Assembly: GCF_029227855.1 (NCBI RefSeq)
Contig: NZ_CP074356.1
DNA length: 64,000 nt
Source: Escherichia coli
GTDB taxonomy: Bacteria; Pseudomonadota; Gammaproteobacteria; Enterobacterales; Enterobacteriaceae
Reading direction: 5' to 3' (one strand)
Each line of letters begins with the position of its first letter. The first letter of the stretch is position 1. The notes beneath the pieces were generated by a model that was given only the letters and a program-made list of their open reading frames with translations, did not search any database and was not told the origin of the DNA. Both the position numbers and the translations under genes were made by a program. Shown here one piece after another: positions 1-64,000 of the stretch.

Positions 1-272
1 ATGACGCTCTGACCGCTTTTAATCCACGGATTTTCTTTCCCGGCAATGGGTTTCACCAATAGTTGCAGCTGACTGCTGAATACGCCGCGATGATAGTTTT
101 GATAACTCACTTCCAGGTTGGATTCAGGAGCGGTCAGTTTGAGTTGCGCGTTCGCCTGCGCGACCATGTCTTCGAGATGGGTTTCAATCTTCTTGCCTGT
201 ATACCATGCGCCGCCTGTCCAGACTACGCCTAGCGCAACAATGACGCCTACCGCTACCAGCGATTTATTCAT
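1..272 (-). CDS. ydgA: YdgA-like protein, N-terminal ~90 codons only; gene runs off the window start
   Basis: Minus-strand ATG at 270-272; hand translation MNKSLVAVGVIVALGVVWTGGAWYTGKKIETHLEDMVAQ... with signal-anchor-like N-terminus; position next to manA fits E. coli synteny. Absent from ORF track because no stop lies in the window. Confidence 0.7.
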   Translation of the reverse strand, partial: MNKSLVAVGVIVALGVVWTGGAWYTGKKIETHLEDMVAQANAQLKLTAPESNLEVSYQNYHRGVFSSQLQLLVKPIAGKENPWIKSGQSV

Positions 273-372
273 AATGATTATCCATAAAATGAAATCAGGC
301 GGACTGGCCGCCTGAAGGTGTTATAAGCCTTTAATAAGCTTAGCAAGAGATGTTAATTTTTTCAGTAAGCTC

Positions 373-1548
373 TTACAGCTTGTTGTAAACACGCGCTAAA
401 CGGCCGTGGCCTTTGACAGTCACCGGTGATTCGTTGGCGGCAATAAACGCTGATTCACCCGGTTTAAGCTGTAACTGCTGAGAACCTTTCCACAGCGTTG
501 CATCGCCTTCGACGCAGAACAAAATGGCGGCACTCTGCTGGCTGATGGTGGTTTCTTTATCACTAAGGTCATGCAGCGAGAAGGCAAAATCATCCACAGG
601 AATCGGGAAGTCCAGTTCTGCACCTTGTTTCACCGGCTGGGTCAACAACTGGTTAGCCGGTTTGGCTTCGAACTTCACATTGGCAACCAGTTCCGGAATA
701 TCAATGTATTTAGGCGTCAGACCCGCACGCAGCACGTTATCGGAGTTCGCCATCACTTCCAGCGCCACGCCTTGCAGGTAAGCGTGCGGTGTTTCAGCGA
801 ACAGGAACATCGCTTCGCCAGGATTCAATTTCACCACATTCAGCAACAGCGGGGAGAACAGACCGCTGTCATCCGGGTAAAATTCAGAAATTAAACGAAT
901 TGTTTGCCACGGTTCACCCTGCTGGCTGTCAAGGGCCGATTTTAAAATCGCCAGCGCGCGGGATTTTTCTTCACCCTGCATATTCAACAGGCTGGCGAAC
1001 AGTTCGCTTAAACGTTCGGCATCAGGCTGTTGTAAAAAGTGAGCAATCGCCGGATGTGCACCTGCGACCGGCTGGAGCAGGGAGACAATCTCGGAAAACT
1101 CACGAAACGCGTTCATCGCAAGGAAAGGCGTCAGCGCAAAAACCAGCTCCGGCTTGTGGTTAGGATCTTTATAGTTACGCTCGGCGGCATCCAACGGAAT
1201 ACCTGCGGCATTTTCTTTGGCAAAACCGATTTCAGAATTGCGTTTGTTTGGATGAACCTGAATGGAGAGCGGCTGTGCTGCGCATAATACTTTGAACAGG
1301 AAAGGCAGTTCGCCAAAGCGTTTGGCAACGGCCTCTCCGAGCAGAGTCGATTTATCACTCTCAATCACATCACGCAGTGAAACGATATCTCCGGCGGCAT
1401 TCTGCACTCGTGAACTGCTTTTCGGATGTGCGCCCATCCACAGCTCGGCCATCGGCTGGCTGGACGGATTTTCCATACCATAAAGTTCAGTCAACGCCGT
1501 TTTGCTGCCCCAGGCATAGTTTTGCACTGAGTTAATGAGTTTTTGCAT
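373..1548 (-). CDS. manA: mannose-6-phosphate isomerase (391 aa)
   Basis: ORF 373..1626 (-); protein from internal Met MQKLINSVQNYAWGS... recognised as ManA; ATG at 1546-1548. Confidence 0.95.
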   Translation of the reverse strand: MQKLINSVQNYAWGSKTALTELYGMENPSSQPMAELWMGAHPKSSSRVQNAAGDIVSLRDVIESDKSTLLGEAVAKRFGELPFLFKVLCAAQPLSIQVHPNKRNSEIGFAKENAAGIPLDAAERNYKDPNHKPELVFALTPFLAMNAFREFSEIVSLLQPVAGAHPAIAHFLQQPDAERLSELFASLLNMQGEEKSRALAILKSALDSQQGEPWQTIRLISEFYPDDSGLFSPLLLNVVKLNPGEAMFLFAETPHAYLQGVALEVMANSDNVLRAGLTPKYIDIPELVANVKFEAKPANQLLTQPVKQGAELDFPIPVDDFAFSLHDLSDKETTISQQSAAILFCVEGDATLWKGSQQLQLKPGESAFIAANESPVTVKGHGRLARVYNKL

Positions 1549-1746
1549 GATCAATCCCTGTTTTAATGTGGAAATTAATCCCGCTATTAAAGCAAGAATC
1601 CTACGGGAAGTAACCTGGAGCCGCAAAAAGTCGTACTAGTCTCAGTTTTTGTTAAAAAAGTGTGTAGGATATTGTTACTCGCTTTTAACAGGGCAACGGA
1701 ACACCCGCCCAGAGCATAACCAAACCAGGCAGTAAGTGAGAGAACA

Positions 1747-3393
1747 ATGTCAAACAAACCCTTTCATTATCAGGCACCTTTTCCACTCAAAAAAGATGAT
1801 ACTGAGTATTACCTGCTAACCAGCGAACACGTTAGCGTATCTGAATTTGAAGGGCAGGAGATTTTGAAAGTCGCACCCGAAGCGTTAACTTTGTTGGCGC
1901 GTCAGGCGTTTCATGATGCGTCATTTATGCTGCGTCCGGCTCACCAACAACAGGTGGCCGACATTCTGCGTGACCCGGAAGCCAGCGAAAATGATAAATA
2001 TGTGGCGCTGCAATTCCTGCGCAACTCCGACATCGCCGCAAAAGGCGTTCTGCCAACCTGTCAGGATACCGGCACCGCGATTATTGTTGGTAAAAAAGGG
2101 CAGCGTGTATGGACCGGTGGCGGTGATGAAGTGGCGCTGGCACGCGGTGTCTATAACACTTATATCGAAGATAATCTGCGCTACTCGCAAAACGCGCCGC
2201 TGGATATGTATAAAGAGGTGAATACCGGCACCAATCTACCAGCGCAGATCGATCTTTATGCCGTTGATGGCGACGAGTACAAATTCCTCTGTATCGCCAA
2301 AGGTGGCGGTTCGGCAAACAAGACGTATCTCTATCAGGAAACCAAAGCGTTACTGACGCCGGGGAAACTGAAAAATTACCTGGTTGAGAAGATGCGCACG
2401 CTGGGTACGGCGGCCTGTCCTCCGTATCATATTGCGTTCGTTATTGGTGGAACTTCTGCAGAAACGAACCTTAAAACGGTGAAACTGGCTTCCGCTAAAT
2501 ACTATGATGAACTGCCAACGGAAGGGAATGAGCACGGACAGGCGTTCCGCGATGTGGAACTGGAAAAAGAATTGCTGATCGAAGCGCAAAATCTTGGTCT
2601 GGGTGCGCAGTTTGGCGGTAAATACTTCGCTCACGACATCCGCGTGATTCGCCTGCCACGTCACGGCGCATCCTGCCCGGTCGGTATGGGCGTCTCCTGT
2701 TCTGCTGACCGTAATATCAAAGCAAAGATCAACCGTCAGGGGATTTGGATCGAAAAACTGGAACATAATCCAGGCAAATATATCCCGGAAGAGCTGCGCA
2801 AAGCGGGAGAAGGCGAAGCGGTGCGCGTTGACCTTAACCGTCCGATGAAAGAGATCCTCGCACAGTTGTCGCAGTATCCCGTTTCTACACGCTTATCGCT
2901 GAATGGCACGATTATCGTTGGTCGTGATATTGCTCACGCCAAACTGAAAGAGCGGATGGATAACGGCGAAGGGCTGCCGCAGTATATTAAAGATCATCCG
3001 ATTTACTACGCGGGTCCGGCCAAAACGCCGGAAGGTTATGCCTCCGGTTCTCTTGGCCCAACGACCGCCGGACGGATGGATTCTTATGTCGATCAACTGC
3101 AAGCGCAGGGCGGAAGTATGATCATGCTGGCGAAAGGCAACCGCAGCCAGCAGGTGACGGATGCCTGTAAAAAACACGGCGGTTTCTACCTCGGTAGTAT
3201 CGGTGGTCCGGCAGCTGTATTGGCGCAGGGAAGTATTAAGAGCCTGGAATGTGTTGAATATCCGGAACTGGGAATGGAAGCCATCTGGAAAATTGAAGTG
3301 GAAGATTTCCCGGCATTTATCCTTGTGGATGATAAAGGAAATGACTTCTTCCAGCAGATACAACTCACACAGTGCACCCGCTGTGTGAAATAA
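1747..3393 (+). CDS. fumA: class I fumarate hydratase (Fe-S), 548 aa
   Basis: ORF track 548 aa [18 protein letters not shown]...; full-length FumA. Confidence 0.96.
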
Positions 3394-3398
3394 ACAGA

Positions 3399-3422
3399 GC
3401 CGCCCTTCGGGGCGGTTTTTTT
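3399..3422 (+). terminator. Rho-independent terminator after fumA
   Basis: GC hairpin gccgcccttcggggcgg followed by a T-run immediately after the fumA stop. Confidence 0.6.
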
Positions 3423-3535
3423 ACATGGCACGAAAGACCAAACATTTGTTATCAAATAGTAAATAATAAGTGAGCTAAAAGTTGCTTAACGAAAGCAAAA
3501 CAGAAAGAAAAAATTAATCAGGTGAGGAGCAGGCC

Positions 3536-7243
<3,708 letters not shown>

Positions 7244-7246
7244 CGC

Positions 7247-7966
7247 TTATTCCCATGCATGAGGCGCAAAAAGATAGCCTTTGTTACGCACAGTTTTAAT
7301 GCGATAAGGTTCTGCGGCGTTATCGAGCAGTTTTTTTCTTAACCGCGAAATAGCCACGTCCACGCTACGATCCAGTCCGTCATAACTGACGCCACGTAAA
7401 TTTTTCAGCAATGCATCGCGGTCCATGATTTGCCCAGCATGGGTAGCTAATTCCCACAATAATTCGAAATCAGCTGTCGAGAGCGAGATTTCAGTGTTAG
7501 CCAGGGTGACTACGCGGTTGATAGGATCGATGGTCAACGTGCCGAAATGCAGGGCTTTGTAGGGAGTCAGAGACGTTTCCTGAAGACCTTTGGTCAGCGT
7601 GGCTTGCTCATTCTGACGCAAATGCAAACGTAAACGCGCTAACAAAACAGCAGGGGGCGTCGTTTTGAGAATATAGTCGCAGGCACCCATTTCCAGTGCC
7701 AGGATGTGGTTCATATCGCTATCGAGAGAGGTTAGAAGAACAATCGGTCCGGACCACTTTGCGCGTAAATCACGACAAATGGTCATGCCGTCCTTGCCTG
7801 GTAGCATGATGTCGAGTAACACCAAATCCGGATTTTCTCGCAAAATAGTTTCTTCGGCCCGGTCGCCGCGCGGTTCCACGGTAACCTGCATATCATGTTT
7901 TGCCAGGTACGCAGCAATCAGTGAACCGACTTCCGCATCATCTTCCACAAATACGATAGTGTTCAT
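7247..7966 (-). CDS. rstA: OmpR-family response regulator RstA (239 aa)
   Basis: ORF 7247..8026 (-); start taken at internal ATG 7964-7966 (MNTIVFVEDD...); receiver domain plus winged-helix C-terminus. Confidence 0.92.
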   Translation of the reverse strand: MNTIVFVEDDAEVGSLIAAYLAKHDMQVTVEPRGDRAEETILRENPDLVLLDIMLPGKDGMTICRDLRAKWSGPIVLLTSLDSDMNHILALEMGACDYILKTTPPAVLLARLRLHLRQNEQATLTKGLQETSLTPYKALHFGTLTIDPINRVVTLANTEISLSTADFELLWELATHAGQIMDRDALLKNLRGVSYDGLDRSVDVAISRLRKKLLDNAAEPYRIKTVRNKGYLFAPHAWE

Positions 7967-8094
7967 AACATTCACGGTAGATATAAAAACGTCACAATAC
8001 ACCGCGCTGTTTTTACTTACTATCAATCGTTTCTAAACAAGGTTTCATCAGGTATTCTACTGATGACTTGTTATGGAAGTGTTAAGGTAAAAAG

Positions 8095-8430
8095 ATGGGG
8101 CTGGTAATCAAAGCCGCGCTCGGTGCGCTGGTAGTGCTGTTGATTGGTGTTTTAGCAAAAACGAAAAATTATTATATCGCCGGGCTGATTCCACTTTTCC
8201 CGACCTTTGCGCTTATCGCGCATTATATTGTTGCCAGCGAACGCGGCATTGAAGCCTTACGCGCAACTATCATTTTTAGCATGTGGTCGATTATTCCCTA
8301 TTTTGTTTACCTGGCGTCGCTATGGTATTTCACCGGAATGATGCGCTTGCCCGCCGCTTTTGTTGGTTCTGTTGCATGCTGGGGGATAAGCGCATGGGTG
8401 TTGATTATATGCTGGATTAAGCTGCATTAA
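8095..8430 (+). CDS. ydgC: GlpM-family small membrane protein (111 aa)
   Basis: ORF track 111 aa, hydrophobic; synteny between rstA and folM. Confidence 0.88.
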   Translation: MGLVIKAALGALVVLLIGVLAKTKNYYIAGLIPLFPTFALIAHYIVASERGIEALRATIIFSMWSIIPYFVYLASLWYFTGMMRLPAAFVGSVACWGISAWVLIICWIKLH

Positions 8431-9149
8431 CGCAGATGACGACCGCCATCAAGAGGGAAACTGCGTCCGGTGACAAAGCAGCTGGTAAGTAAGTAATCGA
8501 CCAGGTCGATCACTTCTTTCTCGCCAGGCGCAGTTTTCATCAGTGATTTATTCAGCGCCTGTTGTCGATATTCGGCATCATCATGTTCATTAAACAGGAT
8601 CAGCGATGGCGCAATAGAATTCACTTTCACTTCCGGTGCCAGCTTGCGGGCAAACGAGCGAGTCATATTATCCAGTGCCGCTTTGCTTGCAGCATAGGCA
8701 ATATGTTTGTCGCTACCGCGCTCCACCACATAATCGGTAAAGTGAATGATATCGCTGGCGGCGTGTCCGTGCCCACGCAGTAATCTTTCCAGTGCATGGT
8801 TGAGTAGGTATGGGGTATTAACGTGGATCTGCATCATGCAAGCCAGTACGTCGGTCAGTGGTGTACTTGGTTTTTCTGCCATCCACGCGCTGGCGTTATG
8901 CAAAATAGCACGCAGGCCATGGGTGCTTTTTAGTACTTCATCGGCAAACGCCATCACACCGTCGTTGGTCGAAAAATCAGCCTGAATACACTGCGCTCCT
9001 GCGTTAATCAGTCCATCAATGGCTGGATAGTGCGTCCGATAGCTGATAATCACCGGTTGCTTTTGATTAATGAAATGCCATGCGAGGGCGAGGCCGATGC
9101 GACGACCACCGCCAGTAATTAATATTGGCAAGGGCTGGGCTTTACCCAT
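8427..9149 (-). CDS. folM: dihydromonapterin/dihydrofolate reductase, SDR family (240 aa)
   Basis: ORF track 240 aa; Rossmann motif ITGGGRRIG; catalytic YAASKAAL. Confidence 0.93.
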   Translation of the reverse strand: MGKAQPLPILITGGGRRIGLALAWHFINQKQPVIISYRTHYPAIDGLINAGAQCIQADFSTNDGVMAFADEVLKSTHGLRAILHNASAWMAEKPSTPLTDVLACMMQIHVNTPYLLNHALERLLRGHGHAASDIIHFTDYVVERGSDKHIAYAASKAALDNMTRSFARKLAPEVKVNSIAPSLILFNEHDDAEYRQQALNKSLMKTAPGEKEVIDLVDYLLTSCFVTGRSFPLDGGRHLR

Positions 9150-9185
9150 CGTTATCTCCTTTGCTATCCAACGATGGGATGAACG

Positions 9186-10568
9186 TTATCCCACCAGCAT
9201 CCAGGTCGCCGGAACTGAGGCAATTAACAGCATGCCAATCAGCACCATTTCCTGACGATTCAGTACATTATCATGGGTATGCGTTTTACGCGCGTACAGG
9301 AAAACCAGCAGCCCCGGTGCATACAGAACAACGGATAACAGCAAGTGCATTGGACCAGAGGCGTACAATAACCATAAGCCATAAATGCAGGCACCGACAC
9401 CTACCGCTTTATGCAGTGGACGGGTTGCGATTTTCAGCAAGAACGCGCCGACCAGGAAATAGGGCACCAGAATCATTTCTGAGGCGATGGTCAGCAACGT
9501 GTTGTAATCGGAACCGGTCAGCCAGATGAGTACCAGACAAATTTGCACGCAGATGTTGGTCAACCACAGTGAGGCGGATGGCGCAGCTTGTGCGTTCTGG
9601 CGCGCAAAAATGCGCGGGAATGCTTTATGAGTGGCGGCCAGGAACGGAACTTCTGCCGCCATGATGGTCCAGCTTAAGTACGCGCCGCAAACGGAAACGA
9701 TCAAACCGGCAGCGATGATGATTTCGCCCCATGGTCCCATCATTTCCACCATCAGACCGGCCATTGACGGGTTACGAATTTCAGCCAGTTCAGGACGTGC
9801 CACCACGCCCAGCGAAAGCAGCGTTACCAGCAAGTAAACGCCCAGAGCGGAGAGAACCGCCAGCAGTGTCGCTTTGCCAACATCACGTTTATTACGCGCA
9901 CGCGCAGAAACAACCACGGCACCTTCCACACCAATGAAAACCCACAGGGTGATCAGCATGGTGTTTTTCACCTGTTCCCAAACGGGTACGCCAAGTGCAA
10001 GTCCGGTGAAGTCGAGCTTGAAGGTATCCAGTTTGAACATCATCATCGCCAACACAACAAACAGACCCAGCGGCAACAGTTTTGCCAGTGTTGCCACCAG
10101 GTTAATGCTGGCAGCGGTTTGCACCCCGCGCAGGATCAAAAAGTGAACAATCCACAATAAAGCCGATGCACCGACGATCGATTGCCAGGTATTACCATCG
10201 CCAAACAGGCGCAATTCCGGCGTGTCCGTAAAAAAGCTTAACGCGGAAAAAACGATCACCAGATAGGAGACGTTGGCGATGACCGCGCACAGCCAGTATC
10301 CCCATGCGGAACAAAAGCCGATTAGCTCGCCAAACCCTTCGCGGGCATAGGTAAAGATACCGCCGTCAAGTTCGGGACGAATGCGCGTGAGGATCAGCAT
10401 GGCAAAGGCCAGCAATAAAATGCCTGCGCCAGTAATACCCCAGCCGATGAGCAGTGCTGCCGGGCTGGCAACTGCCGCCATATTTTGCGGCAGACTGAAA
10501 ACACCCGCGCCCAGCATTGAGCTTAATACCAGCGCGGTGAGTGCGCTCAGTCCCAGTTTCTTTTCCAT
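9186..10568 (-). CDS. ydgI: APC-family amino acid transporter (putative arginine:ornithine antiporter), 460 aa
   Basis: ORF track 460 aa, about 12 hydrophobic helices; synteny. Confidence 0.92.
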   Translation of the reverse strand: MEKKLGLSALTALVLSSMLGAGVFSLPQNMAAVASPAALLIGWGITGAGILLLAFAMLILTRIRPELDGGIFTYAREGFGELIGFCSAWGYWLCAVIANVSYLVIVFSALSFFTDTPELRLFGDGNTWQSIVGASALLWIVHFLILRGVQTAASINLVATLAKLLPLGLFVVLAMMMFKLDTFKLDFTGLALGVPVWEQVKNTMLITLWVFIGVEGAVVVSARARNKRDVGKATLLAVLSALGVYLLVTLLSLGVVARPELAEIRNPSMAGLMVEMMGPWGEIIIAAGLIVSVCGAYLSWTIMAAEVPFLAATHKAFPRIFARQNAQAAPSASLWLTNICVQICLVLIWLTGSDYNTLLTIASEMILVPYFLVGAFLLKIATRPLHKAVGVGACIYGLWLLYASGPMHLLLSVVLYAPGLLVFLYARKTHTHDNVLNRQEMVLIGMLLIASVPATWMLVG

Positions 10569-10714
10569 CGATATCCAGTGATTAAAACGTGATAAGAAGA
10601 ATAAATATTAGGGCAAAACGCATAAAAATGGAGTTTGCCACTGAAGCGCGGGATTTTACGAAGAGATGTGTCTGCATGCAATGGTCGCGGGGAAATTTGT
10701 GACTAAAAATGCGA

Positions 10715-10735
10715 AAGGCGGCATCAAGCCGCCTT
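10715..10735 (-). terminator. putative Rho-independent terminator downstream of ydgH
   Basis: Perfect 8-bp inverted repeat aaggcggc-atcaa-gccgcctt; on the minus strand it is followed by a T-rich tract. Confidence 0.5.
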
Positions 10736-10753
10736 ATAGGAGTAACTGAATAG

Positions 10754-11698
10754 TTATTTATACAGATCTGCGCTGACGGTCAGGTTATTACCACGTTCCT
10801 GCCACTGGCGGGTGATGTGGTAATACTTAGCACCTTTCTTCGCGGCACGTTTCGCAACCTGATAGGAGACTTCGGTCATGTTGCCGTAGTTGCCAGAGAA
10901 TTTGATGCTGTCGAACGGGACCATCATCGCTGCGGTCGCTTTGTTCAGTTCTTCGACTTTAGTGCCATCCGGGAGCGTGACGGTGTAACGCCCGCCTTTT
11001 GATGACTGGGTTTCAAAGAAGCGACCGACTTCAGAACTTGGTGATGCGGTAGTCGCAACACCCGGGATCTCAACTTTCTTCGCGGCTTCGCCACCGGCAG
11101 CCAGAGCTGCACGTCCTGCTTCGGAATCTGCCGGGATCACATCCGGGCTCTGGACGATACGTTTCTTAGCATCTTTTTTATAGATGAATGCAGTAATACG
11201 CTGGTTGCCGCCCTGGTTGGAATCGATTTGACGAACGATGTAGAAAGAGTAGGCACCTTTCGCTTTTGCCGCTTTGGTGATGGCATCATTGACTTCTGGC
11301 TGGCTACGATAAAAGCCCTGGACGGTGACCGTGTCAAACGGTTCAATCAGAACGGCCTGATCTTTCGGCAGTTCGACAACTCCGTTAATTACGCGATTAC
11401 TTGTTTCTTCTGCTTTTTCAGCATCGGCTTTATAGAGGTCAGCGACCACACGCCAGTTACCGCTGTTACCAAAATCAGAAGTGTCGACAACATAAAAAGA
11501 GGCGGCACCTTCTTTATCTGCGCGACGAGAAACGGCTTTCACCGCTTCGCCAATAGCATTAAAACGACCGGTAACCACTACACGGTCAAAAGGTTTAACC
11601 GCTGCCGCTTGCTCCGGTGTCAGTTCTGTTGCTGCGTTAACGGAGAATGCCGTAGCAGAAAGCAGTGCCGACGCCAGGAGGGTGTTCTTAAGCTTCAT
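10754..11698 (-). CDS. ydgH: periplasmic DUF1471-repeat protein YdgH (314 aa)
   Basis: ORF track 314 aa with signal peptide; three internally repeated ~90-aa modules (..PFD.V.V.G.....E...A...A.A.GA.YY.I...). Confidence 0.92.
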   Translation of the reverse strand: MKLKNTLLASALLSATAFSVNAATELTPEQAAAVKPFDRVVVTGRFNAIGEAVKAVSRRADKEGAASFYVVDTSDFGNSGNWRVVADLYKADAEKAEETSNRVINGVVELPKDQAVLIEPFDTVTVQGFYRSQPEVNDAITKAAKAKGAYSFYIVRQIDSNQGGNQRITAFIYKKDAKKRIVQSPDVIPADSEAGRAALAAGGEAAKKVEIPGVATTASPSSEVGRFFETQSSKGGRYTVTLPDGTKVEELNKATAAMMVPFDSIKFSGNYGNMTEVSYQVAKRAAKKGAKYYHITRQWQERGNNLTVSADLYK

Positions 11699-12158
11699 AA
11701 AAATAATCCTTCGCCTTGCGCAAACCAGGTACTGGTATTGTTATTAACGAGAAACGTGGCTGATTATTGCATTTAAACGGTGTAACTGTCTGCGTCATTT
11801 TTCATATCACATTCCTTAAGCCAATTTTAATCCTGCTCAAATGACCGTCTATGCTTAAAAAACAGCCGTATCAGCATCAATACTACTGAAGCAACTGAAT
11901 TGTATAAGTTAATTTAATGTTAAGTAGTGATTCGTATCGGGGCGATGTCTCGTTTTACCTGACCGTCGAAGACAATTATCAGTCTTTATCCGGCGTTCTA
12001 AGGTGTTTATCCCACTATCACGGCTGAATCGTTAATATTTTGCGAGTTCACGCCGAAATACTGATTTTTGGCGCTAGATCACAGGCATAATTTTCAGTAC
12101 GTTATAGGGCGTTTGTTACTAATTTATTTTAACGGAGTAACATTTAGCTCGTACATGA

Positions 12159-13754
<1,596 letters not shown>

Positions 13755-13761
13755 GGGGTAA

Positions 13762-15153
<1,392 letters not shown>

Positions 15154-15157
15154 CCCT

Positions 15158-15179
15158 GACGGCCTCTGCGGAGGCCGTC
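15158..15179. terminator. bidirectional hairpin between convergent pntB and tqsA
   Basis: Inverted repeat gacggcctc-tgcg-gaggccgtc directly after the pntB stop. Confidence 0.5.
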
Positions 15180-16212
15180 ACTCTTTATTGAGATCGCTTA
15201 ACAGAACGGCGATGCTTTGACCTCCCGCTGTTTGTTCAAGCGCAATTTTGACAATAATTGTCAACGGCACGGAAAGCAGCATACCCACCGGTCCTAACAA
15301 CCATCCCCAAAAAATCAACGACAAAAATACCACCAATGTGGAAAGCCCCAGCCCACGCCCCATGATGCGTGGCTCCAGAATATTGCCGAAGACCAGATTA
15401 ATCAGCAGATATCCCGCCAGCACCAGCAACGCTTCGTAGAAGCCATTAAACACCAGTACCTGAGCAATAGGGGGGATTGCCGCGAGAACTGAACCAATAT
15501 TCGGGATGTAATTAAGCGCAAAGGCCAGCAATCCCCAGACAAAAGCGAAGCGAACATCGAGTGCGGCGAGCATCGCCCAGGCGACCAGGCCGGTGATGAT
15601 GCTGATGGCTGTTTTCAGCACCAGATAATGAGACACACTGTCAATCGCACGCTGAATCGCCGCCATCCCTTCAACCGGACGCGCCATCATTTGCTGAAAT
15701 TTTCCGGGCAATTGTGGCACTTCGAGCAGCATAAACAGCACCGTCAGCAGCAATAAAAATATTGATGACATGGCATTAGATAACTGCGTCAATAAGTTGG
15801 TGAGCAACGTCATCGCCGCGTTCGGATCAATGTAATGCGCCAGTTGGTCAACTGAGACGTCAATCCCTACGCGTTGCAACAACGGTTCAAGCGCTTGCAG
15901 CGGCGTCATAATAGAGTTGCGATATTGCGGTAACGTCCGCGTCAACTCGTTGAGTGCGGAACCCAGATAAGCTAACAGCAACACCATCGCCATCACGATG
16001 ATGGTCATCAAAATCGACACCGCCAGTACACGCGGCACTCGCCAGCGGACCATGTGTTGCACCAGCGGGTTAAGAATAACAGCAATAAATAATGCGAGAA
16101 TAAACGGCACGATGATCTCGGCGGCAAAACGGATACCGCAGAGAATAATGACCAGCATTCCCAACATAATGACGATTTTTAGGCCATTGAGCGTGATGAT
16201 CGGCTTTGCCAT
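15178..16212 (-). CDS. tqsA: AI-2 exporter family permease TqsA (344 aa)
   Basis: ORF track 344 aa; polytopic membrane protein; synteny. Confidence 0.92.
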
Positions 16213-16623
16213 GCTTGTCCCCGTTTTTTCTTCCTTTGCTAATAATAATGTCTTTTTCGCTCCGTCATCATAACGAAAATCAAACTGCTCAGGTAAAGAA
16301 GTGAAAATATTTTGAGTTAATTCTTAAGCTATGATACAAATCAGGCGTGTTCAACTACCGAGGACAATTATCATCCGCGATGACGAGAAGCAACACTGCG
16401 GATAATTGTAATATTATGGACAATTTGTTCAGGACGTTATTTTCTACATTTACCCATCTTCGTACCTCATCCACTATCTTGCTCGTAGGTGAGCAGCACT
16501 GGCGCAACGCGCTTTAGTCCTTTCTTCTGCCTAAGCTTGCGCTATGCGCGGGGCTTGACCACTTTACTTTGGTTTCGCTGAAATAAGCGAAAATTAAAAT
16601 AATTCTCTTGCAGGAGAAGGACA

Positions 16624-16989
16624 ATGTATATTTATTGGATTTTATTAGGCCTGGCTATTGCTACGGAAATTACCGGTACGCTGTCAATGAAATGGGCGAG
16701 CATCAGTGAGGGAAATGGCGGCTTTATTTTAATGCTGGTGATGATTTCTCTGTCGTATATATTTCTCTCTTTCGCCGTTAAAAAAATCGCCTTAGGCGTG
16801 GCTTATGCGCTGTGGGAAGGTATCGGTATTTTATTTATTACCTTGTTTAGCGTTTTGTTATTCGACGAAAGTTTATCGCTGATGAAAAGTGCCGGGTTAA
16901 CCACCCTGGTGGCCGGGATTGTATTGATCAAATCAGGTACCCGTAAAGCGCGTAAACCTGAACTGGAGGTGAACCATGGCGCAGTTTGA
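16624..16989 (+). CDS. mdtJ: SMR-family spermidine export protein MdtJ (121 aa)
   Basis: ORF track 121 aa; four-helix SMR architecture; overlaps the mdtI start. Confidence 0.92.
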
Positions 16990-17305
16990 ATGGGTTCACG
17001 CCGCCTGGCTGGCATTGGCAATCGTGCTGGAAATCGTTGCTAACGTTTTTTTGAAATTTTCTGACGGCTTTCGTCGCAAAATATTTGGCTTGCTCTCCCT
17101 GGCGGCGGTGCTGGCTGCCTTTAGTGCGCTTTCTCAGGCCGTTAAAGGGATCGACTTGTCTGTCGCTTATGCATTGTGGGGCGGGTTTGGTATTGCCGCC
17201 ACGTTAGCCGCAGGTTGGATCTTGTTTGGTCAACGGTTAAATCGTAAAGGCTGGATTGGCCTGGTCTTGCTGTTGGCTGGAATGATCATGGTGAAACTTG
17301 CCTGA
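16976..17305 (+). CDS. mdtI: SMR-family spermidine export protein MdtI (109 aa)
   Basis: ORF track 109 aa; paralogous to MdtJ; translationally coupled. Confidence 0.92.
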
Positions 17306-17315
17306 TGAACACGCT

Positions 17316-17345
17316 GCCCGCACTGTCGGGCAGCGTTTGAACATT
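17316..17345. terminator. putative hairpin terminator between mdtI and ydgD
   Basis: ctgcccg-cactgt-cgggcag hairpin followed by a T-rich tract. Confidence 0.45.
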
Positions 17346-18165
17346 ATTTTTGCGACAGTTGATCCAGCTTGTCGCGAAAACCGGTAACAGAAATGGCCCG
17401 GTTATCGGCGCGCCAGCGATCTTTCGCGGCAGGAGCCGAACTTTGCACCCCAATTAATTGCCAGCCGTCATTGGTATGCAACATCAGAGGCGAACCGCTG
17501 TCACCCGGCAAGGTATCGCACTGATGTGACATCACCGACGTTTGCGCCCAGCCAGTCACTTCACAGTTTTGATGACTGTACAACGTATCGAGATGATCTT
17601 CAGGGTATCCTGCCTGAGTCACTTTACGGCCAGCCGATTTTAATGCGGCGGTAAGCGCGGCTTTATCTCCCTTAAATAACGGCAACGGTGTAATGCCAGA
17701 AGGGGGATTACGTAGCACAATCAAACCGAAGTCCCACGGCGCAGCTGCGGGAGGAACAATCCAACCATCCCCATCTGCTTTTAACCGCTTTCCCAGTGTC
17801 GGATCAACGCGGCCTTCTATGTCGTGGATCTCATAGCGCCAAAGACCTTTATTTGACACGAAACGCAGCGCTACCGCTTTATCGGCTTTACCCTTTGGCG
17901 GCGTCAATAAACAGTGTCCTGCCGTTAATGCCAGATTGGGTGCAATCAGCGTCGCCGTACATAAATTGCCGCTGGCCGTTTCCAGTTGGCCAACCGCATC
18001 CCACGGTGATTGGGTCGTGTCATTCACTGGCACACGATCATCATGACCAAAAAACAGGGTGCTGACCTCATCGTTTGCCGATTTGGCAACGTCTGGTTTA
18101 TCTGCAAACACAAAAGCAGACGTCAAACTAATTGCACCCAACACTACAGCAATGGTTGTACGCAT
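17344..18165 (-). CDS. ydgD: secreted trypsin-like serine peptidase (273 aa)
   Basis: ORF track 273 aa; signal peptide; catalytic motifs TAGHC and GDSGSP. Confidence 0.9.
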
Positions 18166-18264
18166 ATCACACTCTGGTGGGTAATTATGATTATTAAAAG
18201 CAAACCCTCATAAATACTATAGACGGGACGGGATGAAAGTGGGAGTAAAATCAGATAACTACGA

Positions 18265-18348
18265 TCAGGAAAGATAAAAACGGGCGGCAATCAGTGCGCA
18301 TAAAATAAGGATGATAAGAATGAACTCAAAGCGATAACGGCCCACCAT
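18265..18348 (-). CDS. ydgU: small membrane protein YdgU (27 aa)
   Basis: Hand-translated minus-strand ORF MVGRYRFEFILIILILCALIAARFYLS; too short for the ORF track. Confidence 0.6.
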   Translation of the reverse strand: MVGRYRFEFILIILILCALIAARFYLS

Positions 18349-18440
18349 ACTACCCTCCGCTAAAGGCGGTGCTAAACGTTATCCGCTTAGCACCGTAATT
18401 TTCAGGCGCGAGGGGGCGCGCCAGCATTACTATTGATAAC

Positions 18441-18749
18441 TTACGCTGCGGGTTGTGCAGCAGGTTTTGCCGGTTGCTGATGGCTGTGTTTCTTGGCGTG
18501 TTTCTTCGCTGCCTGCGCTTTTTGTTCAGGAGCTTTCTGTTCAGCTTTGGCATTTTTATGATGCTTTTTAGCCGCCTGCGCTTTCTGGGCAGGTGCTGCT
18601 TTATGCTGTTTTTTATGATGTGTGGTTTTCGCCGGCGCTGCTTTGGTGGTCGTCGCAGTCGGAGCAGGTGTGGTCGCAGTCTCTGCAGCAAAGGCAGCAG
18701 AAGACAGACCCATAGCAGCGGCAACAACCAGAGCTAATACTTTTTTCAT
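18441..18749 (-). CDS. asr: acid shock protein Asr (102 aa)
   Basis: ORF 18441..18776 (-); start at ATG 18747-18749 ([21 protein letters not shown]); Ala/Lys/Gln/His-rich low-complexity mature region. Confidence 0.9.
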
Positions 18750-19172
18750 TGTCATACCCTCAATTTGTTTTTTCATTTAACCCCACTGCGGGGCCGTTGA
18801 AATAACTATATCCCTGGGAATGGCAGACTTCCGTGAGTGGTTGGTTTCAGCGTGTAACGATATGTACAAACGCTGAATAAATTACAGCGTTGATAATAAC
18901 GTATTGTGACTTAAGGGAAATTTAGCTACCAATAATAGTAGTCTTGATCGGGTTAACTATTTTACTACTTACAAAGCGGTAGAATAACTGCGCATCAGTA
19001 ATAAATGACACACAGCAAAATGAATCCGTTTATTTGGGTACTTATAATCCTGATGACACTAGATGCGCTGCGGGAATTGGCTGGCGCTTCGTCTATTTTA
19101 GGATGGCTATTAACGTTGGTTTGAGCAGACAATAAGTCCGGATGGGTATTTACCGCAGTCCGGACTTATTTT

Positions 19173-20426
19173 TCAGGCGTGCAGACGACGATGCAAACGC
19201 GTCCCGACCAGCAGAGCAATGACCAGCATCAGAGCAATAAATGCGCCGACGCCGTTCCAGCCATAGTTATGCCAGAAAACACCACCCAGCGTCCCGGCAA
19301 TACTCGACCCCAGATAGTAACTGAACAGATACAGCGAGGAGGCCTGGCCTTTAGCGCGTTTTGCTCGGGGGCCGATCCAGCTGCTGGCTACTGAGTGGGC
19401 TGCGAAGAATCCGGCTGAGAAGAGTAACATTCCGGCAAAGATCAGCCACAGCGAGCTAAATAAGGTCATCAGTAAACCAAACAGCATAACCCCCGTCGAA
19501 AACAACATCACCGGACCGCGCCCATAGCGGGTGGTCATGGTTCCGGCTTTGGGTGAGCTCCATGTACCGGTCAAATAGGCCAGCGATAATAAGCCAACCA
19601 CAGCCTGACTGACATGCCAGGGGGAGAGCATCAACCGATAGCCGATGTAATTAAACAGCGTGACGAACGACCCCATCAGCAAAAAGCCTTCTGCGAACAA
19701 TAACGGTAATCCCCGGTCACGCCAGTGCAGACGAAAGTTGATAAACAACGTCTTAGGTCGCAGCGAAGTCGGGCGAAAATGGCGTGATTCAGGGAGGATT
19801 TTCCAGAACATTAACGCCGAGGCCAGCGCGAAACAACCGATTGCCGCCAGCGCAATTCGCCAGTTGAAAAAGTCCGTGAAGACACCGCTAATTAAGCGTC
19901 CGCTCATGCCGCCAATTGAGTTGCCGCTGATATACAACCCCATCGAAAAGGCCACGAAACTGGGGTGGATTTCCTCACTAAGATAAGTCATGCCAACAGC
20001 TGCTACGCCACTTAACGAAAGCCCAATCAAGGCGCGCATAATCAAAATGCCGTGCCAGCTGGTCATCATTGTTGAAAGTAATGTGCAAATGGAGGCCAAC
20101 AGTAGCGCCGTTACCATCACTGGTTTGCGACCAATGGCATCGGATAGCGGGCCAGTAAACAGCAAACCGATAGCCAACATCGCCGTGGAAATGGACAGTG
20201 AAATACTACTGTTCGCGGGTGTTAAGCCAAACTCTTGTGAAAGCACCGGAAGGATAGGTTGCACACAATAGAGAAGTGCGAAGGTTGCCAGTCCGGCAGA
20301 GAACAGCGCCAGGGTGACGCGCATAAATTGCGGCGTACCGCGTTTAATAAATTGATTTGGCTGAGAAATGCTTTGCTTGTCAGTGTCGCTTGCCGGAGCG
20401 CCATCAACAGTTGTAGTACGGCTCAC
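19173..20426 (-). CDS. ynfM: MFS transporter YnfM (417 aa)
   Basis: ORF track 417 aa; 12-helix MFS pattern; GTG start at 20424-20426. Confidence 0.92.
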   Translation of the reverse strand: MSRTTTVDGAPASDTDKQSISQPNQFIKRGTPQFMRVTLALFSAGLATFALLYCVQPILPVLSQEFGLTPANSSISLSISTAMLAIGLLFTGPLSDAIGRKPVMVTALLLASICTLLSTMMTSWHGILIMRALIGLSLSGVAAVGMTYLSEEIHPSFVAFSMGLYISGNSIGGMSGRLISGVFTDFFNWRIALAAIGCFALASALMFWKILPESRHFRPTSLRPKTLFINFRLHWRDRGLPLLFAEGFLLMGSFVTLFNYIGYRLMLSPWHVSQAVVGLLSLAYLTGTWSSPKAGTMTTRYGRGPVMLFSTGVMLFGLLMTLFSSLWLIFAGMLLFSAGFFAAHSVASSWIGPRAKRAKGQASSLYLFSYYLGSSIAGTLGGVFWHNYGWNGVGAFIALMLVIALLVGTRLHRRLHA

Positions 20427-20532
20427 TTGAAATCCTTGCTAAATATGCCTGTGGATCAGGCTTATGAATAGATTAGGAAAATGGAATTGTTCTGTCTAAT
20501 ATATTAATAATCTCAAATAAGATGTTTTAAAT

Positions 20533-21426
20533 ATGAATATTGAACTTCGTCATCTGCGTTACTTTGTTGCTGTTGCAGAAGAGCTGCATTTCGGGCGCGC
20601 CGCTGCCCGCCTGAATATTTCGCAACCGCCGCTAAGTCAGCAGATTCAGGCGCTGGAGCAACAAATTGGTGCCCGACTGCTGGCACGAACCAATCGCAGT
20701 GTATTGCTGACGGCAGCAGGAAAACAGTTTCTTGCAGATAGTCGGCAAATCCTGTCTATGGTGGATGACACTGCCGCTCGCGCTGAAAGACTGCATCAGG
20801 GTGAAGCGGGGGAGTTGCGTATTGGTTTTACTTCGTCCGCTCCTTTTATTCGGGCGGTGTCCGATACGTTATCGCTGTTTCGCCGTGATTATCCTGATGT
20901 CCATTTACAAACCCGCGAAATGAACACTCGCGAGCAAATCGCTCCGCTCATTGAAGGAACGCTGGATATGGGATTGCTGCGTAACACAGCGTTACCGGAG
21001 ACGCTTGAACACGCAGTCATCGTCCATGAACCGCTTATGGCGATGATCCCGCACGATCATCCCTTGGCAAATAACCCGAGTGTAACGCTGGCTGAACTGG
21101 CGAAAGAACCCTTTGTCTTTTTTGATCCGCACGTAGGGACAGGGCTGTATGACGATATTCTCGGGCTGATGCGACGTTACAATTTGACGCCCGTCATCAC
21201 TCAGGAGGTGGGTGAGGCAATGACCATCATCGGTCTGGTTTCCGCTGGTCTGGGTGTTTCAATTTTGCCTGCGTCATTTAAACGTGTTCAGCTCAACGAA
21301 ATGCGCTGGGTGCCGATTGCTGAAGAGGATGCGGTTTCTGAAATGTGGTTGGTCTGGCCGAAACATCATGAACAAAGTCCGGCTGCGCGTAACTTTCGTA
21401 TTCATCTGCTGAATGCTCTCAGGTGA
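20533..21426 (+). CDS. ynfL: LysR-family transcriptional regulator (297 aa)
   Basis: ORF track 297 aa; N-terminal HTH LRHLRYFVAVAEELHFGRAAARLNISQPPLSQQI; divergent from ynfM. Confidence 0.92.
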   Translation: MNIELRHLRYFVAVAEELHFGRAAARLNISQPPLSQQIQALEQQIGARLLARTNRSVLLTAAGKQFLADSRQILSMVDDTAARAERLHQGEAGELRIGFTSSAPFIRAVSDTLSLFRRDYPDVHLQTREMNTREQIAPLIEGTLDMGLLRNTALPETLEHAVIVHEPLMAMIPHDHPLANNPSVTLAELAKEPFVFFDPHVGTGLYDDILGLMRRYNLTPVITQEVGEAMTIIGLVSAGLGVSILPASFKRVQLNEMRWVPIAEEDAVSEMWLVWPKHHEQSPAARNFRIHLLNALR

Positions 21427-21560
21427 GGGAAATTTCAGCGAAAAAGCCCGAAAAATGTGCTGTTAATCACATGCCTAAGTAAAAATTTGACGACACGTAT
21501 TGAAGTGCTTCACCATAGCCTACAGATTATTTCGGAGCGCGAAAATATAGGGAGTATGCG

Positions 21561-22781
21561 GTGGTTGCTGAAAATCAGCCTGGGCACATTGATCAAATAA
21601 AGCAGACCAACGCGGGCGCGGTTTATCGCCTGATTGATCAGCTTGGTCCAGTCTCGCGTATCGATCTTTCCCGTCTGGCGCAGCTGGCTCCTGCCAGTAT
21701 CACTAAAATTGTCCGTGAGATGCTCGAAGCACACCTGGTGCAAGAGCTGGAAATCAAAGAAGCGGGGAACCGTGGCCGTCCGGCAGTGGGGCTGGTGGTT
21801 GAAACTGAAGCCTGGCACTATCTTTCTCTGCGCATTAGTCGCGGGGAGATTTTCCTTGCTCTGCGCGATCTGAGCAGCAAACTGGTGGTGGAGGAGTCGC
21901 AGGAACTGGCGTTAAAAGATGACTCGCCATTGTTGGATCGTATCATTTCCCATATCGATCAGTTTTTTATCCGCCATCAGAAAAAACTTGAGCGTCTGAC
22001 TTCGATTGCCATTACCTTGCCGGGAATTATTGATACGGAAAATGGTATTGTACATCGCATGCCGTTCTACGAGGATGTAAAAGAGATGCCGCTCGGAGAG
22101 GCGCTGGAGCAGCATACCGGCGTACCGGTTTATATTCAGCATGATATCAGCGCATGGACGATGGCTGAGGCCTTGTTTGGTGCCTCACGCGGGGCGCGCG
22201 ATGTGATTCAGGTGGTTATCGATCACAACGTGGGGGCGGGCGTCATTACCGATGGTCATCTGCTACACGCAGGCAGCAGTAGCCTCGTGGAAATAGGTCA
22301 CACGCAGGTCGACCCGTATGGGAAACGCTGTTATTGCGGGAATCACGGCTGCCTCGAAACCATCGCCAGTGTGGACAGTATTCTTGAGCTGGCACAGCTG
22401 CGTCTCAATCAATCCATGAGCTCGATGTTACATGGACAGCCGTTAACCGTGGATTCATTGTGTCAGGCGGCATTGCGCGGCGATCTACTGGCAAAAGACA
22501 TCATTACCGGGGTGGGCGCGCATGTAGGGCGCATTCTTGCCATCATGGTGAATTTATTTAACCCACAAAAAATACTGATTGGCTCACCGTTAAGTAAAGC
22601 GGCAGATATCCTCTTCCCGGTCATCTCGGACAGCATCCGTCAGCAGGCCCTTCCTGCGTATAGTCAGCACATTAGCGTTGAGAGTACTCAGTTTTCTAAC
22701 CAGGGTACGATGGCAGGGGCTGCGCTGGTAAAAGACGCGATGTATAACGGTTCTTTGTTGATTCGTCTGTTGCAGGGTTAA
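21561..22781 (+). CDS. mlc: ROK-family global repressor Mlc (DgsA), 406 aa
   Basis: ORF track 406 aa, GTG start; ROK zinc motif CYCGNHGC. Confidence 0.94.
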   Translation: MVAENQPGHIDQIKQTNAGAVYRLIDQLGPVSRIDLSRLAQLAPASITKIVREMLEAHLVQELEIKEAGNRGRPAVGLVVETEAWHYLSLRISRGEIFLALRDLSSKLVVEESQELALKDDSPLLDRIISHIDQFFIRHQKKLERLTSIAITLPGIIDTENGIVHRMPFYEDVKEMPLGEALEQHTGVPVYIQHDISAWTMAEALFGASRGARDVIQVVIDHNVGAGVITDGHLLHAGSSSLVEIGHTQVDPYGKRCYCGNHGCLETIASVDSILELAQLRLNQSMSSMLHGQPLTVDSLCQAALRGDLLAKDIITGVGAHVGRILAIMVNLFNPQKILIGSPLSKAADILFPVISDSIRQQALPAYSQHISVESTQFSNQGTMAGAALVKDAMYNGSLLIRLLQG

Positions 22782-22905
22782 CATTTTTTAACTGTTCTAC
22801 CAAAATTTGCGCTATCTCAATTTGGGCCAGGAAAGCATAACTTAGACTTTCAAGGTTAATTATTTTCCTGGTTTATATTTGTGAAGCATAACGGTGGAGT
22901 TAGTG

Positions 22906-23601
22906 ATGCTGAAGCGTTTCTTTATTACCGGTACAGACACTTCTGTAGGGAAAACGGTGGTTTCCCGCGCATTGCTACAAGCGTTAGCCTCCCAGGGAAA
23001 AACGGTTGCGGGATATAAACCCGTAGCGAAGGGGAGCAAAGAGACACCCGAAGGGCTGCGTAATAAAGATGCCCTGGTGTTGCAGAGTGTTTCAACCATC
23101 GAACTGCCTTATGAAGCAGTTAATCCTATCGCGTTAAGCGAAGAAGAAAGTAGCGTGGCGCACAGTTGCCCAATCAATTACACCCTCATTTCAAACGGCC
23201 TGGCAAACCTGACCGATAAAGTCGATCATGTGGTGGTAGAAGGGACTGGCGGCTGGCGCAGTCTGATGAATGATTTGCGTCCGCTCTCTGAATGGGTGGT
23301 GCAGGAACAACTGCCGGTGTTGATGGTTGTCGGTATTCAGGAAGGTTGCATTAACCATGCACTGCTAACAGCTCAGGCGATCGCCAACGACGGGCTACCG
23401 CTCATTGGCTGGGTGGCTAACCGAATCAATCCAGGACTGGCGCATTATGCGGAAATCATTGATGTGCTCGGTAAAAAACTTCCGGCACCGCTCATTGGTG
23501 AACTGCCTTATCTGCCGCGCGCCGAACAGCGTGAACTGGGGCAATACATCCGCTTAGCTATGCTTCGCAGTGTGCTGGCGGTAGATAGAGTCACGGTGTA
23601 A
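22906..23601 (+). CDS. ynfK: dethiobiotin synthetase paralogue (231 aa)
   Basis: ORF 22894..23601; ATG at 22906; P-loop GTDTSVGKT; 3' end overlaps convergent clcB. Confidence 0.9.
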
Positions 23602-24810
23602 CGTCCGCGAAATTACCGACGCAATTACGCAGGCAATCAATAAACCGGGGAGTAGCTGATACTCCCCGGTCATTTCACATATCATCAACGTCGACATAAT
23701 CGGCGCGTGCGTGGTTGCCGCCAACAGTGTCGCCATCCCGGTCAATCCGAGTAAAAGCGTAATTTCTTCGCCATCAGGGAACCATAATCCCAGGCTACGA
23801 CCATACAACATGCCAATGGCAAGACCGATAAATAGCGTCGGTGTAAAGACACCACCGGGCGCGCCAGAACCACTACTCGCCAGCACGGCAAACAGTTTAC
23901 AGAGGAAGATCCCGGCAATGATCATTAACAGTGGCGGGGCGGTTAAAAAGGATTGTACGGTGCTATAGCCGTTGCCCCACACTGCAGGTGTGAACAGGGA
24001 AAGCAGACCCACGATCAACCCGCCCAGTGCCAGTTGCCAGGGCGGCGCAAGTTTGAGACTCACAAATCCACGATGACAGGCGTTCATTAACGTTAACAAC
24101 AGTGGTCCGCACAGACCTGCCAGCACACCTGTACTGATAATCAGCGCATAGTCACGAGCCTGAACCGTCACTGAGAGTTGTACGCTGTAGAGTAACGCGT
24201 CGCTATGATTAATCAGATTGCTAACCAGCAACGCCACGACGGCGGAAATAATCACCGGGCCGAGAGAGGCCAACATCATAGTGCCAAACAGCACTTCGGC
24301 TATAAATAAACTGCCAGCAAGCGGGGCGCGATAGGCCGCAGCCATTCCCGCCGCAGCTCCACAGGCGATCCATAATTTCCATTCCTGGCGTGGCGTAAAA
24401 CGTTGGGCAAAACAGGAGGCGGCAAGGGCAGCTAAAAGAATCATCGCACCTTCGCGACCAATTGCACTGCCGCTGGTTACTACCAGCAGAGAGGCAAGCG
24501 ATTTAACCAGGCTTGCTGCGTAATCAAACTGCCCATCGGTTTGCAACGCTTCCATATAATCGGTCGGCGCATGAGGGCGTTGCTGGGTAAATTTCTGCCA
24601 GCCCATCAGCAACAAACCCGCCGCCAGTCCGCCGAGCGCCGGGGTTAGCAGCCGTCGCCAGGGGGAAAGGTTTGTCGCTGCATTGACCAGACTGCCGGAG
24701 TCATTATTGAGGAACAACCACTCCAGTAGCAGCATCGCATGACGAAACCCGGCAACGGCAAAGGCCGCGAGAATACCAACGACTGTTGCGATAAGCAGAC
24801 GGCGGAACAT
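23554..24810 (-). CDS. clcB: ClC-family voltage-gated chloride channel ClcB (418 aa)
   Basis: ORF 23554..24870 (-); start at ATG 24808-24810 ([12 protein letters not shown]...); polytopic. Confidence 0.92.
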
Positions 24811-25004
24811 AGTGCGCAGATCCGGATAGATGTGTAGATGATGCATGAGCAGAAATGGGCAATGAAACACGGGCGACTATTTTGCGGCAAAAGAGGCCAG
24901 CCGCAAAAGCAGTGCGTGCTTTAAGAGATAAAAAAACGTGACACTGTAACCTATTATTGCCGAATTGCGCGTAATCGTCACCATCCGGCAATAATAAGGT
25001 GATC

Positions 25005-25619
25005 CTATCGAAAGAGTGGTTTAACCGCGACAGGAATTAACAGTTGTGATTGCCATTGCGCCAGCGTTAAGCGAGCCAGTTCACCCAGTGCACGGTAGAA
25101 AGGGTGTTCTGCTTTTTCGATAAAAACGTCAAGAAAACGTGTTGACCACGGAAAAAGGTGCCATGCCAGCAATTCTTCGCATTCTGTCTGGCGACCATTC
25201 TCCGCCAACCACGCAGCCATCAAGAGCAGTGAACCAAAATGATCTTCCGGTTCGTTTTGCTTCATTTCAAACTGAATGCCTTTCTCGCGCATCCACTGAC
25301 GAAGTGCCAATGTTGAATCGCCAAACAGCACAGATTCGCGATCCAGCCAGACCGATCCCCACGGCGGAGACGGCAGTGCCCACGGGCCGACAAACAAACG
25401 CTGCCAGGCCTGGGCGCGAGTCTCTTCACTCTGTGCCTGAAAAGCCGTCACCAGCGGCGCTAATGACGCTTCTGGTAGAGGCCACTGAGTTTCCCAGCCG
25501 TCACGGGTGAGTACCGCAACCATGGGGGCGGCTTCCGCACTCTCTGGAGCGTAATAAAACAGCGCGCCCAACACGCGCGCCGCGACAGAAAAATTATCTT
25601 GCTGTGAAAAATGGGTCAT
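25005..25619 (-). CDS. dmsD: Tat proofreading chaperone DmsD (204 aa)
   Basis: ORF 25005..25628 (-); start at MTHFSQQDNF...; TorD/DmsD family. Confidence 0.92.
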   Translation of the reverse strand: MTHFSQQDNFSVAARVLGALFYYAPESAEAAPMVAVLTRDGWETQWPLPEASLAPLVTAFQAQSEETRAQAWQRLFVGPWALPSPPWGSVWLDRESVLFGDSTLALRQWMREKGIQFEMKQNEPEDHFGSLLLMAAWLAENGRQTECEELLAWHLFPWSTRFLDVFIEKAEHPFYRALGELARLTLAQWQSQLLIPVAVKPLFR

Positions 25620-25661
25620 TCCTAACATCCTGAAATGTGCGGGTTGCCCCGCACCAATTTG

Positions 25662-26516
25662 TTAACCTGCAATAGCCATTCCTACCGTCATGTGCAGGCC
25701 ATAAAAGAGCACACGCCCGATCATCTCACCGCCAAGTATGAGGATTAGCCCCAGAACAAGTCCGGCAACGTGAGGTTCACGGCGACGAATGAGCGGACAA
25801 AGCCAGCATCCTAGACCTGCGCATAACAATACCACACGCCAGACCTGTAAGGAGGCGTAATCTGGTACCAGTGCGCTGGCTTGTTGTACGGATGAGTGAA
25901 TAGACGCCAGAGACAAACCTTGCAGCACAATCACCCCGGCACAAGCGATCAGCGCCAGAACGCTAATGATGGCAAAGGGTGTGGTATTAAATGTAATGCG
26001 GGCTGCCCGCAGAATTGTGGCAGCAAGTATTGGACCGCTCAACAATACTGTCAGGAAGAAAGCCAGCGTAGTGTAACCGTTATGCCAGGTTGGCACTGTG
26101 TCGATTTGATACACGCAGGTCATCATCCAGACGAAAATGACGCCGAGCGCCATGCTGACAAGTAACCAGAGTTTCCCCAACGCTTGCGGCATTTTACCGA
26201 TGACCGCCACCAGCCACCATAATCCGCCAACGGCAAAAAATATGGAGCCGGCAGCAATCTCGTTACTCAGACCAGAAGCTCCGATTCGATTCAGCGAGTT
26301 AAACGCCCGCAGTGGGGATCCCAGGTGCATGACAGAGGCAATAAACCCGATGCCCATCAACAGCCAGAGGAAAAACATGCCACGAACAATGTGCTGACGG
26401 TCTGCGTCATTTTTGGCGGCGAACCAGCCAATTCCGCTAACAATCAGCGCGCCTACTACGCATTGACCCAATACGGTAAAGATAACCAGTGGCCATTCAT
26501 GCCATCCATTTCCCAT
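25662..26516 (-). CDS. ynfH: DmsC-type membrane anchor subunit of the YnfEFGH oxidoreductase (284 aa)
   Basis: ORF 25662..26756 (-); start at ATG 26514-26516 (MGNGWHEWPLVIFTV...), directly after the ynfG stop. Confidence 0.92.
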   Translation of the reverse strand: MGNGWHEWPLVIFTVLGQCVVGALIVSGIGWFAAKNDADRQHIVRGMFFLWLLMGIGFIASVMHLGSPLRAFNSLNRIGASGLSNEIAAGSIFFAVGGLWWLVAVIGKMPQALGKLWLLVSMALGVIFVWMMTCVYQIDTVPTWHNGYTTLAFFLTVLLSGPILAATILRAARITFNTTPFAIISVLALIACAGVIVLQGLSLASIHSSVQQASALVPDYASLQVWRVVLLCAGLGCWLCPLIRRREPHVAGLVLGLILILGGEMIGRVLFYGLHMTVGMAIAG

Positions 26517-26517
26517 T

Positions 26518-27135
26518 TTACACTTCCTCCGGATTAGCCAGATAACCAGTGGTATCGCCGGTTGAGCGGCTGTTGGCGTTAGGTTTGATAACAATATTGG
26601 GTTTTGTGAAATGCGCGCGCGGCAGTGGCGCGACGGCAGCCAGAGTGCCGTGCTTCTGGCGCAGCTTTTCAATTGGACCGAACTCAAGTGCACGCAGCGG
26701 GCAGGATTCGACACATATGGGTTGTTTCCCCTCGGCGACGCGCGAATAACAACCATCGCACTTCGTCATGTGCCCTTTTTCAGCATTGTACTGTGGCGCG
26801 CCGTACGGACAAGCCATGTGGCAGTAGCGGCAGCCGATACAAACATCTTCATCAACCACCACAAAGCCATCTTCACGCTTATGCATTGCGCCGCTGGGGC
26901 AGACTTTTGTACATGCGGGGTCATCGCAATGGTTACAGGAGATGGAGAGATAATAAGCGAACACGTTCTGGTGCCAGACGCCATTATCTTCCTGCCAGTC
27001 GCCGCCAGCATATTCATAAATACGGCGGAAACTGACTTCCGGGCCAAGATCTTTAAAATCTTTGCACGCCAGTTCGCAGGTTTTACAGCCAGTACAGCGG
27101 CTGGAATCGATAAAAAATCCATATTGTGTGGTCAT
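26518..27135 (-). CDS. ynfG: 4Fe-4S ferredoxin-type electron-transfer subunit, DmsB-like (205 aa)
   Basis: ORF track 205 aa; four CxxCxxCxxxCP clusters. Confidence 0.95.
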   Translation of the reverse strand: MTTQYGFFIDSSRCTGCKTCELACKDFKDLGPEVSFRRIYEYAGGDWQEDNGVWHQNVFAYYLSISCNHCDDPACTKVCPSGAMHKREDGFVVVDEDVCIGCRYCHMACPYGAPQYNAEKGHMTKCDGCYSRVAEGKQPICVESCPLRALEFGPIEKLRQKHGTLAAVAPLPRAHFTKPNIVIKPNANSRSTGDTTGYLANPEEV

Positions 27136-27145
27136 GGGCTACTCC

Positions 27146-29572
27146 TTAAACCTTTTCGATCTGGACAAGATTGCTGTGCGACGGGTTTCCCTTTGCCAGC
27201 GGTGAAGGGCGGTGAGAGGTCAGAATATTGATACTGCCGCCGTGATCGACCCGGTCACCAAACATATCCGCTTTAAGCCACGCACCTTGCCCGATGGCGG
27301 TAACGCCAGGCAGAATACGCGGAGTCACTTTTGCGGCAATCAGCATTTCTCCATTATTGTTAAATACCCGCACGGTATCGCCATGACGGATACCGCGTGC
27401 CTGAGCATCAATAGGGTTGATCCACACCTCTTGTGGGCAGGCCTGCTGTAACACATCAATATTGCCGTAGCTGGAGTGGGTACGCGCTTTGTAGTGGAAG
27501 CCCGTTAGCTGCAGTGGATAGGTTTTCCGCAGGGGATCGTCCCAGCCATCAAAACCTGGCGTATACGCAGGAAGGGGATGAATAATTTCATCTTTTTTCA
27601 ATTCCCAGGTATCCGCAATCGTCGCCAGTCGTTCAGAATAAATTTCGATTTTCCCCGAAGGTGTTTTCAACGGGTTTGCCTGTGGATCTTCACGGAATGC
27701 GCGGAAAGCGACGTAGTGTTCTTCCGGGCATTTTTTCTTAAAGATCCCGGTCGTTTTCATCTCCTCGTAGTCGGGCATCTCAGGGTTACGTTCCTTCGTT
27801 TTCGCATGGAGATATTTGATCCATTCGTGCTGACTGCGACCTTCAGTAAAGGTTTGATAAACGTCTGGTCCTAAGCGTTTGGCAACTTCACTCAGAATCC
27901 AGTAGATGGGTTTGCGTTCAAATTTTGCTGAGGTTGCGGGTTGGGCGAGGATCACATAGCCCATATTCCCGGCAGATTCATGAGAGATAAGGTCTTCTTG
28001 CTCTGTTGGCATCAGGTCGGGCAACAGGATATCGCAATACTTAGCCGAGGCAGTCATGAAGTGGTCAATGCCAACAATCATCTCGCACTTGCTGTCATCC
28101 TGAAGCACCTCATGGGTGTGATTGATGTCGCCATGTTGATTGATCAATGTGTTACTGGCGTAGCACCATAAAAACTTGATGGGGACATCCAGTTTTTCTT
28201 TTCCACGAACACCATCACGGGTCGCGGTCATTTCCGTACCGTGGTCGATGGCATCTGTCCATGTAAAGACGGAAATCTGCGTTTTAACAGGATTCTCAAG
28301 CATCGGGAACCATTCTACCCCCAGATCCCAGCTACCTTCGCGTACACCTGAGTTGCCGCCGTTTATGCCGACGTTACCGGTGAGAACGGAAAGCATGGCA
28401 ATAGCGCGGGACGTTTGTTCGCCGTTGGAGTGTCGTTGTGGCCCCCAACCCTGACAAATATAAGCAGGTTTTGCTGAACCGATCTCTCGTGCCAACTGGA
28501 TAATTTTTTCTGCCGGGATGCTGGTGATTTTTGCTGCCCATTCCGGCGTTTTAGCTATGCCGTCAGGCCCTTCGCCCAGAATATAGGCTTTATAATGCGC
28601 GTTACGTGGTGCGTTGGCGGGCAGCGTTTTTTCATCGTAACCAACACAATATTTGTCGAGAAATGGCTGATCGACCATGTTCTCAGTAATCAGTACCCAG
28701 GCAATCGCACAGGCCAGTGCGCCATCGGTGCCTGGGCGAATTGGCAGCCATTCATCTTCACGCCCGGCAGCAGTGTCGTTATAACGTGGATCGATGACGA
28801 TCATGCGTGCGTTTGAACGTTCGCGGGCTTGCTCGACGTAGTAAGTGACACCACCGCCGCTCATCCGCGTTTCTGCCGGGTTATTTCCGAACATAACGAC
28901 CAGTTTCGTATTGGCGATATCATCCGGGCTGTTGCCATCATTGGCACCGAACATATAACTCATCGCGGCACTGATCTGTGCGGTACTGTAGCTACCATAG
29001 CGACTGAGAAAACCACCGCAAGAGTTCATCAGACGGTACGGGACGTTTGAGTTGGTGATGTTTCCGCCATCTACGCCTGTTCCGTACAGGACATGTACAG
29101 CCTCATTGCCGTAATCTTTAAGGATCCGCCGAAGATTATCACTGATGGTATCCAGGGCTTCATCCCAACTTATCCGTTCAAATTTACCTTCACCGCGCTT
29201 GCCGACGCGCTTCATGGGATATTTCAACCTGTCAGGATGATTCATCCGTCGGCGGATAGAGCGCCCGCGTAAACATGCCCGAACCTGATGATTACCGTAA
29301 ACGTCGTCACCTGTCGTATCAGACTCCACCCAGTACACGGTGTCATCTTTCACATGCAAACGTAACAGACAGCGGCTCCCGCAGTTAACGGTGCAGGAAC
29401 TCCAGACCGCTTTCTCTCCTACCGGTGCCTCTGCCGCTCGGACCATTTGGGAAAATGGCAGAGTGAAAGCACTGCTTGCCAGCGCAAGACTGCCAAGTGC
29501 GGAGGTTTTCATCAGACTTCTACGGCTGATTTCAGCCTTCATGAGCGCCTCTGTGGTATGGATTTTCATCAT
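27146..29572 (-). CDS. ynfF: Tat-exported molybdopterin oxidoreductase catalytic subunit, DmsA paralogue (807-808 aa)
   Basis: ORF track 808 aa; twin-arginine signal SRRSLMKTSALGSLALA; alternative start one codon downstream (29569). Confidence 0.95.
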   Translation of the reverse strand: MMKIHTTEALMKAEISRRSLMKTSALGSLALASSAFTLPFSQMVRAAEAPVGEKAVWSSCTVNCGSRCLLRLHVKDDTVYWVESDTTGDDVYGNHQVRACLRGRSIRRRMNHPDRLKYPMKRVGKRGEGKFERISWDEALDTISDNLRRILKDYGNEAVHVLYGTGVDGGNITNSNVPYRLMNSCGGFLSRYGSYSTAQISAAMSYMFGANDGNSPDDIANTKLVVMFGNNPAETRMSGGGVTYYVEQARERSNARMIVIDPRYNDTAAGREDEWLPIRPGTDGALACAIAWVLITENMVDQPFLDKYCVGYDEKTLPANAPRNAHYKAYILGEGPDGIAKTPEWAAKITSIPAEKIIQLAREIGSAKPAYICQGWGPQRHSNGEQTSRAIAMLSVLTGNVGINGGNSGVREGSWDLGVEWFPMLENPVKTQISVFTWTDAIDHGTEMTATRDGVRGKEKLDVPIKFLWCYASNTLINQHGDINHTHEVLQDDSKCEMIVGIDHFMTASAKYCDILLPDLMPTEQEDLISHESAGNMGYVILAQPATSAKFERKPIYWILSEVAKRLGPDVYQTFTEGRSQHEWIKYLHAKTKERNPEMPDYEEMKTTGIFKKKCPEEHYVAFRAFREDPQANPLKTPSGKIEIYSERLATIADTWELKKDEIIHPLPAYTPGFDGWDDPLRKTYPLQLTGFHYKARTHSSYGNIDVLQQACPQEVWINPIDAQARGIRHGDTVRVFNNNGEMLIAAKVTPRILPGVTAIGQGAWLKADMFGDRVDHGGSINILTSHRPSPLAKGNPSHSNLVQIEKV

Positions 29573-29629
29573 TACTCACTTATTGCTTTTCAAACAAAAT
29601 GTCATGTCAGAATTTATGGTTGTTGTGGG

Positions 29630-32056
29630 TTATATTTTTTCGATCTCGACCAGATTAGTGTGCTGCGGGTTTCCCTTCGCCAGTGGTGAAGGGCGCAGAG
29701 TGGTTAGCGTATTCACACAGCCGCCGTGGTCGATTTTATCGCCAGACATATTGGCCTCGTGCCAGGCTCCCTGGCCCATAGCGCTAACCCCAGGGAGAAT
29801 GCGTGGTGTTACTTTGGCTGGTAGCCGAACTTCGCCACGATGGTTAAACACCCGCACCATATCGCCGTTGGCAATCCCACGTTTCTGTGCATCTATAGGG
29901 TTGATCCACACCTCCTGACGGCAGGCTGCCTTCAGGACATCAATGTTGCCGTAGGTCGAGTGAGTACGGGATTTGTAATGGAAACCAAACAGTTGCAGTG
30001 GGAAGGTGCTACGTTCAGGGGAGTCCCAGCCTTCAAAGGTTGAGGCATAAACCGGCAGTGGGCTTATCACTTCATCTTTTTCCAGTTCCCAGGTACGGGC
30101 AATTTCCGCCAGCTTGCTGGAGTAAATTTCAATCTTACCGGAAGGCGTTTTAAGTGGATTTGCCTCGGGGTCGTCACGAAATGCTTTGTAGGCGACAAAA
30201 TGACCATTGGGATCTTTACGCTTATAGATACCCATTTTTTTCAGTTCGTCGTAAGACGGTAACGCCGGATCTTTGGCAAGCATTTTGGCGTACAGATGTT
30301 GTAACCATTGTTCCTGAGTGCGACCTTCAGTGAACTTTTGATAGACTTCAGGTCCAAGACGTTTCGCGACTTCACTCAGGATCCAGTAAATCGGTTTGCG
30401 TTCGAATTTTTCGCTGGTGACTGGCTGAAGGAAAATGAGATATCCCATGTTACCGGCGTAGTCGTTAGGAATAATATCTTCCTGCTCAACGGTCATCAGG
30501 TCTGGCAGCAGAATGTCGGCATATTTTGCCGATGAGGTCATAAAGTTTTCGATGACCACAATCATTTCGCATTTCGATTCGTCCTGCAGAATTTCATGCG
30601 TTTTGTTGATGTCAGAATGCTGATTAACCAGGGTATTTCCCGCGTAGTTCCAGATGAACTTAATGGGCACATCCAGTTTATCTTTGCCGCGGACGCCGTC
30701 GCGGATTGCCGTCATTTGCGGGCCATGATCGATAGCATCCGTCCAGCTGAAGCAGGAGATTGACGTTTTAACCGGATTATCCAGCACCGGCAGGCGTTCT
30801 ATGGTAATGGTATAGGTCGATTCACGCGCGCCACTATTTCCGCCGCTGATGCCGACATTGCCCGTCAAAATAGGCAACATCGCAATAGCGCGTGCAGTCA
30901 GTTCGCCGTTTGCCTGGCGTTGCGGCCCCCAGCCCTGGCAGATATAAGCGGGTTTTGCTGTGCCAATTTCACGCGCCAGTTTGATGATACGGTCCACCGG
31001 GATACCGGTAATTTGCGAAGCCCACTGCGGCGTTTTCGCTGTTTTATCGTCACCTTCACCAAGAATATAGGCTTTATAGTGACCATTTTTTGGTGCATCT
31101 GCGGGTAAGGTTTTTTCGTCATAGCCGACGCAGTATTTATCGAGAAAAGGTTGATCAACGAGATTTTCGTTAATCAATACCCAGGCAATACCCGCAACCA
31201 GCGCGGCATCGGTGCCCGGGCGAATAGGAAGCCATTCATCTTCACGACCGGCAGCCGTATCGGTATATCGCGGATCGATAACAATCATTTTTGCGTTCGA
31301 TTTCTCGCGCGCTTTTTCAAGAAGATAAGTGATGCCACCACCGCTCATGCGGGTTTCTGCCGGGTTGTTACCAAACATCACGACCAGCTTGCTGTTTTCA
31401 ATATCCGTGGTGCTGTTGCCATCATTACTGCCGTAGGTGTAGGGCATGGCACAGGAAATTTGCGCGGTGCTGTAGGAGCCATACTGGTTGAGTGAACCGC
31501 CGTAGCAGTTCATCAGGCGTTTGACCGCCGAGGCGGATGGCGAAGAGCGGGTCATATTGCCGCCAACGATCCCTGAAGAGTACTGAATATATACAGCCTC
31601 ATTGCCATATTGTTCGACGGTTTTTTTCAGGCTACTGGCCATAGTATCCAGGGCTTCATCCCAGCTAATCCGTTCGAATTTGCCTTCGCCGCGTTTGCCC
31701 ACGCGTTTCATTGGGTAATTCAAGCGATCGGGATGATTAATACGCCGACGGATGGAGCGACCGCGCAAACAGGCACGTACTTGATGATTGCCATACTCGT
31801 CGTTGCCGGTGTTGTCAGTTTCCACCCAGGTCACTTCATTATCTTTAACATGCAGACGAAGTGCACAGCGGCTACCACAGTTGACGGAACAGGCACCCCA
31901 GACCACTTTCTCGCTGGCCTGCTGTACCGCTGCCGCTGCACTGCGCAGGGTGAACGGTAAAGAAAAACCGCCTGCAGCCAGCGCCAGAGAACCTATCGCG
32001 GTAGATTTAACGAGTGTTCTGCGGCTGATGCCCACCATTTGTTCATTTTTGGACAT
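29630..32056 (-). CDS. ynfE: Tat-exported molybdopterin oxidoreductase catalytic subunit (putative selenate reductase), 808 aa
   Basis: ORF track 808 aa; twin-arginine signal SRRTLVKSTAIGSLALA; long stretches identical to YnfF. Confidence 0.95.
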   Translation of the reverse strand: MSKNEQMVGISRRTLVKSTAIGSLALAAGGFSLPFTLRSAAAAVQQASEKVVWGACSVNCGSRCALRLHVKDNEVTWVETDNTGNDEYGNHQVRACLRGRSIRRRINHPDRLNYPMKRVGKRGEGKFERISWDEALDTMASSLKKTVEQYGNEAVYIQYSSGIVGGNMTRSSPSASAVKRLMNCYGGSLNQYGSYSTAQISCAMPYTYGSNDGNSTTDIENSKLVVMFGNNPAETRMSGGGITYLLEKAREKSNAKMIVIDPRYTDTAAGREDEWLPIRPGTDAALVAGIAWVLINENLVDQPFLDKYCVGYDEKTLPADAPKNGHYKAYILGEGDDKTAKTPQWASQITGIPVDRIIKLAREIGTAKPAYICQGWGPQRQANGELTARAIAMLPILTGNVGISGGNSGARESTYTITIERLPVLDNPVKTSISCFSWTDAIDHGPQMTAIRDGVRGKDKLDVPIKFIWNYAGNTLVNQHSDINKTHEILQDESKCEMIVVIENFMTSSAKYADILLPDLMTVEQEDIIPNDYAGNMGYLIFLQPVTSEKFERKPIYWILSEVAKRLGPEVYQKFTEGRTQEQWLQHLYAKMLAKDPALPSYDELKKMGIYKRKDPNGHFVAYKAFRDDPEANPLKTPSGKIEIYSSKLAEIARTWELEKDEVISPLPVYASTFEGWDSPERSTFPLQLFGFHYKSRTHSTYGNIDVLKAACRQEVWINPIDAQKRGIANGDMVRVFNHRGEVRLPAKVTPRILPGVSAMGQGAWHEANMSGDKIDHGGCVNTLTTLRPSPLAKGNPQHTNLVEIEKI

Positions 32057-32155
32057 AACTCACTCCCTGTTCTTTATCGTTATATAAAAGTTTATATATT
32101 GAATATTTAGCGCGCTAACAATAGAGGGAGTCTACCTATTTTGGGTTAAGAATTA

Positions 32156-32169
32156 TTAATCCATATCAA
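32156..32169 (-). promoter_or_regulatory. candidate FNR-type site upstream of ynfE
   Basis: Minus strand reads TTGAT-ATGG-ATTAA (one mismatch to TTGAT-N4-ATCAA), ~105 bp upstream of the ynfE ATG; anaerobic oxidoreductase operon. Confidence 0.3.
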
Positions 32170-32254
32170 TAGAAGGGTATGAGTAATAAGGTGGGATTAT
32201 GTTGTATGTTCAAATCGCCGGATGTGTCGTATCCGGCGTGCAGTCGATAATGTG

Positions 32255-32560
32255 TTACTGCGGTTCGGCAGGCGCGCCATCCTGGGTAGACTGCGCGGGA
32301 GCAGAGACGTTACCGCTGGTGGTGCGGGTGTAGAGAATTTTATGCGTATCATTAGCGCAATGCCCGACGACCTGGGAATCAGGCTGATCAACCTGGTCAT
32401 TGGGTACAATACTTAACGTGAAGCTGCTTTCGGGAACGCCATTATTGATAATGCGCTGTGATATATCGCTCTGTATGCGCTCACAGGATCCCGGCGCGGC
32501 GAGTACCGCGGGTGAGGCGAGGGCGAGCAGAAGCGCGGCACAGCAGGTTGAGAGTTTCAT
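32255..32560 (-). CDS. ynfD: secreted DUF1161-family protein YnfD (101 aa)
   Basis: ORF 32255..32602 (-); start at ATG 32558-32560 (MKLSTCCAALLLALASPAVLA); signal peptide. Confidence 0.88.
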   Translation of the reverse strand: MKLSTCCAALLLALASPAVLAAPGSCERIQSDISQRIINNGVPESSFTLSIVPNDQVDQPDSQVVGHCANDTHKILYTRTTSGNVSAPAQSTQDGAPAEPQ

Positions 32561-32667
32561 CATAAGCTCCTTACGCGAAGATAACTTCTTTAAGCATAGC
32601 ATTTAACGTGTAAAGTACTGTATTTGCTACTATGATTGAGAATCATCTCTACTCTCTGGTGACTGTT

Positions 32668-33378
32668 GTGAAATACAAATTACTGCCATGCTTACTCGCG
32701 ATATTCCTCACAGGATGTGACCGAACAGAGGTAACACTTTCATTTACCCCTGAGATGGCCAGTTTCTCTAATGAATTCGATTTTGATCCGCTGCGTGGTC
32801 CGGTAAAAGATTTCACTCAGACATTAATGGATGAGCAAGGTGAAGTGACGAAACGTGTTTCGGGGACTTTGTCGGAAGAAGGCTGTTTTGATTCACTCGA
32901 ATTACTGGATCTGGAAAATAATACCGTGGTTGCCCTGGTACTGGACGCCAATTATTACCGTGATGCCCAGACACTGGAGAAAAGAGTTCGTTTGCAGGGA
33001 AAATGCCAGCTAGCAGAATTACCTTCTGCCGGGGTGAGTTGGGAAACCGATGATAATGGCTTTGTGATTAAAGCCAGCAGCAAACAGATGCAGATGGAAT
33101 ATCGCTATGATGATCAGGGGTATCCGCTGGGTAAAACCACGAAAAGTAACGACAAAACATTATCTGTTAGCGCCACGCCATCAACGGACCCGATCAAAAA
33201 ATTAGATTACACAGCGGTTACTTTACTGAATAATCAAAGAGTTGGTAATGTAAAACAGAGCTGTGAATATGACAGTCACGCCAATCCGGTGGACTGTCAG
33301 CTAATCATTGTTGATGAAGGAGTAAAACCCGCCATCGAACGGGTTTACACCATCAAAAATACTATCGATTATTATTAA
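32668..33378 (+). CDS. ynfC: UPF0257 lipoprotein YnfC (236 aa)
   Basis: ORF 32632..33378; preferred GTG start at 32668 (MKYKLLPCLLAIFLTGCDR), lipobox LTGC; ATG 32632 is an alternative. Confidence 0.85.
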   Translation: MKYKLLPCLLAIFLTGCDRTEVTLSFTPEMASFSNEFDFDPLRGPVKDFTQTLMDEQGEVTKRVSGTLSEEGCFDSLELLDLENNTVVALVLDANYYRDAQTLEKRVRLQGKCQLAELPSAGVSWETDDNGFVIKASSKQMQMEYRYDDQGYPLGKTTKSNDKTLSVSATPSTDPIKKLDYTAVTLLNNQRVGNVKQSCEYDSHANPVDCQLIIVDEGVKPAIERVYTIKNTIDYY

Positions 33379-33380
33379 TG

Positions 33381-33941
33381 CTATTGTGCGGTCGGCTTCA
33401 GGAGAGTCTGACCCGGTGTTTTGTGCTCTGCCAGATACTGATGCTGGAATATGCACATGCGAATGGCATTCCGATATTGACCATTAATAAAGAACTCATG
33501 CATCAATTCACCTTCAACCGTAAAGCCAAGCTTGCGGTAAATGTGAATCGCTTTTTCATTCTCTTTATCGACGATCAGATACAGCTTATAGAGATTGAGA
33601 ACGGTGAAGCCATAGTCCATTGCTAATTTTGCGGCACGCGTTGCCAGACCTTTCCCCTGATATTCCGGGGAGATAATTATCTGAAATTCTGCGCGGCGAT
33701 GAACATGGTTAATTTCCACCAGCTCCACCAGACCGGCTTTTTCGCCGTCACATTCCACCACAAAGCGCCGTTCGCTCTGATCGTGAATATGCTTATCGTA
33801 CAGATCAGAGAGTTCAACAAAGGCTTCGTAGGGTTCCTCAAACCAGTAACGCATCACACTGGCGTTATTGTCGAGTTGATGTACATAGCGTAAATCTTCA
33901 CGCTCCAGCGGGCGTAGCTTAACACTGTGGGCGCTTGGCAT
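33381..33941 (-). CDS. speG: spermidine N1-acetyltransferase, GNAT family (186 aa)
   Basis: ORF track 186 aa [39 protein letters not shown]... Confidence 0.95.
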
Positions 33942-33975
33942 AACGTGTCCTTACATTCCTTAAATCAATAACAGG

Positions 33976-34317
33976 TTAGGGGGTAATAACGCGGCCAGTT
34001 CGACGATCCAGGCAGCGCAAAGTATTTGGCTCCCAGTAGGCATTGATGTTGGCGCTTTGCTCACATTTATCGCGGTTATCAAAAGCGGCGTCGGCTTTAT
34101 CCCACTCTTTTTCAGTGCGTTTATTCACTTTCTGGCGCAGATTGCGCGTGTCATTCCATTGCTCTTTTTCCATCGCGGCGTGCTGGCGGCTTTGTGCACT
34201 GTCGCCAGACTCAATCACCAGTTTGTTAGTTTCGGCATGAATAGTTGTGCTCAATGCCAGTGCGCAAGGCAGCAGAAAAGCGAGCAGGCCAATTCGTTTG
34301 CTGAGAGTAATTTTCAT
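33976..34317 (-). CDS. ynfB: UPF0482 secreted protein YnfB (113 aa)
   Basis: ORF track 113 aa with signal peptide. Confidence 0.9.
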
Positions 34318-34451
34318 AATTCATTCCCTGTATGAATGATTAAAGGTGATTCTACACCATCCACTGCGAACGCAAAACGTACCAGGAGGATGTTTATATT
34401 GATGATATTATGTCGCCCTATAACTATACATGATGTCAATAAGTGACAAAG

Positions 34452-34778
34452 ATGATTAAAACAACGTTACTATTTTTTGCTACTGCGCTGTGTGAAATTA
34501 TTGGATGCTTTCTGCCCTGGTTGTGGTTAAAACGAAACGCCAGTATCTGGCTGTTGCTTCCGGCGGGGATTTCTCTGGCACTGTTTGTCTGGTTGTTAAC
34601 GTTGCATCCTGCGGCGAGTGGGCGTGTTTACGCGGCTTATGGTGGCGTTTATGTCTGCACGGCGTTGATTTGGCTGCGCGTTGTGGATGGCGTGAAACTG
34701 AGTCTTTATGACTGGACGGGGGCGTTGATTGCGCTTTGCGGCATGTTGATCATTGTTGCGGGCTGGGGGCGCGCGTAA
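34452..34778 (+). CDS. ynfA: UPF0060 small membrane protein YnfA (108 aa)
   Basis: ORF 34443..34778; ATG at 34452 ([13 protein letters not shown]...). Confidence 0.9.
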
Positions 34779-34982
34779 GGACATAAATCCATTTTATCAA
34801 TAAGATACGAGGAAGTGTCAGCTGACAAAAGGTATTCTATTTCATCTTTTGTCAACCATTCACGACGCAAATATACGCCTTTTTTTGTGATCACTCCGGT
34901 TTTTTTGATCTTCATACTTGTATGGTAGTAGCTCAGTTGCGTAGATTTCATGCATCACGACAAGCGATGCAAGGAATCGAAC

Positions 34983-36197
34983 ATGAAGATCGTAAAGGCT
35001 GAAGTTTTTGTTACCTGTCCGGGGCGTAATTTCGTCACATTAAAAATCACTACTGAGGACGGTATTACGGGCCTTGGGGATGCCACCCTCAATGGACGTG
35101 AGCTTTCCGTGGCCTCTTATTTGCAGGATCACCTTTGTCCGCAGCTTATTGGTCGCGATGCGCACCGTATCGAAGATATCTGGCAGTTTTTCTATAAAGG
35201 TGCTTACTGGCGTCGCGGCCCGGTGACGATGTCGGCCATTTCAGCGGTTGATATGGCGCTGTGGGATATTAAAGCCAAAGCTGCCAACATGCCGCTTTAC
35301 CAGTTACTCGGCGGCGCGTCTCGTGAAGGGGTGATGGTTTATTGCCATACCACCGGTCACAGTATTGATGAAGCTCTGGATGATTATGCCCGTCATCAGG
35401 AGCTGGGATTCAAAGCCATCCGCGTGCAGTGCGGAATCCCTGGTATGAAAACCACATACGGCATGTCGAAAGGTAAAGGTCTGGCTTATGAACCCGCAAC
35501 CAAAGGACAGTGGCCGGAAGAGCAGCTGTGGTCGACGGAGAAATACCTCGATTTCATGCCGAAATTGTTTGACGCGGTACGTAACAAGTTTGGTTTTAAT
35601 GAACATTTGCTGCATGACATGCACCATCGCTTAACGCCTATTGAAGCGGCGCGCTTTGGTAAAAGCATTGAAGATTATCGCATGTTCTGGATGGAAGACC
35701 CGACGCCTGCGGAAAACCAGGAATGCTTCCGTCTCATTCGCCAACATACCGTCACACCCATCGCGGTGGGTGAAGTCTTCAACAGCATCTGGGACTGCAA
35801 GCAACTGATTGAAGAGCAACTTATCGATTATATCCGCACTACGCTGACCCACGCGGGTGGCATTACCGGTATGCGCCGGATTGCCGATTTTGCTTCGCTG
35901 TATCAGGTACGTACTGGCTCACACGGTCCTTCCGATTTGTCACCAGTCTGCATGGCTGCGGCGCTGCACTTTGATCTGTGGGTCCCCAATTTCGGTGTCC
36001 AGGAATACATGGGTTATTCCGAACAAATGCTCGAAGTCTTCCCGCACAACTGGACTTTCGATAACGGCTATATGCATCCGGGAGACAAACCGGGTCTTGG
36101 CATCGAATTCGATGAAAAGCTGGCGGCGAAATATCCCTATGAATCTGCTTATCTACCAGTCGCACGTCTGGAAGATGGCACGCTGTGGAACTGGTAA
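34983..36197 (+). CDS. rspA: starvation-sensing protein RspA, enolase-superfamily dehydratase (404 aa)
   Basis: ORF 34950..36197; ATG at 34983 ([17 protein letters not shown]...) preceded by AAGGAA. Confidence 0.94.
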
Positions 36198-36208
36198 GGA
36201 GTAAGATA

Positions 36209-37228
36209 ATGAAAAGCATTTTAATTGAAAAACCGAATCAACTGGCAATTATCGAACGCGAAATACCTACCCCGTCAGCGGGTGAAGTACGAGTAAAAGT
36301 GAAACTTGCCGGAATTTGTGGTTCAGATAGCCATATTTATCGTGGGCATAATCCTTTTGCGAAATATCCGCGCGTCATTGGACATGAATTTTTTGGCGTC
36401 ATTGATGCAGTGGGTGAAGGCGTGGAAAGCGCCAGAGTCGGTGAACGCGTTGCTGTCGATCCGGTGGTCAGCTGTGGGCATTGCTATCCGTGCTCTATAG
36501 GTAAGCCGAACGTTTGTACAACACTGGCTGTATTAGGTGTGCACGCTGACGGTGGTTTCAGTGAATATGCCGTGGTTCCGGCAAAAAATGCGTGGAAAAT
36601 TCCTGAAGCAGTGGCCGATCAATATGCGGTGATGATCGAACCTTTTACCATTGCGGCGAACGTAACCGGTCATGGTCAACCGACTGAAAATGATACCGTT
36701 CTGGTTTACGGTGCCGGTCCAATCGGCCTGACGATCGTTCAGGTATTAAAAGGCGTCTATAACGTTAAAAATGTGATTGTTGCCGATCGCATTGATGAAC
36801 GACTGGAAAAAGCGAAAGAGAGCGGGGCTGACTGGGCGATTAATAACAGCCAGACACCGCTTGGCGAGATTTTCGCTGAAAAAGGCATAAAGCCGACATT
36901 AATTATCGATGCGGCTTGTCATCCTTCTATCCTGAAAGAGGCCGTAATTCTGGCTTCTCCAGCGGCACGTATTGTATTGATGGGCTTCTCCAGTGAACCG
37001 TCTGAAGTGATTCAGCAAGGAATTACCGGAAAAGAACTCTCTATTTTCTCTTCACGCTTAAATGCAAATAAATTCCCGGTCGTTATCGACTGGTTAAGTA
37101 AAGGGTTAATTAAACCAGAAAAATTAATTACCCATACGTTTGATTTCCAGCATGTTGCTGATGCCATTAGTTTATTTGAACAGGATCAAAAACATTGCTG
37201 CAAAGTCTTACTCACTTTTTCTGAATAA
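36209..37228 (+). CDS. rspB: starvation-sensing protein RspB, Zn-dependent alcohol dehydrogenase family (339 aa)
   Basis: ORF 36185..37228; ATG at 36209 after AAGGAG; motifs CGSDSH, GHEFFG, GAGPIG. Confidence 0.94.
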   Translation: MKSILIEKPNQLAIIEREIPTPSAGEVRVKVKLAGICGSDSHIYRGHNPFAKYPRVIGHEFFGVIDAVGEGVESARVGERVAVDPVVSCGHCYPCSIGKPNVCTTLAVLGVHADGGFSEYAVVPAKNAWKIPEAVADQYAVMIEPFTIAANVTGHGQPTENDTVLVYGAGPIGLTIVQVLKGVYNVKNVIVADRIDERLEKAKESGADWAINNSQTPLGEIFAEKGIKPTLIIDAACHPSILKEAVILASPAARIVLMGFSSEPSEVIQQGITGKELSIFSSRLNANKFPVVIDWLSKGLIKPEKLITHTFDFQHVADAISLFEQDQKHCCKVLLTFSE

Positions 37229-37285
37229 TACCAATAACGGCGAATAAGTAGTACGCATCTTACCTCTTTTTTAGAGATAACCATT

Positions 37286-37414
37286 ATGACAATAGAAAAA
37301 CACGAAAGAAGCACTAAGGATTTGGTGAAAGCAGCAGTATCGGGATGGCTGGGCACTGCGCTTGAATTTATGGATTTCAAGAGTCATACGTGTCAACTAT
37401 TTGATAAATATTAA
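37286..37414 (+). pseudogene. ydfJ: 5' fragment of an MFS-transporter gene (ydfJ-like) truncated at the prophage junction
   Basis: Hand translation MTIEKHERSTKDLVKAAVSGWLGTALEFMDF then KSHTCQLFDKY-stop; the first ~31 residues look like the conserved N-terminus of a metabolite:H+ symporter; the reading frame ends 2 bp before the integrase stop. Confidence 0.5.
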
Positions 37415-37415
37415 A

Positions 37416-38696
37416 TTAATTTTTCATTGCTTCGTTATGGGGCATGGTTGGGGCAAACTCGCTTAACTGTGTATTTAACAAAGCTACCTGTGCATTATTG
37501 TTTTCAGACATCCATTTTCCGTATACCTGAAATACCATTTGCGCATCTGCATGGCCCATCTGGTTTGCTATAAATGCCGGGTTAGCACCAGCTGTCAGCG
37601 ACCAGCAGGCATAAGTATGTCTCGACTGATATGATTTTCGATGGCGGAGTCCGGCACGTTTTATCGCTGCGTCCCACATCTGCCTTATTGAGTCAACGGT
37701 AAAATGGTCACCATAATTTTTTACTCTCGCTGACACTTCAGGTTGAAAAACAAAGGTGCATTTTTGTTTTTCTGTTCTGCCATACTCTCTGAGGTGAACA
37801 TCAATGATATGCTCTTTGCTCAGTCTCGTTAATGTCATCTGACTCCGGAGAGCGTCGATTGCTGGCTTAATAAGATGAATGACCCGATTGGTTCCCGCCT
37901 GTGTTTTTGGTACCGTGAAACGGTCTTTTGCTAAATTTCTCCTGATCATCATTGTTCCATTTTTCAGATCTATGTCCTCCCATCCAAGTGCACACAGCTC
38001 ACCAGGGCGAACGCCAGTATAAACAGAAACACACCATAAATTTTTTGCTTGCTGATTTCTGCACGCATCGATAAGACGGATAAATTCCTCCCGCGAAAGA
38101 GGATCCGGAATGGTTCTTGATTCCTTTAATGGCGAGATCCCCTTAAACGGATTATCTGGCAGGTAACCGTTATCAACACCAAACTGGAACACGGCGTTAA
38201 GATTTGTCATGTAATTATTTACAGTTACAGCCGATCTCCCTGGTTGTGTAACAATATAGTTACTTTTGGGGATCTGGTATCCAGTCAGTAGCTCTTTACG
38301 AACCTCCAGTAATTTTTCTTTATTAATCGATGAGGCAAGATTTTTTTCACCGATTATGCTCAGGATATTTTTGATGACGGCACGGTATGTGTTGAGTGAT
38401 GTTTTGGCGACTTCAGTTTCTTTCAGTGCCAGAAATTTTTCAGCCAGTTCTTTTATGGTTAAATCTTGTCGGGCCTCACCAAATTTTTCCAGATTGCGTG
38501 AGGAGGGAAACTGTTTTGCATAGTCGAAAACACCAGTTTTTATTGCGTAACAAACAGAGGCGCGTAGTTCACCTGCAACGCGCCTGTTTTTTGCTGTGTC
38601 AGGAACCCCCAGATTTTCCCTGACTCTTACGCCTTTATAAACAAACCAGATACGTAATTTCCCTCCATGGTTTTCCACGCCTGTCGGATATTTCAT
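37416..38696 (-). CDS. intQ: phage tyrosine integrase (about 426 aa)
   Basis: ORF 37416..38711 (-); preferred start at second ATG 38696 (MKYPTGVENHGGKLRIWF...) preceded by GAGAGG; catalytic region ...HRKSYQSRHTYACW...HADAQMVFQVYGKWM. Confidence 0.88.
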   Translation of the reverse strand: MKYPTGVENHGGKLRIWFVYKGVRVRENLGVPDTAKNRRVAGELRASVCYAIKTGVFDYAKQFPSSRNLEKFGEARQDLTIKELAEKFLALKETEVAKTSLNTYRAVIKNILSIIGEKNLASSINKEKLLEVRKELLTGYQIPKSNYIVTQPGRSAVTVNNYMTNLNAVFQFGVDNGYLPDNPFKGISPLKESRTIPDPLSREEFIRLIDACRNQQAKNLWCVSVYTGVRPGELCALGWEDIDLKNGTMMIRRNLAKDRFTVPKTQAGTNRVIHLIKPAIDALRSQMTLTRLSKEHIIDVHLREYGRTEKQKCTFVFQPEVSARVKNYGDHFTVDSIRQMWDAAIKRAGLRHRKSYQSRHTYACWSLTAGANPAFIANQMGHADAQMVFQVYGKWMSENNNAQVALLNTQLSEFAPTMPHNEAMKN

Positions 38697-38730
38697 TTCA
38701 ACCTCTCTCATTAGTTAGTGTGGCTTTTAG

Positions 38731-38982
38731 TCAAGTAAGATGACGTCTTGGTCTCGCTGATGCCTGGCGCTCAATCCAGCGATCAATTTCTTCCAGGTTG
38801 TAAAAGCATGGACTGTTATCCCATGGCATACCGTCATGAGCGACATGCTTATATTCCCTTCCTTCCATAAACGATTTTTCCCGGGCCTTTTTTAACGTAC
38901 CTTTTTTTATTCCTTTCAGCGCAATTAACTGCTCTTCGGATACCCATTTGCCGGGAGAGACAATCATGATTACTTCGCTCAT
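38731..38982 (-). CDS. putative excisionase (83 aa)
   Basis: Small ORF immediately upstream of int in the same orientation; assignment is by position. Confidence 0.55.
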   Translation of the reverse strand: MSEVIMIVSPGKWVSEEQLIALKGIKKGTLKKAREKSFMEGREYKHVAHDGMPWDNSPCFYNLEEIDRWIERQASARPRRHLT

Positions 38983-39054
38983 CGATTTCTTTATCTCTTA
39001 CATCAGACGAGCGCCGGTTGCAGAATACCAGTCACAACCGGCGACAGTTGAACA

Positions 39055-41526
39055 TTAAGAATCAGCCTGACTCGGGATCAGTTTTTGCCAGATAACTGAA
39101 ACGTATTTTGCCTGGTAACGGGCGTCATCAAGTGCATTATGCCGCTCACCTTCGAATGGAATAGCCGTTCTGGCATCGAAGTCTATGGCTTTCCCCAGCT
39201 CAACGATTGTGCGTACATCGCGATCGTTGTAGTAACGCCACGGGCAGGGGATCCCCTGCCGTTCGTATGAACGGCGCAAAATCGTGTTGTCGAAGTTGGC
39301 TCCATTTCCCCAGACCTGAACAAAAAATTCACCGGAGTTTTCGTCGATAAATTCCCGCAATTGTAACAGTGCATCATCTAACGGGATTTCATCGGTCATA
39401 ATGGCAGACTGCGCTTCACGTGATTGCTTCAGCCACCATTTAATGACGTCACGATCAATGACTCCGCCAGCAGTATTCAGATCTATGGTCTTGCTAAATT
39501 CCGGTCCCATATCTCCGGTTTGTGGATCGAAAAATATTGCGCCTATTGAGATAATCGGGGCATCAGGATTTTTTCCCATGGTTTCAAGGTCGATCATTAG
39601 ATGGTCACACGTCCTGCTGGTGGATGTGATAACGTGATGACCGTTCACCGTAATTAAGGGATCTGCCGTCTCGCCAGTTTCACTATCGCTGGCGTGGTCC
39701 TGAGCGCTGCCAGCATTCTCCTTGTGTGGATGTTCAGCGCCTTCCATTTTCTCCGAATCGTCTTCCTGAACTTCAACCTGGTTCTTGTCATCGAATGTTT
39801 CCTGGTATGTTGCGTCGCCCATCACCGCACCACATTCAGGGCAGTTGCCGCCGCCGGTCTGACCGTAGGCGGTGCAGATTTTTTCCGCTTCCTGTTGCGC
39901 TACTGGCTCAGGTTGTTTCGTTTCTGGCTCGTTTTGTAACGCATTTGGGCTGTTTTGTTCCGCTTTCTGGTCGTTCTGTTCCGTTTCTTGCTGGTTCTGG
40001 TTCACTGAATCGCGGGTTTCAATCCCCTTCACCCATTTCGGATCATTCGGATCGCTAATCCCTGCAACAAATTCACCACGTGATACAGCAAGCAACTGAT
40101 TGGCGTCAGGCTGGCTGATATTGGCTGCCTGCATAATTTTGTTTACTTCGTCAGCGGTAATTTTTACCGGCTCTGGTTGTGCGGTCGTGTCAGATGCACC
40201 AGTATTTTGTTGTGAACCTGAGTATGTACCGTTTTTGCGGGCGAAATATTCTTCTTTCGTGATTTCAGTAGCCCCGGCAGCCAGCGCCTTATCCAGACCA
40301 GAAAGTTTGTTTGCGCGACCGTATTTTTCGCCATCCTTGTCGGTAAAGAGGAAGTAGAACGGCCCCTCACGCTCTACAGATGGTTCGACTTCCACTTTGC
40401 ATTCAGTTTTTTCGTTGCCCGGAATTGCCGTTTCCACTGCATCAGTTTCTGGTACTGGCGACGAGAGAGTATCAGTTGCGCTCTGATTTGTTCCTTCATC
40501 TTCAAACACGCCCTTTGTAGTCAGGTATTTAGTAATGTATTTGTTCAGTGCCACAGGGTCTTTGTGAATGTCGATCGGACGTTCACGGACAAGGCCAAAA
40601 ATAGTCTGGCGGTCGTAGCGAAGGGCATCAGGCTGTTTGCGCATTGATGCCGAGATACGCTTCCAGTCTTCGCGGTCGTTGTCGATAACTTCATTTTTTG
40701 CCCAGCGATGGATGCTGCCGTCAATGTTTCCGGCATCCACATCACCAGGCCAGAGAGCGTAGGCCAGTTCGTCATCCAGTGTTTTCCATGTCTGCTTGTA
40801 TTCGCGATGAGTGGCAGCAATGACCGGGTTGATTTTTCCTGTTGAATTTTCAGTGTGCTGTTGATTGGCTCTGGCGCGGGCGAGATCAACAACAGACGTG
40901 TATTTTCCGGTTTCCTTGCGTTCATTTTCGCGACGTTTTTTCCAGATGCGCATCTCTGCCTGAATTTCGGGCCATTTAGCTCCAGGATTACATTTATGTT
41001 TAACCCACCCGATGGCATGCAGCTTAAGCTCCGGATACATGGCGTTAACTTCTGGCATTTTCATCAACGCTTCAACGATATGTCCGTCGAATGTTGCCAT
41101 GTCTTCCTGCAACAATTCCTGCGCGCTAATCACCATATCAACGGTGATGTTTTCACATGTGTCGAACTTAACCATGACAGCGTTCTGTACTTCAGGGGCC
41201 AGCTTGTCAAAAGTGACGTTCATCGGATCTGATTCAGTCTCAACCGGGACAAAGGAAGCAGACTCCTCATCCCAGCGGTTTTCCTGCATATATTCAGCAT
41301 CCCAGGAATCGAGGGCAGGGCGGGGTATACCGGGTTTATCCTCGCAAACAAGAAATTTATAAGCGCAGTCCTGAGCAACCGGATAATGTTCCAGGAATTG
41401 CCAGTGAAATTTTGCGCGGGCGCGACGTTCATCACCGGCTTCAATGGCAGTGGCTACAGCGATTGCACCTTCTTCCTTTATTGCCTGTTCGTCCGGAATG
41501 GCGGCGCAAATAAAGACTTTACTCAT
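39055..41526 (-). CDS. prophage exonuclease (RecE/ExoVIII-like position) with C-terminal DEDDh-type 3'-5' exonuclease domain (823 aa)
   Basis: ORF track 823 aa; C-terminal motifs MIDLETMG and ERHNALDDARYQ fit Exo I and Exo III of DnaQ-like exonucleases; acidic Q/E-rich central region. Confidence 0.78.
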   Translation of the reverse strand: MSKVFICAAIPDEQAIKEEGAIAVATAIEAGDERRARAKFHWQFLEHYPVAQDCAYKFLVCEDKPGIPRPALDSWDAEYMQENRWDEESASFVPVETESDPMNVTFDKLAPEVQNAVMVKFDTCENITVDMVISAQELLQEDMATFDGHIVEALMKMPEVNAMYPELKLHAIGWVKHKCNPGAKWPEIQAEMRIWKKRRENERKETGKYTSVVDLARARANQQHTENSTGKINPVIAATHREYKQTWKTLDDELAYALWPGDVDAGNIDGSIHRWAKNEVIDNDREDWKRISASMRKQPDALRYDRQTIFGLVRERPIDIHKDPVALNKYITKYLTTKGVFEDEGTNQSATDTLSSPVPETDAVETAIPGNEKTECKVEVEPSVEREGPFYFLFTDKDGEKYGRANKLSGLDKALAAGATEITKEEYFARKNGTYSGSQQNTGASDTTAQPEPVKITADEVNKIMQAANISQPDANQLLAVSRGEFVAGISDPNDPKWVKGIETRDSVNQNQQETEQNDQKAEQNSPNALQNEPETKQPEPVAQQEAEKICTAYGQTGGGNCPECGAVMGDATYQETFDDKNQVEVQEDDSEKMEGAEHPHKENAGSAQDHASDSETGETADPLITVNGHHVITSTSRTCDHLMIDLETMGKNPDAPIISIGAIFFDPQTGDMGPEFSKTIDLNTAGGVIDRDVIKWWLKQSREAQSAIMTDEIPLDDALLQLREFIDENSGEFFVQVWGNGANFDNTILRRSYERQGIPCPWRYYNDRDVRTIVELGKAIDFDARTAIPFEGERHNALDDARYQAKYVSVIWQKLIPSQADS

Positions 41527-41619
41527 TTTGTTTTAACCTCATGACAGATTTAAGGGTGAACAAATCCCTGCCATTGCTGGCATATAAGAATGAAATCGGA
41601 TGTTTATTACGGAACTGTT

Positions 41620-41811
41620 TTAAAGACCTGCCGGGATTTCGTTATTATCCTGGTGAATAACTTTATCGACAGGGTAACAGTTACCGGGAATTTTCTGTTC
41701 GGTTGCTGCAGTCACACACTCCTGCATTGTCCTGTGAACACTGACTGCAATATCAACTGGTTCTCCGGAAACAAGAAAAACTGTCAGAACAAGTGCAAAT
41801 GCTGTATTCAT
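41620..41811 (-). CDS. ydfD: small membrane-targeted protein YdfD (63 aa)
   Basis: ORF 41620..41865 (-); start at ATG 41809-41811 (MNTAFALVLTVFLVSGEPVD...); overlaps the dicB stop (ATGA). Confidence 0.8.
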   Translation of the reverse strand: MNTAFALVLTVFLVSGEPVDIAVSVHRTMQECVTAATEQKIPGNCYPVDKVIHQDNNEIPAGL

Positions 41812-41996
41812 TGCCAGCATCCTTTTTGTATCGGACGTAAACGGGCCAGCATTGAAAGAATGCATACTTTATTTAATAGCTCCCGTTCTTGTTTTCTCTT
41901 GTTAATGGCATCTTCAGTAAATACTGGGTTACTGATAGTGACACCAATTTCAAAACAACCTTCAGACGTATTAACGTTTGGTAATAACGTTTTCAT
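41808..41996 (-). CDS. dicB: cell-division inhibitor DicB (62 aa)
   Basis: ORF 41808..42101 (-); start at ATG 41994-41996 preceded by GAGGA; MKTLLPNVNTSEGCFEIGVTISNPVFTEDAINKRKQERELLNKVCILSMLARL... recognised as DicB. Confidence 0.88.
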   Translation of the reverse strand: MKTLLPNVNTSEGCFEIGVTISNPVFTEDAINKRKQERELLNKVCILSMLARLRPIQKGCWQ

Positions 41997-42165
41997 TATC
42001 GCGTCCTCAACAATGAATTTTGTGATGCAGTGCCTGGTGCCTCCAGGTGACGTTAACCAGTTAACAATTAACGTCGGATACAGAGAATCCACCCATAACA
42101 CTGTTTTTGGTTTTAACTGTTCCGCGTGCGCTCAGCCGCATTCACCGCATCACAAAATTCACTTT

Positions 42166-42223
42166 AAAAACGGCGGCAGAGCAGTCACGGAGTAAAACTG
42201 ATACCGCTAAACGTCACCAGAAA
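42166..42223 (-). ncRNA. dicF: DicF small RNA
   Basis: Reverse complement reads TTTCTGGTGACGTTTAGCGGTATCAGTTTTACTCCGTGACTGCTCTGCCGCCGTTTTT, matching the DicF sequence I recall, including terminator stem and U-tail; lies between the ydfC-like ORF and dicB. Confidence 0.85.
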
Positions 42224-42254
42224 ATTGATAACAGAGGGCGTTGCAGCGGGGTTG

Positions 42255-42446
42255 TCACTTAAGCGTATGGTCAACCTGACAACCCGGTGTCCTCAACGGG
42301 GAAGGAATAACCCCGCCATACTTACCGCCGCGCCATTTCGCGGGTTGCCACAACCGGAAGCGCACGGTCGAATTAAATTTAACGACACCGTACAGTGAGA
42401 CGAACTTCGCCGTGCGCTTTCGTGTTGTGTGCCTGCTTTTAACCAC
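42255..42446 (-). CDS. possible ydfC-like small ORF (63 aa, GTG start)
   Basis: Only positional support (between the ydfB-like ORF and dicF); composition not convincing; a second GTG ORF 42293..42478 competes. Confidence 0.25.
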   Translation of the reverse strand: MVKSRHTTRKRTAKFVSLYGVVKFNSTVRFRLWQPAKWRGGKYGGVIPSPLRTPGCQVDHTLK

Positions 42447-42482
42447 GTCAGGCGAGGTGGTATCCTTAAAATCACCACAGTT

Positions 42483-43058
42483 TTAAGGATTCATTAAGCA
42501 ATGTCGCAACCACCAATAAATCCGCTTAAGAACATGAAAATTGATTACTGGTATAAAGCGCTTACAGTTGTTGGCGCTGCGTTGTTTGTCTTTAATGGAA
42601 CGTCTTTTTTTGACAGATATCCCGTTGTTCCATTGGGTTTTTTGTCCTCCGGCATCTTTTTTATTGGTTTGGGGGAGTGGATTAATCACCCTCTCAAAGT
42701 GAGATTTATTGGTCCTGGAGTTTGGACTCGTGGATATAATCGTTCTTCGTGCGCACTCGGTATCATCTTCGACATACTTGGTTGTTTCCTGATTGTTACA
42801 GGAGTCGTCAAGTTCTTCTGATGTAAAACCGCAAATGGGGCACGTAACGGGAATTTTGAAAAGCGTTTCTCCGGGTTCCAGAACAAAATTTTCTGCGGTC
42901 TGATTTTGCTTCTCATATTTGTGCTCCGCGTCATTGTGAGAGCACATTCTTATTCTGAGTGCCTGTTTAAACTCACTGAAGCTGAGAGCTTCTTCGCCTT
43001 CGGCAAGACCTTCGAAGTATTCTTCGTAAGCCTTTTCCATGATTGTGTCGAAATCCAT
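42483..43058 (-). CDS. ydfB-like ORF, extended (191 aa from MDFDTIMEK...)
   Basis: ATG at 43056-43058, 1 nt after the ydfA stop; N-terminal ~90 aa protein-like (acidic helix, CPICGF); C-terminal half K/R/N-rich and is the codon-for-codon complement of a membrane-protein-like ORF on the plus strand. Confidence 0.4.
   Translation of the reverse strand: MDFDTIMEKAYEEYFEGLAEGEEALSFSEFKQALRIRMCSHNDAEHKYEKQNQTAENFVLEPGETLFKIPVTCPICGFTSEELDDSCNNQETTKYVEDDTECARRTIISTSPNSRTNKSHFERVINPLPQTNKKDAGGQKTQWNNGISVKKRRSIKDKQRSANNCKRFIPVINFHVLKRIYWWLRHCLMNP
42501..42821 (+). CDS. possible antisense 3-TM membrane protein (106 aa)
   Basis: ORF track 106 aa; three hydrophobic segments (ALTVVGAALFVF, VVPLGFLSSGIFFIGLG, CALGIIFDILGCFLIVTGVV); T-rich second codon positions; AAGGA 11 nt upstream of the ATG. 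Shares triplet register with the minus-strand ORF, so only one of the two is likely real. Confidence 0.35.
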   Translation: MSQPPINPLKNMKIDYWYKALTVVGAALFVFNGTSFFDRYPVVPLGFLSSGIFFIGLGEWINHPLKVRFIGPGVWTRGYNRSSCALGIIFDILGCFLIVTGVVKFF

Positions 43059-43059
43059 A

Positions 43060-43215
43060 TCACTCACCTGAGTTTCTTTCCAGCCAGCGACGGGCACCAT
43101 TTTCGGTTTTAAACGTTTTGCTTTTGGTATATGTCATCGCGGTGAACGTACCGTCCTGGTTGGGGAACACGCCACATACCAGAGATTCGCTGTTGCCAAG
43201 ATCGATAGTATCCAT
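43060..43215 (-). CDS. ydfA: DUF1391 small protein YdfA (51 aa)
   Basis: ORF 43060..43269 (-); start at ATG 43213-43215 with GAGG SD; MDTIDLGNSESLVCGVFPNQDGTFTAMTYTKSKTFKTENGARRWLERNSGE. Confidence 0.85.
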   Translation of the reverse strand: MDTIDLGNSESLVCGVFPNQDGTFTAMTYTKSKTFKTENGARRWLERNSGE

Positions 43216-43329
43216 GCTGACCTCATTTCCCCTTAACGCCGGGGTCGCGGAACTGTTTGCTGAGAACACCGTGCGGTGTCTTGATGGAAAGTAATTTAGA
43301 ATAACCTAACACGAGAGGCAAGTGTTTTT

Positions 43330-43347
43330 TGTTAGATTGATCTAACA
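43330..43347. promoter_or_regulatory. perfect palindrome TGTTAGA-N4-TCTAACA, candidate DicA operator at the dicB-operon promoter
   Basis: tgttagattgatctaaca between dicA 3' end and ydfA; same half-sites as the palindrome in the dicA-dicC intergenic region. Confidence 0.5.
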
Positions 43348-43383
43348 AAAAGAGTGGGCGCAACTAATCACTTGAAAAGAATG

Positions 43384-43791
43384 TTATTTTATTGATTTAT
43401 TTTTACGCGCTTTAAGCATTTCTTCGAAGAGTTTGTTGAAGTTTTCTACTCTTGCGCGCATTTCAGACAGCAAGGCTTCCTGCTCGGAAGATGGAAGAGC
43501 ATCGAATAATTCGATCAATTCTTTGTGGTTGGGAGTTAGCTCTGTTTCCACATGAAGTTCTTGTGCAGGCACTGGTGCCTTGTCTTCGTCACCAAACATT
43601 AGCCATGTAGGTGAGCACTTCAGAGCATCCGCTAAAGCAAACAATCGTTTTCCGACTGGCTGGGTTTCGTCTCTTTCCCATTGTGAAATTGTGACGTGAG
43701 CAACTCCAGCGAGGCGCGCAGCTTCTCGTTGTGTTAAGCGTAATTCTTTTCGTCGCGCCAGAACTCGCTGGCCTAGGGTTCTTGTATCCAT
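43384..43791 (-). CDS. dicA: HTH (XRE/CI-like) repressor DicA (135 aa)
   Basis: ORF track 135 aa MDTRTLGQRVLARRKELRLTQREAARLAGVAHVTISQWERDETQP... Confidence 0.9.
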   Translation of the reverse strand: MDTRTLGQRVLARRKELRLTQREAARLAGVAHVTISQWERDETQPVGKRLFALADALKCSPTWLMFGDEDKAPVPAQELHVETELTPNHKELIELFDALPSSEQEALLSEMRARVENFNKLFEEMLKARKNKSIK

Positions 43792-43840
43792 AGTTAGGTA
43801 ATTCTAATTTTTCTTGACTTAGGTATCCCGCGCACAATAA

Positions 43841-43858
43841 TGTTAGAAAAGTCTAACA
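43841..43858. promoter_or_regulatory. perfect palindrome TGTTAGA-N4-TCTAACA in the dicA/dicC divergent promoter region (candidate operator)
   Basis: tgttagaaaagtctaaca, 13 bp upstream of the dicC start. Confidence 0.55.
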
Positions 43859-43871
43859 AGAGGGGGCTTTG

Positions 43872-44099
43872 ATGCTTAAAGTTGACGCAATTACTTTTTT
43901 TGGCAGCAAAACAAAGCTTGCCAATGCCGCAGGAGTGAGACTGGCAAGTGTTGCTGCTTGGGGGATACTGGTTCCTGAAGGTCGCGCGATGCGTCTACAG
44001 GAGGCATCTGGCGGGGAGCTTCAGTATGATCCCAAAGTTTATGACGAATATCGTAAGACGAAGCGGGCGGGGCGGTTGAACAATGAAAATCACTCCTGA
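43872..44099 (+). CDS. dicC: Cro-like regulator DicC (75-76 aa)
   Basis: ORF 43869..44099; ATG at 43872 preceded by AGGGGG; MLKVDAITFFGSKTKLANAAGVRLASVAAWGIL... Confidence 0.88.
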   Translation: MLKVDAITFFGSKTKLANAAGVRLASVAAWGILVPEGRAMRLQEASGGELQYDPKVYDEYRKTKRAGRLNNENHS

Positions 44100-44604
44100 A
44101 CAGGCTCGTGAGGCTCTGGATGCCTGGATATGTCGACCAGGAATGACACAGGAGCAGGCGACGATATTAATCACTGAAGCATTCTGGGCTTTGAAAGAGC
44201 GCCCGAACATCGATGTTCAGCGTGTCACATATGAAGGTGGCGCGGTTGATCAGCGAGCGCTTAGCGTTAATCGAGTGAAGATATTCGAACGCTGGAAGGC
44301 TATCGACACCAGGGATAAGCGTGAAAAGTTCACAGCGCTAGTGCCTGCAATTATGGAGGCTATCCGGATTAGTGATTTCAGGTTGTATCGTGAGATCAGT
44401 GATGGAAAAAGTATTACGTACATGATCGCCGGGTTAAATAAAGAATATGGCGATGTGGTGGAATCCGGACTGCTTTTTGCAGATCCTGCCGTTGTAGATC
44501 GTGAAACTGACGAACTTATAGAAAAAGCAATTGCTTTCAAGCTTGCGTATCGACAGCAATACCAACAAAAAGCTGGATGGAATTATGAGTCTTCTTTTTG
44601 CTGA
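44083..44604 (+). CDS. prophage early protein (YdfX/YdaT-like position), 173 aa
   Basis: ORF track 173 aa overlapping the dicC stop; position equals cII in lambdoid maps; family name is a guess. Confidence 0.55.
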   Translation: MKITPEQAREALDAWICRPGMTQEQATILITEAFWALKERPNIDVQRVTYEGGAVDQRALSVNRVKIFERWKAIDTRDKREKFTALVPAIMEAIRISDFRLYREISDGKSITYMIAGLNKEYGDVVESGLLFADPAVVDRETDELIEKAIAFKLAYRQQYQQKAGWNYESSFC

Positions 44605-45550
44605 ACGCCCACTGGTTATAAACACGCAGCTGGCAATGAAAATCGGCTTAAACGAAGCCATTGTTTTGCAACAACTGCACTACTGGTTGAGAGATACCAA
44701 CTCCGGTATGGAATGTGATGGTGTTCGCTGGATTTATAACACAACGGAACAATGGCTGGAACAGTTCCCATTCTGGTCAGAGTCAACGTTAAAGCGCGCG
44801 TTTGCAAGTCTGAAAACGCTGGGGCTTTTGCGTTGTGAAAAGCTCAATAAATCAAAGCGCGATATGACCAATTTCTACACGATCAACTATGGGAGCGAGC
44901 TTTTAGATGGTGGCAAATTGAACGAATCCATCGGTTCAAAATGCGCCGCTCCATCAGGTCAAAATGACACGATGGAAGAGGTCAAAATGAAACGCTCCAT
45001 TGGTTCAAAACGATCCAATGTCATCGGGTCAAAATGGCCTGATGATCTTACAGAGAATACAACAGAGATTACTACAGAGAATAAAAACACTTTTCGTCCG
45101 GAAGCTTCGCAACCGGACCCGCAGACGACTGAACAGGATTTTTTAACCCGGAACTCCGACGCGGTTGTGTTTAGTGCGAAAAAACGCCAGTGGGGTAGCA
45201 GGGAGGATTTGGCGTGTGCGCAGTGGATCTGGGGGCGGATCGTGGGTCTCTACGAACAGGCAGCCAGTGATGATGGCGAGATCATGCGACCAAAAGAGCC
45301 TAACTGGACTGCCTGGGCCAATGACGTGCGCACAATGCGGATGCTGGATGGCAGAAGCCACAGACAAATTTGCGAAATGTTTGGTCGGGTTCAGCGAGAT
45401 CCATTCTGGGTAAAAAACATCATGAGCCCGTCAAAGCTCCGCGAAAAATGGGACGAACTGGTCATCCGCCTGGGACGTTCACCTGTACAGCGTTGTGTTA
45501 ATCATATTTCTGAACCGGATACAGAAATTCCGCCTGGTTTCAGAGGATAA
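44585..45550 (+). CDS. phage replication initiation / replisome organiser protein (O-like), about 321 aa
   Basis: ORF 44531..45550; start chosen at ATG 44585 (MSLLFAERPLVINTQLAMKIGLNEAIVLQQLHYWL...), an N-terminal winged-helix pattern I associate with phage replisome organisers; alternative start 44636. Confidence 0.7.
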   Translation: MSLLFAERPLVINTQLAMKIGLNEAIVLQQLHYWLRDTNSGMECDGVRWIYNTTEQWLEQFPFWSESTLKRAFASLKTLGLLRCEKLNKSKRDMTNFYTINYGSELLDGGKLNESIGSKCAAPSGQNDTMEEVKMKRSIGSKRSNVIGSKWPDDLTENTTEITTENKNTFRPEASQPDPQTTEQDFLTRNSDAVVFSAKKRQWGSREDLACAQWIWGRIVGLYEQAASDDGEIMRPKEPNWTAWANDVRTMRMLDGRSHRQICEMFGRVQRDPFWVKNIMSPSKLREKWDELVIRLGRSPVQRCVNHISEPDTEIPPGFRG

Positions 45551-45590
45551 GTGTTGATTTCAGGTCATGAGGTAATTTTAAGGGGGACTT

Positions 45591-46022
45591 GTGGCAAAAG
45601 TTTTTACACAAGAAGAGCGGGAAAAAATTAAAGGGCAGGTGGTGGAACTCGTGCGCCAGAGCGGTCGTGAGACGTTACGGCAACTGGAAGCTAAAACAGG
45701 TGCGACTAGATATCTGATGAGCGTTCTTGCCAGAGAGCTGGTAGCCAGTGGCGATGTATACAACTCCGGCTACGGGTTATTCCCGTCTGAACAGGCGCGT
45801 AAGGACTGGCAACACGCCCGCAAAAAACTCTCGAGGGCAAAGGTGAAGAAACCTGCTGTGGTTGATCCGGACCTTATCTGGTCATTACCTGACGGAGAAA
45901 TACGCCGCTACGACAGTCGCCTAAACATAATCTGTCGCGAGTGCCGGAAGACTGAAGTTATGCAGCGTATACTCGCATTCTATCAGGGAAATGTTCGATA
46001 TCTATTGAAGCGACGAGATTAA
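45591..46022 (+). CDS. hypothetical prophage protein (143 aa, GTG start)
   Basis: GTG at 45591 preceded by AGGGGG; basic protein; function unknown. Confidence 0.5.
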   Translation: MAKVFTQEEREKIKGQVVELVRQSGRETLRQLEAKTGATRYLMSVLARELVASGDVYNSGYGLFPSEQARKDWQHARKKLSRAKVKKPAVVDPDLIWSLPDGEIRRYDSRLNIICRECRKTEVMQRILAFYQGNVRYLLKRRD

Positions 46023-46345
46023 AGAGCATTAGTTCAGATGTGAATTGACATTTTCGTGGCACAAGATTAGCGCTAGCGTGGTCGTTTGGTTTGTGCCAAG
46101 AGCGGATAATGCTGACATTCCTATGCACTAATTAACGCAGAGCAAGCCAGTTAGTTGGTTATGGAAGTAAGTTGTAGCCAGCAACTATCACCATCGGAGA
46201 TATTTAGGGGGATGCACTCTAAGTTGTAGTTACTTTATAATGTCACTTTCAAAGCGGAAGCTTGTACAAAAGATGGATAAGCTTTTGTATAGTATGGGAT
46301 TCAAGAATCACTAAAAGATGACAACAGTACTTACAGGATGTGGCT

Positions 46346-46585
46346 ATGATCCGAATTATGATTAGAATATTTTCTTTGACATTCGTTGCTTGCGCTGGCT
46401 TTGCTGCATATCACTTCAATAGTGTGCCATTGATGTTCACTTCTGGTAGCTTTCTTGTAACATTTTTAGGTACATTTATTGTTAATAAAAAAAGTTCAGG
46501 GCATACAATAATTCAAAAAAGCGGTAGCCATTCAAAAAATAATCATACGGTCGTTTTTGGAAATAATGAAAACAAGCGAGGCTGA
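46346..46585 (+). CDS. small two-TM membrane peptide (79 aa), first gene of the AT-rich cassette
   Basis: ATG at 46346 with AGGA upstream; MIRIMIRIFSLTFVACAGFAAYHF...LMFTSGSFLVTFLGTFIV then polar tail; stop is 2 nt before the next start. Confidence 0.5.
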   Translation: MIRIMIRIFSLTFVACAGFAAYHFNSVPLMFTSGSFLVTFLGTFIVNKKSSGHTIIQKSGSHSKNNHTVVFGNNENKRG

Positions 46586-46587
46586 TC

Positions 46588-47184
46588 ATGGTTGGTGTTA
46601 CTCAAAGGTCAGGGAATTACTCACGTAATGTGCAGGTGGTTGTCGATTCTAACTCTGTTGATATTATAAAGTCTCCATCGATTTTTATGGATCTTGTTGG
46701 TATTTTAGTTGATTCGAATGTTATTGATCCTCGTACAAACAATGACTACGAGCCATATGATATTGAGAATAAAATAGACTTCAATGATGTTATAAAACAT
46801 AGAGAACGTATTGAAGGGTTCTATCTATATTCTTCGATGATAGATAAAGCGTATGAAACATTAAATGAAAGTATGCCTACTGCTAAGGAAACGGCACTGA
46901 AAAGCATCAATTCACGATATCTTGATTGTCAAGGAGATTTATTGCTTAAACATAGAGAAGCGTATAAGAGCTGCAAGGATGCTCAGGAACGGAATAATTT
47001 AAAGATTCAATTGGTAAGAGAGTTTGCAGATTGGATAATAGACAGTGTAATAGAGCACATCATTAAGAAATGCTTAAATTCTCTTATGGCAATGAATTAC
47101 ACAAGCGAAGAAATCGAATGCCATGCTTCTTTTATCGTTTATCATGCATTCGTAGAGTGTAAGATTCTGGAAAAACCAATATGA
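46588..47184 (+). CDS. hypothetical protein (198 aa), second gene of the AT-rich cassette
   Basis: ATG 46588 with GAGG SD; stop overlaps the next start (ATGA); no motif I recognise. Confidence 0.65.
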   Translation: MVGVTQRSGNYSRNVQVVVDSNSVDIIKSPSIFMDLVGILVDSNVIDPRTNNDYEPYDIENKIDFNDVIKHRERIEGFYLYSSMIDKAYETLNESMPTAKETALKSINSRYLDCQGDLLLKHREAYKSCKDAQERNNLKIQLVREFADWIIDSVIEHIIKKCLNSLMAMNYTSEEIECHASFIVYHAFVECKILEKPI

Positions 47185-47417
47185 TTATCTCTGATGTAAC
47201 AAAACCAAGCCAAACCTTGTATTACCTGGGAGCTCGGTTATTAGAATGCATGAGTTCAAATGCTTATTCGTATGTTGATATTATAGACTTGTATAATGAA
47301 TTCAAATCTAAAAATAACAACTCTTCATTCACGCAATATATTTACACTTTAAATTGGCTATATTTATTAGGCCTGGTTGATGCTAACGAAAATGGAGATT
47401 TGATATTATGTTTTTGA
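47181..47417 (+). CDS. hypothetical small protein (78 aa), third gene of the AT-rich cassette
   Basis: ATG 47181 overlapping the upstream stop; 3' end overlaps the ATPase start by 10 nt. Confidence 0.6.
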   Translation: MIISDVTKPSQTLYYLGARLLECMSSNAYSYVDIIDLYNEFKSKNNNSSFTQYIYTLNWLYLLGLVDANENGDLILCF

Positions 47418-49132
47418 AACGGCTAATAGTCAGTTCTTTCAGGCTTGGAGTGATTCGTGATATCGAATTTCACATTGGCGTTAATTTGATTATTGACCGA
47501 AACACCTCCAGCAAAGAGCAAACTGGAAATGGTGTGGGAAAAACTACTGTATTAAGAGCTTTAGATTTTTGTTTTGGAGCAGAACAACTGAATTTTTATA
47601 CCGATCCTGAATTCAAGAAAGAAAATTCGGTTATAAAAAATTATTTGATAGAGAACGAGATTGAGTTTTGTTTAATTCTCACAAAAGATTTGAATAATAA
47701 AACTGCACCAGTAATAAAAATTAAGCGTAAAATTACATCTGAGACTAATAAAACGAAGGTTATAGCCTCAATAAATGAAGAGTCCTATACGAAGGCTAAA
47801 GATTTCAACGAGGCTTTAAAAAGAACATTATATCTTGATTCCGCGATAAAACCGACCATACGAGAGATTATGGGACGTGTTATTCGAAATACGCATGACA
47901 AGATGTCGAACGCATTAAAAACGATAAAAATGGGTTCTAATACACAATATGAAACGTTAAATCTGTTTATGTTTGGGTTCGGTAACTCACAGATTCTGGA
48001 TGAAAAACAGTCAGTGACTAAAGCCTATAAACTGGCGAAATCCGATTATGAAGTAATTACTCGCCATCGCTCAAAGAATGCTTTGGAACAAGCTATTGCA
48101 ATTATAAATAGAGATATTATAGCACAAGAAGAGTTAATTTCTAATTTTCAAGTGGCAGACTCTTATAATGATATGCTTGCTGAGTTAAATGAGTTAAAAA
48201 TTAAAATTAGTGAAGTTTCTATCACACTATCATCTTTGGAGTTTAAGCAAAAATTAAACGATAAGGCTATACTAGATCTGGAAAAAAGTCATGAAAATAT
48301 AAATACACTAGATCTACAGAAGTTGTACTTAGAAGCAACTGATCGGTTAGGTAACTTAAACAAAGAGTTTACTGAGCTACTTTCGTTTCATAATAAAATG
48401 CTTGTAAAAAAAGCTGAGTTTATTAGAAAACAAATGCAGCCAGTGCTGCAAGAAATTTCCAAATATAAAGATGAACTAAATAATTTATTGACTCAAGAAT
48501 CAGAGCTTTTAAAGAGTTTGTCTTCGCATGGGACATTGGCAGACCTGCAAATAATGCAAAAAAAATTAAATTCATTATTTGAAGAAAAAGGTGGGCTTGA
48601 AGCTGGACTACTTCAAATCCAAGAGATGGAGAACAACTTTAATATACTGAAAGCAAAGTTTAATGATGTGTCAGATAGATTAAAATCTAAACTTGACGAT
48701 TTTAACAAACGTCTTGCGCTATTCAATTCCTATTTTTCTTTATATACTAAAAAATTATATCAGGATGAATATATTCTTTCCTATAAAGATTCCTCCGGTT
48801 CTTTCGTTTTTACCATTGAACCTTTAGGAACTTTGCTCACATCAGGTAATCAGGGAGAAGGAAAAAAGAAAGCCCAGGTTGCCTCTTTAGATTTTGCCTA
48901 TTTATCTGTCCAGGAGTCTTTAGAAGCCAGAACACCACGTTTTATAGCTCATGATGGAATTGAGGCAATTCATGTAAATCAAATAAATAAGTTATTCGAG
49001 ATAGCTTCGGGGATTAATGGTCAATATATATTGGCTATTCTTAAAGACAAGTTGGAGAATATTGATCAAGACTTCATCAATAATAGTGTTGTGCTTGAGC
49101 TTGGGGAGGACGATAAGTTTTTTAGGCTTTAA
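47408..49132 (+). CDS. SMC/Rad50/ABC-type coiled-coil ATPase (574 aa), fourth gene of the AT-rich cassette
   Basis: N-terminal P-loop TGNGVGKTTVLRALDFCFG (RecF/SMC-type Walker A); ~300-aa heptad-rich central region; C-terminal TSGNQGEG (signature-like) followed by RFIAHDGIEAIH (Walker-B/D-loop-like); GGAG SD. Confidence 0.8.
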   Translation: MFLKRLIVSSFRLGVIRDIEFHIGVNLIIDRNTSSKEQTGNGVGKTTVLRALDFCFGAEQLNFYTDPEFKKENSVIKNYLIENEIEFCLILTKDLNNKTAPVIKIKRKITSETNKTKVIASINEESYTKAKDFNEALKRTLYLDSAIKPTIREIMGRVIRNTHDKMSNALKTIKMGSNTQYETLNLFMFGFGNSQILDEKQSVTKAYKLAKSDYEVITRHRSKNALEQAIAIINRDIIAQEELISNFQVADSYNDMLAELNELKIKISEVSITLSSLEFKQKLNDKAILDLEKSHENINTLDLQKLYLEATDRLGNLNKEFTELLSFHNKMLVKKAEFIRKQMQPVLQEISKYKDELNNLLTQESELLKSLSSHGTLADLQIMQKKLNSLFEEKGGLEAGLLQIQEMENNFNILKAKFNDVSDRLKSKLDDFNKRLALFNSYFSLYTKKLYQDEYILSYKDSSGSFVFTIEPLGTLLTSGNQGEGKKKAQVASLDFAYLSVQESLEARTPRFIAHDGIEAIHVNQINKLFEIASGINGQYILAILKDKLENIDQDFINNSVVLELGEDDKFFRL

Positions 49133-49279
49133 GATTTGTAATTTGATAGATATGTAGATATCATTTTTCTCGCTCAAAACTGACAGTCAGATTTGAGCGA
49201 ATTGCTTATGTAAGTATTTCGCAGAATCATGCCATTTATATTTATTAGAACATACGTACTTTAAATGTGGGAGGCTGTC

Positions 49280-49366
49280 ATGTTGGTTCTTAAATGTTCG
49301 CTGACTATTGCGGTGGTGCGGGTAATTTATTGTTCTGTTATTCTTATGGATCGCCTTTCTGACTGA
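49280..49366 (+). CDS. possible 28-aa hydrophobic peptide
   Basis: ATG 49280 preceded by GGGAGG at spacing 6; MLVLKCSLTIAVVRVIYCSVILMDRLSD; could be coincidental. Confidence 0.25.
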   Translation: MLVLKCSLTIAVVRVIYCSVILMDRLSD

Positions 49367-49577
49367 TTTCATATTGGCGAGATAACGGGAGTTAAGTAGA
49401 ATGCCTGCGGGTGCTTGAGGCTATCTGCCTCGGGCATGAACACCAACGGCAGATAGAGAAAAGCCCCAGTTAACATTACGCGTCCTGCAAGACGCTTAAC
49501 ATTAATCTGAGGCCAATTTCATGCTAGACACATGTAGGTTAGCCTCTTACGTGCCGAAAGGCAAGGAGAAGCAGGCT

Positions 49578-49733
49578 ATGAAGCAGCAAAAGGCGATGTT
49601 AATCGCCCTGATCGTCATCTGTTTAACCGTCATAGTGACGGCACTGGTAACGAGGAAAGACCTCTGCGAGGTACGAATCCGAACCGGCCAGACGGAGGTC
49701 GCTGTCTTCACAGCTTACGAACCTGAGGAGTAA
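49578..49733 (+). CDS. hokD: Hok/Gef-family membrane toxin HokD (51 aa)
   Basis: ATG 49578 preceded by AAGGAGAAG; MKQQKAMLIALIVICLTVIVTALVTRKDLCEVRIRTGQTEVAVFTAYEPEE; ORF track shows an in-frame upstream extension from 49521. Confidence 0.86.
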   Translation: MKQQKAMLIALIVICLTVIVTALVTRKDLCEVRIRTGQTEVAVFTAYEPEE

Positions 49734-49740
49734 GAGACCC

Positions 49741-49830
49741 GGCGAGGGAGAAATCCCTCGCCACCTCTGATGTGACAGGCATCCTCAACGCACCCGCACT
49801 TAACCCGCTTCGGCGTGTTTTTGTTTTTAT
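49741..49830 (+). terminator. stem-loops and T-run downstream of hokD (putative 3' fold-back/terminator region)
   Basis: Hairpin ggcgaggga-gaaa-tccctcgcc at 49741-49762, then cgcttcggcg followed by tgtttttgtttttatttt. Confidence 0.4.
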
Positions 49831-49949
49831 TTTCAACGCGTTTGAAGTTCTGGACGGTGCCGGAATAGAATCAAAAATACTTAAGTAGCGCGCAGGGATA
49901 AGAGGGATGTTCCCTTAAAGGGGAGAGCTAATTATCCGGAAGGATTCTG

Positions 49950-50201
49950 ATGATGAACATCGAAGAACTGCGTAAAATTTTTTGTGAAGATGGCCTCTAT
50001 GCTGTGTGCGTTGAAAATGGAAATCTTGTTAGTCATTACCGCATTATGTGTTTGCGAAAGAATGGGGCTGCGTTAATTAATTTTGTGGATGGTCGAGTGA
50101 CAGACGGATTTATCTTGCGCGAAGGTGAGTTTGTCACTTCATTACAGGCACTGAAAGAGATCGGAATAAAAGCAGGCTTTTCAGCTTTTGCAGAAGAATA
50201 A
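49950..50201 (+). CDS. rem: Rem protein (83 aa), function unknown
   Basis: ORF track 83 aa MMNIEELRKIFCEDGLYAVCVENGNLVSHYRIMCLRK...; conserved Qin gene next to hokD. Confidence 0.8.
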   Translation: MMNIEELRKIFCEDGLYAVCVENGNLVSHYRIMCLRKNGAALINFVDGRVTDGFILREGEFVTSLQALKEIGIKAGFSAFAEE

Positions 50202-50267
50202 ACTCATCTACAATCTTGCGCGGGGCTGAACTCCCGCTGAGTAACACCGTGCCACCGGAGAAAACCG

Positions 50268-50546
50268 ATGGCACGCAACGTAAAATATTACAATTCTGAT
50301 AATTCGCCCGTTCTTGCCTGCACGCACGAGCGGTATTCTCACGCATTCAAGTCTGAATGGTTCCAGCACCCTCCATGCACTGAAGAGCAGGCTGAATGGA
50401 TAATTCAGTGTTACCGCAGGCGCGGATACGAGGTTAAGAAAGCCCTTAGTCTCGACTACCGTCACTGGATAATCTCAGTCAGATTGCCTTACTCCGAACG
50501 CCCACCGCGTCCGTCCCGTACATTCCAGCAACGCATCTGGAGGTAA
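50268..50546 (+). CDS. hypothetical prophage protein (92 aa)
   Basis: ATG 50268 with GGAG upstream; stop 1 nt before the ydfU start. Confidence 0.5.
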   Translation: MARNVKYYNSDNSPVLACTHERYSHAFKSEWFQHPPCTEEQAEWIIQCYRRRGYEVKKALSLDYRHWIISVRLPYSERPPRPSRTFQQRIWR

Positions 50547-50547
50547 C

Positions 50548-51597
50548 GTGCGGGTATTACTTCGACCTGTTCTGGTACCGGAACTCGGGCTGGTGGTCGT
50601 TAAGCCGGGCCGTGAATCCATGCCGGTATTCCACAATACCCGGGTACTGGTGGAGCCGGAACCGAAAAGCATGCGTAATCTGCCGTCCGGGGTCGTTCCT
50701 GCCGTTCGCCAGCCGCTGGTGGAAGACAAAACATTGCTGCCGTTTTTCAGTAACGCACGGGTGATTCGTGCTGCTGGTGGTGCTGGTGCATTGTCTGACT
50801 GGCTGTTGCGCCATATTAAATCCTGCCAGTGGCCACACGGCGATTATCATCACAGCGAAACCGTCATTCACCGTTATGGTACCGGCGCAATGGTGTTGTG
50901 CTGGCACTGCGACAACCAGCTGCGTGACCAGACATCCGAATCACTCGAGCAAGTTGCTCATCAAAACCTGTCAGCATGGATGATTGACGTCATCGGTCAC
51001 GCAATAAGCGGTACGCAGGAGCGTGAATTATCTCTGGCTGAATTATCCTGGTGGGCGGTCCGCAATCAGGTGGCGGACGCGCTACCGGAAGCGGTATTAC
51101 GTCGTTCGCTGGGGTTGCGTGCGGAAAAAATCCGCTCAATGTACCGCGAAAGCGACATCGTACCGGGAGAGCAGACCGCCACCAGCATATTGAAACAGCG
51201 CACAAAAAATCTTGCACCGTTGCCTCACGCCCACCAGCAACAAAACCCATCACAGGAAAAGACGGTGGTAAGCATCACCGTTGATCCAGAGTCTCCGGAA
51301 TCTTTCATGAAGCTGCCTAAACGTCACCGTTGGGTTAAGGAGAAATACACACGCTGGGTTAAGACACAGCCGTGTGCTTGCTGCGGGATGCCAGCCGACG
51401 ATCCGCATCATCTGATTGGTCACGGGCAGGGCGGAATGGGAACCAAAGCACATGATCTCTTTGTGTTGCCTTTGTGCAGAAAGCATCACGACGAGTTGCA
51501 TACGGATACCGTGGCATTTGAAGAGAAGTATGGCTCCCAACTGGAGCTGATTTTTCGATTTATCGATCGCGCGCTGGCAATTGGTGTGCTGGCCTAA
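50548..51597 (+). CDS. ydfU: DUF968-family prophage protein YdfU (349 aa)
   Basis: ORF track 349 aa, GTG start after GGAGG; C-terminal Cys/His cluster CACCGMP...[10 protein letters not shown]...CRKHHDELH. Confidence 0.87.
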
Positions 51598-51614
51598 TTT
51601 TGTGGAGTAAGTTG

Positions 51615-51992
51615 ATGCGTGATATTCAGATGGTTCTTGAGCGTTGGGGGGCATGGGCGGCTAATAATCATGAAGATGTGACCTGGTCGTCCATTGCCGC
51701 TGGTTTTAAGGGATTAATTCCTTCAAAAGTAAGATCTCGTCCGCAATGCTGTGACGATGACGCGATGATCATTTGTGAATGTATGGCTCGCCTGAGAAAA
51801 AACAACAGCGATTTACATGGTTTATTGGTGGACTATTATGTCGGCGGCATGACTTTTATGGCGCTTGCACGTAAGCATGGGCGATCTGATTGTTGGGTTG
51901 GCAGGATGCTCCAGAAAGCTGAGGGCGTAGTGGAGGGCATGCTGATGGTATTGGATCTCCGATTGGAGATGGATGCTGATTGTTCGAAATAA
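51615..51992 (+). CDS. late-gene antiterminator Q (QuuD-type), about 126 aa
   Basis: ORF 51600..51992 (TTG); ATG at 51615 after GGAG; [34 protein letters not shown]... recognised as the short Q family of DLP12 QuuD. Confidence 0.85.
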
Positions 51993-51999
51993 TTAAAGG

Positions 52000-52060
52000 A
52001 AAAGTTGCTGTCTGATTGTCATTAGTCTAACATTTTAAATGTTGGAATCGCAACGTAGTT
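52000..52060 (+). promoter_or_regulatory. putative late promoter / qut region (pR'-like), not precisely mapped
   Basis: AT-rich segment with TTGTCA and TAAATG/TATCAT candidate hexamers between the Q stop and a strong terminator. Confidence 0.3.
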
Positions 52061-52081
52061 ATTATCATATAACAGCTTGTT

Positions 52082-52109
52082 TCCTGATTTAGCCAGCCTC
52101 CCCAAAGGC
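52082..52109 (+). terminator. Rho-independent terminator (tR'-like) downstream of Q
   Basis: ccagcc-tccccaaa-ggctgg hairpin followed by TTTTTTT. Confidence 0.65.
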
Positions 52110-52147
52110 TGGTTTTTTTCTAATAAGTATCATTTCGGGTAGGGATT

Positions 52148-52672
52148 TTATTGTTTAACCCATAATAATTCATTGACATTGAATCCCAACTTTTGAGCGG
52201 TTCGCACATAGTCTGCTTTTACTTTATCTGGAATAGTTGGGGTCCTTGCCAGAATCCATAGGTATTCTCTGTTCGAACCACTAACAAGAGCATACTTATA
52301 CTCATCATCCAGTTTGATTACATTATAGCCACCATAGAAGGGGCCAAAAAACGAAACCTTCAACGCTGCAGTTTTAGTATCTCCAGTAAAGTATGCTTTA
52401 CCTTCGCTCTCGCTCCATTTATTTTTCGTTGGATCGTATCCACGGTTAAGTACACGAATCCCTCCGTCGTTCCGTTTTCCATAAGTAGCGCTGACCTGTT
52501 CCAGACCACGTTCGAACCGGTTCTCGAGGCGAGCTATTTCATACCATTTTCCGAGGTAGCGGTTGGCGTCAAAATTTGTAATCGGCTGCACACCTTTAGG
52601 TGGTGTCGGGGCCTTACATGCTATAAGAGTGAAAGAGAGTGCAATGCCAGTCAACACAGGCCATAACTTCAT
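52148..52672 (-). CDS. outer-membrane lipocalin Blc homologue (about 174 aa), prophage cargo
   Basis: ORF 52148..52678 (-); ATG at 52670-52672 with AGGA SD; lipobox LIAC; lipocalin motifs NFDANRYLGKWYEIARL, YNVIKLDDEYKYALVSG; AT-rich. Confidence 0.85.
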   Translation of the reverse strand: MKLWPVLTGIALSFTLIACKAPTPPKGVQPITNFDANRYLGKWYEIARLENRFERGLEQVSATYGKRNDGGIRVLNRGYDPTKNKWSESEGKAYFTGDTKTAALKVSFFGPFYGGYNVIKLDDEYKYALVSGSNREYLWILARTPTIPDKVKADYVRTAQKLGFNVNELLWVKQ

Positions 52673-52864
52673 AATCAATCCTGTACTTTTGATAGTTGAG
52701 AGTAAGTATGAAAGATAGATGATTACGACCGATCACTTAAAGAACTTTCATACTATATTAGGAATAGTCCATAACAGAAAAATTGTCAGTGATGACGTCA
52801 GAAAGGCAATTTATTCCGTGCACTACACAGTTTATGTGTTAATGAATTAGTCAAGGGGGAGGAT

Positions 52865-53824
52865 ATGATAAAAAAACCTGTGATTGGAATCAGCGGTTGT
52901 TTGGCCGGTTCTGCTGTTCGTTTTGATGGTGGTCACAAAAGAGCTGACTTTTTAATGGACAAATTAGTGGAATGGGTAACATTCAGACCAGTATGTCCGG
53001 AAATGGCTATAGGGCTGCCAGTTCCGCGTCCTGCTCTACGTCTTGTGCGCTCGAAGCAAGGAAATATACGGATGTGTTTCAGCCACGACCAGAATGAGGA
53101 TGTGACAGAGAGAATGACAGAGTTTAGTCGTTCTTATATGCACAAATTAAAGGATGTATCGGGGTTTGTGGTTTGTGCTAAATCTCCCAGCTGTGGCATG
53201 GAGCGCGTGCGTGTCTATGATGAAAATGGTAATCGAGGTCGTAAAGATGGAGTGGGACTATTTACGAGCACTTTGATGGAAAAGTTTTCCTGGCTACCGG
53301 TTGAAGAGGATGGGCGATTACATGATCCAGTGCTTCGTGAGAATTTTGTTGAAAGAGTTTTTGCTTTGCATGAGCTCAATCACCTTTACAAGGAGAAATT
53401 ATCAAGAAGAGAGTTATTAGCTTTTCATAGTCGTTATAAGCTTCAGTTGTTGGCGCATAGTCAGGCAGGCTATAAAGATATGGGACCATTTGTGGCTGCA
53501 ATACACGAGTGGGCGGACCTTGAATCATACTTTGAGGTGTATCGTGATAAGCTGATGGCGATTCTCAGAAAACCTGCATCACGTAAAAATCACACGAATG
53601 TGCTGATGCATATACAGGGGTATTTTAGTAATTACTTAAGTACACGCCAGCGTAAAGAGTTGACCGAGGTTATACTTAACTATCGCTTTGGCACATTGCC
53701 TCTTCTTGCGCCGTTGACTCTGCTGAAGCATTATCTGGGTGAGTATCCTAATGATTACTTGCTTACACAGAATTACTTCGATCCCTATCCGGAAGAACTG
53801 GCTCTAAGACTGATGGTGAATTAA
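52865..53824 (+). CDS. two-domain DUF523 (TudS-like Fe-S thio-nucleobase desulfidase) plus DUF1722 protein, RudS-like (319 aa)
   Basis: ORF track 319 aa; GGGGGAGG SD; N-terminal GISGCLAGSAVRFDGGHK with further Cys at FRPVCPEM and VVCAKSPSCGM (three-Cys Fe-S pattern); C-terminal half YbgA-like. Confidence 0.75.
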   Translation: MIKKPVIGISGCLAGSAVRFDGGHKRADFLMDKLVEWVTFRPVCPEMAIGLPVPRPALRLVRSKQGNIRMCFSHDQNEDVTERMTEFSRSYMHKLKDVSGFVVCAKSPSCGMERVRVYDENGNRGRKDGVGLFTSTLMEKFSWLPVEEDGRLHDPVLRENFVERVFALHELNHLYKEKLSRRELLAFHSRYKLQLLAHSQAGYKDMGPFVAAIHEWADLESYFEVYRDKLMAILRKPASRKNHTNVLMHIQGYFSNYLSTRQRKELTEVILNYRFGTLPLLAPLTLLKHYLGEYPNDYLLTQNYFDPYPEELALRLMVN

Positions 53825-54230
53825 CTGTATGCGATATCATCTGAAAGTGATGAGTTCCTGTATGCAGGATATTTACAATCGTAAAAACTACACTATGATA
53901 CCCATAGTGTCAGTTTGTATAAAAATCCTGTTCACGCTGAAGAAAACATTGAGATGCAATTTAATGTTGGTAAACATACCAGCCCCAAAAGATTTTATTC
54001 AATCTGTTTTTATATGAAGATATTTCAAGTGAATATTAAGAGTATATAATATTATTATTGCACGCAGCTATTATAATATAACAGATTAGTTTAATGATTT
54101 GTTTTTTGTGAGTTAAACACATGGTTTTATAGTTGTGATGCAATGAGATTTTCCTTATTGTTGAACTGGCGAATATTGATTTTCCACCTATACTTACCTG
54201 GTGTAACCCCAGTGATATCAGGTGGATAAT

Positions 54231-54944
54231 ATGCCATACATATGTTCTGTCATTTTGGTGTTGAACTCGTTTGGTGTCCGAATTGGTAAAGAAGATATTT
54301 TGTTTAAAAAAGGAAGTGCTGTCCTCATCGAATACAATTTAAAAGATCTTTTTTCGTCAAATACAGATCATCTAATGATCGTAGATGTTGAGGAGAAAAC
54401 AGTTAATGATTTCTTTAAAAACTACACACTCTCACCTTTTTCTGTAAGAAGGTTTTATCCGGCATACTTGATAGTAGAATGTGAAGGTTTTTCTTTGTTA
54501 AAGAACTTGGTTGCATGCTTGAATTGTGATAGCAAAACCGTGGATGTGGTTAGAAATCAAATATCACTTGCATGTCTTGCTGTCTTATCTTCAGAGAAAA
54601 TAGTGCAAAGTTTTTTGTTCGGAAGTCTTAATAGCTTAGGTTGTAAAGTTAAGGCTATTATTCACTCGGATATCTCAGCGTCATGGAGACTTTGTGATAT
54701 ATCTTCAAGATTATATATGAGCGAGAGTTTGTTAAAAAGAAAATTAAAAGACGAAGGGGTATCGTTTAGTAGATTAATTCTTGAAGAACGAATGATGATG
54801 GCGCAAAGATTATTAATTTACAGTAACCATACTGTCGGCAAGGTGGCGGGAATATGCGGGTATGACAATGCATCATATTTTGTAAGTGTTTTTAGAAGAT
54901 ATTTTGGTGTGCCTCCGCACCAATATTTATCAAGATTTTCTTAG
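54231..54944 (+). CDS. AraC/XylS-family transcriptional regulator (about 237 aa), prophage cargo
   Basis: ORF 54222..54944 (GTG); ATG at 54231; C-terminal HTH ...HTVGKVAGICGYDNASYFVSVFRRYFGVPPHQY; AT-rich with long AT-rich upstream region. Confidence 0.85.
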   Translation: MPYICSVILVLNSFGVRIGKEDILFKKGSAVLIEYNLKDLFSSNTDHLMIVDVEEKTVNDFFKNYTLSPFSVRRFYPAYLIVECEGFSLLKNLVACLNCDSKTVDVVRNQISLACLAVLSSEKIVQSFLFGSLNSLGCKVKAIIHSDISASWRLCDISSRLYMSESLLKRKLKDEGVSFSRLILEERMMMAQRLLIYSNHTVGKVAGICGYDNASYFVSVFRRYFGVPPHQYLSRFS

Positions 54945-55135
54945 AAGATATGATGTGATGGCATTTTATAAAGTTGTTTTTTTGAAGTGTAAGATTATAC
55001 GATATTTTTAGCTACGCCAGAATAATTGCTGGCGTTTTTCTTTTTGAATAGATGTTCGGGCCTTACGCTAATGTAATTTTTTTCCTTCTTCGAACCAAAC
55101 CGTGTACACCATCCGTTATCTGCGGAGGTGAGGCT

Positions 55136-55351
55136 ATGAAATCCATGGATAAGTTAACAACGGGCATCGCCTACGGCACCTCTGCAGGCAGTGCTGGCTA
55201 CTGGTTTTTACAGTTGCTCGATAAAGTCACGCCCTCACAGTGGGCGGCAATAGGTGTATTGGGTAGTCTGGTATTTGGCATGCTGACGTATCTGACTAAC
55301 CTTTATTTCAAGATTAAAGAAGACAGGCGTAAGGCTGAGAGAGGAGAGTAA
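55136..55351 (+). CDS. essQ: phage holin (71 aa)
   Basis: ORF 55052..55351; ATG 55136 after GGAGGTGAGG; [30 protein letters not shown]...[13 protein letters not shown]. Confidence 0.88.
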
Positions 55352-55355
55352 TCCA

Positions 55356-55700
55356 ATGACTCAAGTATACGAACTGGTTGTGAAAGGAGTCCGTAATTTT
55401 GAGAATAAAGTTGCGGTAACTTTAGCCTTACAGGACAAAGAACGCTTTGACGGTGAGATTTTTGACCTTGATATCACTATGGATCGTGTTGAAGGTGCTG
55501 CACTGGAGTTTTATGAGGCAGCAGCCAGAAGGAGAATCAGACAGGTGTTCTTGGATGTTGCTGCCGGGTTATGTGAAGGGGATGAGCAGTCGCCGGAAAA
55601 GCGCCCCATAATTTTAGAGGCGCAGAATGTGTGGATAACCTACAAAGGAAAGCTACCAGGAAGAATTACTGGTTATCTGAAGACTCCGCCGGAATGTTAA
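55356..55700 (+). CDS. hypothetical protein between holin and endolysin (114 aa)
   Basis: ATG 55356 after GAGGAGAG, 5 nt after the holin stop. Confidence 0.5.
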   Translation: MTQVYELVVKGVRNFENKVAVTLALQDKERFDGEIFDLDITMDRVEGAALEFYEAAARRRIRQVFLDVAAGLCEGDEQSPEKRPIILEAQNVWITYKGKLPGRITGYLKTPPEC

Positions 55701-55938
55701 TTTTAACAGCATATTTCTCTTCCAGTAATGCCACCAGCCACTTGAAGGAATTTTGTTGTTCCTGGGACCATTTGGGGCTGTGTGATTCAAGCTGGAGCGA
55801 TGCCAGTGTTGGTTGCATTTGTTCCCTGGGAATTGACAATGCCAGATATGAAAATGCGACAGTAAGGGCATTAACATCATCCCGAAGCCTGGAAATGCAG
55901 TCGAGCAACTCCTGAAGAGAAATGGTGTTATTGTCCAT
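55666..55938 (-). CDS. hypothetical protein, antisense to the lysis cassette (90 aa)
   Basis: Minus-strand ATG at 55936-55938 preceded by AAGAGGA; 3' end overlaps the convergent 114-aa ORF by 35 nt. Confidence 0.45.
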   Translation of the reverse strand: MDNNTISLQELLDCISRLRDDVNALTVAFSYLALSIPREQMQPTLASLQLESHSPKWSQEQQNSFKWLVALLEEKYAVKINIPAESSDNQ

Positions 55939-56043
55939 AAATAATCCTCTTGATTGTATTTACCTGTTCTCCGCCTGATTCAACAGGTTGGGACAGATAA
56001 ACATATCCTGGGTTCAGAAATCGATAAATCCTGATAAATATCC

Positions 56044-56577
56044 ATGAACGTAAAAGTCAAATACGGCCTGTCGGCTGCCGTTCTGGCGCTGATTGGTGCT
56101 GGTGCATCTGCTCCCCAGATACTTGACCAGTTTCTGGACGAAAAAGAAGGTAACCACACAATGGCATACCGTGATGGTTCCGGCATATGGACCATCTGTC
56201 GGGGTGCCACAGTGGTGGATGGAAAACCCGTTTTTCCCAATATGAAACTGTCGAAGGAAAAATGCGACCAGGTTAACGCTATTGAGCGTGATAAGGCTCT
56301 GGCATGGGTGGAGCGCAATATTAAAGTACCACTGACCGAACCACAAAAAGCGGGTATCGCGTCATTTTGTCCCTATAACATTGGCCCCGGTAAGTGTTTT
56401 CCGTCGACGTTTTATAAACGGCTGAATGCTGGTGATCGTAAAGGTGCATGCGAGGCGATTCGCTGGTGGATTAAGGACAGGGGGCGTGATTGCCGCATTC
56501 GTTCAAATAACTGTTACGGTCAGGTTATTCGTCGTGATCAGGAGAGCGCGTTAGTGTGCTGGGGGATCGACAGATAA
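56044..56577 (+). CDS. rrrQ: SAR-type endolysin (lysozyme), 177 aa
   Basis: ORF track 177 aa; N-terminal signal-anchor-release segment LSAAVLALIGAGASAP; motifs shared with lambdoid lysozymes (WTICRG, LNAGDRKGACEAIRWW, CWG). Confidence 0.82.
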   Translation: MNVKVKYGLSAAVLALIGAGASAPQILDQFLDEKEGNHTMAYRDGSGIWTICRGATVVDGKPVFPNMKLSKEKCDQVNAIERDKALAWVERNIKVPLTEPQKAGIASFCPYNIGPGKCFPSTFYKRLNAGDRKGACEAIRWWIKDRGRDCRIRSNNCYGQVIRRDQESALVCWGIDR

Positions 56578-56875
56578 GCAGAATATTTCTCTGAAAAATG
56601 ACGTTGGCCAACGCGAGTGGATAACACGATATTCGTCATAAATGAATTGAAGTAGTGAATAAGAGCAGAACCCCCGATTGCGCGAACAGTCGGGTTTTTT
56701 GTGTTTCCTGACTCCGGAAAAGCCAAAGGAGAAAGTGTGTTTGATTTTAGCAAACTGATTCGGGAGATTCGAACTATGGTTGAAAAATTATCCACCTGGA
56801 AATTCATTCTTTTCTGGCTGGTGTTTGCGATTATGGCCTCCGGTTATTTCATTGCTCAGATACGCTGGTGGTGAA

Positions 56876-57340
56876 ATGAAACCGGTTCTGTATGCGGTGA
56901 TTGTTATTCTACTGGTGGTCAGTGGTGCGCTGTTGCTGGCAATAGCCCATTACCGCGATAATGCCATCATCTACAAAGAGCAGAGAGATGATGCGAAGAC
57001 AAAACTCAGCCAGGCGAACGCAGCCATTACTGACATGCAGCAGCGCCAGCGTGATGTTACTGCACTCGATGCAAAATACCTGAAGGAATTAGCTGATGCG
57101 AAAGCTGAAAATGATGCTCTTCGTGATGATATTGCCGCTGGTCGTCGTCGGTTGCACATCAGAGCAGTCTGTCAGAGCGTGCGTGAAGCCACCGCCGCCT
57201 CCGGCGTGGGTAATGCAGCCGCCCCCCGACTGGCAGACACCGCTGAACGGGATTATTTCACCCTCAGAGAGCGACTGATAATAATGCAAAAACAACTTGA
57301 AGGGGCACAGCTATACATTCGAGAGCAATGCCTCAGATAA
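56876..57340 (+). CDS. rzpQ: i-spanin Rz (about 154 aa)
   Basis: ORF 56780..57340; ATG 56876 ([26 protein letters not shown]...); N-terminal TM helix plus coiled-coil periplasmic domain. Confidence 0.8.
57096..57278 (+). CDS. o-spanin Rz1 lipoprotein (60 aa), embedded in Rz in the +1 frame
   Basis: ORF track 60 aa [24 protein letters not shown]...; lipobox VVGC; proline-rich ([15 protein letters not shown]). Confidence 0.78.
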
Positions 57341-57657
57341 AAACCGGCCAAGGATAATCCGCTGAAGATTCGCCGGGGCTAGAGAGAGCCAAAGCTTTAA
57401 TTGACACCATTACTCATAGCAAGGCAATGCATCGTTTTTATGAGGTCAATAGATGCCTGATTTATTTCTGTGCTCCGTATCGTCGCTGTATTCCTTCGTT
57501 AACCATGAGTGTAGTCCGACGGGGAGCACGAGTGTATGGGAATAATAAAAAAAGATACACACCTGGGTTTACCGCTTTTATGCTTCGCGGGTTTGCTCTT
57601 CATGCAGCTAGTCCGGTACAGAGGTGTATGAAACCGGACTGCTGATTTAATTAATTC

Positions 57658-58062
57658 CTATATTAATGGTCTGTTATTTTCAACATCTTCCATGTACAAA
57701 AGATCGTGATCAAACGAATAGTAAAACCTTATGTTTTTATCTATATCTGTAATCCAGCGATAAACACCTGCTTTTGCTAAAGTGAGACGATATTGATGAA
57801 ATGTAGATTTACCTGATATAAGATTTCTGGCTGCTTCTTTAATTAATTCTGGTTTCTTTGATGTGCTAACTTTCACAAGTCCTCTACTGCCTCGAACTAA
57901 TAAAATATTATCATCATGAGTAATTAGTCTTATATTATCAGTAGCCAGATAATAAATATAATGCGCAATATTATGGCGTTTTAATTCGGAGTAAAACCAT
58001 GGGAAGTATAAATTACTTCTAACGTGTTCGAATATCTCTTGAAAAATATCTGCCTGCTCCAT
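57658..58062 (-). CDS. hypothetical AT-rich cargo protein (about 134 aa) between lysis and packaging modules
   Basis: ORF 57658..58083 (-, GTG); preferred ATG at 58060-58062 preceded by AAGAGGA; Tyr/aromatic-rich; no recognised motif. Confidence 0.5.
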   Translation of the reverse strand: MEQADIFQEIFEHVRSNLYFPWFYSELKRHNIAHYIYYLATDNIRLITHDDNILLVRGSRGLVKVSTSKKPELIKEAARNLISGKSTFHQYRLTLAKAGVYRWITDIDKNIRFYYSFDHDLLYMEDVENNRPLI

Positions 58063-58218
58063 CAGGAAATATCCTCTTGTCACTGCTACTTCTTACCATG
58101 AGCTTAGATAGTTTGCATGATTTGTTCTCTCACATCAATCTGATCCGACCTCATTGAGGTGGGCGTTGTGAATACCTGATAAGAAATGTGGGTCCTCCCA
58201 ATGGGGGAGGCTGGCACG

Positions 58219-58230
58219 GGGCGGGAGCGT
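58219..58230. other. candidate cohesive-end (cosN-like) site
   Basis: GGGCGGGAGCGT-CGCGG resembles the lambda cos start GGGCGGCGACCT-CGCGG; ~185 bp upstream of the terminase small subunit; next to palindrome CCTCCCaatgGGGGAGG. Confidence 0.3.
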
Positions 58231-58414
58231 CGCGGAAAAAGGCTAGTTTTTGCATTTCCATGGCGGCGGCAGCATGTTTGGTAATTTATTGATAATTAAA
58301 AGTTATTTCCCTTTTCACCTGTACAATATTTTTTTCTTCCTGTCATTAGACCAGTTTGCAATTAATTGAAATATATAAATAAACCTGATTTTCACCTGCC
58401 AGATGGAGTTGCTT

Positions 58415-58942
58415 ATGTCAAATGTGAGCGGGATCGGTGATGCTTATTACTGGAGTGTTTTTAAAATCGCCGAGGCCTTTGGGCTTCACCGGGACACAGT
58501 AAAAAAACGGCTCCTCGCGGCCAACACTCCTGTGGCTGCGACTGTCAGGGGGAACCCCGTTTACGCCCTGCAGCATGTCGGGCCCGCCCTGTTTAGTGTG
58601 AAGCATGAGGCAGCAGACTCTGTTCATGATCCATCCCGTATGGAGCCGAAAGAGAGAAAGGACTGGTACCAGTCTGAAAATGAAAGGATCAAGCTGGAAA
58701 AGGAGCAGCGAAAACTCATCCCAGTTGATGAAGTAGTCATCGTCTATTCGTCCATGAGAAAGGCTGTCGTCCAGGTTCTGGAGACAATTCCGGATGTTCT
58801 TGAACGCGATTGCGCTCTGACTCCTCAGGCCGTCGGCGTTGTACAGCAGGCCATTGATGACCTGCGATACACTCTTCAGGAAAAATCCTACGAGGCTTGT
58901 GCTGCTGAATTAATTCCTGATGAGGAAGGAGAGAGTCTCTAG
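58415..58942 (+). CDS. terminase small subunit (about 175 aa)
   Basis: ORF 58403..58942; ATG 58415 after GGAG; N-terminal HTH-like segment; directly precedes the large subunit. Confidence 0.75.
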   Translation: MSNVSGIGDAYYWSVFKIAEAFGLHRDTVKKRLLAANTPVAATVRGNPVYALQHVGPALFSVKHEAADSVHDPSRMEPKERKDWYQSENERIKLEKEQRKLIPVDEVVIVYSSMRKAVVQVLETIPDVLERDCALTPQAVGVVQQAIDDLRYTLQEKSYEACAAELIPDEEGESL

Positions 58943-58950
58943 GAGGAATA

Positions 58951-61050
58951 ATGGGTTTTTCATCAGCCCGAAATTTGGGAAGGGACATATCGGCAGGATT
59001 TTCCCCACCACGTCGCATGCCGATTTCGGAGGCTGTTAAAAAATTCATGCGTGTTCCCAAGGGGGCTGGTAACTCGGTGCCATGGGATCCTGAACTGACA
59101 CCCTACATCATTGAGCCCATGAACTGCCTGGCATCGCGTGAATACGATGCGGTGATTTTTGTTGGTCCTGCGCGAACAGGGAAGACCATTGGTCTGATCG
59201 ATGGATGGATTGTCTATACCATCGTTTGCGATCCTTCGGACATGCTCGTTGTGCAGATGACCGAAGATAAGGCCCGCGAGCATTCTAAAAAGCGCCTCGA
59301 CAGAACGTTCAGAAGCAGTGCGGCGGTAAAGAAAAGAATGAGTCCACGTCGTAACGACAATAATGTCCATGATAAGAAGTTCAGGGATGGCTCGTTCCTT
59401 AAAATTGGTTGGCCCTCGGTCAACATTATGTCGTCGTCGGATTACCGGTTTGTCGCCTTAACCGATTACGACCGTTTTCCGGAGAATATCGACAGCGAGG
59501 GTGATGGTTTCTCCCTGGCCTCAAAACGTACCACCACATTTATGTCCGCCGGGATGACTCTGGTGGAGAGCTCGCCGGGACGTGACATCTGCGACAGCAA
59601 ATGGCGACGTAAGTCGCCTCATGAAGCGCCACCGACGACTGGTATTCTTTCCCTTTACAATCGTGGTGACCGCCGCCGCTGGTACTGGCCATGTCCGCAC
59701 TGCGGTGAATATTTTCAGCCAGCTATGGATGCCATGACCGGCTACCGTAATGAACCGGATCCCTTTAAAGCCAGTGAGGCGGCGTATCTACTTTGCCCGC
59801 ACTGCAGCGGCATTATCACTGCGGAGAAAAAGCGTGAGCTCAATAGTGCAGGAGTCTGGTTGCGTGAAGGTCAGGTCATTGATCGTAACGGCAACGTTTC
59901 CGGTGAACCGCGCCGCTCCCGTATCGCCAGTTTCTGGATGGAAGGGCCAGCTGCTGCGTATCAGACCTGGGCGCAACTGGTTTACAAATTACTGACTGCA
60001 GAACAGGAGTATGAAGCGACAGGAAGCGAAGAAACACTCAGGGCGGTTATCAACACCGACTGGGGATTGCCTTATCTTCCTCGTGCCAGCATGGAGCAAC
60101 GAAAAAGTGAACTGCTTGAGCAGCGGGCAGAGCCAGTTCCTTCCTGCAGTGTGCCGGATGGCGTTAATTTCCTTGTGGCGACAGTGGATGTGCAGGCGGG
60201 ACGTCATCGCCGTTTTGTGGTTCAGGTAACTGGCTATGGCAGTCGTGGCGAACGCTGGATTATTGATCGTTACAATATCACGCAGTCATTGCGCAGTGAC
60301 TGCGACGGGGAGAGCCAGCGAATTGATCCGGCCAGCTATCCGGAAGACTGGGATGTCCTGCTGACGGATGTTTTTCATAAAAGCTGGCCGCTGGCCTCCG
60401 ATCCTTCTCAACAAATGCGACTGATGGCAATGGCGGTGGACTCCGGCGGTGAAGACGGGGTCACTGATAATGCCTATAAATTCTGGCGTCGTTGCCGTCG
60501 TGATGGCCTTGGTAAACGTATTTACCTGTTTAAGGGCGACAGCATCCGGCGCGCAAAACTGATCACCCGTACATTCCCTGATAACACCGGACGAACGGGC
60601 CGACGGGCGCAGGCCGCAGGTGATGTGCCGCTCTGGCTTCTTCAGACGGATGCACTGAAAGACCGGGTGAATAACGCGTTATGGCGTGACTCGCCAGGTC
60701 CCGGCTATGTGCATTTCCCTGACTGGCTGGGGAGCTGGTTTTACGACGAACTGACGTATGAAGAGCGGAGCAGTGACGGGAAATGGAGTAAGCCGGGTCG
60801 CGGTGCCAACGAAGCTTTTGACCTGATGGTGTATGCCGAGGCTCTGGTCATTCTGCATGGATACGAAAAGATCCGCTGGCCGGATGCACCGGAGTGGGCG
60901 AGCCGGGAAACCTGGCTGGAGTGTGTCCCGGACAGTACCGAACCGTCACCCTCACCGGAACCGGTATCCACGCCTGTTAAAAAACAAAAACGGAAGAAAA
61001 CAGTAACTGACGATGTTAACCCCTGGCTGACTTCCGGAGGATGGTTATGA
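58951..61050 (+). CDS. terminase large subunit (699 aa)
   Basis: ORF track 699 aa; AGGAGG SD; Walker A VGPARTGKT; lambda gpA-like layout. Confidence 0.92.
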   Translation: MGFSSARNLGRDISAGFSPPRRMPISEAVKKFMRVPKGAGNSVPWDPELTPYIIEPMNCLASREYDAVIFVGPARTGKTIGLIDGWIVYTIVCDPSDMLVVQMTEDKAREHSKKRLDRTFRSSAAVKKRMSPRRNDNNVHDKKFRDGSFLKIGWPSVNIMSSSDYRFVALTDYDRFPENIDSEGDGFSLASKRTTTFMSAGMTLVESSPGRDICDSKWRRKSPHEAPPTTGILSLYNRGDRRRWYWPCPHCGEYFQPAMDAMTGYRNEPDPFKASEAAYLLCPHCSGIITAEKKRELNSAGVWLREGQVIDRNGNVSGEPRRSRIASFWMEGPAAAYQTWAQLVYKLLTAEQEYEATGSEETLRAVINTDWGLPYLPRASMEQRKSELLEQRAEPVPSCSVPDGVNFLVATVDVQAGRHRRFVVQVTGYGSRGERWIIDRYNITQSLRSDCDGESQRIDPASYPEDWDVLLTDVFHKSWPLASDPSQQMRLMAMAVDSGGEDGVTDNAYKFWRRCRRDGLGKRIYLFKGDSIRRAKLITRTFPDNTGRTGRRAQAAGDVPLWLLQTDALKDRVNNALWRDSPGPGYVHFPDWLGSWFYDELTYEERSSDGKWSKPGRGANEAFDLMVYAEALVILHGYEKIRWPDAPEWASRETWLECVPDSTEPSPSPEPVSTPVKKQKRKKTVTDDVNPWLTSGGWL

Positions 61051-61259
61051 ACCAGAATGATATCGAAGCCATGATTCAGCGTTATACGGAAGCTGAAATG
61101 GCGGTGCTGGACGGAAAATCCGTCACCTTTAATGGTCAGCAGATGACCATGGAAAACTTATCTGAGATCCGGCAGGGACGGCAGGAGTGGGAGCGCCGCC
61201 TTGCGGCTCTGATTACACGACGACGGGGGCATCCCGGGTACCGGCTGGCGAGGTTCTGA
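61047..61259 (+). CDS. head-tail joining protein, gpW-like (70 aa)
   Basis: ORF 61041..61259; ATG 61047 after GGAGG; overlaps terminase stop and portal start (TGATG). Confidence 0.6.
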   Translation: MNQNDIEAMIQRYTEAEMAVLDGKSVTFNGQQMTMENLSEIRQGRQEWERRLAALITRRRGHPGYRLARF

Positions 61260-62767
61260 TGGCAATTCTTGATGATGTGATTGGCGTTTTTTCACCAGGA
61301 TGGAAAGCGGCAAGGCTGCGTTCCCGGGCGGTGATCCAGGCTTATGAGGCCGTAAAAACGACGCGGACACACAAAGCCCGGCGGGAAAACCGAACTGCCG
61401 ACCAGTTAAGCCTCTACGGGGCCGTGTCGTTACGTGAGCAGGCCCGTTACCTTGATAACAACCACGATCTGGTCATTGGTGTATTTGACAAGCTGGAAGA
61501 ACGGGTGGTGGGGAAAAACGGGATTATTGTCGAGCCACATCCGGTATTACGCAATGGGGCCATTGCCCGTGATCTGGCAGCGGAGATACGCACCCGATGG
61601 AGTGAATGGTCTGTCAGTCCGGAAGTTACCGGGCAGTTTACCCGTCCGATGCTGGAACGTCTGATGCTGCGTACCTGGCTGCGCGATGGTGAGGTGTTTG
61701 CCCAGATGGTTTCCGGGCGCATAAACAGCCTGACGCCTTCTGCCGGTGTTCATTTCTGGCTGGAGGCACTCGAGCCAGACTTTATTCCCATGACCAGTGA
61801 TGAGAGCAACAGGCTGAATCAGGGCGTGTTTGTTGATGACTGGGGGCGTCCCGAAAAATATCTGGTGTATAAAAGTCGTCCTGTATCCGGACGGCAGATG
61901 GAAACCAAAGAAGTGGATGCAGAGCGAATGCTGCATCTTAAATTTGTTCGCCGTCTGCACCAGATGCGCGGGACGTCTTTATTGTCCGGTGTGCTGATCC
62001 GCCTCAGTGCCCTGAAAGAATATGAAGATTCTGAGCTGACTGCAGCAAGGATCGCTGCTGCTCTGGGGATGTACATCCGCAAAGGCGACGGACAGAGCTA
62101 TGAAACGGATGGTAATGACAGCAAGGAGAATGAACGCGAGCTTACCATTCAGCCAGGCATTATTTACGACGATCTGAAACCCGGCGAAGAAATCGGAATG
62201 GTGAAGTCGGATCGCCCCAATCCTAACCTTGAAACTTTTCGTAATGGTCAGTTGCGTGCCGTGGCGGCGGGCAGTCGTCTGAGTTTTTCCAGTACAGCGC
62301 GCAACTATAACGGCACTTACAGCGCCCAGCGTCAGGAGCTGGTTGAATCCACTGATGGCTACCTGATCCTGCAGGACTGGTTTATTGGTGCCGTCACCCG
62401 CCCGATGTATCGTGCCTGGCTGAAACAGGCTGTGGCATCCGGTGTTATCAGGCTACCCCGCGATCTTGACCGTTCTTCACTGTATACCGCGGTGTATTCC
62501 GGACCGGTGATGCCGTGGATTGACCCTGTTAAGGAGGCTGAGGCCTGGAAAATTCAGATTCGTGGTGGAGCGGCGACAGAATCAGACTGGGTACGTGCAG
62601 GTGGTCGTAATCCGGATGATGTCAAACGTCGGCGCAAGGCAGAAATTGATGAAAACCGCAAGCTGGATCTGGTATTTGATACCGATCCGGCCAGTGATAA
62701 AGGAGGCAGCAGTGCCGCAACGAAACGACAGGAGCCGCAGCACACCGACGACCAGTCCGAAGAATAA
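61259..62767 (+). CDS. portal protein (502 aa)
   Basis: ORF 61187..62767; ATG 61259 (MAILDDVIGVFSPGWKAARL...); size and position after terminase/gpW. Confidence 0.88.
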   Translation: MAILDDVIGVFSPGWKAARLRSRAVIQAYEAVKTTRTHKARRENRTADQLSLYGAVSLREQARYLDNNHDLVIGVFDKLEERVVGKNGIIVEPHPVLRNGAIARDLAAEIRTRWSEWSVSPEVTGQFTRPMLERLMLRTWLRDGEVFAQMVSGRINSLTPSAGVHFWLEALEPDFIPMTSDESNRLNQGVFVDDWGRPEKYLVYKSRPVSGRQMETKEVDAERMLHLKFVRRLHQMRGTSLLSGVLIRLSALKEYEDSELTAARIAAALGMYIRKGDGQSYETDGNDSKENERELTIQPGIIYDDLKPGEEIGMVKSDRPNPNLETFRNGQLRAVAAGSRLSFSSTARNYNGTYSAQRQELVESTDGYLILQDWFIGAVTRPMYRAWLKQAVASGVIRLPRDLDRSSLYTAVYSGPVMPWIDPVKEAEAWKIQIRGGAATESDWVRAGGRNPDDVKRRRKAEIDENRKLDLVFDTDPASDKGGSSAATKRQEPQHTDDQSEE

Positions 62768-62779
62768 TTCCTGGTTCAG

Positions 62780-64000
62780 GATGCAGGCTGGTCACCAGAG
62801 TGACGCGGATATTTATATTTATGACGAGATTGGTTTCTGGGGTGTTACAGCGAAGCAGTTTATCAGTGATCTGAATGCACTGGGCGATATCACCCACATT
62901 AATCTCCATATCAATTCACCGGGTGGCGATGTCTTTGAAGGCATCGCCATTTTTAATGCGCTGAAAACACATGGTGCGTCCATTACCGTTTATGTCGACG
63001 GTGTGGCGGCGTCAATGGCGTCGGTCATTGCGATGGTGGGAAACCCGGTCATTATGCCGGAAAACACCTTCATGATGATTCATAAACCATTTGGCTTTAC
63101 GGGCGGTGATGCGGAGGACATGCGCACCTATGCCGACCTGCTCGATAAGGTTGAGGCGGTTCTGTTACCCGCTTATGCACAGAAAACCGGGAAAACCACC
63201 GATGAAATTGCTGCCATGCTGGCGGATGAGACCTGGATGTCCGGTGCCGAATGTCTGGCACATGGATTTGCTGATCAGGTGACGCCAGCCGTTAAGGCAA
63301 TGGCATGTATTCAGTCAAAACGTACAGAGGAATTTAAAAAGATGCCGGAATCCATTCGAAACATGATTACTCCGCCACGCAACAGTGCTCCACGCGTACA
63401 GGATGATGAACCTGCAGCCTCCCGGACGCCAGTGCAGGCAGCAGCACCCGTGGTGGATGAAAACAGTATCCGTGCGCAGGTACTGGCAGAGCAAAAAGCG
63501 CGTGTAAACGGTATTAATGATCTGTTTGCCATGTTTGGCGGGCGTTATCAGACGCTGCAGGCTCAGTGTCTTGCCGATCCTGAGTGTTCGCTGGAGCAGG
63601 CCCGCGAAAAGCTGTTGAACGAGATGGGGCGCGAGTCCACGCCATCCAATAAAAATACACCGGCTCATATTTATGCTGGTAACGGTAATTTTGTGGGGGA
63701 CGGGATCCGCCAGGCGCTGATGGCGCGTGCCGGATTTGAAAAAACCGAACGTGATAATGTCTACAACGGGATGACCCTGCGTGAATATGCCCGTATGTCA
63801 CTGACTGAACGGGGTATTGGGGTTTCCGGTTATAACCCGATGCAGATGGTCGGTGCGGCGTTCACCCACAGTACGTCTGACTTCGGTAATATTCTGCTGG
63901 ATGTTGCGAACAAAGCCATTCTGCAGGGCTGGGAAGATGCTCCTGAAACCTATGAACAATGGACGCGGAAAGGTCAGTTGTCTGATTTTAAAATTGCCCA
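62780..64000 (+). CDS. prohead serine protease (ClpP-like) fused to scaffold/capsid region; 3' end beyond the window
   Basis: Hand translation MQAGHQSDADIYIYDEIGFWGVTAKQF...INSPGGDVFEGIAIFNALKTHGASITVYVDGVAASMASVIAMVG... (ClpP-type motifs); frame open to position 64000. Confidence 0.8.

Follow-up and report, generated by a model that had tools for sequence, protein, structure and literature searches.

Does the intergenic DNA in front of the terminase genes of this Escherichia coli prophage contain a lambda-type cohesive-end (cos) site, and does the palindrome beside it belong to that site? An original prediction had proposed a candidate cos site and an adjacent palindrome upstream of the terminase genes. 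At a cos site, the phage terminase cleaves replicated DNA and so generates the sticky ends. Here, the window denotes the whole 64,000-nt (64-kb) stretch of DNA that was analysed, and bp numbers count rightward from 58219, where the presumed overhang starts. From the sequence anatomy, the pattern of conservation, the gene families and a match to deposited genome ends, we conclude with high confidence that the region 58190-58402 is the cos of a complete lambdoid prophage whose packaging and head module is of the Gifsy-2/cdtI/Tritos type. The cos part of the prediction is borne out by the deposited cdtI and Tritos records, which open at the equivalent of 58219, by the lambda cosQ heptamer 29 bp upstream and by a large terminase of the gpA family.

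Prophage context and deposited phage genome ends

The window is a 100% match to E. coli WP2-W18-ESBL-08 (NZ_AP021933.1), from whose annotation the gene order was taken. The left part of the prophage comprises integrase, excisionase, exonuclease, repressor/Cro, Q and lysis genes, a minus-strand DUF1398 gene and the cos intergenic region; to the right of cos lie genes for a DUF1441 protein, the large terminase, adaptor, portal, a ClpP-protease/capsid fusion, tail proteins, J, Lom and a tail fibre. A PICI cos, in which cosQ-cosN is followed by rpp and terS/terL are lacking, is ruled out, as TerS, TerL, adaptor, portal and head genes follow directly.

Megablast of 58084-58420 against phage records placed base 1 of both the cdtI (AB285204/NC_009514) and the Tritos (OV696610) record at query base 136, that is, at window position 58219. 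The two records start with GGGCGGGAGCGTCGCGGAAAAAGGCTAG, with GGGCGGGAGCGTCGCGGAAAAAGG identical to the window, and both end in ...CCACG. Alignment to the cos sites of related phages, which had been proposed as a check on the site, returns the identical 12-mer at the record starts of these two phages. The left-end DNA from bp 1 to 2832 is 99.1% (cdtI) and 99.7% (Tritos) identical to the window. Tritos, which resides in E. coli LF82 as prophage 3, forms virions and plaques (PMC9928086); the paper describing it contains no discussion of the virion ends, and the record start coordinates of cdtI and Tritos may reflect analogy with lambda and not a measurement. In mEp460_4F5, a more distant relative, the record opens 4 bp to the left of the 58219 equivalent (CCACG/GGGCGGGAGCG). 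A literature search for the 12-mer on either strand and for related variants returned unrelated papers only.

Anatomy of cosQ and cosN

The heptamer GGGTCCT at 58190-58196 on the plus strand is identical to that at lambda 48473-48479, which we take to be the coordinates of lambda cosQ. It lies 29 bp from the predicted nick in the window, compared with 30 bp in lambda. In lambda, cosQ is the packaging-termination signal and is required for bottom-strand nicking at the downstream cos (PMC4669245, PMC4856287).

The cosN segment CG/GGGCGGGAGCGT/CG spans 58217-58232 and was assigned from the record starts of cdtI and Tritos and from its likeness to lambda; in context it reads ACG/GGGCGGGAGCGT/CGCGG. 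The cosN-like sequence followed by CGCGG on which the original prediction was built is indeed present, with GGGCGGGAGCGT at 58219-58230 and CGCGG at 58231-58235. We infer a top-strand nick between 58218 and 58219 and a bottom-strand nick between 58230 and 58231, which would leave 12-nt 5' overhangs corresponding to 58219-58230.

Compared with the lambda overhang GGGCGGCGACCT, GGGCGGGAGCGT is identical at 8 of 12 positions, including all six of the left half, with differences at bp 7, 8, 9 and 11, and the CG flanks of lambda cosN are kept. Variation among lambda-like cohesive ends falls mainly within bp 7-12, with strong conservation of the 7-bp cosQ (Feiss et al., PMC4669245); the window site fits this pattern, having the same cosQ as lambda and all four of its overhang differences within bp 7-12. 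In the 16-bp cosN, rotational symmetry extends to 8 of 16 positions, both CG flanks among them, and is weaker than that of lambda, for which the same script reproduces the published figure of 10/16 (PMC9026076). The overhang geometry can vary in the family, since ACG and CGCGG lie 10-11 bp apart in some relatives.

Likeness to lambda cosN was dropped as stand-alone evidence, because the best window match to the lambda 24-mer GTTACGGGGCGGCGACCTCGCGGG has 7 mismatches, which is within chance for 64 kb: it was equalled or bettered in 58 of 200 Markov-simulated windows. Likewise, the lambda cosN 20-mer has no match with three or fewer mismatches within the 64-kb window. The lambda-derived composite of both elements, GGGTCCT N{15,35} ACGGGGCGG, has a single match in the window (58190-58224), whereas 100 dinucleotide shuffles gave no match.

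Spread of the site and its overhang variants

To survey relatives, viral contigs were scanned with the pattern GGGTCCT N{19,25} ACGGGGCGG N{4,6} CGCGG, which returned at least 120 stretches; GGGTCCT is built into the pattern and hence present in all of them. Among the matches listed and the named phages, there are at least 15 overhang variants, the commonest being lambda GGGCGGCGACCT with at least 73 sites, followed by GGGCGGGAGCGT with at least 27. Relatives of the window segment are present in 2122 of 5426 complete E. coli genomes. Among the matches listed, similarity to the E. coli relatives starts at query base 104-107 (58187-58190), the left edge of cosQ, and the DNA to the left of this boundary is mosaic.

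The palindrome in the cosQ-cosN spacer

The predicted palindrome CCTCCC-AATGG-GGGAGG, at 58194-58210, is a perfect 6-bp inverted repeat with arms CCTCCC (58194-58199) and GGGAGG (58205-58210) around the loop AATGG, and is judged incidental here. The repeat itself thus stands, but not as a conserved neighbour of the site: its left arm covers the last 3 bases of cosQ, the remainder lies in the cosQ-cosN spacer, and the perfect 6-bp stem is unique to the window among 47 distinct cosQ-to-nick segments, the others having best stems of 2-5 bp that are mostly located elsewhere (for example, GTGG/CCAC near cosN).

A function of its own for the palindrome, either as a protein-binding dyad or as a hairpin or cruciform that aids cosQ-dependent termination or blocks transcription across cos, would accord with the position of a perfect G+C-rich dyad between cosQ and cosN and with the folding of the segment 58185-58240, which is somewhat better than that of shuffles (z = -2.2). 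It would also accord with the many relatives that carry a C-run and then a G-run at the same place (CCTCCCGGTGGGGTGG), forming an imperfect dyad with the register shifted by one base. We nevertheless consider such a function very improbable. The palindrome is absent from cdtI, Tritos and HannyBb, whose best perfect stems are 3-4 bp at other positions despite identical TerS and cosN, and in some of the GAGCGT class a G-run is missing altogether (for example, CCTCCCGGCAGTGTGTCC). Perfect 6-bp-stem hairpins with 3-8-nt loops are also frequent, with 131 in the window, 28 of which have a stem at least as G+C-rich, and the palindrome, with a folding z-score of only -1.6, does not rise above chance. 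An intrinsic (Rho-independent) terminator is ruled out, because no T-run follows the stem, which continues into CTGGCACGGGG; no terminator-like site was detected in 57300-58500.

The survey of the 47 variants also rules out a conserved dyad. Given the 131 such hairpins in the window and its absence from the 46 other segment variants, the palindrome is probably no functional element but an accident of the spacer variant of this prophage. Constraint on the spacer acts on its length (29-31 bp) and on its two ends (GGGTCCTYYC... and ...CACG), and the presence of a palindrome next to cos requires no explanation.

A conserved cosN-proximal block followed by type-specific cosB sequences

Immediately to the right of the predicted overhang, at 58231-58252 on the plus strand, lies the cosN-proximal block CGCGGAAAAAGGCTAGTTTTTG, which occupies the position of lambda I2 and contains an A5 tract at bp 18-22 and a T5 tract at bp 29-33. 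Across 22 distinct members of the GAGCGT class, this block hardly varies, regardless of their cosB/TerS type, and phage Cr-LKS3 has a similar one, CGCGGAAGTCGGCAGTTTTTCGGG, after its overhang. In lambda, I2 is an AT-rich static bend spanning approximately bp 18-50, without which an early step of packaging fails (PMC4856287).

The adjoining AT-rich, type-specific segment at 58253-58402 (plus strand) is the presumed TerS recognition region, cosB, here of a type that we designate A. From approximately bp 35, the GAGCGT class splits into three cosB types, each of which comes with its own DUF1441 TerS (~42% identity): type A in the window, cdtI, Tritos and HannyBb, type B in PhiR40_1-like phages and type C in mEp460-like phages. 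The split spans the position of lambda R3, bp 50-65 (PMC9026076), which corresponds to 58268-58283 within the window cosB.

An exact match to the IHF consensus TATCAATAAATTA (WATCAANNNNTTR) is located at 58282-58294 on the minus strand and is a candidate equivalent of lambda I1. Exact matches number 8 in the 64 kb, against 3.75 expected. Across 38 distinct DUF1441-type cosBs, the full consensus occurs at bp 61-64 in 19, and a TTGAT core is seen 33 times at bp 65-71; the TGAT core at bp 65-71 is kept in all three cosB types, and its alignment columns are invariant. In type C, a perfect 11-bp inverted repeat surrounds the IHF core.

Self-alignment of the window cosB reveals an imperfect direct repeat of approximately 56 bp, with 33 of 56 positions identical at a 77-bp offset, compared with a maximum of 32 in 300 shuffles. 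Copy 1 (GTAATTTATTGA ... CTTTTCACCTG) lies at 58281-58321 and copy 2 (GCAATTAATTGA ... ATTTTCACCTG) at 58358-58398, both on the plus strand; that they are TerS-binding repeats is speculative. A lambda-style set of R3, I1, inverted R2 and R1 was not found in type A cosB by the same script that recovers R3, R2 and R1 of lambda. Complex cosBs carry repeated TerS-binding R sequences in the order R3-I1-R2-R1, and that of N15 has a single R3.

The DUF1441-type cosB may conceivably have an architecture unlike the R3-I1-R2-R1 order of lambda, although we propose this only tentatively and think it rather less probable than otherwise: in type A, a conserved IHF site and two ~56-bp direct-repeat units 77 bp apart (GTTTG..AATT.ATTGA ... 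TTTTCACCTG), with at least three interchangeable cosB/TerS cassettes (A, B and C) on one cosQ-cosN-I2 core. If true, very common E. coli prophages would possess a natural and uncharacterised means of exchanging packaging specificities.

The small and large terminase subunits

The 175-aa TerS, of the DUF1441/Gifsy-2 type, is encoded at 58415-58942 on the plus strand and was assigned by Pfam (DUF1441, E 1.6e-44) and PHROG (141, 'terminase small subunit', E 7.9e-65). Its RefSeq start is the ATG at 58415 (bp 197), with an alternative ATG at 58403 (bp 185), and these distances from the first base of the presumed overhang agree with the ~170-200 bp between cos and small terminase gene given in the original prediction. 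The protein is identical to its cdtI and Tritos counterparts at 175 of 175 residues and shares 40% identity with Gifsy-2 TerS.

At the sequence level, TerS is unsupported as a homologue of Nu1 (BLASTP E 4.6; hhalign probability 10.6%; Pfam assignment to DUF1441), and a PDB sequence search with TerS gave no match. An AlphaFold (AF2) model built from 11 family members has a mean pLDDT of 75 and reaches ~80-85 in the N-terminal domain, in which a predicted strand, two helices, a beta-hairpin wing and a further helix precede long helices, as expected for an N-terminal winged helix-turn-helix (wHTH). Foldseek matched this domain to MerR-like wHTH proteins (RacA, BldC and the MerR family) and to a 54-residue chain from a study of a viral DNA-packaging motor (7lwr); the matches to wHTH domains of ~50 residues have probabilities of 0.97-1.0 and TM-scores of ~0.6-0.7. 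A chain from the Rpp-TerS complex (6hn7) was matched less well, with a probability of 0.69 and a TM-score of 0.47, and every Foldseek E-value was >0.01. Small terminases of the lambda gpNu1 type have a MerR-like wHTH at the N-terminus, followed by helical regions for oligomerisation and TerL binding. The predicted MerR-like wHTH fold suggests that TerS probably works like Nu1, and the lack of significant sequence similarity places it outside the Nu1 sequence family.

The 699-aa TerL, encoded at 58951-61050 on the plus strand, belongs to the lambda gpA family by Pfam and comprises an ATPase (GpA_ATPase, 3.1e-81) and an endonuclease (GpA_nuclease, 2.3e-86), with PF05876 and PF20454 far above their cut-offs. 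It is 24% identical to lambda gpA over ~630 aa (E 3e-22) and matches the cdtI and Tritos proteins at 694 and 697 of 699 residues, respectively.

A model for packaging and its alternatives

By analogy with lambda, TerS (58415-58942) would bind the type-specific cosB (~58253-58402), assisted by IHF, which would bend the DNA at 58282-58294, and by the segment with A/T tracts (58236-58252). The gpA-family TerL would thereby be positioned to introduce staggered nicks in cosN, cutting the top strand at 58218/58219 and the bottom strand at 58230/58231 and generating the 12-nt 5' overhangs GGGCGGGAGCGT. Packaging would then proceed rightward into the terminase and head genes until the following cos on the concatemer is reached; there, the bottom-strand nick would require cosQ (58190-58196). 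The exact nick positions, the binding of TerS and IHF and the role of cosQ are carried over from lambda by this analogy. The model predicts lambda-type unique cohesive ends, not headful packaging, and in practical terms sets the origin and direction of packaging of the prophage, with 58219 as the coordinate at which to open the phage genome.

The resemblance to lambda cosN could instead have arisen by chance, with packaging being headful (pac) or starting from a cos elsewhere. The cosN-only match, being within chance for 64 kb, and the absence of a Nu1 homologue by sequence would be compatible with this, but it appears extremely improbable in view of the composite cosQ and cosN pattern that is missing from all shuffles, the block kept from cosQ rightward in thousands of genomes, the coincidence of deposited genome ends with the site and the membership of TerL in the gpA family. 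Moreover, phage Cr-LKS3, which has a TerS of the same family, is reported to have 5' cohesive ends (PMC9303873), and its record starts at the homologous position. A different concern is that the site could be a relic in a defective prophage, no longer cut or packaged, as the cryptic state is common among E. coli lambdoid prophages. This is also very unlikely: every cos sub-site is intact, as are the two terminase genes, with 99-100% identity to their counterparts in the plaque-forming Tritos, and the prophage gene set is present from integrase through J and fibre, with ydfB as the lone annotated pseudogene and none among the structural genes. The reading of 58190-58402 as the cos site of a complete prophage is therefore retained.

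Comparison with known packaging systems

The cos site of the window is an ordinary one and effectively already known, as two deposited phage genomes have essentially the same ends and the site falls within the well-described family of lambda-like cos sites. The closest relatives, cdtI and Tritos, have the same GGGCGGGAGCGT, the same cosB type, an identical TerS and a nearly identical TerL. They differ from the window at 5-7 positions of the 22-bp cosQ-cosN spacer, which leaves the perfect palindrome in the window only, and their DNA to the left of cosQ is unrelated, with other genes in place of the DUF1398 gene of the window.

Lambda cos (cosQ-cosN-I2-cosB, with R3, I1, R2 and R1 in cosB) shares with the window the order and spacing of sub-sites, an identical cosQ, the left half of the overhang, the CG flanks, a segment with A/T tracts to the right of cosN, a cosB with an IHF consensus and a gpA-family TerL. 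The small terminase gene starts ~190 bp from the end in both, with the ATG at bp 197 in the window and that of nu1 at bp 191 in lambda. By contrast, the window departs from lambda in the overhang (bp 7, 8, 9 and 11), the cosN symmetry (8/16 versus 10/16) and the distance from cosQ to the nick (29 versus 30 bp), and neither CGTTTCC-type R repeats nor an inverted R2 were recovered from its cosB. Its TerS is a DUF1441 protein with no detectable sequence similarity to lambda Nu1, and its TerL is only 24% identical to gpA.

A more remote parallel is provided by the Cylindrospermopsis phage Cr-LKS3, the phage with 5' cohesive ends according to its authors (PMC9303873). It resembles the window in having a homologous TerS (38% identity), a GGGC left end and CG on both sides of the overhang: the record starts with GGGCTCGCG (GGGC...), preceded by CG and followed by CGCGGAAGTCGGCAGTTTTT, compared with CGCGGAAAAAGGCTAGTTTTT in the window, and a cosQ-like GGGTCCC is located 33 bp upstream of the record start. 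It differs in its overhang, which is 9 nt (GGGCTCGCG) instead of 12, and in its high-GC genome and cyanobacterial host (PMC9303873).

Phages of the mEp213/LLS (putative cos GGGCGGCGCGCT), mEp460 and PhiR40_1 types and the Gifsy-2-type module have in common with the window a DUF1441 TerS at 40-42% identity, cosQ, the spacer length and the cosN-proximal block (PMC12315714). The overhangs of the mEp460 and PhiR40_1 types are the same as that of the window or nearly so (GAGCGT or GAGCGG). A modestly interesting by-product of the analysis is that one cosQ-cosN-I2 core, found in ~40% of complete E. coli genomes, is paired with at least three cosB/TerS combinations from the uncharacterised DUF1441 small-terminase family. 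Types B and C differ from type A of the window in both the cosB sequence and the TerS N-terminus, suggesting different packaging specificities on a common cosQ and cosN. Lambda and phage 21 likewise have cosQ and cosN in common and distinct cosB/TerS specificities (PMC4669245), a situation that the three-type split, judged by this analogy, appears to mirror.

Architecture of cosB

Phages that share cosQ, the overhang GGGCGGGAGCGT and the cosN-proximal block carry three types of cosB (L009, L049 and other loci compared with window 58253-58402). Each type is paired with its own distinct DUF1441 TerS; the three proteins share about 42% identity and begin MSNVSG..., MDHELKNL... and MDRELKNL..., respectively. 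In the mEp460-like cosB (type C), the IHF core is flanked by a perfect 11-bp inverted repeat, ACCACTGTAAT / ATTACAGTGGT.

The cosB of the window contains an imperfect direct repeat of about 56 bp, with copies at 58273-58328 and 58350-58405 (77-bp offset). The copies are identical at 33 of 56 positions, a score equalled in none of 300 shuffles, and their matching segments include GTAATTTATTGA / GCAATTAATTGA and CTTTTCACCTG / ATTTTCACCTG. These direct repeats may serve as TerS-binding repeats, for which they are candidates; their arrangement differs from the R3-I1-R2-R1 order of lambda cosB.

Possible variation at the cohesive ends

In the Stx/O157-type relatives compared, phage 1720a-02 (L010), CP-1639 (L012) and VT1-Sakai (L014), each over about 401-470 of the locus, the gap from ACG to CGCGG is 10-11 bp (GGGCGGGCGG or GGGCGGGCGGG) rather than 12, and 31 bp separate cosQ from the nick. 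The cohesive ends of these relatives may be shorter, or their register may differ. The linear record of mEp460_4F5 (LR595868.1; L015 1-30 and L137 270-300) opens with CCACG|GGGCGGGAGCG-CGG, so that its first base lies 4 bp left of where the nick is predicted, and its overhang is 3 nt short relative to that of mEp460 (GGGCGGGAGCGGCGCGG). This may be an artefact of record assembly or of the opening of the record at the cohesive ends.

Among the matches listed from the cosQ and cosN pattern scan, four viral contigs (L061, L070, L083 and L093) each bear a pair of lambda-type cos sites separated by 2.5-8.6 kb, and in one of the four the two sites lie on opposite strands. Such pairs may represent tandem prophages, cos-bearing satellites (PICI-like) beside prophages, or misassemblies.

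Genes and sequences to the left of cos

A second palindrome, this one imperfect, is found at 58145-58163, some 30 bp to the left of cosQ and flanked by cos and the divergent DUF1398 gene; it reads CCGACCTCA-T-TGAGGTGGG, and its arms are 89% complementary. It falls outside the block conserved in relatives, has a folding z-score of -1.7 and lacks a T-run.

Elsewhere, the prophage encodes homologues of dicB, ydfD, hokD and rem. Genes annotated as 'ABC-three component system' and a DUF2326 protein gene (window about 46588-49132; L007 8505-11049) sit between the replication region and hokD, and may constitute an accessory (defence-type) cassette. The DUF1398 (ybcV-like) gene, on the minus strand at 57658-58083, directly adjoins cos on its left, with its transcription directed away from cos; in PHROGs it is placed in the category 'head protein' (phrog_413). 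Tritos likewise has an annotated ybcV/DUF1398 homologue near its right end, about 870 bp from the end.

Follow-up and report, generated by a model that had tools for sequence, protein, structure and literature searches.

The 3' end of the window, by which we mean the whole stretch of 64,000 nucleotides of Escherichia coli DNA that was analysed, very probably belongs to a lambdoid prophage lodged at the Qin/rspB site and carries the 5' two-thirds of its only head-shell gene, whose product would be one 675-aa protease-scaffold-capsid polypeptide. Three parts can be delineated along this predicted chain, namely a ClpP-like protease (aa ~20-200), a linker followed by a helical Nu3-like scaffold (~210-325) and an HK97-fold capsid domain (~327-675).

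The reading frame of the gene (frame 0, i.e. 62712 mod 3) is free of stop codons from position 62511 to the window edge at 64000. Among the three forward frames translated for positions 62713-64000 of the + strand, on which the gene, its parts and the portal gene upstream all lie, only one is open throughout. Counted from a GTG at 62712 the window holds 429 codons and 2 nt, and counted from an ATG at 62781 it holds 406 codons, in agreement with the claim made in the first-pass annotation that a single open frame of over 400 codons runs to the window edge. By our own estimate the chance of an equally long stop-free run is ~(61/64)^429, or roughly 1e-9. The GTG at 62712-62714 stands 5 nt downstream of a perfect ribosome-binding site, AAGGAGG (62700-62706; the whole element, 62700..62714, was read from the sequence), and its pairing with the anti-Shine-Dalgarno (SD) sequence, at -11.6 kcal/mol, is the best among the in-frame starts of the fusion gene. 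Two complete genomes contain the identical sequence, and in both the NCBI annotation also places the start at this codon. The next in-frame start is the ATG at 62781 (Met24), which lacks a comparable ribosome-binding site, and a conserved Trp-Phe/Tyr motif (W21-F22), together with the first modelled beta-strand (aa 21-26), begins upstream of it. We rejected this ATG as the start, the ribosome-binding site, the anti-SD energy, the annotation and the conserved upstream W21-F22 all favouring GTG 62712, which is most likely where the fusion gene begins. Thus, of the gene span given earlier from position 62780, the open frame stands and the start does not, the best start lying ~69 nt further upstream. 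With the start at GTG 62712, the gene (62712..64000 in the window) therefore contributes the first 429 of its 675 codons to the window and is overlapped by 56 nt, in a different frame, by the 3' end of its upstream neighbour. The latter is a lambda-family portal protein gene (61259..62767, with its stop codon at 62765-62767), annotated as WP_000985923.1 in identical and near-identical genomes.

The last 246 codons lie beyond the window, and for these the intactness of the gene in the source strain is read from near-identical genomes. One of them, E. coli 19A14, matches window positions 27501-64000 at 99.69% and differs from positions 40000-64000 by 2 mismatches, neither of which falls in the fusion gene. 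Both in 19A14 and in Ecol_316 the frame runs to 675 aa without a frameshift or a stop (WP_001136590.1; the full-length gene is L004:35213-37240 in the near-identical genome), so extending the sequence, the check proposed at the outset, left the frame intact; in window-equivalent coordinates the gene would finish at 64739. The product was compared with NF045540 (scaf_prot_MCP1), the NCBIfam model for the 'ClpP-like prohead protease/major capsid protein fusion protein', which has a curated cut-off of 475 bits. The 429-aa piece encoded in the window scores 577.8 bits with it on its own, over model positions 2-405 of 652, and the 675-aa protein scores 985.7 bits over positions 2-651 of 652. The 675-aa protein also matches phrog_133 end to end. 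The earlier proposal of a protease-scaffold-capsid fusion that continues past the window is thus borne out by a passing NF045540 score and, in the near-identical genomes, by the 675-aa ORF, its Phage_capsid_4 match and its HK97 fold. Neither a stop or frameshift nor the lack of a capsid domain, the two outcomes named beforehand as telling against the proposal, was encountered in those genomes.

The gene is common and the architecture recurs well outside E. coli strains closely related to the source. Of 5426 complete E. coli genomes, 2119 (~39%) contain the segment 62700-64000, with many copies 100% identical, and a single cluster of 100%-identical 675-aa proteins has 357 member sequences. When 1.84 billion cluster representatives were searched exhaustively, 7050 proteins were recovered at E <= 1e-30; among the highest-ranking of these, each standing for a cluster formed at 50% identity, over 100 match the protein end to end at 36-54% identity. 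To judge from this distribution, the fusion architecture is old and widespread. The same data bear on the reading that the long ORF is an artefact, i.e. that separate protease and capsid genes have been joined by a sequencing error or by a recent loss of a stop codon. Chimeric or oddly extended versions do exist, such as 1159-aa proteins that join the portal to the fusion and other singletons, and indel errors do occur around the locus. However, these chimeras are singletons joined at differing positions, whereas the uninterrupted 675-aa ORF is found in independent complete genomes and in phages and includes the 357-member identical cluster, and the end-to-end architecture extends, at identities as low as 36%, to over 100 proteins that each represent a cluster formed at 50% identity. 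We give the artefact practically no credence, and we retain the single-gene fusion.

The extended versions were also considered in their own right. Database proteins of 1135-1159 aa that combine portal, protease and capsid are P0005, P0007, P0009, P0011 and P0043. A natural portal-protease-capsid fusion, or a programmed frameshift producing one, was rejected as their explanation, as the 1135-1159-aa proteins are all singletons and their frame switch sites differ. Most likely these portal-plus-fusion chimeras are products of indel errors or of sporadic mutations in or near the overlap of the two genes.

The N-terminal part of the product, for which ClpP-like protease motifs had been claimed, does contain a ClpP-like (peptidase S14-type) prohead protease domain at aa 31-191 (62802..63284), recognized by the Pfam CLP_protease model with E 1.3e-36. 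The 429-aa piece further scores 216.8 bits with the NCBIfam model Clp_rel_HeadMat ('head maturation protease, ClpP-related'), for which the cut-off is 120. A pairwise alignment with E. coli ClpP sets Ser101 (codon 63012-63014), His124 (63081-63083) and Glu173 (63228-63230) opposite the catalytic Ser97, His122 and Asp171 of that enzyme. Ser101 and His124 are invariant in all 53 full-length homologues examined (33-69% identity to the query), and position 173 is Glu in 44 of the 53 and Asp in 5. The alignment points to a catalytic Ser101-His124 pair with Glu173 at the position of ClpP Asp171, the geometry of the triad being putative. At the level of structure, Foldseek matched the AlphaFold model of the full-length protein to solved ClpP structures with E ~5e-13 and a target TM of ~0.8. 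A cellular ATP-dependent ClpP would be expected as a stand-alone subunit of ~200 aa encoded beside clpX; the present protein has 675 aa, is encoded in a phage head module and misses the cellular ClpP cut-offs (for TIGR00493, 60.7 bits vs 308.6). Because it scores so far under these cut-offs, the protease is a phage relative of ClpP and not a ClpP paralogue.

At the other end of the chain, the major-capsid-protein part (aa 327-675) begins within the window, where its N-terminal helices, placed by Pfam and by the model, occupy 63690..64000 (aa 327-429). Downstream head-protein sequence is therefore present in the window as had been claimed, with the qualification that the capsid domain proper takes up only the last ~100 codons before the window end. 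On the extended 675-aa protein the Pfam model Phage_capsid_4 (PF25209) matches aa 375-672 with E 1.1e-54, this match starting at nt 63834, and there is a weaker match to a Mu gpT-like Pfam model. The HMM search proposed in the first-pass annotation thus returned both a protease profile and a capsid profile. The AlphaFold model of the full-length protein has a mean pLDDT of 86.7 and consists of three ordered regions with disordered linkers between them. When submitted to Foldseek it returned ClpP chains only, which swamped the list, and aa 320-675 were modelled separately for the capsid fold (pLDDT 89.9, pTM 0.85). This second model matches the capsid proteins of HK97, D3, T5 and newer phages, as well as encapsulins, with a Foldseek probability of 1.0 and E ~1e-9, and the best of these fold matches share 7-14% identity with it. 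A sequence search of the PDB returned ClpP relatives only, and no capsid structure with detectable similarity was found in the PDB copy searched.

Between the protease and the capsid lie a motif, a linker and a small helical domain. The motif, a conserved F-x-x-M-P (aa 208-212; 63333..63347), follows the protease domain, and its Pro212 is present in 50 of the 53 homologues. The linker is a disordered stretch rich in Pro, Ala and Gln (aa 224-247; 63381..63452; AlphaFold pLDDT <50), which varies in both length and sequence across the NF045540-type family. Beyond it AlphaFold and hhalign delineate a scaffold-like middle domain (aa 250-307; 63459..63632) made of three helices (250-273, 280-288 and 294-307), which are modelled with pLDDT values of 84-96 and include an Arg264 that is invariant in the 53 homologues. 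In the AlphaFold model a second short disordered stretch (aa 308-325) precedes the helices with which the capsid part opens. When a profile built from the 53 homologues was compared with lambda gpC by hhalign, 272 columns aligned (probability 91.9%, E 7e-7), from the protease on into the Nu3 scaffold portion and including the middle region of aa 250-307. An hhalign comparison of the same profile with the lambda capsid protein gpE gave no similarity. Distant homology, along with position, supports the 'scaffold' label as the predicted role of the middle region. NCBIfam has a further model, NF045541 ('prohead protease/major capsid protein fusion protein'), that matches aa 220-672 of the protein with 401.9 bits and is without the ClpP-like N-terminus. 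Because NF045541 shares the scaffold and capsid portion and not the ClpP-like N-terminus, it suggests that the protease module may have been swapped on a common scaffold-capsid body.

Nested initiation, as in the case of C and Nu3, is established for lambda. The present gene could likewise give rise to two nested in-frame products, a minor full-length protein and a protease-free scaffold-capsid protein made from an internal start, the latter being the main shell subunit. If so, not every shell subunit would carry the protease, and the single-gene fusion reading would be refined rather than replaced. We regard such nested products as a possibility worth stating but of rather low likelihood, as the evidence pulls in two directions. 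Across the family, the linker that follows the protease contains a Met in 48 of 53 diverse members, and the residues E, K and G, whose codons are able to spell an SD sequence, are enriched at the five positions before this linker Met (38% vs 21% in the background). An SD-like site precedes the linker ATG in all six distant members that were fetched because of their linker Met, two of the six having a perfect AAGGAGG with a 5-nt spacer. When the 16-28 in-frame ATGs of each of these six genes are ordered by anti-SD pairing, the linker ATG takes first or second place, at a level comparable to that of the annotated start. The positions of the linker Met are aa212 in L005, aa229 in L006, aa231 in L007, aa246 in L008, aa213 in L009 and aa229 in L010. 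Moreover, hhalign places the SD-preceded internal ATG of lambda (at the junction of RLSGGR and MTKE) opposite Met218 of the query. These observations have to be set against the fact that the linker ATGs were picked after the alignment had been viewed, and that the SD-like sites could be left over from an ancestor with two separate genes.

For the window gene the candidate internal start is the ATG at 63342-63344 (Met211), which, as read from the sequence, has a GAGGAA at 63327-63332, ~9 nt upstream. A site of the GAGGAA, AGGA or AGGAG-like kind is kept ~9 nt upstream of this Met in E. coli, mEp213, Gifsy-2 and CF165a, with pairing energies of -6.0 to -8.8 kcal/mol. But the signal is weak here: Met211 comes fourth in the ranking with -6.0 kcal/mol, the true start having -11.6, and its SD-like bases could simply reflect conserved Glu-Phe residues. 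Further, the linker proper of the window gene has no Met, the ATG at 63363-63365 (Met218) is without an SD sequence, and the signal is weak throughout the E. coli/Gifsy-2 clade. Taken over the family, the pattern suggests that a second, protease-free scaffold-capsid product may be made in many of its members. If this is true, the nested product would explain protease dosage in phages that apparently make one protease per capsid subunit.

The lambda genome yielded an observation of its own in this connection. In RefSeq NC_001416 (L012) nu3 starts at 2333, which corresponds to residue 239 of gpC. Just one of the in-frame ATGs inside C has a strong SD (AGGAGGG, -10.8 kcal/mol), namely that of residue 309, again the RLSGGR and MTKE junction. 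Because this strong-SD internal ATG lies at residue 309, the annotated lambda nu3 start may be too far upstream.

The genomic setting of the fusion gene is that of a prophage head module. Positions 1-37400 of the window are ordinary E. coli terminus-region chromosome, running through manA, fumAC, tus, rstAB and ynfEFGH to rspAB. The lambdoid prophage begins at ~37400, with its integrase adjoining rspB, where the Qin element has its site. The late region of the prophage comprises, in order, a DUF1441 small terminase, the large terminase, a 70-aa W-like protein, the portal, the fusion, a 107-aa protein of the DUF2190/Phage_cement_2 type and lambda-like tail genes. This order, with portal, fusion and cement genes in succession, is also seen in mEp460, in Gifsy-2 and in distant metagenomic relatives. 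The annotation of L001 and L004 contains no other capsid or scaffold gene in the head module. Elsewhere the prophage (~37400-64000) carries Qin-type genes, viz. dicB, ydfA, hokD, rem, essD and rrrQ; what sets it apart from the Qin element of K-12 is that its lambda-like head and tail module is complete. At ~46590-49130 (L004:19089-21633), next to hokD, the annotation of a near-identical genome marks a three-gene 'ABC-three component system' cargo, consisting of an ABC-3C protein, a middle component 6 and a DUF2326 protein, which looks like an anti-phage defence module.

Near-identical genes (98-99.7% at the nucleotide level) occur in the sequenced phages mEp460, cdtI, Tritos, Ayreon and phi458. 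These copies, some of them carried by phages that form plaques (mEp460 and cdtI, for example), argue that the gene is likely to be functional. This bears on the reading that the ORF, as a remnant within a defective Qin-like prophage, is decaying and would yield no functional capsid. The prophage does occupy the Qin site, where E. coli K-12 has a defective element, and the annotation of the closest genome marks as frameshifted a tail assembly gene downstream of the head module, beyond the window (L004:45267-45808). Because of this frameshifted tail gene, the prophage, taken as a whole, may fall short of full function. Its head module, however, is complete and syntenic with those of viable phages, the gene is 98-99.7% identical to genes of sequenced phage genomes, the catalytic residues are intact and the protein does not differ from that of a widely distributed allele. 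A decaying capsid gene is hence, in our estimation, very unlikely, and an intact fusion gene remains the preferred reading. Across the phage records (H1-H25) the same gene is variously labelled 'head-tail preconnector protease C', 'Nu3', 'head maturation protease', 'protease/scaffold protein', 'Clp protease' and 'major capsid protein'.

The closest studied counterpart is the Gifsy-2 protein (STM1034.3n / YP_001700678.1), which is 69% identical to the E. coli protein over its full length. Like the E. coli gene, the Gifsy-2 gene belongs to a lambdoid prophage and combines a ClpP-like protease, a central scaffold-like region and a C-terminal capsid in one ORF. The synteny is alike as well, with the neighbouring 107-aa decoration proteins being 60% identical. 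The Gifsy-2 protein differs in its Salmonella host, in its linker sequence and in being 21 aa longer. Effantin et al. (2010, Virology 402:355) are reported to have described a 'tripartite capsid gene' of Gifsy-2, with a ClpP-like N-terminus, a C-terminal capsid protein and a central region of ~200 residues with a possible scaffolding role. That study reportedly included cryo-EM of Gifsy-2 procapsids and capsids, and the polypeptide is said to be self-processed. Our literature searches found no experimental study of the E. coli allele. Other sources state that the protease and coat genes of Gifsy-2 are fused (PMC12315714), that its capsid has T=7 geometry (PMC8814770) and that its decoration protein is trimeric and sits at the 3-fold axes (PMC8538268). 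The survey in PMC8814770 further records that no HK97-fold capsid protein was obtained for Gifsy-2, with no reason given; it is plausible that the fused architecture lies behind this missing entry.

Comparable genes are known from other hosts. For the Pseudomonas MD8-like phages, it was independently proposed in 2021, on the basis of sequence analysis and modelling, that one gene (gp5 of MD8) encodes protease, scaffold and capsid protein (PMC8508860), and the protein of CF165a, a Pseudomonas phage of the MD8-like group, is 56% identical to the E. coli protein. Within the family defined by NF045540 or PHROG 133, which includes mEp460, cdtI, mEp213 and the MD8-like phages, the E. coli protein is an ordinary member with no material difference.

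The relationship to the classical systems is looser. As in lambda, the gene directly follows and overlaps a lambda-family portal gene, and a gene for a decoration or cement protein comes next; lambda differs in that its capsid protein, gpE, is encoded by a separate gene. The proteases differ too: lambda gpC is an S49 protease, whereas the E. coli protein scores as ClpP/S14-type, and a search for an S49 (SppA-type) protease domain in it gave 23.2 bits with the SppA model, against a cut-off of 155. The relationship to lambda gpC would appear to be only a distant one. With HK97 the protein shares an HK97-fold shell domain and a scaffold function fused N-terminally to the capsid protein; removal of the delta-domain scaffold of HK97 gp5 by the phage protease is an established pathway. 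HK97 differs in that its protease, gp4, is the product of a separate gene. The HK97 protease has a herpesvirus-protease-like fold, and the HK97 shell is stabilised by covalent cross-links and not by a cement protein.

These three systems offer a model for how the E. coli product may act, its assembly order, self-cleavage, T=7 geometry and cementing all being drawn from Gifsy-2, HK97 and lambda. The polypeptide would be made as one chain, and the C-terminal HK97-fold domains would come together on the portal to form a T=7 procapsid, the protease and scaffold parts being turned towards its interior. Once the shell had closed, crowding inside it would activate the Ser101-His124 protease, which would cut away the N-terminal ~330 residues, and the resulting fragments would leave. 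The shell would expand during DNA packaging, and the expanded shell would be cemented by trimers of the product of the next gene, the DUF2190/Phage_cement_2 protein.

Because it falls in a curated family and has a studied homologue of 69% identity in Gifsy-2, the gene is already known, being an ordinary member of a family that is both curated and experimentally exemplified. The value of the present analysis lies in annotation. Many records label the gene only 'Clp protease', 'head maturation protease' or 'Nu3', and yet it encodes the major capsid protein of very common lambdoid prophages of E. coli, Shigella and Salmonella. The gene also shows, in compact natural form, how protease, scaffold and shell functions can be brought together in one chain.
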